A stretch of DNA of 60,401 bases, the filler included. It is 4 parts of 4 records of this genome, joined end to end, with 100 filler letters (N's around TTAATTAATTAA, not from the genome) between each part and the next. Parts side by side here need not be neighbours in the genome. Positions count along the whole stretch, not along the records: positions 18,228 to 47,386 come from SRR20825019_489; 3 more parts are not named here. One strand, written 5' to 3'. Shown here piece after piece: positions 1 to 60,401 of this stretch. The notes beneath the pieces were generated by a model. It had not been told where the DNA came from, ran no database searches, and saw nothing but the letters and a program-made list of their open reading frames with translations. The stretch's first letter is position 1, and each line of letters starts with the position of its first letter. Made by a program: the position numbers and the translations under genes.

Positions 1-140
1 TTAAAGTACCATTATTAGATAGTTTAATTGGCAAAAATGCTATGAATTGTTGCTTAAGCTATTCTTTTACAAATTTCTTGGTTTCCATGTTTCCTAAAAA
101 ATGCTACGTTTTAGATTGTATAAAACTATTTTAAAGGAAT

Positions 141-178
141 AAAAAATACCCTTCAAAATTTAAAATTATTGAAGGGTA
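141..178 (-). terminator. Intrinsic terminator after the RND efflux operon
   Basis: Stem TACCCTTCAA (147-156)/TTGAAGGGTA (169-178) with an A-run at 141-146 (U-tail on minus), just 3' of the RND stop. Confidence 0.7.
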
Positions 179-201
179 CTTTATCAAACTTGCAGTTTGT
201 T

Positions 202-3200
202 TTATTCCGTAGCTTCTATAAACTCAACGTTTTCTTGAGGTGTTACAGAATCATCAGAATTTCTTTTTGAAGCAACCCACATTTTAATTCGTGTAGCGAT
301 ATAAAATAAAATCGGTACAATGATTAGGGTTAAGAAAGTTGCGATTATTAAACCGTAAATTACTGTCCACGCTAATGGCCCCCAGAATATTACGTTGTCA
401 CCTCCAAGGTATATGTTTGGATTAAACGATGCAAAAAGTCCGAAGAAATCTATGTTTAAACCAATTGCTAAGGGTATTAAGCCAAGAACTGTAGTAATTG
501 CGGTAAGCAATACAGGGCGTAAACGTGCTTTACCCGCAATGATGATGCTTTTTAGCAATTCATCTTTTTCAAGGAATTCAGTTTCATCTAGGTCTAATTC
601 ATTTTTTCGTCTGTCTATTACCAGTTGCGCATAATCGAGGAGTACCACACCGTTATTCACTACAATTCCAGCGAGCGAAATAATCCCCATCATGGTCATC
701 ATAATTACGAAAGGCGATCCTGAGATTACAATTCCACCAAAAACCCCAATTAAACTTAGGAAGATAGAAATCATAATAATAACTGGTTTCGAAATAGAGT
801 TAAATTGAAAAATTAAAATCAAGAAAATCAATCCAAGCCCAGTAAAAAACGCACCCATTAAGAAGGCTTGCTGTTTATTTTGCTCTTCAATTTGACCTGT
901 ATAATCAATTTTAATGTTTTCTGGTAAACCTTCAAAGCTTCGCATTTCATTTTGAACTTGGTTTACTACTGCTCCCGCATCTGTATACCCAGGTGAAAGT
1001 GCAGAATAAACGGTAACCACACGGCGGGTATCGCGGTGTTTTATGGCGCTAAAACTAGAGCTGTTTTTTAAGGAAGCTACTGCTGAAACAGGAATTTCAC
1101 GAAGCTGCCCTGTATTGGTTCTAAACGTCATCGATTGGTTAAACAATGCGCTTGTATTATACCTGCTGTTTTCATTGAAACGTACATAAATGTCGTAATC
1201 ATCACCGTCTTCTTTATAAACGCCAGCTTTTGTACCAAATATAGAATTACGAAGTTGTTGCCCAACTTGACCAGCGCTTACGCCTAATTCTCCAGCTTTT
1301 GCACGGTCTACCGATACTTGCATTGCAGGTTTATCTTTGTTAACGTCTATTTTTAGCTCGTCTATTGCAGGAATGTTTCTACTGTTTATAAAATTCCGCA
1401 TACGTTCAGCCGTAACAATTAGCTCGTTGTAATCATCGCCTTCAAGTTCGATGTTTACAGGCGCACCAGCTGGTGGGCCATTGGCATCTTTTTCTACAGA
1501 AATTAAAACACCAGGGTAGATACCAACTAATGCTTCTTGCACTTTTTGTCTTAACAATTCACTGTCTTCCCCTTTACGAAATTTATATTCTCGCATGGAA
1601 GCGGTTATTTTTGCTTTATGTGGCATTTCAGCAGCACTACCTCCGTCAGTTTGTGGGTTTCCAGCTCCTTCACCAACTTGTGATACGGCACTTTCAACCA
1701 AGAAGTTGGTGCCCTCATCCATATATTGCTCACTATCTAAAACAGCATATACCTTTTTCTCAATCTCTTTTGTGATTGTGTTGGTTTTTTCTATGTCTGT
1801 ACCTTGTGGGTATTCTATATAAACAATAATCTGGTTTGGTTTGTTGTCTGGAAAAAACTCAACTTTTGTACGTTGTGCATCTAAAGAAGCCCCAAAAGCC
1901 ATAAAAGCAACGATTAAAAGTGAAAATGTAATTCCTACAATCCAATACGGTCTTTTGTTTTTAAAAGAACTAGTTAGTTTGCCTTCATACCAGTTTTCAA
2001 GTTTAACAAGCGATCTATCTTGAAATCTATTTGCAGCTTTTCTGATGAATAAACGATACGCCCATAGCATAATTGAAGTAAAAATCATTACGCTACCTAA
2101 GGCGCGATAATCACCACCAAATATGAAAATCAATAAACCAATACCTGCAATAATAGCTGAAACCTTAATGATTTGTTTTCTAGGCATATCTTTATCTTCG
2201 GTAGTCATAAATTGAGATACCAGAACCGAATTAAAGAAAATTGCCACAATGAGCGATGATCCTAATACTACAGAAAGTGTTATTGGGAAATAAATCATAA
2301 ACTGTCCCATTAATCCTGGCCATAGCCCTAATGGTATAAATGCCGCCACCGTAGTTGCTGTTGAAATAATAATAGGAAGGGCAATTTCACCAATTCCTTT
2401 TTTGGCAGCTTCCACACGACTCATGCCTTCATCTTCCATCAATCGATATACGTTTTCAACAACCACAATACCATTATCTACAAGCATTCCCAGACCCATA
2501 ATAAGTCCGAAGAGAATCATGGTGTTCATGGTATAGCCCAATTCGTTCAAAATCATCAGCGACATAAACATGGACATTGGTATTGCAAACCCAACGAATA
2601 ATGCGTTTTTAAAACCTAAGAAGAACATTAAAACGGTTACAACCAGTATAATACCGAAGATAATATTGTTTACTAAATCGTCTACTTGCCCAATAGTTTT
2701 TGATGATTGGTCGTTAGAAATACTTATATCAAGATTTGGAGGAAATTCATTTTTTTGGGAATCTGCAACAATAAGTTTGATTTTATCTGCAGCTTCCACC
2801 ATGTTTTTACCGGCACGTTTTTTTACGTCGAGCATTACCACTTGATGGCCATATTCGCGAGCAAATGTGGTGCGGTCTTTTTCTTTAAAACTTACATTGG
2901 CAATATCTTTTAAGTAAACAATGTCGCCATTTTCACTTTTCACAACAAAGTTTTCTAGTTGCTGTGGGCTGTCAATTTCACCAATAATACGAATGGTTCT
3001 ACGCTGGCCGCTGGCAATAAAATTACCCGCAGACATCGTCATATTACCATTGTTTATAGCATTTGTAATATCTTGAAAGCTTACTGAAGAAGCCATCATT
3101 TTATAAATATCTACAGCAACTTCAACTTCTTTTTCTTGTGCTCCACGAATGTCTACCTTTTTAATTTCAGGTAAATCTTCTATTTCATCTTGAAGGTATT

Positions 3201-3720
3201 CTCCAAATTCCTTTAATTGCGCAACAGTATAATCACCAGAAATGTTGATGTTTAGTATTGGCATTTCTTCCGAAAGGTTAAGCTCAAATATATTTGGTTC
3301 AACTTTGGCGCCATTAAAGGTTGGCCAATCTTCTCCAGAAGTTTCGCTGTCTACTTCATCTTTTACTTTCTGTTTTGCAAGTTCAACATCTATATTCTCG
3401 TCAAATTCAACAATTATCATTGAATAATCTTCTTGTGATGTTGAGGTAATTTCTACCACATTGCTTACCGTCTTTAACTTATCTTCAAGCGGATCTGTTA
3501 TTAGCTTCTCAATGTCTTCCGCAGTATTTCCTGGGTATACAGAGCTAATATAGATTTTTGTTTCTCTAATTTCCGGGAAACTTTCTCTTGGCATGCTAAA
3601 ATATGCGCCAATTCCTAGAAACAAAATCAAGATCATTATTACATAGATCGTGGTCTTGTTGTTAATTGCCCAAGAAGATAATTTAAATTCTTTATCGGTT
3701 ATTTTTTTCTGTTTTACCAT
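202..3720 (-). CDS. RND efflux permease (AcrB/AcrD/AcrF family)
   Basis: 1172 aa; duplicated TM blocks, GMLVDNGIVVVEN motif and RLRPVLLTAITT motif. Confidence 0.95.
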   Translation of the reverse strand: MVKQKKITDKEFKLSSWAINNKTTIYVIMILILFLGIGAYFSMPRESFPEIRETKIYISSVYPGNTAEDIEKLITDPLEDKLKTVSNVVEITSTSQEDYSMIIVEFDENIDVELAKQKVKDEVDSETSGEDWPTFNGAKVEPNIFELNLSEEMPILNINISGDYTVAQLKEFGEYLQDEIEDLPEIKKVDIRGAQEKEVEVAVDIYKMMASSVSFQDITNAINNGNMTMSAGNFIASGQRRTIRIIGEIDSPQQLENFVVKSENGDIVYLKDIANVSFKEKDRTTFAREYGHQVVMLDVKKRAGKNMVEAADKIKLIVADSQKNEFPPNLDISISNDQSSKTIGQVDDLVNNIIFGIILVVTVLMFFLGFKNALFVGFAIPMSMFMSLMILNELGYTMNTMILFGLIMGLGMLVDNGIVVVENVYRLMEDEGMSRVEAAKKGIGEIALPIIISTATTVAAFIPLGLWPGLMGQFMIYFPITLSVVLGSSLIVAIFFNSVLVSQFMTTEDKDMPRKQIIKVSAIIAGIGLLIFIFGGDYRALGSVMIFTSIMLWAYRLFIRKAANRFQDRSLVKLENWYEGKLTSSFKNKRPYWIVGITFSLLIVAFMAFGASLDAQRTKVEFFPDNKPNQIIVYIEYPQGTDIEKTNTITKEIEKKVYAVLDSEQYMDEGTNFLVESAVSQVGEGAGNPQTDGGSAAEMPHKAKITASMREYKFRKGEDSELLRQKVQEALVGIYPGVLISVEKDANGPPAGAPVNIELEGDDYNELIVTAERMRNFINSRNIPAIDELKIDVNKDKPAMQVSVDRAKAGELGVSAGQVGQQLRNSIFGTKAGVYKEDGDDYDIYVRFNENSRYNTSALFNQSMTFRTNTGQLREIPVSAVASLKNSSSFSAIKHRDTRRVVTVYSALSPGYTDAGAVVNQVQNEMRSFEGLPENIKIDYTGQIEEQNKQQAFLMGAFFTGLGLIFLILIFQFNSISKPVIIMISIFLSLIGVFGGIVISGSPFVIMMTMMGIISLAGIVVNNGVVLLDYAQLVIDRRKNELDLDETEFLEKDELLKSIIIAGKARLRPVLLTAITTVLGLIPLAIGLNIDFFGLFASFNPNIYLGGDNVIFWGPLAWTVIYGLIIATFLTLIIVPILFYIATRIKMWVASKRNSDDSVTPQENVEFIEATE

Positions 3721-3732
3721 TATCTAAAGCAA

Positions 3733-4899
3733 TTAGTATTTTATGATTTTTACGGTCTGCCCGTCTTTTACACTACGTGCGCCTTCGTTTATAATTTCAT
3801 CACCATCTTTTAAACCTTCGGTTACTTCAATTACGTCTCCTTGGTTTTTGCCGGTTTTAATAATTACTTGCTTTGCAACTGCTTTTTCGCCTTCTTTTTC
3901 TTGAAGCACATAGATATATTGTTCGCCTTCAGCATTTTCTGAAATAATACTCTGCGGAATTAAAATCGCTTTATCGTTGGAATAATCATTAATCTTTAAA
4001 CGCGCAGTTAGGTTTGGCTTAATTGATTTATCGTTATTTGGAACTGCAATTTCTGCACTAAAAGTTCTGTTGTTCGGGTTAATGAAATCGCCTGTTTGTC
4101 TAATTTTTGAATCTAAAGTTTTACCTAACACTGGAAAAGAAACTTTTACATCTTTTCCCTTTACAATAGATCCTACATAGTTTTCTGGAATGTCTGTAGT
4201 AATATACATATCACTAAGGTTTACAATTCTTAAAATTGGTGTTTGCCCAGGAGAAACAACGGTTCCTTGATCTGTTATAACATCGTCAATAGTTCCAGCA
4301 AATGGAGCGCGGATACTCGATTTTCCTAGCTGGCTTTGCATTTGTGCAACCGCTTTTTGGTTGGCTTCATAATTAGATTTCGCTTGAAGGTATTGTATTT
4401 CACTTCCTATTTTTTGTTCCCATAAACGTTGTTGACGTTCAAAAGTAGTTTTAGCTAAATCTGCTTGTATTTGCATTTGTGCAACTTGCTGGCTCAACCC
4501 GCCATCGTCAATTTTTGCTAAAAGTTGCCCTTTACTTACTTTATCGCCTTCTTTAACATAAACTCTTTGAAGAATACCTCCAGTTTCAGCATTTATAACC
4601 AAGTTTTGTTTGGTTTCTACGCTTCCTTGAAGTTCAAGGTAATGCTCATACGGTTTAGATTCTGCAGTAAATGTGGTAATTAAAGGAACATTTCGCTCTG
4701 GGTTTAGCTCCTTTAGCTTTTCGTCAAGCATTTTTACCTCTTGGTGTATTTGCTCTTGTTGTTCAGAAAGTGCATCTCTTTTTTTCTGAATAGCTGCTAC
4801 ATCCCCTGAAGCAAGTATTGCTTCTGTAGATTGTTTTTTGTCGCCACCACAGGATGCAAGTGTAACTATAGTTAGTAGTAATAGGATTATTTTTTTCAT
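3733..4899 (-). CDS. RND efflux periplasmic adaptor (MFP) lipoprotein
   Basis: Lipobox LASC; lipoyl-like halves (VKEGDKVSKGQLL, IRAPFAGTI) around a coiled coil; lies between tolC and the RND gene. Confidence 0.93.
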   Translation of the reverse strand: MKKIILLLLTIVTLASCGGDKKQSTEAILASGDVAAIQKKRDALSEQQEQIHQEVKMLDEKLKELNPERNVPLITTFTAESKPYEHYLELQGSVETKQNLVINAETGGILQRVYVKEGDKVSKGQLLAKIDDGGLSQQVAQMQIQADLAKTTFERQQRLWEQKIGSEIQYLQAKSNYEANQKAVAQMQSQLGKSSIRAPFAGTIDDVITDQGTVVSPGQTPILRIVNLSDMYITTDIPENYVGSIVKGKDVKVSFPVLGKTLDSKIRQTGDFINPNNRTFSAEIAVPNNDKSIKPNLTARLKINDYSNDKAILIPQSIISENAEGEQYIYVLQEKEGEKAVAKQVIIKTGKNQGDVIEVTEGLKDGDEIINEGARSVKDGQTVKIIKY

Positions 4900-4939
4900 T
4901 ATGATTGATTTTCGCTTTACGCGGTTATGGCTTTGTTGT

Positions 4940-6319
4940 TTAATATTGATTTTTGATTGTTTGTGCGTCTATTCGCAACTGAGGAATATTTAAAATAGTT
5001 TCCAAATTTGCTTTTTCGTTTATGATAGTCAGCATCGACTGAAAATACTGCTGTTGCGCAGTATATAATTGTGTTTGTGATTGGCGCAGATCAAAACTTG
5101 TGGAAAGTCCTTCCGTAAATTTTACTTGATTTTTATTTTCAATCCGCTCTGCTAATGCTAAGTTTTTCTTAGAATTTTCAAAATTATCTATCGCAAATTG
5201 ATAATTACTCTGGGCTGTTGTAAGGTCAAGTTTTAGCTGTTGTTTGGTTTGTTCAAAATCTGTTTTAGCTTGGTCTAATGCAATGCGAGTACGTTGTGTA
5301 GCTGCACTTCTTTTCCCACTGCTGAAAATTGGGATGTTTAAACTAACCCCTAAAACAGAGGATTGATACCAAATTTGATCGCCATTTAGAAAACTAAAAT
5401 CATCGCTATTTGCTGAAGTACCATAGTTTACATAGGCTGAAAGCCTTGGAAGCGCCATGCTTTTTTCTAATTGGTTTTCAAAATAACGTTGCTCTATAAG
5501 ATTGTTTGCAATTTTATAATCAACATTTTCTTCCATAGCTGGTGTAGTCCCTAATAGCGAAAGGCTAATATTAGCTTCAGCCAATTTAGTAAGGTCGTCC
5601 GTTAACGTAATTGGTGTTTCCACATCAATACCAAGTGCTAAATTGAACATTTGTTTAGCAATTGCTTGGCTTCTAAGGGCATTATTAAGTTGTGTGTCTA
5701 TGTCTAAAAGTGTGATTTCAAGCTGTTCTACACTTTCTTCTTCCGTTAAACCATTCTCGAAAATTTTTCGAGTTTCGTAGAGGTTTTTTTCAAGATTGGC
5801 TTTGTTTTTAGAAAAAATAGCAATCAATTCTTGCGATAATAAAACACTTCCATAGGCATTTATTACGCCTTTTCTAACCTCCAATCGGGTCTTTTCATTG
5901 TAGTTTTCAGAATAACTTAAAAAAACCTTGGCCGCTTTCAAGCCAACGAGATAACTGCCATCAAAAATTAATTGATTTAGTGTTGCCACAGCATTTGCAC
6001 TTTGCTTTGTGCCAAAAGTAACTGGTGTAAATGTTCCTGGTGCTCCGCCGCCAAATTCCCCAGGAATAAGTGTTACGGGTTGTTTTAAATTGTTGTTGTA
6101 TGAAATGTTTCCATCAATTTGCGGCAAACCGCTTGCGGTAGTTTCCCACTTCTGTTTAATGGCCTTTGCAATGTCGCGACGGGCATTAATAGAGGTGTAA
6201 TTGCTGTCTAAAGCAAAGGTTATGGCTTCTTCTAAACTAAAACGCTGTGCTTTTTGTTCCTGTGAAAACCCTAAGGAAGACAAGAATGTGAAACAAAAAA
6301 CTAATAAATACTTACTCAT
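4940..6319 (-). CDS. TolC family outer-membrane efflux protein
   Basis: Signal peptide, SLEEAI start motif, LNIPIFSSG motif, operon context. Confidence 0.92.
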   Translation of the reverse strand: MSKYLLVFCFTFLSSLGFSQEQKAQRFSLEEAITFALDSNYTSINARRDIAKAIKQKWETTASGLPQIDGNISYNNNLKQPVTLIPGEFGGGAPGTFTPVTFGTKQSANAVATLNQLIFDGSYLVGLKAAKVFLSYSENYNEKTRLEVRKGVINAYGSVLLSQELIAIFSKNKANLEKNLYETRKIFENGLTEEESVEQLEITLLDIDTQLNNALRSQAIAKQMFNLALGIDVETPITLTDDLTKLAEANISLSLLGTTPAMEENVDYKIANNLIEQRYFENQLEKSMALPRLSAYVNYGTSANSDDFSFLNGDQIWYQSSVLGVSLNIPIFSSGKRSAATQRTRIALDQAKTDFEQTKQQLKLDLTTAQSNYQFAIDNFENSKKNLALAERIENKNQVKFTEGLSTSFDLRQSQTQLYTAQQQYFQSMLTIINEKANLETILNIPQLRIDAQTIKNQY

Positions 6320-6923
6320 TTGATTGATTGTCTTTAATGAAATTATTAAGTGTTTGAAAACCTTCGATTGTTACAATTCCTCGAATGTGATATTCAAGAT
6401 ATTCTTCGGTTATAAATTTTGATGAGAATTTTTCTATAGGAAATAAATTTTGGTCTTTAATACCATGAACACCTAAAAAATAGAAGCGAGCAACTAGATC
6501 TACATTCATGTTTTTTCTGTAAAGTCCCATTTCAATCCCTTTTTGTAGATTTTTTCGGGTGCATTCCATCATTTTTTCGAATTGTGTGTCCTTTAAGCTT
6601 TCATAGATTTCAGGGTAATATTTTTGAAGCTGATAATGCGTAGATGAATTATCGTTTTCGAGTTTATTACTCACAAATTTTTTAATCTCGAAAAGCTCTT
6701 CAATTGGGTTGTGTTCCAAAAAACAGATTTCATCGATTCCAGTTGTGATTGAATTTATTAAACTACAGGTGCATTCTTTTACCAAGTTAGTTTTATTTTC
6801 AAAATGTGTGTAAATGGTTTTTTTTGAAATGGCCATTTCATTGGCAATATCGTCCATTGTAACACTCTTAAAACCAATCTTTAAAAAGAGAGCTGTTGCT
6901 CTTTGAATAATTTTTTCTTTCAT
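6312..6923 (-). CDS. TetR/AcrR family regulator
   Basis: HTH GFKSVTMDDIANEMAISKKTIYTHF; ATG 6923 preferred because it follows the promoter; overlaps the tolC start. Confidence 0.93.
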   Translation of the reverse strand: MKEKIIQRATALFLKIGFKSVTMDDIANEMAISKKTIYTHFENKTNLVKECTCSLINSITTGIDEICFLEHNPIEELFEIKKFVSNKLENDNSSTHYQLQKYYPEIYESLKDTQFEKMMECTRKNLQKGIEMGLYRKNMNVDLVARFYFLGVHGIKDQNLFPIEKFSSKFITEEYLEYHIRGIVTIEGFQTLNNFIKDNQSNE

Positions 6924-6932
6924 AATTGGGTG

Positions 6933-6974
6933 CAAATGTACAACAGGGAAACTCTTAAAACAAAATAAGTTTCC
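6933..6974 (-). promoter_or_regulatory. Bacteroidetes housekeeping promoter with an overlapping candidate TetR operator
   Basis: Minus strand TTTG (6964-6961)-N20-TACATTTG (6940-6933) matches -33/-7 TAnnTTTG; inverted repeat GGAAACT (6947-6953)-N14-AGTTTCC (6968-6974). Confidence 0.7.
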
Positions 6975-7079
6975 AAAGTTTTATTTAAATTAACATTTAT
7001 TTAATCTATCGGCTATTTTTTGCTTCAAATCGTGTTCAATTGTTTTGCTTGTTTTACTTTAGCCAAAAATTTTTTTTTG

Positions 7080-8054
7080 ATGGAATTTTTAAAAAAATAC
7101 AATGTTGTTCTTCAGGAATATCTAGACAATGCGGTTGTTCATAACGAGCCAATTCAGCTTTATGATCCCATAAAATACATCCTTTCTTTAGGAGGAAAAA
7201 GACTGCGTCCGGTACTTACTTTAATGGTGTCTGATTTTTTTGGAAATGATTTTAAAAAAGCTATTCATGCAGCACTTGCTGTAGAGTTGTTTCATAACTT
7301 CTCTTTGATTCATGACGATATTATGGATAATGCGCCTTTGCGTAGAGGGAAAAAAACGGTTCATGAAAAGTGGGATACCAATACAGCAATTCTTTCTGGA
7401 GATGCTATGTTGATTTTAGCGTATCGGTTTTTTGAAAACTATGAACCAACCATGTTTCAAGAACTAGCAAAAGTGTTTAGTGAAACTGCTTTACAGGTTT
7501 GTGAAGGCCAGCAACACGACATGAATTTTGAAACTAGATACGATGTAACGCTCGAAGAATATATAGCCATGATAAACCATAAAACAGCAGTTTTGCTAGG
7601 TGCAGCAATGAAAATGGGCGCTATTGTTGGGGAGGCTTCAGAAGGAGATAAAGAAAAAATATACCAATTTGGAAGAAATTTAGGTATTGCTTTTCAATTG
7701 CAAGATGATTATTTAGATGTTTTTGGTGATCCAGAAACATTTGGAAAGCAAGTAGGTGGCGATATTATTTCGAATAAAAAAACCATCCTTTATTTATTGG
7801 CAATCGATGCAAGTACCCAAGCACAAGCCGAAGAACTTGAGCATCTTTTTAGTATTAATCCGAACGATCCAACGGATAAAATTTCGACAGTAAAAGAAAT
7901 TTTTGTTGCTTCTGGAGCTGCTGCTAAAACACAAGATGAAATTAAAAACTACAGTAATTTAGCGTATTCAATTTTAGATGAAATAGCTGTTTCAGATGAA
8001 AAAAAGGAATTGTTTCGGAAGTTTGGAGACAATTTAATGCAACGAAATGTTTAA
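7080..8054 (+). CDS. Polyprenyl (geranylgeranyl-type) diphosphate synthase
   Basis: GGKRLRP, HDDIMD..RRG and FQLQDDYLD motifs; ATG 7080 preferred over the upstream TTG. Confidence 0.93.
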   Translation: MEFLKKYNVVLQEYLDNAVVHNEPIQLYDPIKYILSLGGKRLRPVLTLMVSDFFGNDFKKAIHAALAVELFHNFSLIHDDIMDNAPLRRGKKTVHEKWDTNTAILSGDAMLILAYRFFENYEPTMFQELAKVFSETALQVCEGQQHDMNFETRYDVTLEEYIAMINHKTAVLLGAAMKMGAIVGEASEGDKEKIYQFGRNLGIAFQLQDDYLDVFGDPETFGKQVGGDIISNKKTILYLLAIDASTQAQAEELEHLFSINPNDPTDKISTVKEIFVASGAAAKTQDEIKNYSNLAYSILDEIAVSDEKKELFRKFGDNLMQRNV

Positions 8055-8581
8055 AAATATACTCTAACAAAAGGCGCAAATGGGCTTGCATAGATACTTT
8101 CCTCTTCATCATACAGCACATCATAACGGAGGCCAACAGTAAAATTATTGCTCCGAAATCCTGCTCCTAAAAATAATGCAGGATACCAATAGTTTGTAGT
8201 AATATCTGGAGCTCCCAAAAAGGTATATTTTCTATTTACATTCAATTCTTCAAACTCTGCAGAAAGTTGAATTTCAGGAATTACATTATAAAGGGCTAAC
8301 ACACTGCCGCCCAAAATTGTTGCATTTGTATCATTTTTTAGGCTTGCATAGGTTCCGTTTAATGCGATTCCTGCAGAAAACTGGTTGTTAAATTCATAGA
8401 TAGCACTTGGTGCGAGTGTCCCGCTAAAAAACCCATCACCAAAGCTTAAACCAATACCGCCACCAAAACGAACATGTTGCCAAAACTCATTTTGTTTCTG
8501 TTGGCTGTAGCTATTATTTGAACAAATAAATAGTAATGCTATTAAGAATATGCCAAAATGTGTAAATACAGTCTTTTTCAT
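8051..8581 (-). CDS. Hypothetical outer-membrane beta-barrel protein
   Basis: Signal peptide, Gly/aromatic amphipathic strands, C-terminal PFVRVYF beta-signal. Confidence 0.7.
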   Translation of the reverse strand: MKKTVFTHFGIFLIALLFICSNNSYSQQKQNEFWQHVRFGGGIGLSFGDGFFSGTLAPSAIYEFNNQFSAGIALNGTYASLKNDTNATILGGSVLALYNVIPEIQLSAEFEELNVNRKYTFLGAPDITTNYWYPALFLGAGFRSNNFTVGLRYDVLYDEEESIYASPFAPFVRVYF

Positions 8582-8694
8582 TGTGAATACTTTAAGAGAT
8601 TCGTGCTATAAATATATACATTCGAGTCAGCTTTTTTGTGTAATTATTGTATTTTTGTAGCGTTTTATTATAAAAGGCCTTTTGCATATTTATC

Positions 8695-11466
8695 ATGGAT
8701 AAATTTTCATTCTTAAATGCGGTTCATCCTTCGGACGTCGCAGCACTTTACGAAAAATATTTACAATACCCAGACAGCGTTGAACCAAGTTGGCGCGCTT
8801 TTTTCCAAGGTTTCGATTTTGGATCAGAAAATAGCGCTGAAGAATTTTTTGGTGTTTCTGGAGATGTTCCTACACAACAGTACGACGTTGGCGCAATCTG
8901 TGAGGATGTTGTAAAGGAATTTCAAGTTGTAAAACTGATAGATGGTTATAGAACCCGAGGGCACCTTTTCACCAAAACAAATCCCGTTCGCGAACGTAGA
9001 AAATATAGTCCAACCTTGGCGTTGGAAAATTTCGGACTTTCTCAACACGACCTAAAAGCTACTTTTAAAGCAGGTGAAATTATTGGAATTGGGGAAGCAA
9101 CTTTAGAAGAAATAATAAAACATCTTGAAAGTATTTATTGTAATTCTATTGGAATTGAATATATGTATATCCGTAGGCCGGACGAAATTCAATGGATTCA
9201 GCAAAAGTTGAACGTAAACGATAACCAGCCAAGTTTTACAGGAGAGCACAAAAAACACATTCTTCAAAAGCTAAATGAAGCGGTTTCTTTTGAAAGCTTT
9301 CTTCATACAAAATATGTTGGTCAGAAGCGTTTTTCATTGGAAGGTGGCGAAAGCTTAATTCCTGCACTAGATACGCTTATTGAAAATGCCGCAGAAAAAG
9401 GCGTTAAAGAATTTGTAATGGGTATGGCGCACCGTGGACGTTTAAGTACGTTGACAAATATTTTCGGAAAAAGCGCAAAAGATATCTTTAGTGAGTTTGA
9501 TGGAAAAGATTATGCGCAAGACATTTTTGATGGAGACGTTAAATATCATTTGGGTTGGACGTCTAAGCGAAATACTAAATCGGGCAAGGAAATAAATTTA
9601 AATATTGCTCCAAACCCTTCACATTTAGAAACGGTAGGCGCTGTAGTTCAAGGAATTGCTCGTGCCAAACAAGACGATCATTATAAAGAAGCACCAAGCA
9701 GTGTTTTGCCAATAATTGTACACGGAGATGCTGCAATTGCTGGACAAGGTTTGGTATATGAAATTGTGCAAATGGCGCAATTAGAAGGCTACAAAACGGG
9801 TGGAACCATTCATATAGTGGTTAATAATCAAATTGGTTTTACAACCAATTACTTAGATGCACGTTCTTCTATTTATTGTACAGATGTTGGAAAAGTGACC
9901 CTTTCACCAATACTTCACGTAAATGCGGATGATGTTGAAGCCGTTGTACACGCCATGTTGTTTGCTTTAGATTTTAGAATGGAATTTGGCCGCGATGTTT
10001 TTATAGACCTACTAGGGTACAGAAAATATGGACATAACGAAGGTGATGAGCCACGTTTTACACAGCCAAAACTTTATAAAGCAATCGCAAAGCACGAAAA
10101 CCCGCGCGATATTTATGCGAATGAACTTATTGCACAAGGTGTTATAGATGCAGATTACACCTCTAAATTAGAACAGGAATACAAAGACAAACTGGAAGAA
10201 AATTTAGAAAATTCCAGAAAAGAAGATAAAACGACCATCACTCCATTTATGCAAGATGAATGGGAAGGCTATGAGTATGCCGAAGAGGATAAAATGATGG
10301 AAGACGTTGACACCAAGGTTGCTATTAAAGAACTTGATGAAATTGCTGAAGTAATTACTAAACTTCCAGAAAGCAAAAAATTTCTAAGAAAAATAGCTAG
10401 ACTAGTTGAATCAAGGCACACCATGTATTTTGAAGATAATAAACTAGATTGGGCAATGGGCGAATTGCTTGCATACGGAACCTTGTTAAAAGAAGGACAC
10501 GACGTAAGGATGAGTGGGCAAGATGTAGAACGCGGAACTTTTTCGCACCGTCATGCCGTTATAAAAGTTGAAGATAGCGAAGAAGAAGTGGTGCTTTTAA
10601 ATAACTTAAAAGGCGACCAAGGAGATTTTTACATCTATAATTCGTTACTTTCTGAATATGGTGTTGTAGGTTTTGATTATGGGTATGCCATGGCAAGTCC
10701 AAATACACTTACCATTTGGGAAGCACAATTTGGCGATTTCAGTAATGGGGCGCAGATAATGATTGATCAATACATTTCAGCAGCCGAAGATAAATGGAAG
10801 CTTCAAAATGGATTGATTATGCTCTTGCCACACGGTTATGAAGGGCAGGGTGCAGAACACTCTTCAGCAAGAATGGAGCGCTACCTTCAGTTGTGTGCAA
10901 CAGATAATATGTTTGTAGCAGATGTTACTACACCTGCGAACCTTTTTCATCTTTTCAGAAGACAATTAAAAGTGAATTACCGCAAACCTTTAATTGTTTT
11001 TACTCCAAAGAGTTTGCTTCGTCACCCAAAAGTGGTTTCAACGAAAGAAGAATTTGCAAACGGTAGTTTTCAAATGCTAATTGATGATGCTGAAGCAAAA
11101 GCAGCAAAGGTGAAAACATTAGTTTTTGTAACAGGAAAATTTTATTACGATCTTCTTGAGAAAAGGGAAGAACTTAATAGAGATGACGTAGCTTTAGTGC
11201 GTGTAGAGCAGTTATTCCCTTTGCCTACTGATGCAATGAAGCACGTAATAAAGAAATATAAAAATGCTGACGATGTTGTTTGGGCACAAGAAGAACCTAA
11301 AAACATGGGTGCGTATTCACATGTATTGATGCATTTTGAAGAAGCTAGAAACTTTAGAGTTTGTAGTAGAAAAATGTATGCAGCACCAGCAGCTGGTAGT
11401 TCAGTACGATCAAAAGCGCGACACGCTAAAGTGATTGAAAACGTTTTTGATAAAAATATGGATTAG
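8695..11466 (+). CDS. sucA: 2-oxoglutarate dehydrogenase E1
   Basis: KRFSLEGGE, GMAHRGRL, HGDAA..GQG TPP motif, WEAQFGDF, PHGYEGQGAEHSS; TATTTTTG -7 element at 8650-8657. Confidence 0.98.
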   Translation: MDKFSFLNAVHPSDVAALYEKYLQYPDSVEPSWRAFFQGFDFGSENSAEEFFGVSGDVPTQQYDVGAICEDVVKEFQVVKLIDGYRTRGHLFTKTNPVRERRKYSPTLALENFGLSQHDLKATFKAGEIIGIGEATLEEIIKHLESIYCNSIGIEYMYIRRPDEIQWIQQKLNVNDNQPSFTGEHKKHILQKLNEAVSFESFLHTKYVGQKRFSLEGGESLIPALDTLIENAAEKGVKEFVMGMAHRGRLSTLTNIFGKSAKDIFSEFDGKDYAQDIFDGDVKYHLGWTSKRNTKSGKEINLNIAPNPSHLETVGAVVQGIARAKQDDHYKEAPSSVLPIIVHGDAAIAGQGLVYEIVQMAQLEGYKTGGTIHIVVNNQIGFTTNYLDARSSIYCTDVGKVTLSPILHVNADDVEAVVHAMLFALDFRMEFGRDVFIDLLGYRKYGHNEGDEPRFTQPKLYKAIAKHENPRDIYANELIAQGVIDADYTSKLEQEYKDKLEENLENSRKEDKTTITPFMQDEWEGYEYAEEDKMMEDVDTKVAIKELDEIAEVITKLPESKKFLRKIARLVESRHTMYFEDNKLDWAMGELLAYGTLLKEGHDVRMSGQDVERGTFSHRHAVIKVEDSEEEVVLLNNLKGDQGDFYIYNSLLSEYGVVGFDYGYAMASPNTLTIWEAQFGDFSNGAQIMIDQYISAAEDKWKLQNGLIMLLPHGYEGQGAEHSSARMERYLQLCATDNMFVADVTTPANLFHLFRRQLKVNYRKPLIVFTPKSLLRHPKVVSTKEEFANGSFQMLIDDAEAKAAKVKTLVFVTGKFYYDLLEKREELNRDDVALVRVEQLFPLPTDAMKHVIKKYKNADDVVWAQEEPKNMGAYSHVLMHFEEARNFRVCSRKMYAAPAAGSSVRSKARHAKVIENVFDKNMD

Positions 11467-11550
11467 TTTTTCTAAAAATTTTAAAGAAAGACAAAAAAGA
11501 AATTAAATTTAAAAAAGAGTAAACATAGGTTTATATTAAATAACAATAGT

Positions 11551-12777
11551 ATGGCATTAGAAATGAAAGTCCCATCTCCGGGAGAATCCATCACCGAAGT
11601 TGAAATAGCATCCTGGTTAGTTGAGGATGGCGATTATGTTGAAAAAGATCAGGCAATTGCTGAAGTAGATAGCGATAAAGCTACGTTAGAACTTCCAGCA
11701 GAGGCAAGTGGTATAATCACTTTAAAAGCTGAAGAAGGAGACCTTGTTGCAGTAGGTGATGTGGTTTGTATTATAGATACTGATGCTAAAAAACCTAGTG
11801 GAAGTGATGCTTCTTCTGAAAAAGAAGAGAAAAAAGAAGCACCTAAAAAAGAAGCTGCTTCAAAACCTTCTGCTCCAAAACAAGAAGATACTAAAACGTA
11901 TGCAACAGGAACAGCATCTCCAGCTGCTAAGAAAATTCTTGATGAAAAAGGAGTTGCTTCAAAAGATGTAAAAGGTAGCGGCCGCGATGGTCGTATTACC
12001 AAAGATGATGCTGTAAATGCAACACCTTCTATGGGTACACCAGGTTCTGGAAGTCGTGGAAGTGAACGAAAAAAATTATCAATGCTTCGGCGTAAAGTGG
12101 CTGAGCGTTTGGTTTCTGCAAAAAATGAAACTGCAATGCTAACTACTTTTAATGAAGTAGATATGACTGCAATTTTTGATTTAAGAAATCAATATAAAGA
12201 GCAATTTAAACAAAAACATGGGGTAGGGCTTGGCTTTATGTCGTTTTTCACTTTAGCAGTTGTACGTGCGTTAGATCTTTATCCAGATGTAAACTCAATG
12301 ATTGATGGTGATTACATGATTACCTACGATTTTAAAGATATTTCAATTGCAGTTTCTGGGCCAAAAGGGTTGATGGTTCCAGTTATTAGAAATGCTGAAA
12401 ATCTAAGCTTTAGAGGTGTTGAAGATGAAGTAAAAAGACTTGCAATTAGAGCACGTGATGGGCAAATTACAGTAGATGAAATGACTGGAGGTACTTTCAC
12501 AATTTCTAATGGAGGTGTTTTTGGAAGTATGTTATCTACTCCAATTATAAATCCTCCGCAATCAGCGATTTTAGGAATGCATAATATTGTTGAGCGTGCT
12601 ATTGTTAAAGATGGTGGAATTGTTGTTGCGCCTGTGATGTACTTAGCACTTTCTTACGATCATAGAATTATTGATGGTAGAGAATCTGTTGGGTTCTTAG
12701 TTGCTATTAAAGAAGCGTTAGAAAATCCAGAAGAACTTTTAATGGATTCGAATGTAAAACGTGCCTTAGAATTATAA
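11551..12777 (+). CDS. sucB: Dihydrolipoyllysine succinyltransferase E2
   Basis: Lipoyl domain (DSDKA), E3-binding GSGRDGRITK, catalytic DHRIIDG. Confidence 0.98.
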   Translation: MALEMKVPSPGESITEVEIASWLVEDGDYVEKDQAIAEVDSDKATLELPAEASGIITLKAEEGDLVAVGDVVCIIDTDAKKPSGSDASSEKEEKKEAPKKEAASKPSAPKQEDTKTYATGTASPAAKKILDEKGVASKDVKGSGRDGRITKDDAVNATPSMGTPGSGSRGSERKKLSMLRRKVAERLVSAKNETAMLTTFNEVDMTAIFDLRNQYKEQFKQKHGVGLGFMSFFTLAVVRALDLYPDVNSMIDGDYMITYDFKDISIAVSGPKGLMVPVIRNAENLSFRGVEDEVKRLAIRARDGQITVDEMTGGTFTISNGGVFGSMLSTPIINPPQSAILGMHNIVERAIVKDGGIVVAPVMYLALSYDHRIIDGRESVGFLVAIKEALENPEELLMDSNVKRALEL

Positions 12778-12796
12778 AATAAATAACCTATAAATT

Positions 12797-12827
12797 AAAA
12801 AACCCGGCCAATTGGCCGGGTTTTTTT
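12797..12827. terminator. Bidirectional intrinsic terminator after sucB
   Basis: Perfect palindrome AAAAAACCCGGCCAATTGGCCGGGTTTTTT. Confidence 0.85.
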
Positions 12828-13012
12828 GGTTAGTTAGAATACTTTCTCTAGTAATAAAAAACGTAATTAATCAATCTTAATATATGAAACTTTATATACC
12901 AGTTTTATAACATTTTAATTGTCATAAAATTTTCTTCATAAGGTAAAAGTCTATTATTTGAGGGATATATGAAATACGTGTTAACACGTAAATTTCAATT
13001 TTTAAGGGGGAG

Positions 13013-13651
13013 TTATAGTAGTTTTTTGTGATTTTCCTTTGCCCAAATAAGAAGGCTATTTGTTTTGGGTTCAATATTAAGTTTGGTAATAATATTACTC
13101 CGGTGTTTTTCAACTGTTCTATATGAAATGAAAAGTTGTGAAGCTATTTCTTTATTCGTTTTATCTTTGGCGATGAGTTTTAAAATCTTTTTTTCTGAAG
13201 GCGTAAGTAGGTCTAATTCGTTATCTTCAACAATGCTTACACCTATAAGTTCTTTAATTCGATCGCTAAAAAAAGGAGCGCCTGAGGAAACGGTTTTTAT
13301 GCAATTTTCAATTTCTTCGAGTGCAAACTCTTTCAATATATACCCAAATATATTTAATTCTTGTGCTTTTTGATATAGCTCTTTTTCTTTATGAAGAGTT
13401 ATCAATACAATTTTAGTTTCTATAGTTTTGTCTTTACATTTTTGTGCAATTTCAAGCCCAGACATATATGGCATTTGTATATCTAATATTGCGATGTCTG
13501 GTTTTTTCTGAGTAATTAGGTTGTAAGCTTCTCTCCCGTCGTTTCCACTGCCTAAGATATTGTAGTTTTTTTCCACCAAAAAATCGTTTAACCCTTTCAA
13601 TAATAAAGGATGATCGTCTGCGATAATAATAGATGGTGAAGAGTTTATCAT
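13013..13651 (-). CDS. NarL/LuxR-family response regulator
   Basis: REC domain (IADDHP, LDIQMP) plus LuxR HTH (LTPSE...TVEKHRSNI). Confidence 0.95.
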   Translation of the reverse strand: MINSSPSIIIADDHPLLLKGLNDFLVEKNYNILGSGNDGREAYNLITQKKPDIAILDIQMPYMSGLEIAQKCKDKTIETKIVLITLHKEKELYQKAQELNIFGYILKEFALEEIENCIKTVSSGAPFFSDRIKELIGVSIVEDNELDLLTPSEKKILKLIAKDKTNKEIASQLFISYRTVEKHRSNIITKLNIEPKTNSLLIWAKENHKKLL

Positions 13652-15654
13652 AGTGGAAATTGAAATTCAAGAACGGTGCCTGTATCTTTTTTGGAAGTTA
13701 CTTTCATCTGACCCTTTAAAAATTTGGTGCGTTCCAAAAGTGTTTTAAGTCCGAGTGATTTAACATCCTGATACTTCTCTGAAAAATCAAAACCAACACC
13801 ATTATCACGAATAGAAATAAGGATGTTGTTAGAGAATTTTTTCACAGAAACCTTTCCTGCTTCAGCATTAGCGTGTTTAATGATGTTGCTTAAACTTTCT
13901 TGAACAATTCTATAGATATTTATTTCGTCTTCTTTTGAAAACAAATTGTCAATATTGTCTATTTCCGCAGAAATGAAAAGCGTTGTGTTTTCATCAATTA
14001 AATTAAGCGTGTTTTCAATGGCTTTTGTGATGCCTAATTCTTGTAATTGAAATGGATGCAGATCTCTAGAAATGGTACGAACCTCTTCAATAGTGTGATC
14101 TACCATTTTTTTAGTGTCTGCATCACCAGTGGCGATAAGTTTATTTTTTATAACTAATAGTTGCTGACCAATCCCGTCATGCAAATCTTTTGATATTCTT
14201 CTTCGTTCTCCTTCTTGTGAAATAAGGAGTTCTTGGCTGAACTTTTCTTGTAGAATTTTGTTGTTTTTTAAATGCCGTTGGTTACGGTACAATATTATTA
14301 ACCCAAAGCCCAAAAGGATTGCGATGCCACCAAAAAGTATTGCTTTTTTAAAACTGTCATTGTCTTTTTCTAGTAAGGTTATGCTGGTGGTTTTTTCGAC
14401 CAATTCCTTTTCTTTTTTTTCAGTTTCGTAAAGTGTTTGGTAATATGCTAATGCGTATGCGGTACTTCGGTTGTATAAGGAATCTTTTATTTCATTTGAA
14501 GCTTTTTTATTTTCAATGCTATTTTTATAATCTCCTAAATCATAATATAGGTCTGAAAGAAATGAGTAGGAGCTCATTATTTCGTCTTCCAAACCAAGCT
14601 TTTTGGCAACATTTAGTTTTTTTTGAATAATTTTTAGTGCTTCTTCATATTCTCCTATTGTTTGAAGGTATTTTCCTTTTCCGCTTAAAAAATTTAATTC
14701 AGCTAAAGGGTTTTTGGTTAAATCAATATCTAGATTATTTAAAAGATCAAGATGCGTTTTGGCTTCAGTGAGTTGGTTGTGTTCACAATAATATTCAATC
14801 AATCTAGCATGAATACCTATAAATGTAGCTTGACCAGACCCTTTTTCGTCAAAAGCTTCTTCAGCCATAAGTAAATACTTAAGTTCTAAATTGCTTGCTC
14901 CAGTTTTCTTATAGTCTAAAGCTTGATTGTAATATTCGTTTGACAGAAAAGAATTTAATTCTAAAAATTTCATTTTTTCAATTAGCGCATCACGTTCTAT
15001 TTTGGCTTTATCATAAAACCCATTCATGCTAAACATGCTAATGACGCCCTGTTGTGCAAACACCATATAATTGTATTTTTGCTTGTCTTCATATAAGGTG
15101 TATGCTCTTGAAAAATCTTCACTTGCCTTTACAAATCTTCCTAAGTTAGAATATGCTTGTCCTCTAAAAAGATAGGTGTCTGCAATATTAAGGCAGTCGT
15201 TTATTGAAAAATTTTCAAGCGCTTTATTATAATCTTTTATCGCTTCTTTAAGGTCAACCTTTGTGTTAGCTTTTCCTCTTTTTATATAAAGCCCACCAAG
15301 CAATAGGCTGTCTTTTATTTTATATTTTCTAGCAAGGACGCTATTTATTACTGTTATAGCTTTTAGCGGATCATTTGCGGCATTGGTAAGGGGGTATTGC
15401 AAATTCATGGCTTTTTTAGCAGCCCATTCAATGCTATCAACTTCTTGAGCCAAGGCTATATACTCAAGGCTGTAATTAATAAACAATTTAGGATTTGTAG
15501 CGAAAGTCCGGATTAAAATACTGTCTAGGGCCTCTAGTTTAACTGAATTGTCATTTGTAGTAGCTGCAATTCTTTCATAGTGTAAAATATCCTGACCATA
15601 CCCCGAAAAGGAATACATAGCAATAAAGAAAAGCAATGAAAGTAATTTCTTCAA
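13648..15654 (-). CDS. Sensor histidine kinase (periplasmic TPR-like region, HisKA_3, HATPase)
   Basis: Signal peptide, helical repeats, one TM, ERRRISKDLHDGIGQ H-box, N/G boxes; 4-nt overlap with the regulator. Confidence 0.93.
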   Translation of the reverse strand: MKKLLSLLFFIAMYSFSGYGQDILHYERIAATTNDNSVKLEALDSILIRTFATNPKLFINYSLEYIALAQEVDSIEWAAKKAMNLQYPLTNAANDPLKAITVINSVLARKYKIKDSLLLGGLYIKRGKANTKVDLKEAIKDYNKALENFSINDCLNIADTYLFRGQAYSNLGRFVKASEDFSRAYTLYEDKQKYNYMVFAQQGVISMFSMNGFYDKAKIERDALIEKMKFLELNSFLSNEYYNQALDYKKTGASNLELKYLLMAEEAFDEKGSGQATFIGIHARLIEYYCEHNQLTEAKTHLDLLNNLDIDLTKNPLAELNFLSGKGKYLQTIGEYEEALKIIQKKLNVAKKLGLEDEIMSSYSFLSDLYYDLGDYKNSIENKKASNEIKDSLYNRSTAYALAYYQTLYETEKKEKELVEKTTSITLLEKDNDSFKKAILFGGIAILLGFGLIILYRNQRHLKNNKILQEKFSQELLISQEGERRRISKDLHDGIGQQLLVIKNKLIATGDADTKKMVDHTIEEVRTISRDLHPFQLQELGITKAIENTLNLIDENTTLFISAEIDNIDNLFSKEDEINIYRIVQESLSNIIKHANAEAGKVSVKKFSNNILISIRDNGVGFDFSEKYQDVKSLGLKTLLERTKFLKGQMKVTSKKDTGTVLEFQFPL

Positions 15655-15725
15655 AGGATGTTGATTTGGGGGGAGAACATAAAAGTACTAAAAAACTTAT
15701 AAATAAACAGTAACTTAATTTCTTT

Positions 15726-16160
15726 CTATCGGATATAGAAACAATTTCTACCATAATCAATTACCGCTCTGTGTTCTTTTAAAAAATCGGCGCCAATAAT
15801 ACCATGGATTGGGTTTTCATGCACTTGGGCTAGTGCTTCATTAACGTGCGAGAGGTCAAAAAGCACAAAATCCATGTTAGCTATTCCCCAATTATTTATT
15901 GTAAATTTATTTTTTCGCGAAAGCATAGTCTCCATATTTATAGCGCCAGCTCCAGAAGCTTTAATCTTACTTTCTTCGCTAATTAATAAAAAATGAGGGC
16001 CTTCAGTAAAACCCACACAGCTGGTGGAAGCGCCTGTATCTAGTATAAAATCACCAGAAACTCCATTTATTTTAGCTGAAAATAAATAGTGGCCAGTGGC
16101 AAGCTTTTTAAGTGGTATCCGATTGAAGCCTTGGTCTTCAAGAAATTTGCGTAATTGCAT
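15726..16160 (-). CDS. Retropepsin-like aspartic protease
   Basis: FILDTGAS and GIIGADFL motifs; ATG 16160 avoids overlap with the divergent tatD. Confidence 0.85.
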   Translation of the reverse strand: MQLRKFLEDQGFNRIPLKKLATGHYLFSAKINGVSGDFILDTGASTSCVGFTEGPHFLLISEESKIKASGAGAINMETMLSRKNKFTINNWGIANMDFVLFDLSHVNEALAQVHENPIHGIIGADFLKEHRAVIDYGRNCFYIR

Positions 16161-16208
16161 TAACTTTTTTGTGTAAAGATAGCAAACAAAATAAGTAGCT
16201 TTGTAGCT

Positions 16209-16973
16209 ATGTTGACAGATACCCACACCCATTTATATAGTGAAGCTTTTGATGAAGACAGGTTGCAAATGATGCAACGCGCCTTTGATCTTGGTGTAAA
16301 TCGTTTTTTTATTCCTGCAATAGATTCTGCATCTACCGAAGCAATGTACGCTTTAGAAAAGCAGTATCCTGATAGTATTTTTTTAATGATGGGTTTGCAT
16401 CCAACATCAGTAAAAGAAAATTATGAAGAAGAATTGGCGCATGTTGAGGCACAATTTAAAAAAAGAAATTTTTATGCCGTTGGTGAAATAGGAATCGACC
16501 TTTATTGGGATAAAGCTACTTTAGAAATACAGCAAATAGCTTTTAAAAGGCAGATTCAATTGGCTAAAAAATATAAATTACCAATTGTTATACATTGTCG
16601 CGATGCGTTTGATGAGATTTTTGAAGTATTAGAAAGTGAAAAGAGTGATGACCTCTTCGGAATTTTTCATTGTTTCACAGGAACTTTCGAGCAAGCCCAA
16701 AAAGCAATTTCTTACAATATGAAGCTTGGTATTGGTGGCGTGGTTACTTTTAAGAATGGAAAAATTGATACTTTTTTAAGTCAAATTCCGCTAGAACATA
16801 TCGTTTTAGAAACCGATTCCCCCTATCTTTCTCCAGTTCCTTTCCGAGGAAAACGGAACGAAAGCGGTTATTTGGCATTGGTTTGCAAAAAACTTTCAGA
16901 ACTTTACGAAGTTTCAGAAGAAGAAATTGCACGTACAACCACCGAAAATTCAAAAGTGATTTTTGGAATATAA
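16209..16973 (+). CDS. tatD: TatD family hydrolase
   Basis: DTHTH, GEIGID, HCR, HCF and ETDSP motifs; TAGCTTTG -7 element at 16196-16203. Confidence 0.95.
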   Translation: MLTDTHTHLYSEAFDEDRLQMMQRAFDLGVNRFFIPAIDSASTEAMYALEKQYPDSIFLMMGLHPTSVKENYEEELAHVEAQFKKRNFYAVGEIGIDLYWDKATLEIQQIAFKRQIQLAKKYKLPIVIHCRDAFDEIFEVLESEKSDDLFGIFHCFTGTFEQAQKAISYNMKLGIGGVVTFKNGKIDTFLSQIPLEHIVLETDSPYLSPVPFRGKRNESGYLALVCKKLSELYEVSEEEIARTTTENSKVIFGI

Positions 16974-16992
16974 AATATTAGGTATAATAAAT

Positions 16993-18021
16993 ATGACAAA
17001 AAAAGCAAACATACTCCTTATATATACGGGTGGAACTATCGGGATGATAAAAGATTTTGAAACCGGGGCATTACGTAATTTTAATTTTGACGAATTGCTA
17101 AATCACATACCCGAGCTTAAGCTTCTAGATTGTGTTATTACTACTACGTCGTTCCCAGAACCAATTGATAGTTCGAATATGAGTCCAAAATATTGGGTGG
17201 ACATTGCTACTATTATTGAGGCTAATTACGAAAGTATGGATGGTTTTGTGGTGCTTCACGGAAGTGATACCATGAGCTACACCGCCTCTGCATTAAGCTT
17301 TATGTTAGAGAATCTAGGCAAACCTGTAATTTTTACAGGATCACAATTGCCAATTGGCGATTTGCGTACAGACGCAAAAGAAAATTTAATTACATCAATA
17401 CAGATTGCAGCACTTCAAGAAAAAGGTGTTTCAAAGATTGCAGAAGTTGGTCTTTACTTTGAGTATAAATTGTACCGCGCTAATAGAACAACAAAGATAA
17501 ATGCAGAGCATTTTGAAGCTTTTGCGTCTTTAAATTATCCGGAATTGGTTCAGAGCGGGGTGCATTTGGTTGTAAATAATGAAGCATTATACCGCCCAAA
17601 CCGAAGAAAAAAGCTTAAAGTTCATAAAAAATTGGAAAGCAACATACTTTTAGTGAAAATGTTTCCAGCGATTGATGAGGCTACTATAAAGTATCTTTTT
17701 GAGTACCCAGATATAAAAGGATTGGTTCTTGAAACTTATGGAAGTGGGAATGTAACTACGGCCGATTGGTTTTTAAACCCTCTTAAAAAGGTTATAAAAA
17801 AAGGAATTCCAGTTATAAATGTAACCCAATGCTCTGGCGGAAGTGTAAGTATGGGACTTTATGAAACGAGTACGGAGCTTAAAAAACTGGGGGTTATTAG
17901 TGCAAAAGATTGCACTACAGAAACTGCATTAGCAAAATTAATGTATTTATTAGGACAAAATATTTCACCTAACAGCTTCAAAACCATATTTGAAACCTCC
18001 TTGCGAGGAGAAATGCAATAA
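16993..18021 (+). CDS. ansA: L-asparaginase type I
   Basis: YTGGTIGM and HGSDTM motifs; ATG 16993 preferred. Confidence 0.93.
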   Translation: MTKKANILLIYTGGTIGMIKDFETGALRNFNFDELLNHIPELKLLDCVITTTSFPEPIDSSNMSPKYWVDIATIIEANYESMDGFVVLHGSDTMSYTASALSFMLENLGKPVIFTGSQLPIGDLRTDAKENLITSIQIAALQEKGVSKIAEVGLYFEYKLYRANRTTKINAEHFEAFASLNYPELVQSGVHLVVNNEALYRPNRRKKLKVHKKLESNILLVKMFPAIDEATIKYLFEYPDIKGLVLETYGSGNVTTADWFLNPLKKVIKKGIPVINVTQCSGGSVSMGLYETSTELKKLGVISAKDCTTETALAKLMYLLGQNISPNSFKTIFETSLRGEMQ

Positions 18022-18100
18022 ATTAACCACTTAAATTATTTTATAGCGTTGTTTTTTTTTTGATATTTGGCAAATCATTCAAAAATGGCTGATAATTAAT

Positions 18101-18127
18101 AGAGAGGTGGCCGAGTGGTCGAAGGCG
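18101..18127 (+). tRNA. 5' fragment of a tRNA, probably tRNA-Ser (cut by contig end)
   Basis: AGAGAGG TG GCCGAGTGGTCGAAGGC G gives an acceptor 5' strand and a class II-type D-arm; anticodon not present. Confidence 0.75.
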
Positions 18128-18227
18128 NNNNNNNNNNNNNNNNNNNNNNNNNNNNNNNNNNNNNNNNNNNNTTAATTAATTAANNNNNNNNNNNNNNNNN
18201 NNNNNNNNNNNNNNNNNNNNNNNNNNN
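18128..18227. other. Artificial contig linker
   Basis: 44 N + TTAATTAATTAA (stops in six frames) + 44 N; abrupt composition change. Confidence 0.98.
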
Positions 18228-19790
18228 ACGCCCGGCCACGTTGACTTCGCCTATGAGGTCAGCCGCTGTTTGAGCGCATGCGAAGGTTCCCTTCTGATTG
18301 TGGATGCGAGCCAGGGAGTGGAAGCGCAGACGCTGGCGAACGTCTATCAGGCGATTGAAAACGACCATGAGATCGTGCCGGTTCTCAATAAAATTGACCT
18401 GCCTGCGGCAGAGCCTGAGCGGGTGCGCCAACAGATTGAGGACGTGATCGGCCTTGATGCCTCTGAAGCTGTGTCGTGTTCTGCCAAGTCAGGCATCGGC
18501 ATTGCTGAAGTGCTGGAAGCGATCGTGACCCGTCTGCCTGCGCCTGAAGGTGACCCGAACGCGCCTCTCAAGGCTATGCTGGTGGATAGCTGGTACGACA
18601 GTTACTTGGGCGTTATGGTGCTTGTGCGCATCATCGACGGCAAGCTCAAGAAGGGCCAGACCATCAAGATGATGGCAGCGGGTACCGAGCATCTTGTTGA
18701 ACGTGTTGGTGTGTTCACACCAAAGGGCGTGATTGTGCCGGAGCTTGGCCCCGGTGAGGTTGGGTTTATTACAGCTTCCATCAAGGAAGTGGCTGACACC
18801 AACGTGGGTGACACCATCACAGACGCGAAAAAGCCGTGCGCGAAGGCGCTTTCAGGCTTTAAGCCGAGCCGCTCTGTGGTTTTCTGTGGCCTGTTCCCGG
18901 CTGATAGTGCTGAGTTTGAGCGCCTGCGCGATGCGCTGGGCAAGCTCAGGCTCAATGACGCCAGTTTTGAATTTGAGACTGAGAGCTCCGCAGCCCTTGG
19001 TTTTGGTTTCCGCTGTGGTTTTCTCGGCATGTTGCACCTTGAGATCATTCAGGAGCGTCTGAGCCGCGAGTTTGACCTCGACCTCATCACCACAAGCCCA
19101 AGCGTGATCTACAAGATCCACAAAACTGACGGGTCTCTGGAAGAATTGCACAACCCGGCAGACATGCCGGATGTGGTGAAGATCGAGTATATCGAAGAAC
19201 CATGGATCAATGCCACCATTCTGGTGCCGGATGAGCATCTCGGTGCCGTGCTAAAGCTTTGTGAAGACAAACGCGGTGAGCAGACCGACCTGACCTATGC
19301 GGGTACGCGTGCGATGGTGAAATATAAGCTTCCGCTCAATGAGGTGGTTTACGATTTCTATGATCGTCTCAAGTCGGTGAGCCGCGGTTATGCAAGCTTT
19401 GACTATGACATGGCGGGCTATCAGGAAAGTGACCTCGTGAAGATGTCCATCCTTGTGAATGCCGAGCCGGTTGATGCGCTTGCGATGCTGGTGCACCGTA
19501 GCCAGGCGGAAGGCCGTGGTCGCGCGCTTTGTGAGCGGCTGAAAGACCTGATCCCTCGCCAGCTTTTCAAGATTCCGATACAGGCAGCGATTGGTGGTCG
19601 GGTTGTGGCACGGGAAACCATTTCTGCCATGCGTAAAGACGTAACCGCCAAATGTTATGGTGGCGACGTGACCCGTAAGAAGAAGCTTCTGGAGAAGCAG
19701 AAAAAGGGTAAAGCCAAGATGCGCATGTACGGCAAGGTGGAGATTCCGCATACCGCCTTTATTGCCGCTTTGAAAATGCGCGAGACCTAA
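18228..19790 (+). CDS. lepA: Elongation factor 4 (5' truncated by contig edge)
   Basis: Frame opens at [47 protein letters not shown]. Confidence 0.98.
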
Positions 19791-19828
19791 AAAACAGGGT
19801 CCCCGAGAAAATTTCTGAAGAAAGTTGG

Positions 19829-19859
19829 AAAACCGGCCCAGTAACTGGGCCGGTTTTTT
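19829..19859 (+). terminator. Intrinsic terminator after lepA
   Basis: AAAACCGGCCCAG-TAA-CTGGGCCGGTTTTTT. Confidence 0.88.
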
Positions 19860-19990
19860 GCTTTATTTTACAGATATTTAATTAGGGCCGCTTCAGGACT
19901 TGCGGAAAATTTTTCGCTTTTTAGACGAAAATAGCGCAAATGTGACGCTTGTTTACCCGTTGTTAACAGCCTTCATTCTATAAAGAAGAT

Positions 19991-20075
19991 GCTGATACAG
20001 CCTAATAGCTCCCTTGATCTGACTGTGTCGCGCGGAACCGCATGTCCTCCCCCGATTGCGGTTCCGCATTTTTTT
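19991..20075 (+). ncRNA. Candidate small RNA with two hairpins carrying CU-rich (anti-SD) loops
   Basis: GATACAG/CTGTGTC stem with GCTCCCTT in the loop; GCGGAACCGCA/TGCGGTTCCGC stem with a GTCCTCCCCC loop and U-tail; located after the lepA terminator. Confidence 0.55.
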
Positions 20076-20175
20076 GGGCTTCTGAAAACCTCCTCACCAA
20101 TTGCATCAACCTTGCACAAAGCGGCAAGATGCATTTCAATGGCATTCTGTTATTTGGGAAGGGTTTAGGGCGCAG

Positions 20176-21096
20176 ATGATGTTGCAGACATTCCACGTTA
20201 CAACTATGCGGGCGGTGAAGACGGGACTAGGCGTCGCGCTGATGATGTTTGTGACGGTCGGCCTGTTATCTGGCCGCGTCAGCGCGCAAGGTATACTCTC
20301 GCTGGAGCAGGACCCGAGGCAAATGGCGCTTGATGTATTCTCTGGTGTAAACCGGGGATCGCCGCCGGAGACGATTGCCCTCAAAATCACGCAGCTTATC
20401 AACGCTTACCGTTTTCGTTGCACGCGGGCGACGGACTATCAGGTTTTTGCGGCACGCCCCAACCTTATCGACATCAAGGTGAAGTGTAGTGGCGAACCGC
20501 TCTACGGAGTTACCGTCGCTTCCAATGGATATGTGGCGGTGTATGGCGGTAACGGTATGGTCTCGCCGCTGGATCGTCGCGACGCACTGATCTTCAGCTT
20601 CGCGGCTGACGGAAGGGTCGAATCCGATTCGCGCATCACAGCCGGTGACGCGTTCGACGAGACCGTGGAACGCCTTGAACTCGGTGACCAATATAACATG
20701 ATGTATGTACTGGCCATGTTTGCCACCCTTCTGGCGGTGGTCAGTGCCATTGCCCTCGTGTGGTTGAAGATGTGGCGGCACCGCAAAGGCAAGCGGCGAC
20801 AACACCGAGGCATGAAACCGATGGTAAAACACGCTGTTGCGGCCTCGTCGGTGATAAAAGACCAGCTTCTTCAGGAAAGCACACAGGTCAGCAAAAAGCT
20901 CTTCAAGCACCCATCCGGCATTTTGATCGCGCGCGGCAAGCACGGCAAACGGCGTTTCTTTAAATCGCGTTTCTGGGCAACAGCCTATACCTTGCTTGGG
21001 TGGCGAATGTTTGAGGCTGCGGCACCTGATCCTATTGAAATGCCTGAGTTTGAGGCGCCCAAGCCAGAGACGATCGAGGAACTTGCCAACCTCTAG
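20176..21096 (+). CDS. Hypothetical membrane-anchored protein
   Basis: N-terminal hydrophobic signal, soluble domain with two Cys, one TM, basic tail; start uncertain. Confidence 0.7.
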   Translation: MMLQTFHVTTMRAVKTGLGVALMMFVTVGLLSGRVSAQGILSLEQDPRQMALDVFSGVNRGSPPETIALKITQLINAYRFRCTRATDYQVFAARPNLIDIKVKCSGEPLYGVTVASNGYVAVYGGNGMVSPLDRRDALIFSFAADGRVESDSRITAGDAFDETVERLELGDQYNMMYVLAMFATLLAVVSAIALVWLKMWRHRKGKRRQHRGMKPMVKHAVAASSVIKDQLLQESTQVSKKLFKHPSGILIARGKHGKRRFFKSRFWATAYTLLGWRMFEAAAPDPIEMPEFEAPKPETIEELANL

Positions 21097-21097
21097 G

Positions 21098-21310
21098 TTA
21101 GCGCTGGAACGGTGGTTTCCAGTCAATGCCGGTGAGCAGCACAAACAGATGTGCAGCAAAAACCAGCACGCCGACAATGGCGATAAACTGGATATAAAAT
21201 GGCGGGATGATGGGCACCACACCCGTTTGATGCCGCTTTTCTTTTATAAAGCCGAATACCCATATGAGGATGCAGGCAACGAGCCCGGCAATCGTACTTT
21301 CAAGCGACAT
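21098..21310 (-). CDS. Small hypothetical 2-TM membrane protein
   Basis: 70 aa, two hydrophobic segments, starts 9 nt after the EAL gene stop. Confidence 0.7.
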   Translation of the reverse strand: MSLESTIAGLVACILIWVFGFIKEKRHQTGVVPIIPPFYIQFIAIVGVLVFAAHLFVLLTGIDWKPPFQR

Positions 21311-21319
21311 GGTTGCAGC

Positions 21320-22933
21320 CTAGTTGGTTTTTGGAGAAAAGTCCGGTTTGCCGAAGTGGAAACCCTGCGCAAAATCGACACCAAGAGAACGCAGGAAATC
21401 CGCCTGGAAGCGATTTTCCACATGTTCACCAATGGTCTTGATGCGCAGGTCAGCACAAAGGCGCACTATCGATAGCAAGAACGTGGGCCGATATCCGGGG
21501 TTGTTCATATCCCGCACATACTGGCCATCGATTTTTACATAATCCACGTTGAAGGCACGCAGATATTGGTAACCGGCGGCGCCAGCGCCAAAATCGTCAA
21601 GGCAAATGCGGTAATCGAGCGCCTTAAGGTCGCTGAACACAGCCTCGGCTTTTTCAAGCTTGGTAATGGCGGCCGTTTCCGTCAGCTCCAGAAGTATGGA
21701 GCGCGAGACATCCTTCGCGTTCTTGAATACGTCCATCAGGGAGCTGAGGTAACGCTCGCTCTCAATCGTGCGGCCTGAAAGGTTGACAGCAAGCGTCAGC
21801 GGCGTGCCCAGTTTTTTCATCTTGCGCACATAATCAATCGCCTTCTTGCTGGTGGCGATATCAAATTCTTCAATGATACCTACATCTTCCGCAAACTTGA
21901 TCACCTCAAGCGGGGTGCTGCTGCCCATACGGTCATCAAAGCGGCTTAACACCTCATTGTGGTGTATATCGCCGTTTGAAAGCGACACCACCGGCTGGAA
22001 CGCAATGTTGAAGCTGCCGGTCTCGATCATATTGTGCATTTGCACCACACGCTTCTGCGCGTCACCGGCCATGGTTTCATAGGCTGAGGAAAGTGTCTTG
22101 AAATCCACCTTGCCGGGGTCTTTGCAGAACTGGTTCAGCACATAAGAAAGCGTGCGCAAGATCTGGTCTTCAGCCACATCTGCAGTGTCTGATGCGAGCG
22201 TTGAATAAGCCGCCTTCAGCTTTACATTCTCGTCCACATTGCCGAGCGATTCTTCAAGTTGTTTGCCGTCGCCTTTGGCACGGTGCAGGAAGGCAAAGTG
22301 CCGGTCGTCGATCTGGCCTGCGATCTCACCGTCCACAGACAATGTTTTCATATGAGCCGCCACGCGGGAGAGCAACTTGTGCATATATTTGGGGCCGAAG
22401 CGCTCTTTGGCTTCTTCAATACCGTCCACCTCGATGGCGGTCATATAAAGGTTACTGCCCGCCGGGTTCTCTTTCATGGTGCGGGACGCCAGCTCCATAA
22501 AGCTGTCTCGGTTCAGGAGGCCCGTTTCAGGATCAGTGTTCTGTTCCGTGCTGCCGCCAGTGCCAAGAGGGGCCGCGCGAAGGGCCAGGAAAACACGACC
22601 TTCGGCACCTGGCATTCGCAGGGCAAAAAGCCGGAGCGCAATACCGCGACCGCCGCCAGTTGAAAAACGTACAGGAATGGGGCCAATGCGCCCCTTGTGC
22701 TCAAGGTGCATCAAAAGTGCCGAGAAAACATCCCGGTCGTCTTCGTCAATCAGCTTGAGGATATCTTCGCCAACTAGGCTTTTGCCTGGCTCGGTGCCGA
22801 TACGGTCTGCGGCGCCGCCCTCAAACACGATGGTGCCTTTACCGTCAATTTCAAAAAAAAGCTCGGCTGCTGCGAAGGCGAATGCCACGAAACGCTCACG
22901 CTCTTTTTTAATTTCGTCCACTGATGCTGACAT
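21320..22933 (-). CDS. c-di-GMP phosphodiesterase: PAS-like, degenerate GGDEF, EAL
   Basis: DPETGLLNR then IDDRH in place of GGDEF; EVLSRF, DDFGAG, KIDG, EHVE, QGFHF; ATG 22933 has an RBS. Confidence 0.9.
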   Translation of the reverse strand: MSASVDEIKKERERFVAFAFAAAELFFEIDGKGTIVFEGGAADRIGTEPGKSLVGEDILKLIDEDDRDVFSALLMHLEHKGRIGPIPVRFSTGGGRGIALRLFALRMPGAEGRVFLALRAAPLGTGGSTEQNTDPETGLLNRDSFMELASRTMKENPAGSNLYMTAIEVDGIEEAKERFGPKYMHKLLSRVAAHMKTLSVDGEIAGQIDDRHFAFLHRAKGDGKQLEESLGNVDENVKLKAAYSTLASDTADVAEDQILRTLSYVLNQFCKDPGKVDFKTLSSAYETMAGDAQKRVVQMHNMIETGSFNIAFQPVVSLSNGDIHHNEVLSRFDDRMGSSTPLEVIKFAEDVGIIEEFDIATSKKAIDYVRKMKKLGTPLTLAVNLSGRTIESERYLSSLMDVFKNAKDVSRSILLELTETAAITKLEKAEAVFSDLKALDYRICLDDFGAGAAGYQYLRAFNVDYVKIDGQYVRDMNNPGYRPTFLLSIVRLCADLRIKTIGEHVENRFQADFLRSLGVDFAQGFHFGKPDFSPKTN

Positions 22934-23178
22934 AAGTTCCCTGTCTGGCCCCCGGTGGGTGCGCCCGTTATGCAAGGGCTTTCGGGCGTCAATGCTGCAC
23001 CCACAGAAATCTGCTTCCTCAACCTATAAAACCCGCATCGCCTGAACACCATCATTAATCCGAATTCGTAAACAATTTCTGCATAGTTTAGGTCTTTTTG
23101 CATAGGGTTTGAAAAGCGGCCCGGCTCTGCTAGTCTCCCGTCACCACAGTGGGGTGGATTGAATAAAAGGGAACGCTC

Positions 23179-25257
23179 ATGAAGATGAGGATTATTTGCG
23201 CAGCCGCTATGCTTGCAGCAGGCGGTGGGCATGCGCTCGCTGATGAAGGCGACAAAAAGTCATTCGATTACACAGATATCTTCAACCTTGAATATGCCAC
23301 CGGTGCGCGGCTGACGCCCGACGGCAAATCGGTTGTTTATGAGCGCCGCTCAATGGATATCATGACCGATAGCTCTCGCACCAATATTTGGCAGGTGGGG
23401 CTGGACGGAAGCGGCCATAAACCGGTGCTTTCCGGGAAAGACAGTTACCGGATGCCGCGCTTCTCGCCGGACGGCAGCCGTATGGCATACGTGTCTGCCG
23501 TTGAGGGCAAGTCGCAGGTTTATGTGCGCTGGCTTGAAAGCGGTGATACCGCGCGGGTAACGGACCTTCAGTTCAGCCCCGGTGCGCTTGCATGGTCACC
23601 AGACGGCAAGATGATTGCCTTCACCATGTTTGTACCAACAAGCGCCAAACCACTTTTCAACCTGCCAGCCAAACCGAAGGGCGCTTCATGGGCAGGCCCG
23701 GCCAAGGTTGTTGATCAGGTAACCTACCGGGCGGACGGCGCGGGCTATTTGCCGCGCGGCTTCACCCACGTGTTTGTAGTGCCTGCAGACGGCGGCACAC
23801 CACGCCAGATTACCTCGGGCGAGTTTCACCATAATGGGCCGCTTAGCTGGTCAGCCGATGGTTCCGCCCTTTTTGTATCCGCGAACCGCAATGAAGATTG
23901 GCAGCTCAACCCGTTTGGCACGGAAATCTACCGCGTGAATGTGGCAGACGGTGCCTACACGGCGCTTACGGACCGGGATGGCCCGGACGCAGCGCCTGAA
24001 CTGTCGCCGGACGGCAAGCGCATCGCGTACCTCGGGTTTGACGACACAAAAATGTCGAACCAGATCAACCGCCTGAATGTGATGAACACAGACGGTAGCG
24101 GCAAATCTGTCGTCACGGCTGAGCTTGACCGCAGCATCAACGGCTTCCAGTGGGCACCGGACGGTAAGGGCCTTTATTATAGCTATGACGACCAGGGCAA
24201 AACGCTGGTGGCTTATGCCACGCTTTCGGGCGGCGGGCGTGTGCTTACCGACGCGCTGGGCGGCACGACACTAGGGCGGCCATATACCTCTGGCGATTTC
24301 CGCGTGGCGGATGACGGCCGGGTGATCTTCACACTCTCTCGTCCTGACAGGCCGGCTGACCTCGCGGTGGTGAACCGCATCGGCCGTGTTGATGTGCTGA
24401 CAGACCTCAATAGCGACGTGCTGGGCCACAAGGCCATGGCAAGCGTTGAAGAGGTGAAGCTCGCGGCTTCCACCGACAGCCGGGCGCTTCAGTTCTGGCT
24501 CGCAAAACCGGCGGACTTTGACGCCAGCAAAAAATACCCGCTGATCCTTGAGATCCACGGCGGTCCGCACACAGCTTATGGCCCGCACTTCTCGGCTGAG
24601 GTGCAGATGTATGTGGCAAAAGGCTATATGGTGCTTTACGGCAACCCGCGCGGCAGCACGTCCTACGGCAATGATTTTGCCAATACCATCCACCACAATT
24701 ATCCGTCCAACGACTATGACGACCTGATGGACGCGGTGGATGAAGTGATCAAAACCGGCGCTGTGAACACAGACGAGATGTATGTCACTGGCGGCTCGGG
24801 TGGCGGTGTGCTCACCGCATGGATCGTGGGCAAAACAGACCGTTTCCGTGCGGCAGTTGTGGCAAAACCTGTGATCAACTGGGCCAGCTTTGTGCTGACC
24901 GCTGATTTCAGCCCCTTCTTCACCAAATACTGGTTCCCGGACATGCCATGGAACGCGCCTGACCATTATTGGGCACGCTCGCCCCTCAGCCTTGTGGGCA
25001 ACGTGAAAACACCAACCATGCTGCTCACCGGCGAGGTGGATTACCGCACCCCGATGTCGGAGACGGAGCAATATTACCAAGCCCTCAAGCTCCAGAAGGT
25101 GGACAGTGTGATGGTACGCATCCCCGGCTCCGGCCACGGCATTGCCGCCAAGCCAAGCAATCTGGCGCAAAAGATCGGCAACATCCTCGCGTGGTTTGAA
25201 AAACACGGGCCGGAAAAAGCGGAGAAAGCCGACGAGGGCGACGACGCTGAAGGCTAG
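23179..25257 (+). CDS. S9 family (acylaminoacyl/dipeptidyl) peptidase
   Basis: Signal peptide, SPDG beta-propeller repeats, HGGP, GGSGGG nucleophile, D and H of the triad. Confidence 0.95.
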   Translation: MKMRIICAAAMLAAGGGHALADEGDKKSFDYTDIFNLEYATGARLTPDGKSVVYERRSMDIMTDSSRTNIWQVGLDGSGHKPVLSGKDSYRMPRFSPDGSRMAYVSAVEGKSQVYVRWLESGDTARVTDLQFSPGALAWSPDGKMIAFTMFVPTSAKPLFNLPAKPKGASWAGPAKVVDQVTYRADGAGYLPRGFTHVFVVPADGGTPRQITSGEFHHNGPLSWSADGSALFVSANRNEDWQLNPFGTEIYRVNVADGAYTALTDRDGPDAAPELSPDGKRIAYLGFDDTKMSNQINRLNVMNTDGSGKSVVTAELDRSINGFQWAPDGKGLYYSYDDQGKTLVAYATLSGGGRVLTDALGGTTLGRPYTSGDFRVADDGRVIFTLSRPDRPADLAVVNRIGRVDVLTDLNSDVLGHKAMASVEEVKLAASTDSRALQFWLAKPADFDASKKYPLILEIHGGPHTAYGPHFSAEVQMYVAKGYMVLYGNPRGSTSYGNDFANTIHHNYPSNDYDDLMDAVDEVIKTGAVNTDEMYVTGGSGGGVLTAWIVGKTDRFRAAVVAKPVINWASFVLTADFSPFFTKYWFPDMPWNAPDHYWARSPLSLVGNVKTPTMLLTGEVDYRTPMSETEQYYQALKLQKVDSVMVRIPGSGHGIAAKPSNLAQKIGNILAWFEKHGPEKAEKADEGDDAEG

Positions 25258-25270
25258 AACCTAAAACACC

Positions 25271-25298
25271 AAACCCCCGGCCCTATGGTCGGGGGTTT
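25271..25298 (+). terminator. Terminator after the peptidase; left edge of the foreign islet
   Basis: AAACCCCCGGCC-CTAT-GGTCGGGGGTTT. Confidence 0.8.
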
Positions 25299-25342
25299 CT
25301 GTTTATGATGCTGACACCACTGCTGTGACGAACAAGGAAGAC

Positions 25343-25969
25343 ATGCGCCTATACCAACAATGATCCCATAAATAACACCGATCCAAGTGGGAAGTGTACT
25401 ACTGATTGGTGTGAGAAGGTGCGCGACACAATTGTTTCGACCATGAGTGATGCTTTAGGCTTGCGGGGGTCGGCCGAGACGTTTGTGAGTGATGACGGCC
25501 AGAGTGGAGATGTGCCAGGGGATGGTAGTGGGCTCTCACCTGCAACTCAGGAATCCATGAAAACTGCAGTAGTGGCAATGACCGGGAGCGCGCCTGGAGG
25601 AGCTGAGGCTATTGTGACCGGGGCCCTTCAAGGGATTGGTGCTGCCGAACGGACAGCTCAGGGGGTTAGTAAGTTAGTAGCTGCTGGTACTGAAGCGAGC
25701 ACTGCTGCTAATGTCAGTAAACTGTTAGCGCCAGTAACGTGGCGAAGGTTGAGAGATTAACGGGGACGTCGACGTCGAGAACAGCTCTCAATCAGGGCTT
25801 GAGTAGGAATGATGCCCGGGCTCGCGCTCAGGCGACAGTAGATCAGATGTTTCCTTCCCAGCTCAAAAATGCAACGAATAACGTTGGCCGAGCTACTAAT
25901 GATATACCTCCTCCCCAGCCAACGATCTGGGATAATATCGCATCACTATTTGATGGATGGGGGGGTTAA
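25343..25969 (+). pseudogene. Orphan Rhs core-end plus C-terminal toxin tip, frameshifted
   Basis: In frame upstream of ORF 25419 the sequence reads CAYTNNDPINNTDPSG (25344-25391), the Rhs core terminal motif; the reading frame shifts near 25739; ATG at 25343 is out of frame. Confidence 0.8.
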
Positions 25970-25988
25970 ACGCCTGTGGTGATTAGTC

Positions 25989-26399
25989 ATGTTAAGTTTT
26001 AAAGCAGCTTTTATGGTGCGTGTGTGGCGCTTTAAGGCACTTCGTGCTGTGTCGAGGAATGAACTGGCGAAATGTAGAGAAAACCTACTTAGGATACAGA
26101 AGCTGCGCCCTTTGATTTGCACGGAGAGTTTGTTGATTGCATATACATTTTATGCACAGGACAACCATGTGCAGTGCGCTCAATATCTTCGCCGAGCTTC
26201 AGAAGCGCTGCATCGAGCGAAGCGCCTTGGTTATGACGATAAACAACATCTTCTCCTCTATATGCACCGTATGTTGCGGGCTCTCAGAGCTAATGAGGGT
26301 GTGACAAATATTCCATTGTCCGCGGTTCAGCGATATAACCCAGAAAAGGTTAAGAGCTTCATTCGTCATACATTTGTCGTTCCGCCAACAGTTATTTAG
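25989..26399 (+). CDS. Putative cognate immunity protein of the Rhs tip
   Basis: 136-aa orphan 19 nt after the toxin-tip stop; atypical codon usage; role inferred from position. Confidence 0.55.
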   Translation: MLSFKAAFMVRVWRFKALRAVSRNELAKCRENLLRIQKLRPLICTESLLIAYTFYAQDNHVQCAQYLRRASEALHRAKRLGYDDKQHLLLYMHRMLRALRANEGVTNIPLSAVQRYNPEKVKSFIRHTFVVPPTVI

Positions 26400-26492
26400 A
26401 GCCGCCATAGGCTCTGCCTTCGCGTGAGGGATTTGCCGCACGCGGTGATGTTGGATGATAGCCGCTGAAGGAAGGCGGCATTCTGGTGCGCG

Positions 26493-26561
26493 TTATCCGA
26501 CTTTCGATAGGAAAGCGTCGATAGTGCGCATGACGGCATCCTGATCCCGCTTGGGGAGCTG
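26493..26561 (-). pseudogene. C-terminal remnant of an XRE-type regulator, cut at the left TIR
   Basis: Translates QLPKRDQDAVMRTIDAFLSKVG*, resembling the C-terminal helix of XRE HTH proteins found at Rhs loci; no 5' part. Confidence 0.6.
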
Positions 26562-26562
26562 G

Positions 26563-26580
26563 AATTCCGGGGACAGTATA
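26563..26580 (+). repeat. Left terminal inverted repeat
   Basis: AATTCCGGGGACAGTATA. Confidence 0.92.
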
Positions 26581-26586
26581 TGATTA

Positions 26587-26615
26587 TTGACGTCCCGGTC
26601 TTTGTTTCCTACTTT
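26587..26615 (+). promoter_or_regulatory. Sigma70-type promoter of the transposase (probably leaderless mRNA)
   Basis: TTGACG-N17-TACTTT; ATG 26622 falls at the expected +1, no SD. Confidence 0.65.
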
Positions 26616-26621
26616 CCTCTT

Positions 26622-27296
26622 ATGGCTCGCATAGCAAGATTAGTGGTTCCGGGGTATGCGCATCACGTAACGCAGCGTGGGGTGCGCCGTATGGCCACCT
26701 TTATGCAGGATAGCGATTATTCGGACTATCTGACCCTTGTGTCTGAGGCTTGCAAAAAAGCTGGCACCGAGGTGTGGGGATATTGCCTGATGCCGAACCA
26801 TGTTCATTTGATCATGGTGCCTTCCCATAAAGATGGCTTGCGTGCTGCGCTCGGTGAAGCGCACCGTCGTTATACTCGCATGATCAACTTCCGTGAAGGC
26901 GCGCGCGGCCATCTGTGGCAGGAGCGTTTTGCGTCTTTTGTGATGGACGGGCAACATCTGGTTGCATGCGCGCGGTATGTTGAGCTGAACCCGGTTCGGG
27001 CGGGTATGGTCAAGCGCCCAGAGGATTGGGCTTGGTCAAGCGCACGGGCGCACCTTGAGGGCAACGATGATGCGCTTGCGAAGGTTTCCCCCTTGCTAGA
27101 GGAGGTGCCGGATTGGGCAGCGTTGCTGCAGGGCGGCGTGGAGGATGCGGAAATGAAGCGCCTGCAAATGCATACCCGCACAGGCAGGCCACTTGGCGCT
27201 GATGCCTGGGTTGAACACCTGGAAAAGCAAGAGGGCAGACGCCTCGCCGCCCAACGGCCGGGTCGCCCTAAGAAGACTGTCAGTGATGATAAATAG
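26622..27296 (+). CDS. Y1/HUH tyrosine transposase (IS200/RAYT superfamily)
   Basis: HHVTQRG, YCLMPNHVHL (HUH), HLWQERF, RYVELNPVRAG (catalytic Tyr), WAWSS, C-terminal PGRPKK. Confidence 0.95.
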   Translation: MARIARLVVPGYAHHVTQRGVRRMATFMQDSDYSDYLTLVSEACKKAGTEVWGYCLMPNHVHLIMVPSHKDGLRAALGEAHRRYTRMINFREGARGHLWQERFASFVMDGQHLVACARYVELNPVRAGMVKRPEDWAWSSARAHLEGNDDALAKVSPLLEEVPDWAALLQGGVEDAEMKRLQMHTRTGRPLGADAWVEHLEKQEGRRLAAQRPGRPKKTVSDDK

Positions 27297-27314
27297 TATA
27301 CTGTCCCCGGAATT
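27297..27314 (-). repeat. Right terminal inverted repeat
   Basis: TATACTGTCCCCGGAATT, exact reverse complement of 26563-26580; abuts the transposase stop codon. Confidence 0.92.
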
Positions 27315-27376
27315 AACAAATGGTCGGGGGGTTATGTTTAATAGCTCCTGCAAAACAATTGATGGCGAAGGGCATC

Positions 27377-27928
27377 ATGAATAGATTGCTTTCCTATTTA
27401 TCAGGCCGCCTCCCACATTCGGTCTTTATAGAAGCTGACCGAGAGGCCTTTCTGCAGTCTTTGGACAGAAAGGCAGCTAGGCTGAGTAATTTGCCAGTAG
27501 GCGGTGTTGGTAATGTCGATAAGGCCTTCATATATAGCCTTAAAGGTAACGAATTGATTGCGAAGCAAAACGCGCCTCTTCTGGAGCATTTCTGGGTACT
27601 TCCAGGCTCAGCTAGGTACGTGGGTATTATCTCGGAGGATGCGGAAGGTACCAAACTTGACGGCTACTTTGAGTCTGACCACCATAACAGTCTGAACAAG
27701 GTGTTCTTCTATTCCTTCTTGCTAGTGTTGATGGTGGGCACCGTAGTGCGTATCTGGGATGAGGCAGGTATAGCGGAGATGTTAGTTGTTGCGCTATTCG
27801 CGATACTGGCGGCTTTGTTGGTTCCTGCTCTTGGCTGGATAAACCTTACCATATTTCAGAAACGCGAAATTCAAGAGGTGAAAGGGTTGTTGGGGTTTAG
27901 GGAGCTAGGCGCCGCTTCTGAAACTTAA
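27377..27928 (+). CDS. Hypothetical membrane protein, possible orphan immunity protein
   Basis: Two C-terminal TM helices; ATG 27377 overlaps the stop (27384) of a short reading-frame stub starting at the right TIR. Confidence 0.6.
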   Translation: MNRLLSYLSGRLPHSVFIEADREAFLQSLDRKAARLSNLPVGGVGNVDKAFIYSLKGNELIAKQNAPLLEHFWVLPGSARYVGIISEDAEGTKLDGYFESDHHNSLNKVFFYSFLLVLMVGTVVRIWDEAGIAEMLVVALFAILAALLVPALGWINLTIFQKREIQEVKGLLGFRELGAASET

Positions 27929-28015
27929 CGGCATAAACGCTGGATATTGCCAATATTGACGCATTAAAAACAGCCGGACGGAAAGATTGCTGAGCAGTCT
28001 CGTCCGGTCTTCGTA

Positions 28016-28043
28016 TGATCCAATTATGCCGCCCTGGCGTAAC
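28016..28043 (+). promoter_or_regulatory. ECF sigma promoter of RpoE-ChrR type
   Basis: TGATCC-N16-CGTAAC upstream of the fasciclin RBS. Confidence 0.7.
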
Positions 28044-28076
28044 AGGGGTATCCTCAAAATTAGATTGGAGACCCCC

Positions 28077-28592
28077 ATGTTGCCCACGAAGTTGTTGAAA
28101 ACCCTGTCTGTTGCAGCGGCGCTGTCTGTCTCTGCGCTCATGTCGCAAACCGTGTATGCAGACGATCACAAAGGCCATCAGGCCGATATCGTCGATACGG
28201 CTGTGAATGCTGGCAGCTTTGAAACGCTGGTTGCGGCGGTAAAGGCGGCGGGCCTTGTGGAAACCCTTAAGGGTGACGGCCCGTTTACCGTGTTCGCCCC
28301 AACGGATGAAGCTTTTGCAAAGCTGCCTGACGGTACGATTGCCACACTGCTCAAACCGGAGAACAAAGCCAAGCTTACAGCCATTCTCACCTACCATGTT
28401 GTGCCGGGCAAGGTGATGTCTGCCGATCTTGCGGGCAAGAAGCTTAGCGCGGCCACAGTGCAGGGCCAGAAAGTGCAAATCGATGCCACGCATGGCGGTG
28501 TGATGGTGGATGGCGCCAAGGTGCTGACGGCTGATATCACGACCAAAAATGGCGTGATTCACGTGATTGACACAGTGATCATGCCTGAATGA
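28077..28592 (+). CDS. Secreted fasciclin (FAS1) domain protein
   Basis: GGAG RBS, signal peptide, [27 protein letters not shown]. Confidence 0.95.
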
Positions 28593-28837
28593 TAGCAATC
28601 AATATGGCCTGTTTGGCCGGTTGGTTGAGAAAGCCACCTCGTCCTCCCCGGGGTGGCTTTACTCGTGCCGGGCTTCACCCGTCAGTGCTTCCATTCTTCG
28701 GTCAGGAAGGTGGTGAAAGCAGACGTTGGATGTTGCCTCATGAAGGATTGATAGCCCAAAGCGCGCAGCGTGTGACAGTAGATTGCCCCCCGCTGTGCGT
28801 CGTGCTCCTATAGTGGTCAACAACAAGCGAGGGCGCT

Positions 28838-29020
28838 ATGGCTGAGATCATCCTGTTTCATTCCGTGTTGGGTTTGTGCACTGCCGAGCGGGGGATTGCG
28901 GAAACGCTTGAGCGTGACGGGCACCGTGTTTTCCTGCCGGACCTGTATGCCGGACGTTATGCGGGTGATTACGATGAAGGTTTTCGCATCCAAGGTGAGA
29001 TTGGGGTGAGAATGGCATGA
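28838..29020 (+). pseudogene. Truncated dienelactone hydrolase-family gene
   Basis: MAEIILFHSVLGL...GHRVFLPDLYAG is the family N-terminus with an RBS; ends after 60 aa, before the nucleophile. Confidence 0.7.
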
Positions 29021-29071
29021 CACCCAGTGAATATCGCCGGAAGGCTATTGATGGCAGTCAAGGCTCCAAAT

Positions 29072-29102
29072 AAAAACCCGCCACAGTATGCGGCGGGTTT
29101 TT
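29072..29102. terminator. Bidirectional terminator
   Basis: AAAAACCCGCC...GGCGGGTTTTT between convergent genes. Confidence 0.8.
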
Positions 29103-29128
29103 GCGTTTTCGTAGTGTGGGCGCGTGGC

Positions 29129-30820
29129 CTATTCTTTCATGTAGATGATATCACCACCCACCACGGTCATCACTGCTTCCCCTTTGGGGATGTCGGCGGC
29201 CGGGGCTGTCATCAGGTCGACGGAGAAAGCCGTCATGTCTGCTTCTTTGCCAACGGTGATGGAGCCGACGCGATCTTCCTGGAAGGACGCGATGGCGGGC
29301 CACAGCGTGAACATCTTGAGCGCGTCAGCGCGGCTCACAGCTTCCTCAGCGTGCCAATTTGGTCCCTGAAAGCCCGCCAGGTCATGCCTGTATGTGGCGG
29401 CATAATATTCAATAAGCGGGTCACCGCGTTCAACCGGCGCGTCCGAGCCGCCTGCCACGATAACGCCGCTGTTGATAAAGCTTTGCCATGCATAAGCACC
29501 CACAAGCCGGTCGTCGCCCAGCCGGGCCGGGGCGAAATGCAAATCGCCAATAGCGTGGCTTGGTTGCATGCTTGGGATGACACCAAGGGCTTTATAGCGC
29601 GGGATATCTTCCGGGTTGACGATCTGTGTGTGTTCGTCGCGCCAACGAGGCTCCGTGATCGCGCGTTCCACGCTCGGGATCTCATCCTGTACTTCCTCAT
29701 ACCAGTCCAGCAGCAGGCGGTTACCCCGGTCACCAATGGCATGTGTGTTGACCTGAATGCCGAGGGAGAGCGCTTGCCTGAGGATTGGCATGGTCTCTTC
29801 TTTCGTGGTCAGCAGCAGGCCAGATGTGGCCGCGTCTGCATAAGGCTCAAGAAGCGCTGCTCCGCGCGAGCCAAGCGCACCATCCATATAAAGTTTGATC
29901 GCGCGGGTGATGATATGCCCATCCGCGCTTTCACGTTTACCACCAATGAAAAGCTTGTCGGCTTCCTCCGGGTTGACCGAGTTATATACCCGAATGCCGA
30001 CATCGCCGGTGCCGGTCAGCATTTCAAGAGCCTCTACCTCACCCCACGACACAGACATATTGTGCATGCCGGTCCAGCCGTAGCGGGCATATACTTCGCT
30101 CGCGACCATCAGTTGCTGGTTGAGGTCAGCGGCAGTTTGTTCGGGCATCAGGGGTGCGATGAGGTTCATGGCAGCATCAATGAGCATACCGGTAGGTTCA
30201 CCCAGCGCATTTTTTAGAATTTCGCCGCCAAAGGGTGCTTCGGTCGTCTCGTCAATGCCCGCCACCTCAAGCGCTTTGGAATTGGCAACCAGCGCGTGGC
30301 CATCGGCGCGGCGCAGCACAACGGGTACATCAGGCAGGATAGCATCAATGTCCCAGCGTGTTGGGAAGCGGGCTTCGGGCCAATGTGTTTCGATCCAGCC
30401 CCGGCCAAAAAGAACTGGTGCGTTGTGTGTTGTAGCCCATTCGCCCACGGTTTTCTGAAGTGCCTTGATGGACGGTATGCCCTCAAGGTTCAGGGTCAGC
30501 TCTCGCGAGCCAATGCCGGACATATGAGCATGAGCATCGGTGAAGCCGGGGAAAAGTGCTGCGCCGTCAAGCGAAAGCACAGTTGTATCTTGCCCGACAA
30601 GCGCTTCGGCACCCGCCCGTGCGCCAACAAAGATAAATTTGCCATCCTTAACCGCCACGGCTTCCGCCTGCGGGCGGCTATCATCTGCCGTGTAGATCGG
30701 GCCACCCCAGATCACGAGGTCTGCTGTATTGGAAGTTGGGTCCGTGAGTATTGTGTCTTGCGCAGCAAAGCTTGTTGCAGCGAACACCGTCACAGCCATC
30801 ATCATGATTATGTGGCGCAT
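29129..30820 (-). CDS. Secreted amidohydrolase (YtcJ/Amidohydro_3-like)
   Basis: PGFTDAHAH, KLYMDGALGSRGA, HAIGD, EHTQ, GSDAP. Confidence 0.92.
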   Translation of the reverse strand: MRHIIMMMAVTVFAATSFAAQDTILTDPTSNTADLVIWGGPIYTADDSRPQAEAVAVKDGKFIFVGARAGAEALVGQDTTVLSLDGAALFPGFTDAHAHMSGIGSRELTLNLEGIPSIKALQKTVGEWATTHNAPVLFGRGWIETHWPEARFPTRWDIDAILPDVPVVLRRADGHALVANSKALEVAGIDETTEAPFGGEILKNALGEPTGMLIDAAMNLIAPLMPEQTAADLNQQLMVASEVYARYGWTGMHNMSVSWGEVEALEMLTGTGDVGIRVYNSVNPEEADKLFIGGKRESADGHIITRAIKLYMDGALGSRGAALLEPYADAATSGLLLTTKEETMPILRQALSLGIQVNTHAIGDRGNRLLLDWYEEVQDEIPSVERAITEPRWRDEHTQIVNPEDIPRYKALGVIPSMQPSHAIGDLHFAPARLGDDRLVGAYAWQSFINSGVIVAGGSDAPVERGDPLIEYYAATYRHDLAGFQGPNWHAEEAVSRADALKMFTLWPAIASFQEDRVGSITVGKEADMTAFSVDLMTAPAADIPKGEAVMTVVGGDIIYMKE

Positions 30821-30953
30821 TGATTTTCTCCCCTAATGAGCGCCCCATGCTATGACTTCAAAAAGGCCTGTCAAGCGATAGACTTGCGCAACTGAGTGTG
30901 GCTGAGGCACAATGAGGCAGACGCCCGTTGTTGAGGCTAGGGAAAGTGTTGTC

Positions 30954-32306
30954 ATGCGTGGTGCGATTGTCGCCCTTCTGTTGTTTATGTGGATGCCCAT
31001 TGTCATCTTCAAACCCTTTATCGGGATTTTGTTGTGGGACTGGATTTCACACATGAACCCGCACAAGCAGACCTATGGGTTTGCAATGTTCTTCCCGTTC
31101 CTTGATTTTGTTGCCGCGCTGACGATTGGCGGGCTGTTGATCAGTAAAGATAAAAAAAGCCTGCCGGCACACCCCATTGTGGCAATCATTCTGATCTATT
31201 TTATATGGGTGACCTTCACCACTATCGTAGGGTTTGAGCCGGGCTATTCCTTTGAAAAATACACCTATGTGTTCAAGGTGTTGTTGTTCGCGTTCGTAGC
31301 CATGATGGTGATGCAATCGCCGAACCGGCTCCGGGCCTTTGTTTTTGTGATGGCAGCCTCTCTCGCCTACATCGGCGTCAAGGGTGGGCTTTTTACCATC
31401 TTGACCGGGGGTAGCGGCCGGGTGCAGGGCGCGGGCGGCATGATGGATGACAACAATCAGCTTGCCATGGCGATGGCCATGCTGTTGCCGCTGTCCATGT
31501 ATTTTGTGCAGCATCCGCCGTTGAAGATTTTGAAGTGGCCATTTGCAGGCGCGACCTTCGCGATCATGCTGTCGATCGTGGGTACGCAGTCCAGAGGCGG
31601 GTTTGTAGCCCTTGCGGCGGTGATGGGCATGTTGCTGCTACAAAGCAAACATAAGTTCAAGCTGATCGCAGTACTTGTGCCGCTTGTTATTGGCGGCCTC
31701 TATTTCATGCCGGACAGCTGGAAAAACCGGATGCAGAGTACGGAGAATGCAACGGAGGATTCAAGCTTCCGAGGCAGGGTGGTGATGTGGCGGTTCTCGT
31801 CAAACGTGGCAGACGACAACCCTATTGAGGGAGGTGGGTATAATGTCTTCTATGTTCGCCGTGCGCAGGAACTTTACATGCCGCCCGGGGAAATCCCGCG
31901 AGCACCACACTCTGCTTATTTTGAGGTGCTGGCCGAGCACGGCTATACCGGGCTTCTCCTGTATCTCTCGATGCTATTGACGGGCTGGTACGCTGGTGGT
32001 TCGGCGGCCAAAAAATTCAGGAAACACGAAGAGACCAAATGGATTGGGGATTTGTGCGCAGCCATCCAGCTTGGGTTGGTGGGGTATGCTGTTGGCGGTT
32101 TGACTGTGAATATTGCCACGTTTGACCTGTTCTATCATTATCTTGCTGTGATTGTGATGTGCTCAAACGTAGGCGATGAAATCCTCGCGCGGCAAACCTT
32201 CAGGGTAGCTGATGACGGGAAAAAAATTATCGCCGCAGGCCCGAAAAAATGGTCGCCGCACGGGTCAGGCTCGAAAGCGGCACGGCAGAAAACCAGCCCG
32301 ACTTAA
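30954..32306 (+). CDS. O-antigen ligase/Wzy-like protein (exosortase-system-associated type)
   Basis: Multi-TM; DNNQLA, TQSRGG, PHSAYFEVLAEHG motifs. Confidence 0.85.
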   Translation: MRGAIVALLLFMWMPIVIFKPFIGILLWDWISHMNPHKQTYGFAMFFPFLDFVAALTIGGLLISKDKKSLPAHPIVAIILIYFIWVTFTTIVGFEPGYSFEKYTYVFKVLLFAFVAMMVMQSPNRLRAFVFVMAASLAYIGVKGGLFTILTGGSGRVQGAGGMMDDNNQLAMAMAMLLPLSMYFVQHPPLKILKWPFAGATFAIMLSIVGTQSRGGFVALAAVMGMLLLQSKHKFKLIAVLVPLVIGGLYFMPDSWKNRMQSTENATEDSSFRGRVVMWRFSSNVADDNPIEGGGYNVFYVRRAQELYMPPGEIPRAPHSAYFEVLAEHGYTGLLLYLSMLLTGWYAGGSAAKKFRKHEETKWIGDLCAAIQLGLVGYAVGGLTVNIATFDLFYHYLAVIVMCSNVGDEILARQTFRVADDGKKIIAAGPKKWSPHGSGSKAARQKTSPT

Positions 32307-32315
32307 GATGCCGAT

Positions 32316-32684
32316 TTACGGGGTGTCGTCGCTTGGCGCACCAGCCTGTTTTGCCGCAGCTTCATTTTCCTGCATGCGGGTGATGGCGCTTTCTCCCGCC
32401 TCAGTACGCCGACGAAGGAAGGCGACCAAAAGCCCGACAACCGCACCCGCGGCGATGACAGCTGCGAACAGGATGAAGAACCCAAGAACCCAGGCCGCCA
32501 GGCTATAGAGGGATTCGCACCCATTCTCGCATATGGCTGTGGTCGGGTCCCCGATCCAGAGGCGGAAGGCAGCATAAGCCGCAAGCATCACGGCAATAAG
32601 CCCGAATATGTTGCGGGTGCTCAGAAGCGCGGTCTTTTTAGCGCGCTGCCGCTGGCGTTTATGAATGAAAAGGTTCTCTGACAT
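32316..32684 (-). CDS. Hypothetical 2-TM membrane protein downstream of pspF
   Basis: Basic N-terminus, TM-CENGC-TM; start uncertain. Confidence 0.65.
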   Translation of the reverse strand: MSENLFIHKRQRQRAKKTALLSTRNIFGLIAVMLAAYAAFRLWIGDPTTAICENGCESLYSLAAWVLGFFILFAAVIAAGAVVGLLVAFLRRRTEAGESAITRMQENEAAAKQAGAPSDDTP

Positions 32685-32738
32685 GGCCGCACTATGACGC
32701 CAGCGCGAAGCCGTGGTCAAGTGAAGATCGTATGGTGG

Positions 32739-33779
32739 TTACAACAGATCGTGCTTCTTCAGCGCGTGCCTCAGCTGGTCATAACTCAGGTTCAGTTGTC
32801 TGGCAGCAACGCGTTGGTTGAAGCGTGCTTCTTCCAGTGCATGGGCGAGCAGCTTCTTCTCATAAGCTGTCACGGTTTCCTTAAAGCAGAATGGGCCATT
32901 GGGTAGGGCGGGCTTCTCTGTGTCAGCCTTCGTGTTGGCTGGTGGTGCAGCAGGGTTGGGCGCTGCCTGTGGTGCCATGCGGTTGCGTTTGGCCGGGGGG
33001 CGGAAGGGGCTGTCAAACGGGTCAAACACGATATCGCAGATCGCCTTTTCACCGTCCCACGCACGATAGATGGCGCGCTCCACCACATTCTTGAGCTCCC
33101 GCACATTGCCGGGCCAGCGATGGCTCATCATCTCGTCTTCTGCCTTGTCGCTAAAACCGGGGAAGACAAGCCACTCAAGCTCGCGGGCCATGTTGCGGCC
33201 GAAATGTTCCGCCAGCACCATGATATCTTCAGGACGCTCACGAAGCGGGGGCACGGTGATGACGTCAAACGCCAGCCGGTCGAGAAGGTCATGCCGAAAC
33301 TCGCCCGCGTCAGCTGCGGCGGGTAGGTCGATGTTGGTGGCTCCCACCACGCGCACGTCCACCTCAATCGTCTCATTACCGCCCACGCGTTCAAATTCAC
33401 CATATTCGATCACCCGCAGGAGCTTCTCTTGGGCTGACATGCTCATGGTGCCAATCTCGTCAAGGAACAGGCTGCCCTGGTCGGCGGCTTCAAACCGGCC
33501 TGCGCGTCGGTTGCGGGCGCCGGTGAACGCGCCGGGCTCATACCCGAACAGTTCGCTCTCAAGCAGGGTTTCTGCGAGTGCTGCGCAGTTCATTTTCTGA
33601 AACGGCTTATTCCAGCGGTTCGAAAGATAGTGCAGTCGTGCCGCGATAAGCTCTTTACCTGTGCCCCGTTCTCCAATCACCAGAAGCGGTCGATCGAGGG
33701 GGGCCGCGCGGCTGATGCGGTCCATCAAATCGAGGAACGCGGGGGAGCTGCCAATAATCTGATCTTGTCGTATTTCCAT
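32739..33779 (-). CDS. pspF: Phage shock sigma54 activator
   Basis: AAA+ without an N-terminal regulatory domain, GERGTGKE, GAFTGA, Fis HTH; divergent from pspA. Confidence 0.96.
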   Translation of the reverse strand: MEIRQDQIIGSSPAFLDLMDRISRAAPLDRPLLVIGERGTGKELIAARLHYLSNRWNKPFQKMNCAALAETLLESELFGYEPGAFTGARNRRAGRFEAADQGSLFLDEIGTMSMSAQEKLLRVIEYGEFERVGGNETIEVDVRVVGATNIDLPAAADAGEFRHDLLDRLAFDVITVPPLRERPEDIMVLAEHFGRNMARELEWLVFPGFSDKAEDEMMSHRWPGNVRELKNVVERAIYRAWDGEKAICDIVFDPFDSPFRPPAKRNRMAPQAAPNPAAPPANTKADTEKPALPNGPFCFKETVTAYEKKLLAHALEEARFNQRVAARQLNLSYDQLRHALKKHDLL

Positions 33780-33790
33780 GATACTGAATA

Positions 33791-33827
33791 TTAGTATTAT
33801 TCACTAACTATTGGCAATTATAATCAA
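33791..33827. promoter_or_regulatory. Two PspF upstream activator sites
   Basis: TTAGT-N7-ACTAA (33791-33807) and TTGGC-N7-ATCAA (33811-33827). Confidence 0.7.
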
Positions 33828-33871
33828 CGTGAATAACGAATATATAGCGCCTCAAGAAAATTATCTTTTAA

Positions 33872-33884
33872 AATCAATATGTTA
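33872..33884 (+). promoter_or_regulatory. IHF site
   Basis: AATCAATATGTTA matches WATCAANNNNTTR, between the UAS and the sigma54 promoter. Confidence 0.75.
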
Positions 33885-33900
33885 ATTTTTCCTCAAAAAC

Positions 33901-33916
33901 TGGCACGCACCCTGCA
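33901..33916 (+). promoter_or_regulatory. Sigma54 -24/-12 promoter of the psp operon
   Basis: TGGCAC-GCACC-CTGCA. Confidence 0.85.
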
Positions 33917-34001
33917 AATATTGGTTCGTCAGCGAGAGATACACAAAAAGACTGACACAAAAAAACAACGAAGACAGCGAACGGAATTAGAGGACAAGAC
34001 G

Positions 34002-34172
34002 ATGAACAAGATGTTGCAACTAAGCTCAGCCCTTTCAGCCATGAACGAAACAAGCGCAGAGCTTGATGGTTTGATTGCCGGTTTTGGCCTGATCCGCCAG
34101 TCGGAAGGCCGCAACCAGAGCGCAGAGCGCCGGGTTCGCCGCATTGAGCGTCGTCGTCGCCGTCTGCACTAA
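34002..34172 (+). CDS. Small Arg-rich protein, first gene of the psp transcript
   Basis: AGAGGA RBS, 56 aa, ends RRVRRIERRRRRLH. Confidence 0.6.
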   Translation: MNKMLQLSSALSAMNETSAELDGLIAGFGLIRQSEGRNQSAERRVRRIERRRRRLH

Positions 34173-34345
34173 TTCCAACGCCTAACCCGGCGTCTGCGAG
34201 GGGACGCCGGGTCAGCGACTAAAAGAGGCCATATAAAAAGTGGCCCAGGTTGCTCCCGAAGCATAATTCGGGGAGGAAGTCCCAAAAAATGGCCGCGAAA
34301 GCCACCCGGGACACGTAAGCGAGGACTTAAGAAAGGACAATAAAA

Positions 34346-35056
34346 ATGGGTATTTTTTCCCGCCTGACCGACATCATCAACTCCAATATCAATGCCATTC
34401 TCGACAAAGCCGAGGATCCTGAAAAAATCATCCGCATGGTCATCCAGGAAATGGAAGACACTCTTGTGGAGGTTCGCTCCTCTGCTGCGAAAACAATCGC
34501 AGACCAGAAAGATCTTGAGCGCCGTATCAAGAAGGTTGAGAAGGCACAGGCCGAATGGGAGAAGAAAGCTGAGCTTGCTATCTCCAAAGGTCGGGACGAC
34601 CTCGCCAAAGGCGCACTGGTTGAAAAAGCCAAGGTGGCCGACATGGAAGTGCACCTCAAGGAAGAGCTCAAGCTTCTCTCTGACGCACTGACACGGAACG
34701 AGGAAGATGTCATCAAGCTTGATGCCAAACTGCGCGAAGCGCGGGCGAAGAAAGCCAGTATGCAGGCGCGGCACAAGTCGGCAACCAATCAGGTTCGGGT
34801 TCGCAAGAACCTCTATGACAACCGCATCCAGGACGCGTTCGACCGCTTTGATAAAGTAGACGCACGTCTTGACCGCCTTGAAGGTGAAGCTGAAGCCATG
34901 ACCATCGGTCGCGGTGAAAACCTTGAAGATCAGTTCCGCGCACTTGAAGCGGACGATGATATCGAGAAAGAGCTTGCTGCCCTTAAGGCTAAATCAAGCG
35001 GTGGCGCTGAAAAGCCAGCTGCAAAGGCTCCTGCAAAAAAATCGGCGTCGAAATAA
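34346..35056 (+). CDS. pspA: Phage shock protein A
   Basis: MGIFSRLTDIINSNINAILDKAEDPEK, coiled coil. Confidence 0.97.
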   Translation: MGIFSRLTDIINSNINAILDKAEDPEKIIRMVIQEMEDTLVEVRSSAAKTIADQKDLERRIKKVEKAQAEWEKKAELAISKGRDDLAKGALVEKAKVADMEVHLKEELKLLSDALTRNEEDVIKLDAKLREARAKKASMQARHKSATNQVRVRKNLYDNRIQDAFDRFDKVDARLDRLEGEAEAMTIGRGENLEDQFRALEADDDIEKELAALKAKSSGGAEKPAAKAPAKKSASK

Positions 35057-35097
35057 TCGGCGCCCACCCACAATAAGAAAAAGAGGAAGGGTCAACA

Positions 35098-35325
35098 ATG
35101 GAAGTCATACCAATATTACTGTTGGTGATCGTGGCGCCGCTTTGGATCATTTTCCACTACATCACAAAGTGGAAGCAAATGAAGGGCATCACCGCAGAAG
35201 ATGAAGCGTCACTGGGTGATTTGCGTACCGCCGCCGACAGGTTAGAGGACCGGTTGCGCACCATGGAACGCATCATGGACGATGAAGTACCAGACTGGAG
35301 GAGCCGTCATCATGACAAGTTATAA
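35098..35325 (+). CDS. pspB: Phage shock protein B
   Basis: IVAPLWIIFHY TM, LERIMD-like motif, PDWR. Confidence 0.95.
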   Translation: MEVIPILLLVIVAPLWIIFHYITKWKQMKGITAEDEASLGDLRTAADRLEDRLRTMERIMDDEVPDWRSRHHDKL

Positions 35326-35704
35326 CAGCCGCCCCACCAAACTTTATAAAATCCCCGAAGAAGGGCGTTTCATGGGGGTATGTGCCGGGATTGCAGATTA
35401 TCTCGGTGTCAAGGTTGGTCTTGTCAGGTTTCTTACCATCGTAGGGGCAATTTTCACCGGTTTCTGGCTCTTCATCATTGGGTATTTTGTGCTTGGTATG
35501 GCGCTGGACCCCCGCCCTGAAGGCCTCTATAGCGACGATAAAGAAGAGGAATTTTGGCGCCAGACACGGAAGAGCCCGGACTATACAGCAGCAGAGCTGC
35601 GCCGTCGCTTCCGGGATATCGAGCGCCGTACCGCCGACATGGAAACTTACATGACCAGTAAACGGTTCCGGCTTGAGCGGGAGCTTCGGGCGCTGGAAGA
35701 CTAG
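35312..35704 (+). CDS. pspC: Phage shock protein C
   Basis: GVCAGIADYLG PspC motif; ETYMTSKRFRLEREL C-terminus. Confidence 0.95.
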   Translation: MTSYNSRPTKLYKIPEEGRFMGVCAGIADYLGVKVGLVRFLTIVGAIFTGFWLFIIGYFVLGMALDPRPEGLYSDDKEEEFWRQTRKSPDYTAAELRRRFRDIERRTADMETYMTSKRFRLERELRALED

Positions 35705-35791
35705 ACCGGACCCGGACCGGACCAGAATCGGACCAGAATCGGACAGGACTTAGACACTCACTTTCCCATCCTCTCCAGGACGTGAAAGCAC

Positions 35792-35820
35792 AGGGCGGGA
35801 TTTTCCCGCCCTTTTTTTTT
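35792..35820 (+). terminator. psp operon terminator
   Basis: AGGGCGGGA-TTT-TCCCGCCCT followed by a T-run. Confidence 0.9.
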
Positions 35821-35895
35821 GAATGTTGTTCGTTGCTTGAAGAGTATTGCCCCACTAGAATGCATCGGTATTCAACAGGGCGAGTGCATGAGTGT

Positions 35896-36450
35896 ATGAT
35901 CCAAGCTATTCAGGATAATAAGATTTTCCGCACTGTCTATGCGGTATGGGATGAACTAAGGGACGACGGCCAGGTTATGCCGACCCGCGACGGTTTTAAC
36001 CCCATGGCACTTGGGGCGATGCTACCCAACATTGTGCTGGTTGAGCGGGTAGACCGCGCGCACTATGAGTACCGCGTCATGGGCACGGCAGTAAGCGCCC
36101 GTCAGCAGGAAAACCCTGTTGGCTTCAACATGCTTGAATATTTTGTGCCCGAGGTACGTGAGTTTCTGGCTGACTGGTTCGAAGCCATGACCTTCTATGG
36201 GTGTGGCACCATCACTAGCATGGATCTAGTCTATAATAACGAGGCTGACAGGGGTGCCCAAGTGTTGGGTTTACCGCTTCGCGGGAAGGGCGGAGAAGGC
36301 CACTATTATCTGTTTGGCAACCACGCCTGGGGCGAAAAACATCCTGACGAGCTTGGCGGGCTCATCAGCGCTGGCGCAAATCATCTGGAATGTATCGGGG
36401 TGGACATTGGTAAAGGCTTGCCAGACCTCCCTGTTCAGCCAGTACGTTAG
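35896..36450 (+). CDS. Stand-alone PAS-domain protein (PAS_5-like)
   Basis: W..LR....MPTR..F.P......LPNIVLVE, YRVMGT, LPL. Confidence 0.8.
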   Translation: MIQAIQDNKIFRTVYAVWDELRDDGQVMPTRDGFNPMALGAMLPNIVLVERVDRAHYEYRVMGTAVSARQQENPVGFNMLEYFVPEVREFLADWFEAMTFYGCGTITSMDLVYNNEADRGAQVLGLPLRGKGGEGHYYLFGNHAWGEKHPDELGGLISAGANHLECIGVDIGKGLPDLPVQPVR

Positions 36451-36586
36451 CTGACGATTGACCGGATATCCTTGAATAGTGGGAGGCGAGCGAAGGTCTC
36501 TGCGCTCCTGTTTATTGCGGCTTCTGCTTTAAGTTTTCCTTAAATCACCTCTGATTATGATACTCTGGGGCCTGATAGGAGATGCC

Positions 36587-37141
36587 ATGAAGCCTTTGAG
36601 CGGAAAATTTATTCCCTTCTTCGATGTTTGGGTCGCTTTTCGGGCGCCCGGAGAAGTGGTGCCGCTCTGGAAGAATGTCAGGCCGATGAAGTTTGGCGAC
36701 CTTCTTGCCAATGTCACCATGGTGAAGAAATACGGTCCGCGTGATTATCGGTACCGACTGCTGGGTTCCGAGGTTAACCTCAAGATGGGTGACGATCCCG
36801 TCGGCGAAGATTTTTTCAAATATCTGCCAAAGCACCTTCACGACTATGCCAACACATGGTTGGATAATATTATCGCCCAGCCTTGCGCCGCCTGGCATAA
36901 AATGAGCCTCGAGTTCGCGCGCGATAGCTCTCACCATTATGAAAGCCTTAATCTGCCGATCAGGGGTGGGGATGGTAAAATCGATACCTTCCTTTATTAC
37001 AACAAGGGATGGCAGCCGCAGGCAGGTGAGAATCTTGGCCCGCTTGTCAGCTCTGGCGCACAGTTTTTTACCATTGTCCCCGTAGATATAGGCGCCGGTA
37101 TACCGGACGCGGTGCCCCAGCTAAAATCAGCCCACTTATAG
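36587..37141 (+). CDS. Stand-alone PAS-domain protein (PAS_5-like), paralog
   Basis: AGGAG RBS; YRYRLLGSEV, LNLPI; C-terminus similar to the upstream gene (VDIG.G.PD). Confidence 0.8.
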   Translation: MKPLSGKFIPFFDVWVAFRAPGEVVPLWKNVRPMKFGDLLANVTMVKKYGPRDYRYRLLGSEVNLKMGDDPVGEDFFKYLPKHLHDYANTWLDNIIAQPCAAWHKMSLEFARDSSHHYESLNLPIRGGDGKIDTFLYYNKGWQPQAGENLGPLVSSGAQFFTIVPVDIGAGIPDAVPQLKSAHL

Positions 37142-37211
37142 CGCACGACGCCAATAAAAACCCCGAGGTACATGGTCCCGGGGTTTGTGTTGCGCTACCT
37201 ATCTGGTGTTT

Positions 37212-38816
37212 TTACTCGGCCGGGCTATTGGCAATGGCCAGTGGTTTATCCGGGTTCATGCCAGCCTCAATTTTGGCTTCACGCACCATCTGGCGCACAT
37301 CGGCCCGCAGCTTGGCGGCGTCAAAAACAATACCGTCCTTGATGGTCCAGCGCACACCGCCGACCCGTTCCACGAGCCCAGTTTCCCGGTTCAGTTTCAC
37401 AGCACCTGTGCCGTATAGCACCTTGAAGTTATGAAGTGGGTTTTCGTCAACCACCACGATGTCAGCCTTTTTGCCAACCTCTACGGCGCCGATATCGCTC
37501 TCCATCTTCAACTCCTGCGCACCGATTGTGGTGGCGGAGCGGATAACCTCAAGCGGGTGGAAGCCAGCTTCCTGCAAAAGCTCAAACTCCTGAATATAGC
37601 CAAAGCCATAAAGGCTGTAGATATAGCCGGTGTCGCTGCCCACACCCACTTTACCGCCGCGGTTTTTATAGTCGTTGATGAACTGCATCCATAGTTTGTA
37701 GTTCTTCTTCCACTCAACCTCGTGTTCTGTGGTCCAGTCAAACCAATAAGAGCCGTGGGCTTCTGCGCTTGGGCGGTAGAAATCCCATAGCGCGGGCATG
37801 GTGTATTCGTCGTGCCAGACGGCGCGGCTCATGCGCATCAGGTCGCGCGAGGCCACATAAATTGTAAAGGTGGGGTTGAGGGCAAAGTCACGCTCCAGCA
37901 GCGTGTCCATCACCTCGTTCCATTTTGGAGAGCCGGGTTTGGCGGCTTGTTTCCAAAGCTTTCCGGCTTCACCAAAGCGGTCCATCTCGTCCGTATAGAT
38001 ATAGTCGGACGGATAGTCTTGAATGAGCTTGTCCTCGAACATGGCTTCCGGCAGCCCGTACCAATGCTCCATGCTATCAAGCCCGTGGGCTGAGGTATCC
38101 AGCACATTGGCGTCGGTCACTGCCGTTTGTGAATGGTGCATGGTGGTGGGCAGGCCAAGTTTCTGAGCTTCATCAAGGCCAGCCATCAGCACAGCTTTCG
38201 GATTGCCGACAAATTTAACACCGTCCGCCCCCATTTTCTTGAAGCGCTGAATTGTTTCGCGGGCTTCCTTCACGCTTTTGATGCCGGAGAAGGCCGGATA
38301 AGCCACCAGTCGGGGAGCGGTAATGTCGTTATTCTCGCTACGTTTCTTGAAATCAAGCGTGCGTTCAAACCCGCTGAAACCCACAATGCGGGCGGTGGTA
38401 ACGCCGTGCGATAGCCACAGCTTGAAGATATAATCGGGGGAGACACCTTGCCCGAAATCCTTGCCGTGGATGTGGGCGTGCACATCAACAAAGCCGGGCA
38501 GGATGTATTTGCCGGTGACGTCCAGCTCGCGGTCACCTTTTGCCGGGCGACCTTCTTCCTTGATCGGGCTGCCAGGTACGCCCACAACCTGTATCTCGGT
38601 GATACGGTTGTTCTCGATCACCACATCAGCCGGGCCGTAGGCTGGGCCACCGGTGCCGTCAATGATATAACCACCCCTGAGGACAAGGCGCTCGTACCGG
38701 CCTTCACCGTCGGTGCCGTCAGGCAATTCATCTTTTGTGCTGTCTGCGGCCGATAGACCAAAGCCTAAAGACGCGATGGCCAGAGCCGTGAGGCCCAAAC
38801 GTCTGAGCGTATTCAT
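37212..38816 (-). CDS. Secreted amidohydrolase-family protein
   Basis: Signal peptide, PGFVDVHAH, GSD, GKKADIVV. Confidence 0.9.
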   Translation of the reverse strand: MNTLRRLGLTALAIASLGFGLSAADSTKDELPDGTDGEGRYERLVLRGGYIIDGTGGPAYGPADVVIENNRITEIQVVGVPGSPIKEEGRPAKGDRELDVTGKYILPGFVDVHAHIHGKDFGQGVSPDYIFKLWLSHGVTTARIVGFSGFERTLDFKKRSENNDITAPRLVAYPAFSGIKSVKEARETIQRFKKMGADGVKFVGNPKAVLMAGLDEAQKLGLPTTMHHSQTAVTDANVLDTSAHGLDSMEHWYGLPEAMFEDKLIQDYPSDYIYTDEMDRFGEAGKLWKQAAKPGSPKWNEVMDTLLERDFALNPTFTIYVASRDLMRMSRAVWHDEYTMPALWDFYRPSAEAHGSYWFDWTTEHEVEWKKNYKLWMQFINDYKNRGGKVGVGSDTGYIYSLYGFGYIQEFELLQEAGFHPLEVIRSATTIGAQELKMESDIGAVEVGKKADIVVVDENPLHNFKVLYGTGAVKLNRETGLVERVGGVRWTIKDGIVFDAAKLRADVRQMVREAKIEAGMNPDKPLAIANSPAE

Positions 38817-38944
38817 TCCTGCTCCCCCTGTTTTCATGTGTCGATCTAGGCGGGTGGGAGGCAGCCTTCTCCCACTTATCCGCCCTCATGTAACCCAGAG
38901 GATACAGTACATAATTTCGACGCCGCGTACAGCCCACCGTGGGT

Positions 38945-40303
38945 TTAGAGCGCCGGGGTCTCCACGGTCTGTGCCAAAGCCTTCTGGCGCTCTTCCTCTT
39001 CCACCACGGCGGCGGCGAAAGCCTTGCGTCCCCACAACAGCAGGCCAATGCAGCAGGGTGTGGTAATGGCCGCAACAAGCGCGAGTGAATAGTTGAGCAT
39101 CATTTTATCGCCGAACAGGCTGTCAGTCAGGAAGCCGATCAGAAAAGGTCCGCCACCATAGCCGAGGATGTTGGTACAAAAGACATAGAATGCAATTACC
39201 TGCCCGCGCATCTGGTTCGGTGTGATGATCTGAAGGGAGGCAAATGCGATGCCGGATGGCAGATTGATGAAAAAGTTGGAAAAGCCCAGCACCCACCAAA
39301 CGAGGTTTGTATCGGAAATGAATGGGAGAGCCACTGCAGGAATCAGGTAACCAAAAGGCGCGACGAGAAGCGCACGCACATGGGAATCTTGCTTGCCTTG
39401 AGCGAGCCAGCGGTCCGCCAGATAGCCGCCAAGTAGCAGTCCGGCTGGCCCGGTTACTAGAGAGATCAGCCCAAATGTCTTGCCTACGTCTCCGGGCTCA
39501 AGACCGTGATAGCGGTGGAAAAACAAGGTGAGGAAAATAAGCGTGCCGAAGCCAAGCATGGCGACAAAAGAAACGCCGAAGCAAATACCAGCATACGCAC
39601 GGAAGCGGTTCTTTACGTGGGCAATTACTTCTCGTACAGGAATGCTGTCGCTTTCACCGGTCGCGCCCTTGCGGCTGGGTTCCTTTACCGTGAACATCAA
39701 AAGTGTGAGCAGCATGCCCGGCAGGCCTACCATCAGCAGCACTTTTTGCCAGTTGCGCATCAGTTCACCACCAGGCACCACGATATCGGGTAACTGGTCG
39801 GCTAGGTTAATTACCGTTCCACCGACATAAAAGGCAAGCGCAGAGCCAACTGGGATACCCATAGCGTAGACGCTAAGCGCTGTAGCTAGCCGCTTTTTGG
39901 GGAAGCTATCGGCCACCAGCGAATTGGCGGCGGGAGCAAGTGCGGCTTCTCCGACACCGACACCGATGCGAAGTGCAAACAGCATCCAGTAGCCTCGGGC
40001 CAGCGACGACAGTGCAGTCATCAAGCTCCAGACAAGAAGGCCAACCGCGATCAGGCCGCGACGACTGCGGCTGTCGGCAATGCGTGCGAAGGGCAGGCCA
40101 AAAAGAGTATAGAAAACTGCGAAGCCAAATCCGGTCAGTAGGCCGAACATGGTGTCAGATATCTGGAAATCCTTAATGATCCAAGGGCCAAGCAGGCCAA
40201 GAATTTGCCTGTCGATGAAGGAAAAGGTGTAGATAACCAGCAGCAATGCCACCATATACCACGCATAGGCCGGGCGTGGATAACCGGATTGGTTGGATGA
40301 CAT
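38945..40303 (-). CDS. MFS transporter (spinster-like)
   Basis: SFIDRQIL, RIADSRSRR, RIGVGVGEA; about 12 TM. Confidence 0.93.
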   Translation of the reverse strand: MSSNQSGYPRPAYAWYMVALLLVIYTFSFIDRQILGLLGPWIIKDFQISDTMFGLLTGFGFAVFYTLFGLPFARIADSRSRRGLIAVGLLVWSLMTALSSLARGYWMLFALRIGVGVGEAALAPAANSLVADSFPKKRLATALSVYAMGIPVGSALAFYVGGTVINLADQLPDIVVPGGELMRNWQKVLLMVGLPGMLLTLLMFTVKEPSRKGATGESDSIPVREVIAHVKNRFRAYAGICFGVSFVAMLGFGTLIFLTLFFHRYHGLEPGDVGKTFGLISLVTGPAGLLLGGYLADRWLAQGKQDSHVRALLVAPFGYLIPAVALPFISDTNLVWWVLGFSNFFINLPSGIAFASLQIITPNQMRGQVIAFYVFCTNILGYGGGPFLIGFLTDSLFGDKMMLNYSLALVAAITTPCCIGLLLWGRKAFAAAVVEEEERQKALAQTVETPAL

Positions 40304-40442
40304 AGGCGCTCCCCTCGCTTTGCCCGAAGGCTGTCATTCGGTTTTTGGCCTTTTATTCATTGGCCCGATCCTTTAGACACTCGAGACATTAGGTCGGGCG
40401 AAACGCCAGACTGTCAAGGTACCGTAGCGTTTGGGATATACG

Positions 40443-40859
40443 ATGTCGCTTGAAAATACAACGATCGTTGAAATTTTGGATACGTTTGAGTTTCTCGAGG
40501 ATTGGGAAGACAAGTATCGCTATATCATTGACCTGGGCCGCAAGCTGCCGCCGCTCAGCGATAACGAGATGACAGACGAGTATAAGGTGCGCGGCTGCCA
40601 GAGCCAGGTTTGGCTGGTGCCCGAGACCGATACTGAGGGCCATATCATCCTGCGCGGTGACAGCGACGCCCATATCGTCAAGGGGCTGGTTGCGATCATG
40701 CTTCTGATCTTCTCAGGCAAAACCGCCGCTGAGATCAAGGCAACAGATGCCCGCGCGATCCTTGATCAGCTTGGCCTTGCGTCGCACCTGTCGCCGCTTC
40801 GTGCCAATGGGCTTTTTGCCATGGTGGAACGTATCTACGGTATCGCCGAAGCTGCGTAA
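40443..40859 (+). CDS. sufE: SufE family Fe-S sulfur acceptor
   Basis: DWEDKYRYIIDLG, VRGCQSQVW, DSDAHIVKGL, LSPLRANG. Confidence 0.93.
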   Translation: MSLENTTIVEILDTFEFLEDWEDKYRYIIDLGRKLPPLSDNEMTDEYKVRGCQSQVWLVPETDTEGHIILRGDSDAHIVKGLVAIMLLIFSGKTAAEIKATDARAILDQLGLASHLSPLRANGLFAMVERIYGIAEAA

Positions 40860-40931
40860 GCTCACAAGTTTCCGGCAATAAAAAAAAGGGGCCCAAACGG
40901 CCCCTTAATCATTTCTATATGGTCGCTCGGG

Positions 40932-42347
40932 TTAGCCAGTGATTGTATCGAAGATGATTTTTACGAAGATTACACCAACTGCAATCGGGCTCACAAAGCG
41001 CACCAGGAAGTACCAGATACGGAAGCTGCGATCCTCTAGTGCCAACTCGTCCATCATGGCTTTGCGGCTCACGAACCAACCCACAAACAGCGCCGTAAAC
41101 ATGCCAGCCAGCGGCATCATGATGTTGTTGGTGAGGAAGTCTTTCGCGTCCATGATGTTCACACCAAAGATACGAACGTCCGAGAGCAGGTTTGTGCCCT
41201 GGCTATAGGCTGACAGCACACCCACAAGACCTGCAGCCACACCCATGGTTATCGCAACCTTGCGGCGGCTCATGGTTGTTTTCTCTGCGATATAGGATAC
41301 TGGCGGCTCGAGAAGCGAGATCGCGCTCGTTACCGCAGCAACTGCCAACAGCGCAAAGAAGAGCGTGCCAACAAGCGTGCCAAGCGGCATCTGGCCAAAC
41401 GCAATCGGCAGGGTCATGAACACAAGGCCGCCACCTTGGCCAACATCGAGGCCGTAAGCAAACACGATCGGAAAGATCGCAAGGCCTGCCATCAAGGCAA
41501 CAGCACTATCGGCGCTGGCAATAATCACGGCAGATTTGCCGAGGTTCACATCACGGCGCAGGTATGAGCCATATGTCATGATCGAACCAAGTGCGAGCGA
41601 GAGCGAGAAGAAAGACTGCCCAAGCGCCTGCAGCACGGTATCAAGGCTGAAATGCCGGGTTACTTCGCCGCTCGCGAGGACTGTCTCTTTATAGAAAAGC
41701 TGATCGAAATCCGGGTTGAAAAGGAAGTCGATCGTGGCAAGGAAAGCACCGTTGAACGCTGAGTAGATCACGAGGATCAACAGAAGCGCGAATAGTGCGG
41801 GCATCAGAAGTGTGACAGCTTTTTCAAGCCCGCCTTGCACGCCCTTGGCCACGATAAAGATCGTGATCGCCATAAACGCCACGTGGGAAACAATCGTCAT
41901 CACAGGGTCGCTGATGTAGGCTAGGAAGGTTGCCTGGCTTGCTTCGGCTGTAATGCCAGAGAAGGCACCGGTGACAGCTTTGGCCATATAAGCCAGTGTC
42001 CAGCCGCCAACAACCGAATAGAAGCTGATGACGATAAACGCGCCAACAACGCCGGACCAGCCAATGAGCGCCCACAACGGGTTACGCTTTTCCTCGCGGG
42101 CGATTTTTGCCATCGAGTTAATAGGTGACATCTGCCCGCGGCGACCCAGTGAAAGCTCGGCCACCAGCATTGGCACACCGATCACGAAAACAAAAATCAG
42201 GTAAACAAGCACGAAGGCGCCACCGCCCCCTTGGCCTGCTTCATATGGAAACTTCCAGATATTCCCAAGACCAACAGCACTACCCACCGCTGCCAGCATG
42301 AAAGCCCATTTTGAAGACCAATGGGCGTGTTGTGTGGCTCCAGCCAT
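40932..42347 (-). CDS. Sodium-dependent transporter (NSS/SNF family)
   Basis: GSAVGLGNIWKFPY, QSFFSLSL, TSAISLLE. Confidence 0.95.
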   Translation of the reverse strand: MAGATQHAHWSSKWAFMLAAVGSAVGLGNIWKFPYEAGQGGGGAFVLVYLIFVFVIGVPMLVAELSLGRRGQMSPINSMAKIAREEKRNPLWALIGWSGVVGAFIVISFYSVVGGWTLAYMAKAVTGAFSGITAEASQATFLAYISDPVMTIVSHVAFMAITIFIVAKGVQGGLEKAVTLLMPALFALLLILVIYSAFNGAFLATIDFLFNPDFDQLFYKETVLASGEVTRHFSLDTVLQALGQSFFSLSLALGSIMTYGSYLRRDVNLGKSAVIIASADSAVALMAGLAIFPIVFAYGLDVGQGGGLVFMTLPIAFGQMPLGTLVGTLFFALLAVAAVTSAISLLEPPVSYIAEKTTMSRRKVAITMGVAAGLVGVLSAYSQGTNLLSDVRIFGVNIMDAKDFLTNNIMMPLAGMFTALFVGWFVSRKAMMDELALEDRSFRIWYFLVRFVSPIAVGVIFVKIIFDTITG

Positions 42348-42585
42348 TATTTCCTCTCCCCAGAGTACTAGATACGCGCGCTGACGACTGTGAACGCCAG
42401 CCACATAAGTTGCAGGCTTTTTAGCCTGTTTCATTATGAAGGCCACATGGTTCTGCAGCCTATAAAAACGGCGCCATCATAGGCAGATGACGCGGCGATA
42501 ACCAGCCTGAAATTGGTTTGGAGATGGTTGGGGGCAACGTTGCTTTCGCCAGCCCAGTTAAAACAGCGCTAAAACAGCCTCTAAG

Positions 42586-43398
42586 TTATTGAGATGTATC
42601 CATAACCGCGCAATAGTCGCCCTGGCTTTTCACCTGGTTGCACAGGGTTTGCGCGCCAGATTTTTCTTCAAGCCGTACGCCAAGCCGCAGCGCAAAACCG
42701 CCAACGTTCACTTCCCACTGGTCAATGATACCGCTGAGTGCCGGGTATTTTTTCTCAAGAATACTTTTTGACGACACGGCTTGTTCATAGGACCGATAAG
42801 ACGCCAGATGCGCAAACCAGCGCCCAAGGGGTGAGCTGCCGCTTGGGCGGCTCACGTCGCGCCGTGGGCCTGTGTTGCCTGCGGCAGGGGTCGTGCGGGC
42901 AACGTCCGCCGGTTTTTCCGTGATAGAGGGCAAGCTGTGATCAAGCCTGACAGGCTGCATACGCGACACGTCCATGGCTTGAAGCTCGCTGGCGATAATG
43001 GCGAGGCGGCGGCCAGCTTCAGACCCGACCGCGCCGTCAGCCATCACTTCATTTCCGCACCGCAGGAAAACCCTATCGCGTGAACCGGAACTCATGAGAG
43101 AGGCATATATACGCCGCGCCGCAACCGGCTTGCCGCTCTGCTCGAGCGCGAGGCCGGTATAAAATCTGTCTGCCGGTGATGATAAAGGTTCGCTGATCAA
43201 GATGCGTGCTGCGTCAATGGCGCGCCCTTCACACATGGCTTGTTCAACCGCGTTGCTGGCGCGCTGCGTGGTGACACCTTTTGGCTGTACGCTGCGTGAC
43301 ATACCGCCTGTATCACAGGCCGCCAGAAGAAGCAGTGCGGCGGCGCCGCTTACCAGTTTAAACCCAGCTCGGTGCGAGAAATCAGTTAGGCAGCGCAT
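42586..43398 (-). CDS. Lipoprotein with a C-terminal SPOR-like domain
   Basis: Lipobox LAAC, helical region, Pro-rich linker, HLASYRS...LC..VK..G..C SPOR pattern. Confidence 0.75.
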   Translation of the reverse strand: MRCLTDFSHRAGFKLVSGAAALLLLAACDTGGMSRSVQPKGVTTQRASNAVEQAMCEGRAIDAARILISEPLSSPADRFYTGLALEQSGKPVAARRIYASLMSSGSRDRVFLRCGNEVMADGAVGSEAGRRLAIIASELQAMDVSRMQPVRLDHSLPSITEKPADVARTTPAAGNTGPRRDVSRPSGSSPLGRWFAHLASYRSYEQAVSSKSILEKKYPALSGIIDQWEVNVGGFALRLGVRLEEKSGAQTLCNQVKSQGDYCAVMDTSQ

Positions 43399-44122
43399 CT
43401 AGGATCATCCGATTGTTGCGCGGCTGCAGGGGTCGCGCGTTTTCCCCCATGATGCCGTTCATGACGGCGATCTGTTCTTTGGAGAACTCTACCGGTTCCT
43501 TAAAGATGTACCAGTTTACCCCCTCTGTGCAGGGTGGGTGGGTTTCTGACCCCATATACCGGTAATAGGTGCCACTGTGGGGCATGAAGTCGCGGGCGTT
43601 GATCTTGACGTCTGGCCTGCGGGATGTCTGGTCGGGTTCAATCGGCAGGTGCGGCCACAGCTCTTCCGCCGCTATGTTTGCCGAGCCTTCTTTCACCAGT
43701 ACGGCAACACGGGCCTGGGTGCCGTCTGCCGCGCGGTGATCGAAATGAATTTCCATCGGGAAGCTCTGGGCCATCACCCGGTGTTCACCCGGTGTATGGA
43801 AATGAAAGCCGGTCAGCTCAAAGGTTTTATCACCCACACGCAGCATGCTGCCGGGTGCATAATCAAACCGTATGGTGCGCCGGTCATTTTTCATATCAAC
43901 GGGCGAGACGTTATAGTTGGTCTCAAGCCGGTTGAGGAGGACGGCTTCCGTGCCTTCCATGATGATAGGGGACTGCATGGAGCCATTGGCACAAACACTG
44001 GAAATAGAGCCCCAGCTGTTAGGCCCGTTAGAGCCGGAATAGCTCCAGTTATCCTGCGCAGAGGCTGACGCGGCAAGTGCAGTTGCCATGAAAAGTGATC
44101 CAACCGGTCCGGTCCAGTTCAT
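43382..44122 (-). CDS. Periplasmic alpha-carbonic anhydrase-fold protein with an atypical pocket
   Basis: WSYSG, QSP, FHFHTPGEH, EIH, GSxTxPPC.EGV.W; signal peptide. Confidence 0.9.
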   Translation of the reverse strand: MNWTGPVGSLFMATALAASASAQDNWSYSGSNGPNSWGSISSVCANGSMQSPIIMEGTEAVLLNRLETNYNVSPVDMKNDRRTIRFDYAPGSMLRVGDKTFELTGFHFHTPGEHRVMAQSFPMEIHFDHRAADGTQARVAVLVKEGSANIAAEELWPHLPIEPDQTSRRPDVKINARDFMPHSGTYYRYMGSETHPPCTEGVNWYIFKEPVEFSKEQIAVMNGIMGENARPLQPRNNRMILDALPN

Positions 44123-44224
44123 AAGTCTCTCCTGAATATAGGTCCTATGCGGTGCGGCCTCATTGCTGCACACCCGCCCCCGCGGTGGCCCCTGTTCCTA
44201 TAGGCTACTATGGCGCGGATTTTA

Positions 44225-45664
44225 TTAAAAGCCCGTTTGTTGGGATAAAAGTGTCGCCAACTCTTTGAGGCGGTTGTTAATTTCCCGTTCTTGTAGATTA
44301 GCAAAGCCAAAAAGCAAACCATGTTGCGGCGGACATGCCCGATATGTTTCGGAAAGCGGCGAGGCTCCAATACCTGCGCGCCCCGCAATCAGCGAAAGCT
44401 TAACATCGCTCAGGTGGTTCAGCTTTGAGGTAGCGACAACATGCAGCCCGGTGTCTGACTGCTCAAAGGTAAAATAGGGCGAAAGCCACTCTCTCGCCGC
44501 ATCCATAAACAGGCCCAGTCGGGTTTTATGCACACCGCGCAGGCGACGGATATGGCGGGCGAAATGCCCTTCCTCAATGAAGCGGGTCAGCATCAGCTGG
44601 TTGCTGATGCTGGGGAAGCTGTCCACGGCCGCGCGGTGCTTGAGCACCCGGTCTACCAGCCCCAAAGGCAATACCAGATACCCGAGCCGAAGTGCCAGAA
44701 ACAGTGATTTGGAGAAGCTGCCGCCATAGATAACCCGTTCCCCGCCATCAATGCCCTGAAGCGAGTTGATCGGGCGTCCGGCATAGCGAAATTCGCTGTC
44801 GTAATCATCTTCCAGAATGAAGCAGTTTTCCCGTTGCGCCCACTCGAGAATTTCCAGCCTGCGTTTGAGCGGCATGGTCTGGCCCAGCGGATACTGTCGT
44901 GACGGGCTTGTAACCATAAGGCCTGCGGGCACGCCCGCCATTTTGGGCGGCACAGCGCCGTCTTTATCCACGCGGGTGTAAACGATAGGGTTGGAGAGCG
45001 TTTTGGCGGCAGTGGTCATGCCGGGATAGCCGGGGTCTTCAAGCACAATAGCGCGGTCACCGTCTACGACACTTTCCATCACCAATCGCACGCCTTGCTG
45101 TAGGCCGGAGGTGATGACGATCTGGTCCGGGCTTGCTGTCAAGCCGCGCGCTGCTTCCAGATAGGCCGATATGGTGCGCCTGAGCGGCAGATACCCTGCA
45201 GGGTCATTATAAAGCAGTTCGACCGCATCGGCATGACGCCAGACGCTGCCTGCTATCCGCGCCCAGATATCGGTGGGGAACTGATCAAGCGCGGGCATGC
45301 CGGAAAGGGGTCTCGCGGCTTTTTTCTCCCGCACGTTATGGCTTGTGCGGGTGCCGTCCGGCACAGCGGTCATGGTCAGGCTGGTATCGGGCAGGTCTGC
45401 GCTCACATAGGTGCCTGCGCCCTGGCGTGTTTCAAGATACCCTTCGGCCACCAGATGCTCATAAGCGGCCAGAACCGTGTTGCGGGAGATGGCCAGCCGG
45501 TCTGCCAACGCGCGGCTCGCTGGCAGGCGGTGGCCCGCGGGCAAGCTGCCGTTCAAAATCGCATGCCGCAGCATGGCCTGAAGCTGCTCATTGAGCGGTG
45601 CTTCACTGCTGGCGTCCAGCCCGGGCGCAAAAAGGGTTTCGAACATACCGTCCAAAATTGGCAC
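44225..45664 (-). CDS. MocR/PdxR-family GntR regulator (PLP aminotransferase domain)
   Basis: RLPASRALA..L.ISRNTV HTH, EDDYDSEFRY, SFSK. Confidence 0.95.
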   Translation of the reverse strand: MPILDGMFETLFAPGLDASSEAPLNEQLQAMLRHAILNGSLPAGHRLPASRALADRLAISRNTVLAAYEHLVAEGYLETRQGAGTYVSADLPDTSLTMTAVPDGTRTSHNVREKKAARPLSGMPALDQFPTDIWARIAGSVWRHADAVELLYNDPAGYLPLRRTISAYLEAARGLTASPDQIVITSGLQQGVRLVMESVVDGDRAIVLEDPGYPGMTTAAKTLSNPIVYTRVDKDGAVPPKMAGVPAGLMVTSPSRQYPLGQTMPLKRRLEILEWAQRENCFILEDDYDSEFRYAGRPINSLQGIDGGERVIYGGSFSKSLFLALRLGYLVLPLGLVDRVLKHRAAVDSFPSISNQLMLTRFIEEGHFARHIRRLRGVHKTRLGLFMDAAREWLSPYFTFEQSDTGLHVVATSKLNHLSDVKLSLIAGRAGIGASPLSETYRACPPQHGLLFGFANLQEREINNRLKELATLLSQQTGF

Positions 45665-45703
45665 CTTTAACTTAACGTAATTGGCTCTTTCTAAGGGATC
45701 AAT
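45656..45703. promoter_or_regulatory. Candidate MocR operator
   Basis: AATTGGC direct repeats at 45656 and 45679 plus an imperfect inverted copy GATCAAT at 45697. Confidence 0.55.
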
Positions 45704-45754
45704 ATAAACGCAAACTTTAGGGGTGAAAAGCGTTCAGTTCTCAGAGGTGCCACC

Positions 45755-46408
45755 ATGAGTGATTTTGCTAAAAACGACCGGAACCGGGTACGGCGGGGCC
45801 ACAAGCGTGCAGTGTATGATGAAGAGACGGTTTACCGCATTCTCGACAGTCATTTCCTGTGCCATGTGGCGTTTGAGATGGACGGCCAGCCGCATATCCT
45901 GCCAACCAGCTATTGGCGCGAGGACAACCGGCTTTACTGGCACGGCTCAAGCGCCAGCCGGATGATCAAACATCTTTCAAGCGGTGCGCCGGCCAGCGTG
46001 TGTGTGACCCAGCTTGACGGGCTTGTGCTCGCGCGCTCAGCCTTCAATACCAGCGCCAATTACCGCTCGGTGGTGTGTTTTGGTGTGCCGGAACTGGTGA
46101 CAGACGACGCGGAGTTTGACCGCCAGATGGAACTGTTTTTTGACCAGATCGCGCCTGCACGCTGGGGCCAGCTTCGGCCCATGACCGCGCAGGAGCGCAA
46201 GGCCACAGGCCTTCTGGTGATGAAGATTGAGGACGCGAGCGCCAAGGTGCGCGATGGCGGCCCCGGTGACGCTGAGGAAGCTGACTGGCCCATATGGGCC
46301 GGGCATGTGGATATCCGCACCGTAACAGGCGCGGCCCACACCGCACCTGAGGGAGAAAAAGCCCCGCTCAATCACAAGGTTTTACCCGCTTATCACTGGG
46401 CGCGATGA
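45755..46408 (+). CDS. Pyridoxamine 5'-phosphate oxidase-like flavin-binding protein
   Basis: RA.YD, HGSSASRM, DGLVLARSAF..SANYRSVV. Confidence 0.9.
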   Translation: MSDFAKNDRNRVRRGHKRAVYDEETVYRILDSHFLCHVAFEMDGQPHILPTSYWREDNRLYWHGSSASRMIKHLSSGAPASVCVTQLDGLVLARSAFNTSANYRSVVCFGVPELVTDDAEFDRQMELFFDQIAPARWGQLRPMTAQERKATGLLVMKIEDASAKVRDGGPGDAEEADWPIWAGHVDIRTVTGAAHTAPEGEKAPLNHKVLPAYHWAR

Positions 46409-46418
46409 GGAGACGAAG

Positions 46419-46727
46419 ATGCTGCAACTAAGGCCAAGTTGCGAACATTGTGACAAAGCGCTGCCACCGAACAGCACGGAGGCGATGATCTGTTCCTATG
46501 AATGTACTTTTTGTGCGGATTGCGCTGAACACGTGCTCGGTCATGTCTGCCCAAATTGCGGGGGCAATTTTGTTGCCCGGCCGATCCGTCCGTCCACTGA
46601 GTGGCGACCGGGGGTGTCGCTCAGCCACCAACCGGCGCGTAAAGACAAGGTCTTCAAACCTGTGAGCGTCCAGGAACAAAAAGAATTTGCGGCCCGCGTG
46701 AGTAAAACCCCACCCGGGTCACGATAA
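46419..46727 (+). CDS. DUF1272 family Cys-rich protein
   Basis: LRPSCEHCD, ICSYECTFCADC, CPNCGG. Confidence 0.9.
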   Translation: MLQLRPSCEHCDKALPPNSTEAMICSYECTFCADCAEHVLGHVCPNCGGNFVARPIRPSTEWRPGVSLSHQPARKDKVFKPVSVQEQKEFAARVSKTPPGSR

Positions 46728-46761
46728 GCGACGGTTAGCTGTTATTAAGAAAGCATGAGAG

Positions 46762-47386
46762 ATGTTTGATATACCAAACTGGCAGCCGAAAGCCCGGCCC
46801 GGTGTTGTATGCCTTGAGGGGCGTAATGTAACGCTTGAGCCATTTGACGTGGCCACCCATTGCGACGGTCTATTTCATGCGGTGGGGGGCGAAGAAAACG
46901 CAGACCTCTGGCAATATATCCCGCTTGGCCCCTTCGCGGATAAAACAACGCTTTGCCACGCGCTGAGAGAAGCAAACCGCCATCAGGGCTGGCAGACCCT
47001 TGTGATCCGCAAGGTGGGGGACGGTGAGGTGCTGGGTATGGCAAGTTATATGCGTATCCGTGAGGCACACGGCAGCGCCGAGGTTGGCTGTGTTGTGTTT
47101 GGCCATGCACTGCAGCGTACCCGAGAGGCGACGGAAGCCATCGCGCTGATGACTGAGCACGTGTTTGACGACCTGGGCTATCGCCGCTTTGAATGGAAAT
47201 GCAACGCGGCAAATGAGGCATCAAAGCGCGCGGCGATCCGGTTTGGCTATAGCTTTGAAGGCATTTTCAGGAACGATATGGTCATGAAGGGCAAAAACCG
47301 CGATACCGCCTGGTATTCCATCATCGACCGTGAGTGGCCAGATATCCGTGCGGCTTACCAGTTCTGGCTCAGGCCCGAGAATTTTG
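46762..47386 (+). CDS. GNAT acetyltransferase (RimJ/RimL-like), 3' truncated
   Basis: LGYRRFEWKC...N..S..AA.RFG..FEG, KNRDTAWYSI. Confidence 0.92.
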
Positions 47387-47486
47387 NNNNNNNNNNNNNN
47401 NNNNNNNNNNNNNNNNNNNNNNNNNNNNNNTTAATTAATTAANNNNNNNNNNNNNNNNNNNNNNNNNNNNNNNNNNNNNNNNNNNN
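47387..47486. other. Artificial contig linker
   Basis: 44 N + TTAATTAATTAA + 44 N. Confidence 0.98.
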
Positions 47487-48026
47487 GTCGATGATCCGCA
47501 GCAGGTGGCGTTCGTCTTTAAATGTGACGTCGGTCAGTTCCAGCTTGCCGTCGCGTTCGACAAAAATCTGTTGCGGGCCGTTGACCAGAATATCGTTGAC
47601 GGTGTCGTCTTTCAGCAGCGTTTCGAGCGGGCCAAGGCCTTTGACCTCGTCATAAAGCTCCTGCGCCAGGGTTTGCCGTTCGTTGCGGTTCAGGACGATG
47701 CTGCGCTCTTGCAGGAATTCAGTCGCAATGGCCCCGATTTCATGGCGCAGATCCTGTTCGGACGCGGTTTCCAAGGCGGCCAGGTTCAGGCTGTCCAGAA
47801 GGGCGCGGTGCACTTCCAGCTTGATCTCGCCCATGCGTTCCTTGCGTTTGCGTTCCTTTTCAACCGGGGCTGCGGTCGCAGCCACCATGTTGGTGCGACG
47901 GGCGACGCGGGTTGGGTCCGGTTTGACCGACGGGTTTGGGATCTGCATGACCTTGGCAGCCGGAGCCGCCTTGGGAGCAGGCGCGGCGGGCGCTGTTGAC
48001 GCGGCTTTTTTATACTTGGAAAACAT
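47487..48026 (-). CDS. cpaF: Tad pilus ATPase CpaF/TadA (3' truncated)
   Basis: GLGPLETLLKDDTVNDILVNGP; follows cpaE. Confidence 0.92.
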
Positions 48027-48046
48027 GGGCTTCCCCCGGTTGCAGA

Positions 48047-49288
48047 TCAGGCCGCCTTGGCTTGGTCGGATTTTGTTTCATGAATGGACGCTGCCAGTTT
48101 GGCGATTTCGCGGCGCAGCGGGTTTTTGGGTGCGGAGGTGGCCAGAGGCAGGCCGTGGTCGGCCCCTTGGGTGATCGGCTTGCCGCCATCGGGCAGCGAG
48201 ACCTCGATTGCCACCTCAAGGCTTTCAGCCATGCGTTTCACCCGGCCCTTGCCGCTGATGTCTGTGAACTTCGGTGCGCGGTTCAGCACATAGCGCAGCT
48301 TTTCTGCGGGCAGTTCTTCGGACATCAACGCACGTTTGAAGCGCAATGTGTTTTGCGCGGACCGCATGTCCTGCTCAAGAGTGACGAAATAGATATGCGC
48401 CGCGTGCAACACGGTTTCAGTCCATTGCACCAGTGTCGAAGGCATATCGACGACAACATAGTCGAAATGGCTGCGCGCCATTTCGATCACGCGGCTGATG
48501 TCTTCGGGGGTGACCAGGTCCAGCGGCAGCATGTCGGCAGGTGCCGTCAGCACGTGCAGCTTTTCGTTGAAGGTCAGCAACGACTGGCCAAAGGTTTCGT
48601 CGTCCATGTTTTCGGTGTCCGACATCATTTCATAGACCGCCTCGCGACGGGCCAGATCCAGGTAGGTCGACACCGACCCGAATTGCAGGTCCAGATCCAG
48701 CAGGCAGACGGTCGGCGGCGTTTCACCCTTTTTGTTCAGGATCGCCAATTCCCACGCCAGATTGGTCGCCAGCGTCGTGGCACCAGTCCCGCCGGCAATG
48801 CCGTGCACCACGATCACCGCGCCATCCTTGCTGGTACCGGCGCGCAGGGCAGGTGTGTTGGATTCGATTTTTTCCGGCTCGCTCGGAGATTGAATGCGCT
48901 GGATGGCCAGGTTCAACTCGCCTTCGGGCAGCGGGTAGGGGATGAACTCGTCCGCACCCTGACGCAGCAGCGAATGCAGCGAAGCGGGTGTGACGTCCTC
49001 GGCGATCAGGATCACCTTGATCTTGCGCGCCTTGGCCTGTGTGATGACCTCGCTCATCAAGACAAGATTTTCTTCGTCCTCTTGGTCCATCGCCAGGGCG
49101 ATAAACTCCAAGGCCTCGGCTTCGGGTTGTCCGAAAAACGCCAGCGCCTCGACAAAACCCAGATCACCCCAAGCCTCGCCCAGAGTGGTTTCCATATCCT
49201 CGATCAGCAGGTCGAAATTCTGCACGTCGCGGCTGACGGTGCAGGCGACGATCGGGGCGGTTTCTGGTTGTGGCATGACGCTGCTCAT
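48047..49288 (-). CDS. cpaE: Pilus assembly protein CpaE/TadZ
   Basis: Atypical receiver domain plus MinD-like GGTGATTLATNLA, LDLDLQFG. Confidence 0.9.
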   Translation of the reverse strand: MSSVMPQPETAPIVACTVSRDVQNFDLLIEDMETTLGEAWGDLGFVEALAFFGQPEAEALEFIALAMDQEDEENLVLMSEVITQAKARKIKVILIAEDVTPASLHSLLRQGADEFIPYPLPEGELNLAIQRIQSPSEPEKIESNTPALRAGTSKDGAVIVVHGIAGGTGATTLATNLAWELAILNKKGETPPTVCLLDLDLQFGSVSTYLDLARREAVYEMMSDTENMDDETFGQSLLTFNEKLHVLTAPADMLPLDLVTPEDISRVIEMARSHFDYVVVDMPSTLVQWTETVLHAAHIYFVTLEQDMRSAQNTLRFKRALMSEELPAEKLRYVLNRAPKFTDISGKGRVKRMAESLEVAIEVSLPDGGKPITQGADHGLPLATSAPKNPLRREIAKLAASIHETKSDQAKAA

Positions 49289-49492
49289 TACCTATCTTCC
49301 TCGTTCCAAAGGGTAGGCAGGTAAAGCCAGGGCGTTGTCTTTGGCCCGTATCTATCCCACCGTGCCTGAGTCGGGTGCAATGCACCGAACACAGTTGTCC
49401 CACTGAAGGTAAATTCGCAGCTAATCTGGGCAGGAATGGGGCCAAAACGGCCCAATTGTTAGGAATCGCGGAACTATAGGCGCGCGTTGCGC

Positions 49493-50155
49493 TTATTGTT
49501 CAGTGCGCAAATCGGACCCTCTGATGCCTTCCAATTGGCTGGGTGGCACAGCGGATGCGATGTAGTCGCGGTAGATGATTTCAGCATATTTGCCGTCCAG
49601 CACCTGAGGATGACGCGCCACGAAACCGGACACTTCGGTCACGGTGCGACGGTTGCGCCGTTCGCGGCCCTGGGTCACGATCAGCGGCTGGGTCTCGCCA
49701 AAGGAGGCGACAGCTTCGAGGCGTGACCGGGAAATGCCCAACGAGGTCAGATAGCGCACGACCGAATTTGCACGTGCCAGACCCAGACGGCGGTTATAGG
49801 CCGCCGAACCGACGGCATCAGTGTGCCCGTAAACGCGGAAGCGGATTTCGGGGAACTGCCGGATCCAGTCTGCCTGTTGTCGCAGGATGGCCTGCGCGTT
49901 CGCGTCCAGTTGTGAGCTGTTGAAGGCGAAGGTGACCATCGAAGTGATCTCGGTCGCAAAGCGATTGGCCAGATCGACCGTGTACTGGCGTTCGCCGTTC
50001 ATGACCTGGATGTTGTTGTTCGTCGCGGTCCCAAAGGAGCCGTTGTCCACGGTCGATCCTGCCTCGCGGTAGAACTGCGTATATACGGGGTCTGTGGAGG
50101 TACAAGCGGCGAGGGTGGCCACAAAAACCAGAGCTGAAACTGATTGTTTTTTCAT
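49493..50155 (-). CDS. OmpA-family lipoprotein of the Tad locus
   Basis: Lipobox LAAC, GHTD..GS..YN..LG..RA, RNRR. Confidence 0.9.
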   Translation of the reverse strand: MKKQSVSALVFVATLAACTSTDPVYTQFYREAGSTVDNGSFGTATNNNIQVMNGERQYTVDLANRFATEITSMVTFAFNSSQLDANAQAILRQQADWIRQFPEIRFRVYGHTDAVGSAAYNRRLGLARANSVVRYLTSLGISRSRLEAVASFGETQPLIVTQGRERRNRRTVTEVSGFVARHPQVLDGKYAEIIYRDYIASAVPPSQLEGIRGSDLRTEQ

Positions 50156-50177
50156 GATATTCTGGCCTCGCATCGCC

Positions 50178-51611
50178 TTAATCCATCACATAGCCGTAGG
50201 AGCCGCTGAAATCCTGCTTGGCCACTTCGCCAGCGGCACCTTTCTTAGGTGTCCGCGTTCCGGCAGCCACGCGGCCGTTCAGGAACAGGTCTTTTTCAGT
50301 CGGTGCAAGAACGCGATCAGTCGGCAAGGCCAGCGCTTCGCCACGTGTCGGCGTCACCAGATGTGCGGTGATGATGATCACCAACTCGGTTTGCTGACGT
50401 TGATACGAGGCCGAGCGGAAGAGTGCGCCCAGTACCGGCACATCCCCAAGCCAGGGCAGTTGAGAGTTGTTGTCGGTAAAGTCGTCCTGCAACAGTCCCG
50501 CAATCGCAAAGCTTTCGCCGTCGCGCATCTCGACTGTGGTCGAGGTTTCGCGGCGCGAGAATGCGTCGATTTCGAAACCGTTCACGGAAAAGCCGTTGGT
50601 CGGGTCAATCGCCGACACGGCCGCTTCCAGCTCAAGGTTAATCAGATCCTTGTCCACCACACGGGGGATAAAGTTCAATTCGATGCCGAAAGGTTTGTAT
50701 TCGACGGTGATGGCGCCGTTGTCCTGGCTGACCGGAACGGGATATTCGCCACCGGCGAGGAATTTCGCCTCCTGGCCAGAAAGCGCCACAAGGTTGGGCT
50801 CGGCCAGCGTGCGAACAACGCCTTTTGTTTCAAGAGCTTCCAGCAGGATGCCGACCTGGGTCGAACCTGCGTTAAAGCCGAACAGGATGGCGCCCGCGTT
50901 GGTGTTCGTGCCCGGAATGTTGCCGCCCAACGATCCCGTGACGGCGCCGGAGGTATTGGTTGTGCCGGTCCCGCCGTTAAGCCCCAGATCGCCGCCCAAC
51001 GTGCTGCCGTTCAAGGCCAGCGATGAGCTGAGAGATTTCGATACCGACCGCTGCATTTCGGCAAAGCGGACTTTGAGCATGACTTGCTGCACGCCACCGA
51101 CGCTCATCAGGTTGGACACCCGTTCGGGGGCATAGCGCGACGCCAGATCCAGTGCGCGTTGCAGCCGCGCGGTCGAGGACACGGTGCCCGAAAGCACGAT
51201 GCCGTCGTTGGCGGTACGCACTTCGATGTTCTCGCCGGGCAGAATCTGCCGCAGGCGTTCCTTGAACTCCGAGATGTCGGCGGCGACACGCACATCGACG
51301 TTGGTGATCAGGCGTCCCGAGGCGTCCAGCAGCGTCAGCGTGGTCAGCCCCGGCGATTTGCCCAGAACGTAAATGGTGCGGTCGGACAGCGACGAAATGT
51401 CGGCGATGGCCGGGTTGGCGATGCTGAGTTCCGAAAAGGGAATGTCGCTTTCAACAACAACGGCGCGGTTCATCGGGACGTTCAGCGTGCTGGCCGTGCC
51501 CTTTTTGACCACGCGCAACGTGTCAGCCTGTGCAGAATAGGTCAGCGCCAGCGGTGCAGCCGCCAGCGTAAGGCCCACGAGGGCCGCCTTGAGAAATCTG
51601 TTCAATGTCAT
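50178..51611 (-). CDS. cpaC: Tad secretin CpaC/RcpA
   Basis: LAEPNL..LSG..A.FLAGGEYP, PWLGDVPVLGALF. Confidence 0.95.
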   Translation of the reverse strand: MTLNRFLKAALVGLTLAAAPLALTYSAQADTLRVVKKGTASTLNVPMNRAVVVESDIPFSELSIANPAIADISSLSDRTIYVLGKSPGLTTLTLLDASGRLITNVDVRVAADISEFKERLRQILPGENIEVRTANDGIVLSGTVSSTARLQRALDLASRYAPERVSNLMSVGGVQQVMLKVRFAEMQRSVSKSLSSSLALNGSTLGGDLGLNGGTGTTNTSGAVTGSLGGNIPGTNTNAGAILFGFNAGSTQVGILLEALETKGVVRTLAEPNLVALSGQEAKFLAGGEYPVPVSQDNGAITVEYKPFGIELNFIPRVVDKDLINLELEAAVSAIDPTNGFSVNGFEIDAFSRRETSTTVEMRDGESFAIAGLLQDDFTDNNSQLPWLGDVPVLGALFRSASYQRQQTELVIIITAHLVTPTRGEALALPTDRVLAPTEKDLFLNGRVAAGTRTPKKGAAGEVAKQDFSGSYGYVMD

Positions 51612-51815
51612 TGTGACCTGCCCTTTTGATCACGCCTGGATAGGGTCTTGGTGCCCTGAATTGCATGAACCATGCGCCAGTTTGCTTTTTTATGCAAGAA
51701 TCAACGCCTTCGCGCCTTTGGTTTATGTGGATAAGTGGCAACAGAGCCAGACATGCCCAAGGCCGCCTTTTGCGGGCGGCCTTGGGTAAGATAATGAAAT
51801 CACGTCGCTTTGAGG

Positions 51816-52673
51816 TCAGTTGGTGCAGGGAATCGGGATCTCGACCACTTCGGCTCCGCGACGGGTTTTGATCGTGCAGACCTGTGCTGCTTTCACTTCC
51901 GCGACGGCTTCCTTGGTTTCGATGCCCAGCAATGTGCGCTGGTCGATCTCGATCGCACCGGCAACCGTGTCATCATCCGCACCCACCAGGGACAGCGCCA
52001 GCCGACCTGTGGATTGAGCCTGAGCCAGGGCTGCGACCTGTGCCGGTTTGACGGCAACGGTCACGGTCTGTGCGATCACCGCGCCATCCAGATCACCGGT
52101 GGCGGATTGGTCGATGGCGATCAGCTTGACGCCTGCCTCGATCAGCTTGGTCACATCGCCACTGTCCGAGGACAACTCACGGCCGACCTGGCCTGTCCAA
52201 TACACGTCAACCCGGTCGCCGGGGCGCAGGAAACCGGACACACCGCTGGCCACGTCCACCTTGATGGCAAAGGCGCGCATCCCGCGTTCCAGGCGCGATG
52301 TCAGACCTGCTTCTTCGCCCGGCCCGGTCACCTTGATCGAAAGAATGGCCTCGTCCTTTTCCATGGCGCGCAAAACGACGCGCTGGTTGGGCTGGCCTTC
52401 GGGCCACAGGACATTGTCGCTGGTGAAGGCACCTTCGGGAATGGCATTGACGGGCCAGTTGACCATGCGCACGTCTTCTGCGGTGAATTGCTCGCCGTAT
52501 TTCAGTTGGCGGTTGGCAACGTAAACTTCGACAGTGGGCACAACTTTGGCGCGTGCCGCCCGTTCTTTGGCCAACTCATGTTGATAGGCCCCGATGTAGT
52601 TTTTGGCCATGTAGACGGCGCCACCCGCAAGGGCAAAGCCAACAATCAGGACCAGTCCAAATACAGCACGCAT
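51816..52673 (-). CDS. cpaB: Flp pilus assembly protein CpaB/RcpC
   Basis: SAF domain, GMRAFAI.V...SGVSGFLRPGDRVDV. Confidence 0.95.
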   Translation of the reverse strand: MRAVFGLVLIVGFALAGGAVYMAKNYIGAYQHELAKERAARAKVVPTVEVYVANRQLKYGEQFTAEDVRMVNWPVNAIPEGAFTSDNVLWPEGQPNQRVVLRAMEKDEAILSIKVTGPGEEAGLTSRLERGMRAFAIKVDVASGVSGFLRPGDRVDVYWTGQVGRELSSDSGDVTKLIEAGVKLIAIDQSATGDLDGAVIAQTVTVAVKPAQVAALAQAQSTGRLALSLVGADDDTVAGAIEIDQRTLLGIETKEAVAEVKAAQVCTIKTRRGAEVVEIPIPCTN

Positions 52674-52896
52674 TTGAGTACCTCTAGCTTGATGTGGTGC
52701 GCCCCGGTGTCTGGTGCGCTTGGGTTTCGCCGTCCCTGCTATCGCAACAATGTGGCGAAAACGGGGATTGTGGGTGGCTTGGTTGCGACAATTGAATCGA
52801 TCTGATCCAAGGTCGAAACGCCGCGTCTGGTGTCAGGCGCGGCGCTTTCGATGTGACGAGCTTGGGCGTCTGTTTTTAGAAGCCAGAAGCAATTCG

Positions 52897-53073
52897 TTAA
52901 AAAGTCCAATTTTTCAAAAAGGCTTCGGTGCCTGCGGAAACGCCCACCGCCCCGTTTTTGAGTGCCAGTACGATGGCGACGGCCAGTCCGACAACGGCAG
53001 CGGTCAAAACGACCCAGTCAACCGTGACGGCACCGTTTTCATCGGAACGGATGCTGTTGATCATTTTGCGCAT
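52897..53073 (-). CDS. Flp pilin (second copy)
   Basis: 58 aa, DENG|AVTVDWVVLTAAVVGLA. Confidence 0.85.
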   Translation of the reverse strand: MRKMINSIRSDENGAVTVDWVVLTAAVVGLAVAIVLALKNGAVGVSAGTEAFLKNWTF

Positions 53074-53124
53074 AGAAATAACCTTGTTATTCGTTGCATG
53101 AAATTTTGCCGGAAGGGCAGATGC

Positions 53125-53158
53125 AAAAGGCCGCGCCCTGCGTGCAGGACGCGGCCTT
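53125..53158 (-). terminator. Terminator between the two pilin genes
   Basis: Minus-strand AAGGCCGCGTCCTGC/GCAGGGCGCGGCCTTTT hairpin. Confidence 0.75.
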
Positions 53159-53193
53159 AGCGTCATCTAACCTAAGCGGTCAGACTGAACCTA

Positions 53194-53385
53194 TTACAGG
53201 TTGGGGTCTTGCTTGCCGAGGAATGTGTTGGTGTCTGCTGTCAGATCCGACGCGCCGGTTTCGATCGACGTATAGGCGGCGACGGCCAGGCCAACAACGG
53301 CGGCGGTCAGCACAACCCAGTCAACAGTCACGGCACCAGCTTCGTTTGCGCGGAAGTTCTTGAAGAAGTTTGTCAGTTTTGTCAT
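53194..53385 (-). CDS. Flp pilin (probable major pilin)
   Basis: 63 aa, GGAGGG RBS, NEAG|AVTVDWVVLTAAVVGLA. Confidence 0.9.
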   Translation of the reverse strand: MTKLTNFFKNFRANEAGAVTVDWVVLTAAVVGLAVAAYTSIETGASDLTADTNTFLGKQDPNL

Positions 53386-53752
53386 CGTAGTGTCCCTCCA
53401 AAGGATCAGTTTGTTTGTGTTAACCTTGCCTGCACTGTGTGGGCCGCTCTCTCTATTGGCCCGTGTTCGACTTGGTATGACGTTATATAGCTGCCTGAAT
53501 GGGGCGCGAATTGGGCGTGAAATTGGATTAAATAAGTTTTTCAAGGGTAGCGTGGAAACAATCCCCTAACCCATTGGAAGATAAAGAAATTGCGCGTGAA
53601 CTAATTTGCCGGAGCGGTTTTGTGTGATCCAAATCCTACAGAATGTGGCGGTTTGGCCATGTTTGGGGGTCGATTTTCTGGTTTGCGATCCGGTTTTCTG
53701 CAAGGATACGCAAAATAATCAACAATAGCCGGACACGAGAGCAGGTCCCGAG

Positions 53753-54547
53753 ATGCGATTTTTTGTGATTTCCCTGTTGGGGGCGGCTTTGGCCTGCGCG
53801 CCTGCGTGGTCAGAATCGCCTGCACCCTTTCCTGATTTCAAGGCCAAGCGGGTGAAACCGCCCGCCGCAGGAACGAAAAAGCGGATCACGATCCAGATCG
53901 ACCCGACCGAAGTTGCCGTTGTCACCCCCAAACCCCCAGCCACTCCCAAAGCGCCGCGGGCGGCCAATGGCTCTTATGACTGGTTCTGGGAGAAAATCTC
54001 GCCCGATCTGGCACAGGCGGGGCCGGGGCGGCTGGATGACGCCATGGCCGCCATCAGCGCCGGTGGCGTGGCGGCGCCGCGTTTGCAGCAGATGCAGGGG
54101 ATTGCGCAGGCGCAAGGTGTCGAGATCCTGAAATCCACCATCGGCACGCGGGTGTCGCCTGCGCTGGTGCTGGCCGTGATGACCGTGGAAAGTGCGGGCA
54201 AACCGGATGCGGTCAGCCGTGCAGGGGCGCAGGGGTTGATGCAATTGATGCCCGACACCGCCGCACGCTTTGGCGTTGCCGACAGTCTGGTTGCGGCCGA
54301 CAACATTCGCGGCGGTGTTCAATATCTGGACTGGCTGATGGGCAAGTTCGACCACGATCCGATTCTGGTGCTGGCGGGATACAACGCGGGCGAGGGATCG
54401 GTGCAGACCCACGCAGGGGTGCCGCCTTTTGCCGAGACCCGCGATTATGTGCCCAAGGTGCTGGCCGCCTTTCAAGTCGCGCGGGGCCTGTGTCTGACAC
54501 CGCCGCAACTGATCAGCGACGGATGTGTCTTTGCGGCGATGAACTGA
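53753..54547 (+). CDS. Lytic transglycosylase (SLT domain)
   Basis: VES, GAQGLMQLMP, YNAGEG, ETRDYV. Confidence 0.95.
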   Translation: MRFFVISLLGAALACAPAWSESPAPFPDFKAKRVKPPAAGTKKRITIQIDPTEVAVVTPKPPATPKAPRAANGSYDWFWEKISPDLAQAGPGRLDDAMAAISAGGVAAPRLQQMQGIAQAQGVEILKSTIGTRVSPALVLAVMTVESAGKPDAVSRAGAQGLMQLMPDTAARFGVADSLVAADNIRGGVQYLDWLMGKFDHDPILVLAGYNAGEGSVQTHAGVPPFAETRDYVPKVLAAFQVARGLCLTPPQLISDGCVFAAMN

Positions 54548-54604
54548 TCGCAAATGCAAAAGGGGGCCGCAAAGGGCCCCCTTACTATATTATACAGCGC
54601 AGTC

Positions 54605-54940
54605 TCAGACGATTGTTGCCTCGGTCGCTGCGCGCAGTTCGTCCTCGCTCACGCCGTCGGCGCATTCGACGATCTTCAAACCGCCCTCGACCACGTCCAG
54701 AACGCCAAGGTTGGTGATGATGCGATCCACCACGCCCTTGCCGGTCAGCGGCAGGGTGCAATCCTTCAGCACCTTGGACTCACCGGCCTTGTTCTGGTGA
54801 TCCATGACCACGATCACGCGGCCTACGCCTGCGACCAGATCCATCGCGCCGCCCATGCCCTTGACCAGCTTGCCCGGAATCATCCAGTTCGCCAGATCGC
54901 CGTTCTCGGCCACTTCCATGGCACCCAGGATCGCCGCGGC
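54605..54940 (-). CDS. 3-oxoacid CoA-transferase subunit B (5' truncated)
   Basis: [29 protein letters not shown]. Confidence 0.93.
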
Positions 54941-55040
54941 NNNNNNNNNNNNNNNNNNNNNNNNNNNNNNNNNNNNNNNNNNNNTTAATTAATTAANNNN
55001 NNNNNNNNNNNNNNNNNNNNNNNNNNNNNNNNNNNNNNNN
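54941..55040. other. Artificial contig linker
   Basis: 44 N + TTAATTAATTAA + 44 N. Confidence 0.98.
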
Positions 55041-55082
55041 ATAATTAAATTTGAGGAATATACACCTTTTTGACTTCTGAGA

Positions 55083-55448
55083 CTACTCCATAATATAGGG
55101 ACTACCGTAGAGGCCTTTGACGCACCGTTTAAAGTAGTTACTGGGGGTGGTGCACAAATCGAAGTTGTAATTGTTCTCCTCCGCACATCGGGCAATCAGG
55201 CACGACATACCCGCGCATTGGTTGGGTGGATCCCCCACACCAGCTCCCTTTAGTTTCTTAGTGCAGCCCGTATCGCGCCACTTCTGTACACACACATCGA
55301 ATTGGTCCCCATAGCCATCGCACATCTCTGATATCCTCTTCGGCTCCCTAATGTGGCGTTGGGCACACTCCCTCCAACTGACAGCCTCGTCGAAGCAAAC
55401 TGAATCGTCGGTGCATACTTGACCCTCACATTTGGCGCCTTTTGACAT
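55083..55448 (-). CDS. Quadruple CX9C (double CHCH) protein, probable mitochondrial intermembrane space
   Basis: CFDEAVSWREC, CDGYGDQFDVC, CAGMSCLIARC, CTTPSNYFKRC. Confidence 0.8.
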   Translation of the reverse strand: MSKGAKCEGQVCTDDSVCFDEAVSWRECAQRHIREPKRISEMCDGYGDQFDVCVQKWRDTGCTKKLKGAGVGDPPNQCAGMSCLIARCAEENNYNFDLCTTPSNYFKRCVKGLYGSPYIME

Positions 55449-55622
55449 TGTTAGACTTTTAAGATGTTTAAACTTTCATTATACAAGTGGGAGAGTATGG
55501 GGAACGAGTTTCATAGCGTTTCAAAGATAATTTTCAAACAACAGAAATGGAAAACAGCAATGATGAAGTTTAATAAAAGGGACAATTTATTATATGAGCC
55601 AAGCAGCAGCAATCAAGGTCTC

Positions 55623-56018
55623 TTAATGTAAAATATATTCGCCACCGTAGAGCCCCTTCACGCACTGCTTGAAGTAAATACTAGGAGACGCGCACGCCTC
55701 AAAATCATAGTCATTTTCCTCCACACAGCGAGCAATCAGGCGTGACATCTCCACGCATTGGTTTGGTGGGTGTCCGCGGCGGATTCCTTTGAGCCTCTTG
55801 GAGCAGCCAGCATCGCGCCACTGTGTGATGCATACGTTGAATTGCTCTCCAAGGCCGTCACACATATGGGATATCCTCTTCGGCTCCCTGATGTGGCGTT
55901 GTGTGCACTCAGTCCAACTGACAGCCTCGTCGGCACAGACAGTGTTATCTGTACACACCTCCCCGTCTATTTTCGGGGTAGAGTTGTTTTTGGTAGTAGA
56001 GTTGGTGTTCGATGCCAT
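55623..56018 (-). CDS. Quadruple CX9C protein, tandem paralog
   Basis: CADEAVSWTEC, CDGLGEQFNVC, CVEMSRLIARC, CASPSIYFKQC; colinear with 55083-55448; start 56018 or 56117. Confidence 0.8.
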   Translation of the reverse strand: MASNTNSTTKNNSTPKIDGEVCTDNTVCADEAVSWTECTQRHIREPKRISHMCDGLGEQFNVCITQWRDAGCSKRLKGIRRGHPPNQCVEMSRLIARCVEENDYDFEACASPSIYFKQCVKGLYGGEYILH

Positions 56019-56218
56019 TTCTTTAAATTGTAATGGTCTTTGAGGTATTGGCCGAAGAAACTTTGACTGATTAGAAATATAATGAGGAGGGCAATAAGTA
56101 AGTAATTCCATGCTCACCTAAAGAATGTCCAATGTCAGTTTCAAACAGGTACTTATCAATGAAGATCTACATGAAAAGGTAACTTTACAGTGTTGTTGTT
56201 GGTGCTAGGAGCTTTTGC

Positions 56219-56401
56219 TTAACGACCGTCGCCCACTTGACGCTTCTGTGCCCGGATGGTGCCTATCTTCTCTGCCATGACAGTGAAGGGGTCAGCTGGT
56301 TTCGTTGTGGCCACATCCTGTAGAAGGGCATCGACTATGACAGCAAGGTTATGATGGCGGATGTATTGCTGCTGGCGCTGCATCTGTACGTTACTATTCA
56401 T
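56219..56401 (-). CDS. Small Dpy-30/RIIa-like docking-domain protein
   Basis: YIRHHNLAVIVDALLQDVATTKPADPFTVMAE fits the D/D helical motif with KP.DP. Confidence 0.65.
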   Translation of the reverse strand: MNSNVQMQRQQQYIRHHNLAVIVDALLQDVATTKPADPFTVMAEKIGTIRAQKRQVGDGR

Positions 56402-56601
56402 TATTCTAAAATATGTGTGTATATTTGTTGACTGTGGGCTCAGGAGGGGGAGGTAATACTAACATAAAGTTGGTTCTATTCATTTCTACAACATTGCAAC
56501 AATACACACCGACTTTTTTTGTCAAATTAAATAATTGTAAAGTTTACAACAAGCGAAAAAAATATTGAGTTGAAATGTATTTCTTGTGCATTCACCTCAC
56601 T

Positions 56602-58395
56602 CTACACGGGTATGTGGCCCTTCTCCCTAAGGCGTGCTACCTTATAGGACAATGCCTTCAGCCGTCGTTGAAGGTCGGACTCAACCGCAAGCACCTTCTT
56701 CTCGTGCTCATCTACCTCATCAGAAACGGCATCGACGAGCTCTTGTACAGCAGTGATCTTTAGATTGATAACCTCATCTTCGGCTTGGGTAAAACTTGCC
56801 TCGAGGCGCCTCCTTGCGGAGCGGAACTTTTTGGTGGCGTAGTAGATACGATTACCCTTGTGGCCCTTTACGAGGGTCATGCCCTCTGGATTACCCTCAC
56901 CATCCTCTCCATCGTCTCCGAGGTAGATGGCACCGGTTGTGGCACGTAATGCGACGCGCTTGTTGACGGCTGGTAGGAGATGCACCTGGAGCCATGTCCA
57001 GATAAGTCCCTCCGCTGCAAGCCGATACGCCTTGTCTGCATCTCTTGAGGCCAAGTACTCTACCCCAAACTTCTGCTCCTTACTCAACGCCATCTTACTC
57101 ACCAATACAGCACCGAAAATAATAAAAGATAGTTGGCCCACCACTGCGCACAGGATTGCGATCATACGTCCGAGGGTAGTCTGGATGGATATCTCCCCAT
57201 AGCCTACAGTAGTGAATGCCTCAAAGGCACCCCAAAGTGCCTCAGTGGGGTCAAATCTAGCAGGGATGACGGATAATGGAACCCCCTCGATACGCTCGGT
57301 AATAAACAACATAAATCCAAACATAAGCATGGCTAATATGGCTACGACGATAAGGCTCCGGACAGGTCGGTGGTAGAAGAGAATACGAAGGGAGAGGTTC
57401 CTCTGGATGTTGAAGCCCACTTTTAGTAGCTCTGGCTTAGCGGTGATGATCTCGAAGCGGTTAATGAAGTAGGTGCTGTTGAGATGAAGGATGTCGGCGA
57501 CGAGGTAAACCCTAAAGAACATTACAAGCTGGAGTAGCTTGTAGACGGGATTAGGGGTCACCTCGACATCGACCACTGTGGTGATATCCTCCTTCCGGGC
57601 CAAAAATACAAACGGGTGAAGCACATGTACAAATATCTCGAGGAAGAGACGATATTTTAATGAACTGCGCCAAAATGAGTAGCTGGTCTTGAAGAAGTGC
57701 CTCCTGTTGGTGTCCACAGCGGCATCGCCCCTGTGTCTCTCCAGCTCCTGGATGGTGACACCACTCCACTCTGCCCTCTTCTGCATCAACACCAAATTAT
57801 ACTTCTGCCCGATAAGGATACAAGTAGTGATAGTGGATACTGTTACAATGGCTTGCCCTAGATACATTATGTTGAGAATTGACACAGAGACATTTTCATC
57901 GTCGGTGTATGCATCAATAGGGTTATCGGGGTTCTCGGGTGTATAGATGTACCACGTGTACAGTGAGAACCCCACCATGGCAGCTAGGCCCAGAAAGGAG
58001 AAGGCTGCAATCTGTGTGGTTTTGGAGCGGACGATGCTGTCAAACGCTTTATCCTCATAGGAGGCACCGATCCGTAGGACGTTCTTTTTATACTCATCGG
58101 TGGTGTGCTGTTTGCCTCCATGGTCGGCGGTAATGCTCATGAGGAAGGTGCTCCGCTGAAGGCCGCTGCCATCATCGGCGGCCGAGGTCCGCATCCCCTC
58201 CGTATTAATCCTACCGATGAACTTCCTGGCAAGGCTCAGCGTGCGGTTGTCGATCTGGGGCTGGTCGGCAGTGGCACCTTGGGATTGGGGTGGGGGACGG
58301 CTTGAGGCGCTACCCATGGCGAAGGAGCCGTAGACATCCCTTCCAGGGCTACGACTACCTCCCATCTCACTACCATTACTTGAGCGGGCTGGCAT
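56602..58395 (-). CDS. 6-TM potassium channel, SK/Ca2+-activated-like
   Basis: Pore TTVGYGE, multiple TMs, AAEGLIWTWL resembling the SK calmodulin-binding helix, C-terminal coiled coil; ATG 58395 preferred. Confidence 0.85.
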   Translation of the reverse strand: MPARSSNGSEMGGSRSPGRDVYGSFAMGSASSRPPPQSQGATADQPQIDNRTLSLARKFIGRINTEGMRTSAADDGSGLQRSTFLMSITADHGGKQHTTDEYKKNVLRIGASYEDKAFDSIVRSKTTQIAAFSFLGLAAMVGFSLYTWYIYTPENPDNPIDAYTDDENVSVSILNIMYLGQAIVTVSTITTCILIGQKYNLVLMQKRAEWSGVTIQELERHRGDAAVDTNRRHFFKTSYSFWRSSLKYRLFLEIFVHVLHPFVFLARKEDITTVVDVEVTPNPVYKLLQLVMFFRVYLVADILHLNSTYFINRFEIITAKPELLKVGFNIQRNLSLRILFYHRPVRSLIVVAILAMLMFGFMLFITERIEGVPLSVIPARFDPTEALWGAFEAFTTVGYGEISIQTTLGRMIAILCAVVGQLSFIIFGAVLVSKMALSKEQKFGVEYLASRDADKAYRLAAEGLIWTWLQVHLLPAVNKRVALRATTGAIYLGDDGEDGEGNPEGMTLVKGHKGNRIYYATKKFRSARRRLEASFTQAEDEVINLKITAVQELVDAVSDEVDEHEKKVLAVESDLQRRLKALSYKVARLREKGHIPV

Positions 58396-58672
58396 GGTGT
58401 GTCTGGACGTCGTTACTTCTCTTGTGTTGTGTCTGTGTCTAAAGTCTAAAATACGCGATTCTGAATGAGGATTGTGAAGGAAGTTTAACAATGTTACAAA
58501 ATTTGAACTCATCAACTCAGATACATTAAAAATACACATTGGAAACGATGTAAAAAGCGGAGAGTTAAAAAATATGGATGGTGTGCGAGAGTTGTAGTAC
58601 AACTGCATGACGTTGTCATCATGCTGTATTGTTGTTATATGGGTATGTGTGTGTGGTGAGTGTTGTACTTGT

Positions 58673-60370
58673 CTATCGAGGCTGGGGAGGTGCACCTGCC
58701 GACTTACCTCCGACTGTGACGGATGGTGCAAATTTAATAGGGGCGTAGGAGCCGACTTGGATCTTTATACCACCCAGTGGGGGCTGCTGTTGCATTTGCT
58801 GGTGTTGCTGTGGTGGTGGTACGTAGTGTTGTTGATGTTGTTGTTGGTTGGGGTATTGGCCTATCTGTAGGCCCATATTATGTTGCTGAGACTGCTGCTG
58901 CTGGCCTCCTACTCCAGTATGGTGATGATGGTGTTGCTGCTGCATACCGTTGTTGTTCCCGTATATTTGGGGTTGTCCGTAGTCCATACTGCCTTGACGG
59001 GAGTTGCTACCTTGAGAATGATCGGGGGATCGTTGCTGCAGGATGTTGGCCTGTCCCATTCCTCCTCCATTAGAAGCGTTGTAGTTATGGTGGTGGTTAC
59101 TGGGCTGTTGTTGTTGTTGTTGACTTCCACGAGGGCGACCAATCATCATTTTACCAGTATTGGTGTTTCTAGTGGGAGTAGCCACGGATGTGGGTGTTGG
59201 TTGTGCAGGGGAGTTGTTGTCGTAGGGGGTCACCGATGACCGCTCACTAACATGGCTACCAGTGTCGGAGTGGTGTATGAGGGCATGTGGTATGTCATTT
59301 ATCAGACTGCTATTGGCTGAGCCCGTCGCACGATTGTTATTATTATTATCAGAAACCACCACCCCGTGGAAGGAGGTGAGGGACGTCCTTGATCCACTAT
59401 TATTCCCACCATATGACTGAGGCTGCATGTGGTGCTGCTGCATGTCATGTCCACTGTTGTAATACATATTATTGTTGTTGTTGGCGCTGGTGACGGACAC
59501 GATTCTAAAGTCTGTCCCTGAGACGCTTCTATTGCCGACCGCATTTACCGAGGAGAGAGCGCTGGTACCTCCAAAGTTAGAGTTACCAGAGGCACCCCAA
59601 TCATCCACCCTTGCTGGTGGTGTCGGCCATGGTGAGTGCTGTGAGCCGTTGTGTTGTTGCTGCTGCTGTTGTTGAGGTGGCGGGGCAGGGTTAGGTGATC
59701 CACGTGGTTTCTCTCGCCTCTTGCTCTGGGCACTAGAGCTAGAGTTGGACCCCTTGTTGGTCGAGTTGCTTGTGCTGGCACTTTTGGCCCCAATTTTTGT
59801 TGATTGTGTAACCACAACAGGGGGTGGGACGCCGTTGTTGGGTTGGTTACGCATCACGCTTCCACGGCCACTGCTTGCAAATAGAATAGGGGAAGATGTC
59901 GACATACTGGCGGCATGTGGGGATGACACCTGAGCGAGGTCCGACGACCCCATGCCCCTGGGTGAGCTAGAAATAACAGGGGGTCCTCCCCCATGGACTG
60001 TCCACGTCCCACCTCCGTCTCCCACAGTGGTCTTTGATGACCGCATAACCCCACCGGTCCCACCATTGTTGTTACTACTAATGGGCCCCTGGTTGAGGCT
60101 CACCGACCGCGATGCACCCCCCACAGTCCCTAGAGCCGATACAGACATGGAGCCGACAGTACCGCAACAGGACTCCTCATCACCTGTTTCCAACTCCATT
60201 GTATCGATATCAAATGTAAACTCCTCGTCGGGGTTGTTGATAGCGGCATTGAGGAATTGTGGTGGGTTGGCACTATCACATGCAGCACCAATGCTGTTTG
60301 GTGAGCTGGCTATGTCCTTCTGGCCCCCACTTTCTTTTTGTGAATTTATTGATGAGGTACGCTTCATCAT
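58673..60370 (-). CDS. Low-complexity Q/N/S/G/H-rich disordered protein
   Basis: 565-aa open frame with poly-Q/N/H runs; in-frame stop upstream at 60386-60388, so the ORF is complete unless spliced. Confidence 0.65.
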   Translation of the reverse strand: MMKRTSSINSQKESGGQKDIASSPNSIGAACDSANPPQFLNAAINNPDEEFTFDIDTMELETGDEESCCGTVGSMSVSALGTVGGASRSVSLNQGPISSNNNGGTGGVMRSSKTTVGDGGGTWTVHGGGPPVISSSPRGMGSSDLAQVSSPHAASMSTSSPILFASSGRGSVMRNQPNNGVPPPVVVTQSTKIGAKSASTSNSTNKGSNSSSSAQSKRREKPRGSPNPAPPPQQQQQQQHNGSQHSPWPTPPARVDDWGASGNSNFGGTSALSSVNAVGNRSVSGTDFRIVSVTSANNNNNMYYNSGHDMQQHHMQPQSYGGNNSGSRTSLTSFHGVVVSDNNNNNRATGSANSSLINDIPHALIHHSDTGSHVSERSSVTPYDNNSPAQPTPTSVATPTRNTNTGKMMIGRPRGSQQQQQQPSNHHHNYNASNGGGMGQANILQQRSPDHSQGSNSRQGSMDYGQPQIYGNNNGMQQQHHHHHTGVGGQQQQSQQHNMGLQIGQYPNQQQHQQHYVPPPQQHQQMQQQPPLGGIKIQVGSYAPIKFAPSVTVGGKSAGAPPQPR

Positions 60371-60401
60371 TTCAATACACGCGCTTCAATGGGATTTATT
60401 A

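Follow-up and report, generated by a model that had tools for sequence, protein, structure and literature searches.

Gene A of this locus encodes an alpha-carbonic-anhydrase (CA)-fold protein that keeps the zinc ligands of the family and has a charged CO2 pocket, and its end overlaps gene B, which encodes a predicted lipoprotein (Table 1). The locus raises the question of whether such a protein is a zinc enzyme rebuilt for a polar substrate, as the original prediction had it, or is kept for something other than its chemistry. The window analyzed is a stretch of 60,401 nucleotides in which four contigs (GC content 0.35, 0.55, 0.59, and 0.49) are joined by N spacers at 18128-18227, 47387-47486, and 54941-55040. 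Genes A and B both lie on the 29-kb contig (window 18228-47386), the best matches of which are to Kordiimonas, with the nearest genome being 99% identical. The residue changes in gene A are not sequencing errors: the nearest genome (L001) has identical residues at the 20 scored positions, and no alternative letters occur in contigs from 3 public runs (2 studies), although two of these runs may be the source of this DNA.

Table 1. Features of the A-B locus, in window coordinates
Feature	Position	Strand	Basis
Gene A, alpha-carbonic-anhydrase-fold protein, 246 aa	43382..44122	-	profile, alignments, predicted fold
Zinc triad codons H107, H109, H126 (CA II H94/H96/H119) with E113 and E124	43745..43804	-	residue table
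D128 (V121), Q136 (L141), R138 (V143): charged swaps in CO2 pocket	43709..43741	-	residue table
N175-A176-R177-D178, core of 11-residue signature; candidate partner-binding surface	43589..43600	-	conservation comparison
E193-T194-H195 (L198E, T199, T200H)	43538..43546	-	alignments and residue table
A/B overlap; ATG of B at 43398 inside the D242-A243 codons of A	43382..43411	-	
Gene B, predicted lipoprotein, 270 aa, lipobox LAAC28	42586..43398	-	ORF call and homologue alignment
TPR-like helical domain and beta-hairpin, conserved C56/C114 (B residues 45-145)	42964..43266	-	predicted fold
SPOR domain, HLASY subtype (B residues 190-268)	42595..42831	-	homologue profile and weak fold matches
Terminator-like hairpin and T run 3' of B, ahead of SNF transporter gene	42471..42493	-	consensus match

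The product of gene A matches Pfam PF00194 (E 1.7e-30) over positions 1-251 of the 254 in the profile, and its AF2 model, with a pLDDT of 92, fits the structures of bacterial alpha-CAs with an rmsd of 1.3 A (Foldseek E 1e-27, TM 0.84-0.86). Identity to solved bacterial alpha-CAs is 34-41% in pairwise alignments. The first 22 residues read as a likely Sec signal peptide (a hydrophobic stretch and A-S-A), and AGGAGA precedes the ATG. Human CA II numbering was carried over through motifs in the alignments to solved bacterial CAs. In these alignments and the residue table, H94/H96/H119, E106, E117, T199, W209, and the C44/C198 pair are kept, and H64R, Q92G, V121D, L141Q, V143R, L198E, and T200H are changed, just as had been listed from the sequence of this copy. 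The zinc triad with Glu106, Glu117, and Thr199 is thus complete. The CO2 pocket, defined in the excerpted text of PMC7642793 as V121/V143/L198/V207/W209, reads D, R, E, V, W and is no longer hydrophobic, and the proton-shuttle set, His64 with N62/Q67/Q92, reads R, D, R, G.

In CA II, large side chains at position 143 lower catalysis 1e4-1e5-fold and L198E is mild (excerpt of PMC7642793), and T200H retains partial activity (excerpt of PMC12205326); R143 is therefore the likely disabling change in gene A. Probably paired with D121 and E198, R143 would plug the CO2 site of this copy. The partial activity that single L198E or T200H changes leave in CA II, the retention of every metal and gatekeeper residue, and the compatibility of a His119-to-Gln change with activity in the Plasmodium eta-CA (excerpt of PMC5437132) would fit a slow CA, held at the wall by the product of gene B, that buffers periplasmic pH or CO2 and whose activity matters in some lineages only. 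Such a reading has to contend with the combination, in this copy, of V143R, V121D, and the loss of H64, N62, and Q92.

The orthologues of gene A bear on both catalytic readings. The query, 119 homologues from databases, and 37 loci from genomes were aligned, 157 sequences in all; removing P0083 (a fragment) and sequences of >=97% identity thinned the alignment to 139 rows, 81 of them in the Kordiimonadaceae clade and 58 in the outgroup. The zinc triad is intact in 14/81 clade sequences versus 48/58 outgroup sequences, and a strict test for a canonical site is passed by 2/81 versus 42/58. Among the 67 clade orthologues without an intact triad, two His ligands are left in 10, one in 32, and none in 25, so that 57/81 have at most one His; His119 to Gln is the commonest change (64/81). 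Under Dollo parsimony, with no regain assumed, a tree built without the pocket columns gives about 10 independent triad losses, several deep nodes of this tree being weak. The CO2 pocket is also altered in most of the clade members that still bear the triad. This suggests an order of loss in which pocket and shuttle wear away first and the metal site later, with this copy at a middle stage. Its charged pocket is likely an intermediate stage in the release of the active site, not a new catalytic design.

The original prediction expected D121/R143/E198/H200 to mark a conserved clade linked to the SPOR gene, and this expectation did not survive the alignment: the full set is present in 2/81 clade orthologues and D121 with R143 in 7/81. 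These seven belong to an 8-member subclade that holds this copy, and it is in this subclade that one would have to look for a zinc enzyme, or a binder dependent on zinc, in which D121/R143 has shifted specificity towards a polar or anionic substrate, perhaps a fragment of the envelope. The triad, E106, E117, and T199 are unchanged throughout the 8 members, where about 3.2 changes would be expected (zinc-site omega 0; 2dL 5.9 on 2 df, a comparison that is partly circular), and D121/R143 persists through synonymous changes. Zinc binding by this copy is therefore likely. There is also a precedent in the plant protein PtCAL-3, in which the triad is kept, the pocket is altered, and the chemistry is new (excerpt of PMC10700139). 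Within the same seven sequences, however, E, Q, T, and L all occur at position 198, H, T, and M at position 200, and R and H at position 64, and the omega of the subclade CO2 pocket (0.14) is not below the 0.08-0.09 found elsewhere, a difference that is not significant. No biosynthetic genes accompany the A-B pair across the two clades in which it occurs (see below), and a re-tuned enzyme leaves unexplained why triad-less orthologues retain the partner. Because most partnered orthologues have lost zinc ligands, shared zinc chemistry cannot be why the pair is kept. The proposal of a neofunctionalised zinc enzyme thus fails for the partnered family, in which 67/81 orthologues lack the triad, and keeps a possible foothold in zinc-site selection within the small subclade, where we consider it unlikely.

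Loss of the triad was also compared with the presence of another CA class. A beta-CA was found in 32/37 family genomes, and there is no pattern of the triad being kept where a beta-CA is missing: 2/5 genomes without a beta-CA keep the triad versus 8/31 with one. Together with the 57 orthologues that keep at most one His, this speaks against a slow, wall-held CA, a reading that we regard as quite unlikely even when the canonical CAs that sister-clade copies of this module contain, and those found beside a different SPOR lipoprotein in 9/21 loci of family f46, are counted in its favor. In three near-complete genomes (G005, G012, and G028), the alpha-CA is triad-less and no beta-CA was matched; CO2 hydration there must fall to an enzyme of another class, or the enzyme was missed.

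Gene A is single-copy in 36/37 family genomes and has no stops in 38 genome matches. Its absence from G026 was put down to an assembly gap: the contig edge falls at the end of the MocR gene, and the SNF orthologue is also missing. A codon model fitted to 34 genome-derived rows (L001, L019, and L036-L038 excluded), with synonymous sites near saturation at depth, gave an omega of 0.079 for gene A as a whole and 0.108 for gene B; within A, the value was 0.082 at 24 cavity sites and 0.133 at the 16 variable face sites. The 24-site cavity set, which we take to reflect CA II anatomy, was settled after the residue table was known. No site in gene A has an omega >1 in these 34 rows, and diversifying selection on the pocket was rejected on this ground; with an omega far below 1, the pocket is not neutral either. 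A decaying gene with an incidental neighbor, to which the many altered catalytic residues and the high genus-level synteny might point, is hardly credible, being refuted by the intact single copies, by the omega of 0.079, and by the survival of the A-B pair in a changed neighborhood in the sister clade. The substitutions are also no strain-specific decay, a point on which the original prediction holds, given the same omega. From these results, we conclude that gene A is subject to neither decay nor DIVERSIFYING selection.

Site rates show where the constraint lies. The relative rate of cavity sites rises from 0.25 in the outgroup to 0.98 in the clade (p 2e-7), and that of dimer-face sites, the positions of which were mapped by eye from the motif table in the excerpt of PMC7662607, falls from 1.6 to 0.64 (p 3e-4). 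Because pocket charge varies between -1 and +3 across the orthologues (with 0 for this copy), we rejected a conserved pocket charge; the composition of the pocket is surface-like. Constraint has moved from the pocket to the dimer face, and pocket sites change as fast as the average site of the protein; given this shift and the variable charge, the pocket behaves like ordinary surface. The former pocket could instead be a ligand site with a lineage-specific ligand, be it a glycan, a muropeptide, or a molecule of the surface; a precedent is vaccinia D8, in which chondroitin sulfate is bound in the crevice (excerpt of PMC4256255). Pocket states are stable inside sub-lineages and switch between them, the L024/L025 face differs by 6 synonymous and 0 non-synonymous changes, and mean face charge is +0.98 versus +0.09, with Arg enriched. 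The lack of any site with omega >1, the spread of charges that includes 0 in this copy, and a K+R fraction of 0.15 versus 0.14 at ordinary fast sites weigh on the other side, and we judge a ligand pocket of this kind to be improbable.

The partner offers a different view of what is conserved. A lipobox-like motif is present in 34/35 B loci, with a start 14-45 codons upstream, and its Cys is invariant in 45 aligned sequences. The best fold match of the TPR-like domain is TadD (8odn_B, Z 10.1, rmsd 2.3, 80 aligned; a helical-repeat Z of this size is unspecific), and a TadD-like pilotin role was rejected, the match being weak (E 0.043). A low-confidence linker separates this domain from the SPOR domain. 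The B protein of the window itself matches no Pfam or NCBIfam model, but PF05036 (SPOR) is matched by 23/41 B homologues (best E 2.4e-6), and fold matches, although weak, point the same way (CwlC 1x60, E 0.022; RlpA 6i0n, Z 7.7, rmsd 3.0, 74 aligned; Atlas matches of 0.91 and 0.90). The SPOR lipoprotein of the original prediction is therefore supported through its homologues and these folds, not through a model match of its own, and the TPR-like domain was no part of that prediction. SPOR domains are described as having a strand-1 Gln (RlpA Q270) and a basic patch and as binding stem-less peptidoglycan (excerpt of PMC6895207). At the site equated by motif with RlpA Q270, B has His197 in 41/41 sequences where most SPORs carry Gln; R238 and R242 of B are present in 40/41, and C253/C263 are conserved. 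His instead of Gln is a common alphaproteobacterial SPOR subtype (150/189 domains in a B-seeded set).

Gene B directly follows gene A in 35/36 family loci, and its ATG lies at -17 relative to the end of A in 21/35, which bears out the 17-nt overlap noticed in this copy. The codon for R238 of A is CGG or AGG in 19/20 overlap loci versus 3/14 others, and the corresponding count at R235 of A is 0/20. This is as expected if the R238 codon supplies a ribosome-binding-like GG(A) for B, with the site kept inside A, and the synonymous-site pattern is evidence for translational coupling of A and B. Conservation of D242/A243 in A may partly reflect the overlapping start codon of B.

Since a 10-kb block around A-B is syntenic throughout Kordiimonas, a specific A-B link rests on the overlap, on a sister clade, and on genome G033. 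In the sister alphaproteobacterial clade, a B homologue follows the CA in 16/18 metagenome loci among unrelated neighbors, and the remaining 2/18 contigs end within 324 nt; these loci are partly redundant, and the B homologue shows both domains where the contig permits. Among the partnered CAs of this clade, some have a fully canonical site and others a degenerate one (ligands H-R-Q and D-H-Q). No B-like gene was found in 36 unrelated CA loci with >=1 kb downstream (0/36) or as a neighbor among 14 CA loci of the order of G379. A CA-SPOR fusion was likewise absent among 32 longer homologues, which is weak evidence. As a separate observation, 26 of these 32 (within P0311-P0337) are alpha-CAs fused to Pfam PF16747, which we take to be an adhesin E-like domain. 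These data demonstrate that the A-B pairing, as originally proposed for this copy, is real, that it is older than the pocket changes, and that it occurs in two alphaproteobacterial clades with different neighbors.

Residues of A that accompany the pairing were sought as those >=80% conserved in both linked groups (33 + 7 non-redundant sequences, the latter from the 10 of 18 sister loci that entered the comparison) and <=45% conserved in 53 unlinked CAs. The resulting 11-residue signature comprises V72, Y88, T110, L142, A151, E154, N175-D178, and R235. This copy scores 11/11 and the unlinked CAs (n = 53) have a median of 2 and a maximum of 8; three CAs of unknown context outside the linked clade score 8-9. 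Genome G033 contains a family orthologue without B (L038; G033:C1:8231-8914), and B was not found elsewhere in that genome. L038 has no zinc His, and its branch exceeds those of its relatives about threefold in length; it retains 2/11 signature residues yet 32/38 universal sites and thus provides a natural experiment on what follows when the partner is lost. The signature could also reflect simple inheritance, because all linked anhydrases fall in a single clade (support 86) and the loss case is a single genome, the long branch of which left the linked clade in one of four trees. Based on these comparisons, we propose the signature as a candidate partner-binding surface.

Alpha-CAs are present in 34 of 401 sampled alphaproteobacterial genomes. 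In the 9/21 CA loci of family f46 with a SPOR neighbor, which form one clade, a canonical CA lies directly upstream of a lipoprotein with a SPOR domain and an N-terminal domain different from that of B. The f46 CAs branch apart from the gene A group and score 0/11 on the signature. This second CA-SPOR pairing is suggestive only: with 3-6 SPOR genes per genome (the Kordiimonadaceae figure) and some 30 CA lineages in the sample, a rough estimate puts it at a few percent by chance. In three f46 loci (L136:4147-6005, L137:3992-5940, and L138:4043-5999), the CA has a twin-arginine-like leader and the N-domain of the lipoprotein is unannotated; the f46 pair is divergent from a HAMP histidine kinase-receiver gene. 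Seven further alphaproteobacterial alpha-CAs (L127, L131, L128, L139, L123, L108, and L119) have altered zinc ligands and no SPOR neighbor within 1.5 kb.

The hairpin after B would end a two-gene A-B unit before the SNF transporter gene, as judged by consensus match alone, for which 7 such sites were found versus 2.4 expected. A functional link of A-B to the SNF transporter or the MocR regulator is not favored because of this terminator-like site, because 2 loci have a further gene between B and SNF, and because the sister-clade neighbors differ. The MocR-type regulator upstream of A, which is kept in most Kordiimonas and replaced in three other genera, is divergent from a pyridoxamine-oxidase-like gene and DUF1272 (window 44225-46727). 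A link to Tad pilus genes was rejected, as the Tad/Flp genes after 47487 sit on a different contig from the Kordiimonas one. Elsewhere in the window, two stand-alone PAS_5 proteins are encoded in tandem (35782-37141), and the ORFs just before them presumably resemble pspA and pspC. One contig, guessed to derive from RNA, covers only 163 nt.

Taken together, the explanation that we find somewhat probable is that A is an exported CA-fold protein kept under strong selection with lipoprotein B, likely as a non-catalytic periplasmic partner, and that its active site is free to vary within the family. We infer the export of A, its binding to B, its dimerisation, and the tethering described here. B would be lipid-anchored and bind stem-less peptidoglycan through its SPOR domain, and its TPR-like domain would bind A via the signature surface. 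If A stays a homodimer like other bacterial alpha-CAs, and thus holds two B molecules, A2 with two B would make a tether or hub with two arms reaching from membrane to wall. Ancestrally, the pair may have positioned an active CA at the envelope, and CO2 hydration may then have become dispensable repeatedly, helped by beta-CAs. More tentatively, and with some doubt on our part, this could be a new envelope complex of Alphaproteobacteria, in which a CA dimer clamps two TPR-SPOR lipoproteins, that began as an enzyme parked at the wall or septum and became a purely structural pseudo-enzyme at least 10 times, so that canonical, half-eroded, and dead versions coexist; the f46 pairing would extend it to a general link of periplasmic CO2/pH chemistry to the site of wall remodeling.

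Among known systems, the bacterial periplasmic alpha-CAs (6eki, Persephonella 6im0, Thermovibrio 4c3t, Photobacterium 5hpj, and Neisseria 1kop) share the fold of A (rmsd 1.3 A), its cysteine pair, zinc triad, E106/T199, likely export, and conserved dimer-face positions, but in gene A the CO2 pocket and proton shuttle are replaced, 67/81 orthologues are triad-less, and there is a fixed lipoprotein partner. Gene A appears to work most like the CA-related proteins (CARPs; animal CARPs, Toxoplasma TgCA_RP, and vaccinia D8), which have the CA fold without a working site and have non-catalytic structural or binding roles. As in CARPs, the gene is intact and under purifying selection (omega 0.079), and the His119-to-Gln change, commonest in the clade, is also found in TgCA_RP and the eta-CA (excerpt of PMC5437132). 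Lost His ligands characterize 67/81 orthologues and not this copy, which has all three. Unlike CARPs, the A family is bacterial and periplasmic, its losses are repeated and ongoing, and its conserved surface is not the pocket. The plant proteins CAL-1/2/3 are also exported alpha-CAs with a mutated triad or with an intact triad and an altered pocket, but they catalyze defined alkaloid steps (excerpt of PMC10700139), and the A orthologues have no common pocket state or linked pathway genes. B resembles SPOR proteins (RlpA, DamX, FtsN, and CwlC) in its C-terminal domain, which has the SPOR fold and carries basic residues on strand 3, and its TPR-like N-terminal domain is reminiscent of TadD and other TPR lipoproteins; B differs from those SPOR proteins in having His for the glycan-binding Gln, no catalytic domain, and an anhydrase pairing. 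In the excerpt of a 2017 paper (PMC5437132), the CA-related pseudo-enzymes listed are from animals and viruses, to which the paper adds a single example from a protist, and our literature search found no report of a bacterial anhydrase paired with a SPOR protein.

The family forms a natural series in which intact enzymes grade into dead pseudo-enzymes, and there are candidates for both the partner and the binding surface. Named strains exist for several of its species (K. aestuarii, K. gwangyangensis, K. marina, and K. lacus); the orthologue of K. marina is near-canonical, that of K. lacus has the ligands HHQ, and that of K. aquimaris is triad-less. The 'carbonic anhydrase' labels on these marine alphaproteobacterial genes are mostly unsafe. 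The series makes testable both the roles of periplasmic alpha-CAs besides CO2 hydration and the transition from enzyme to scaffold.
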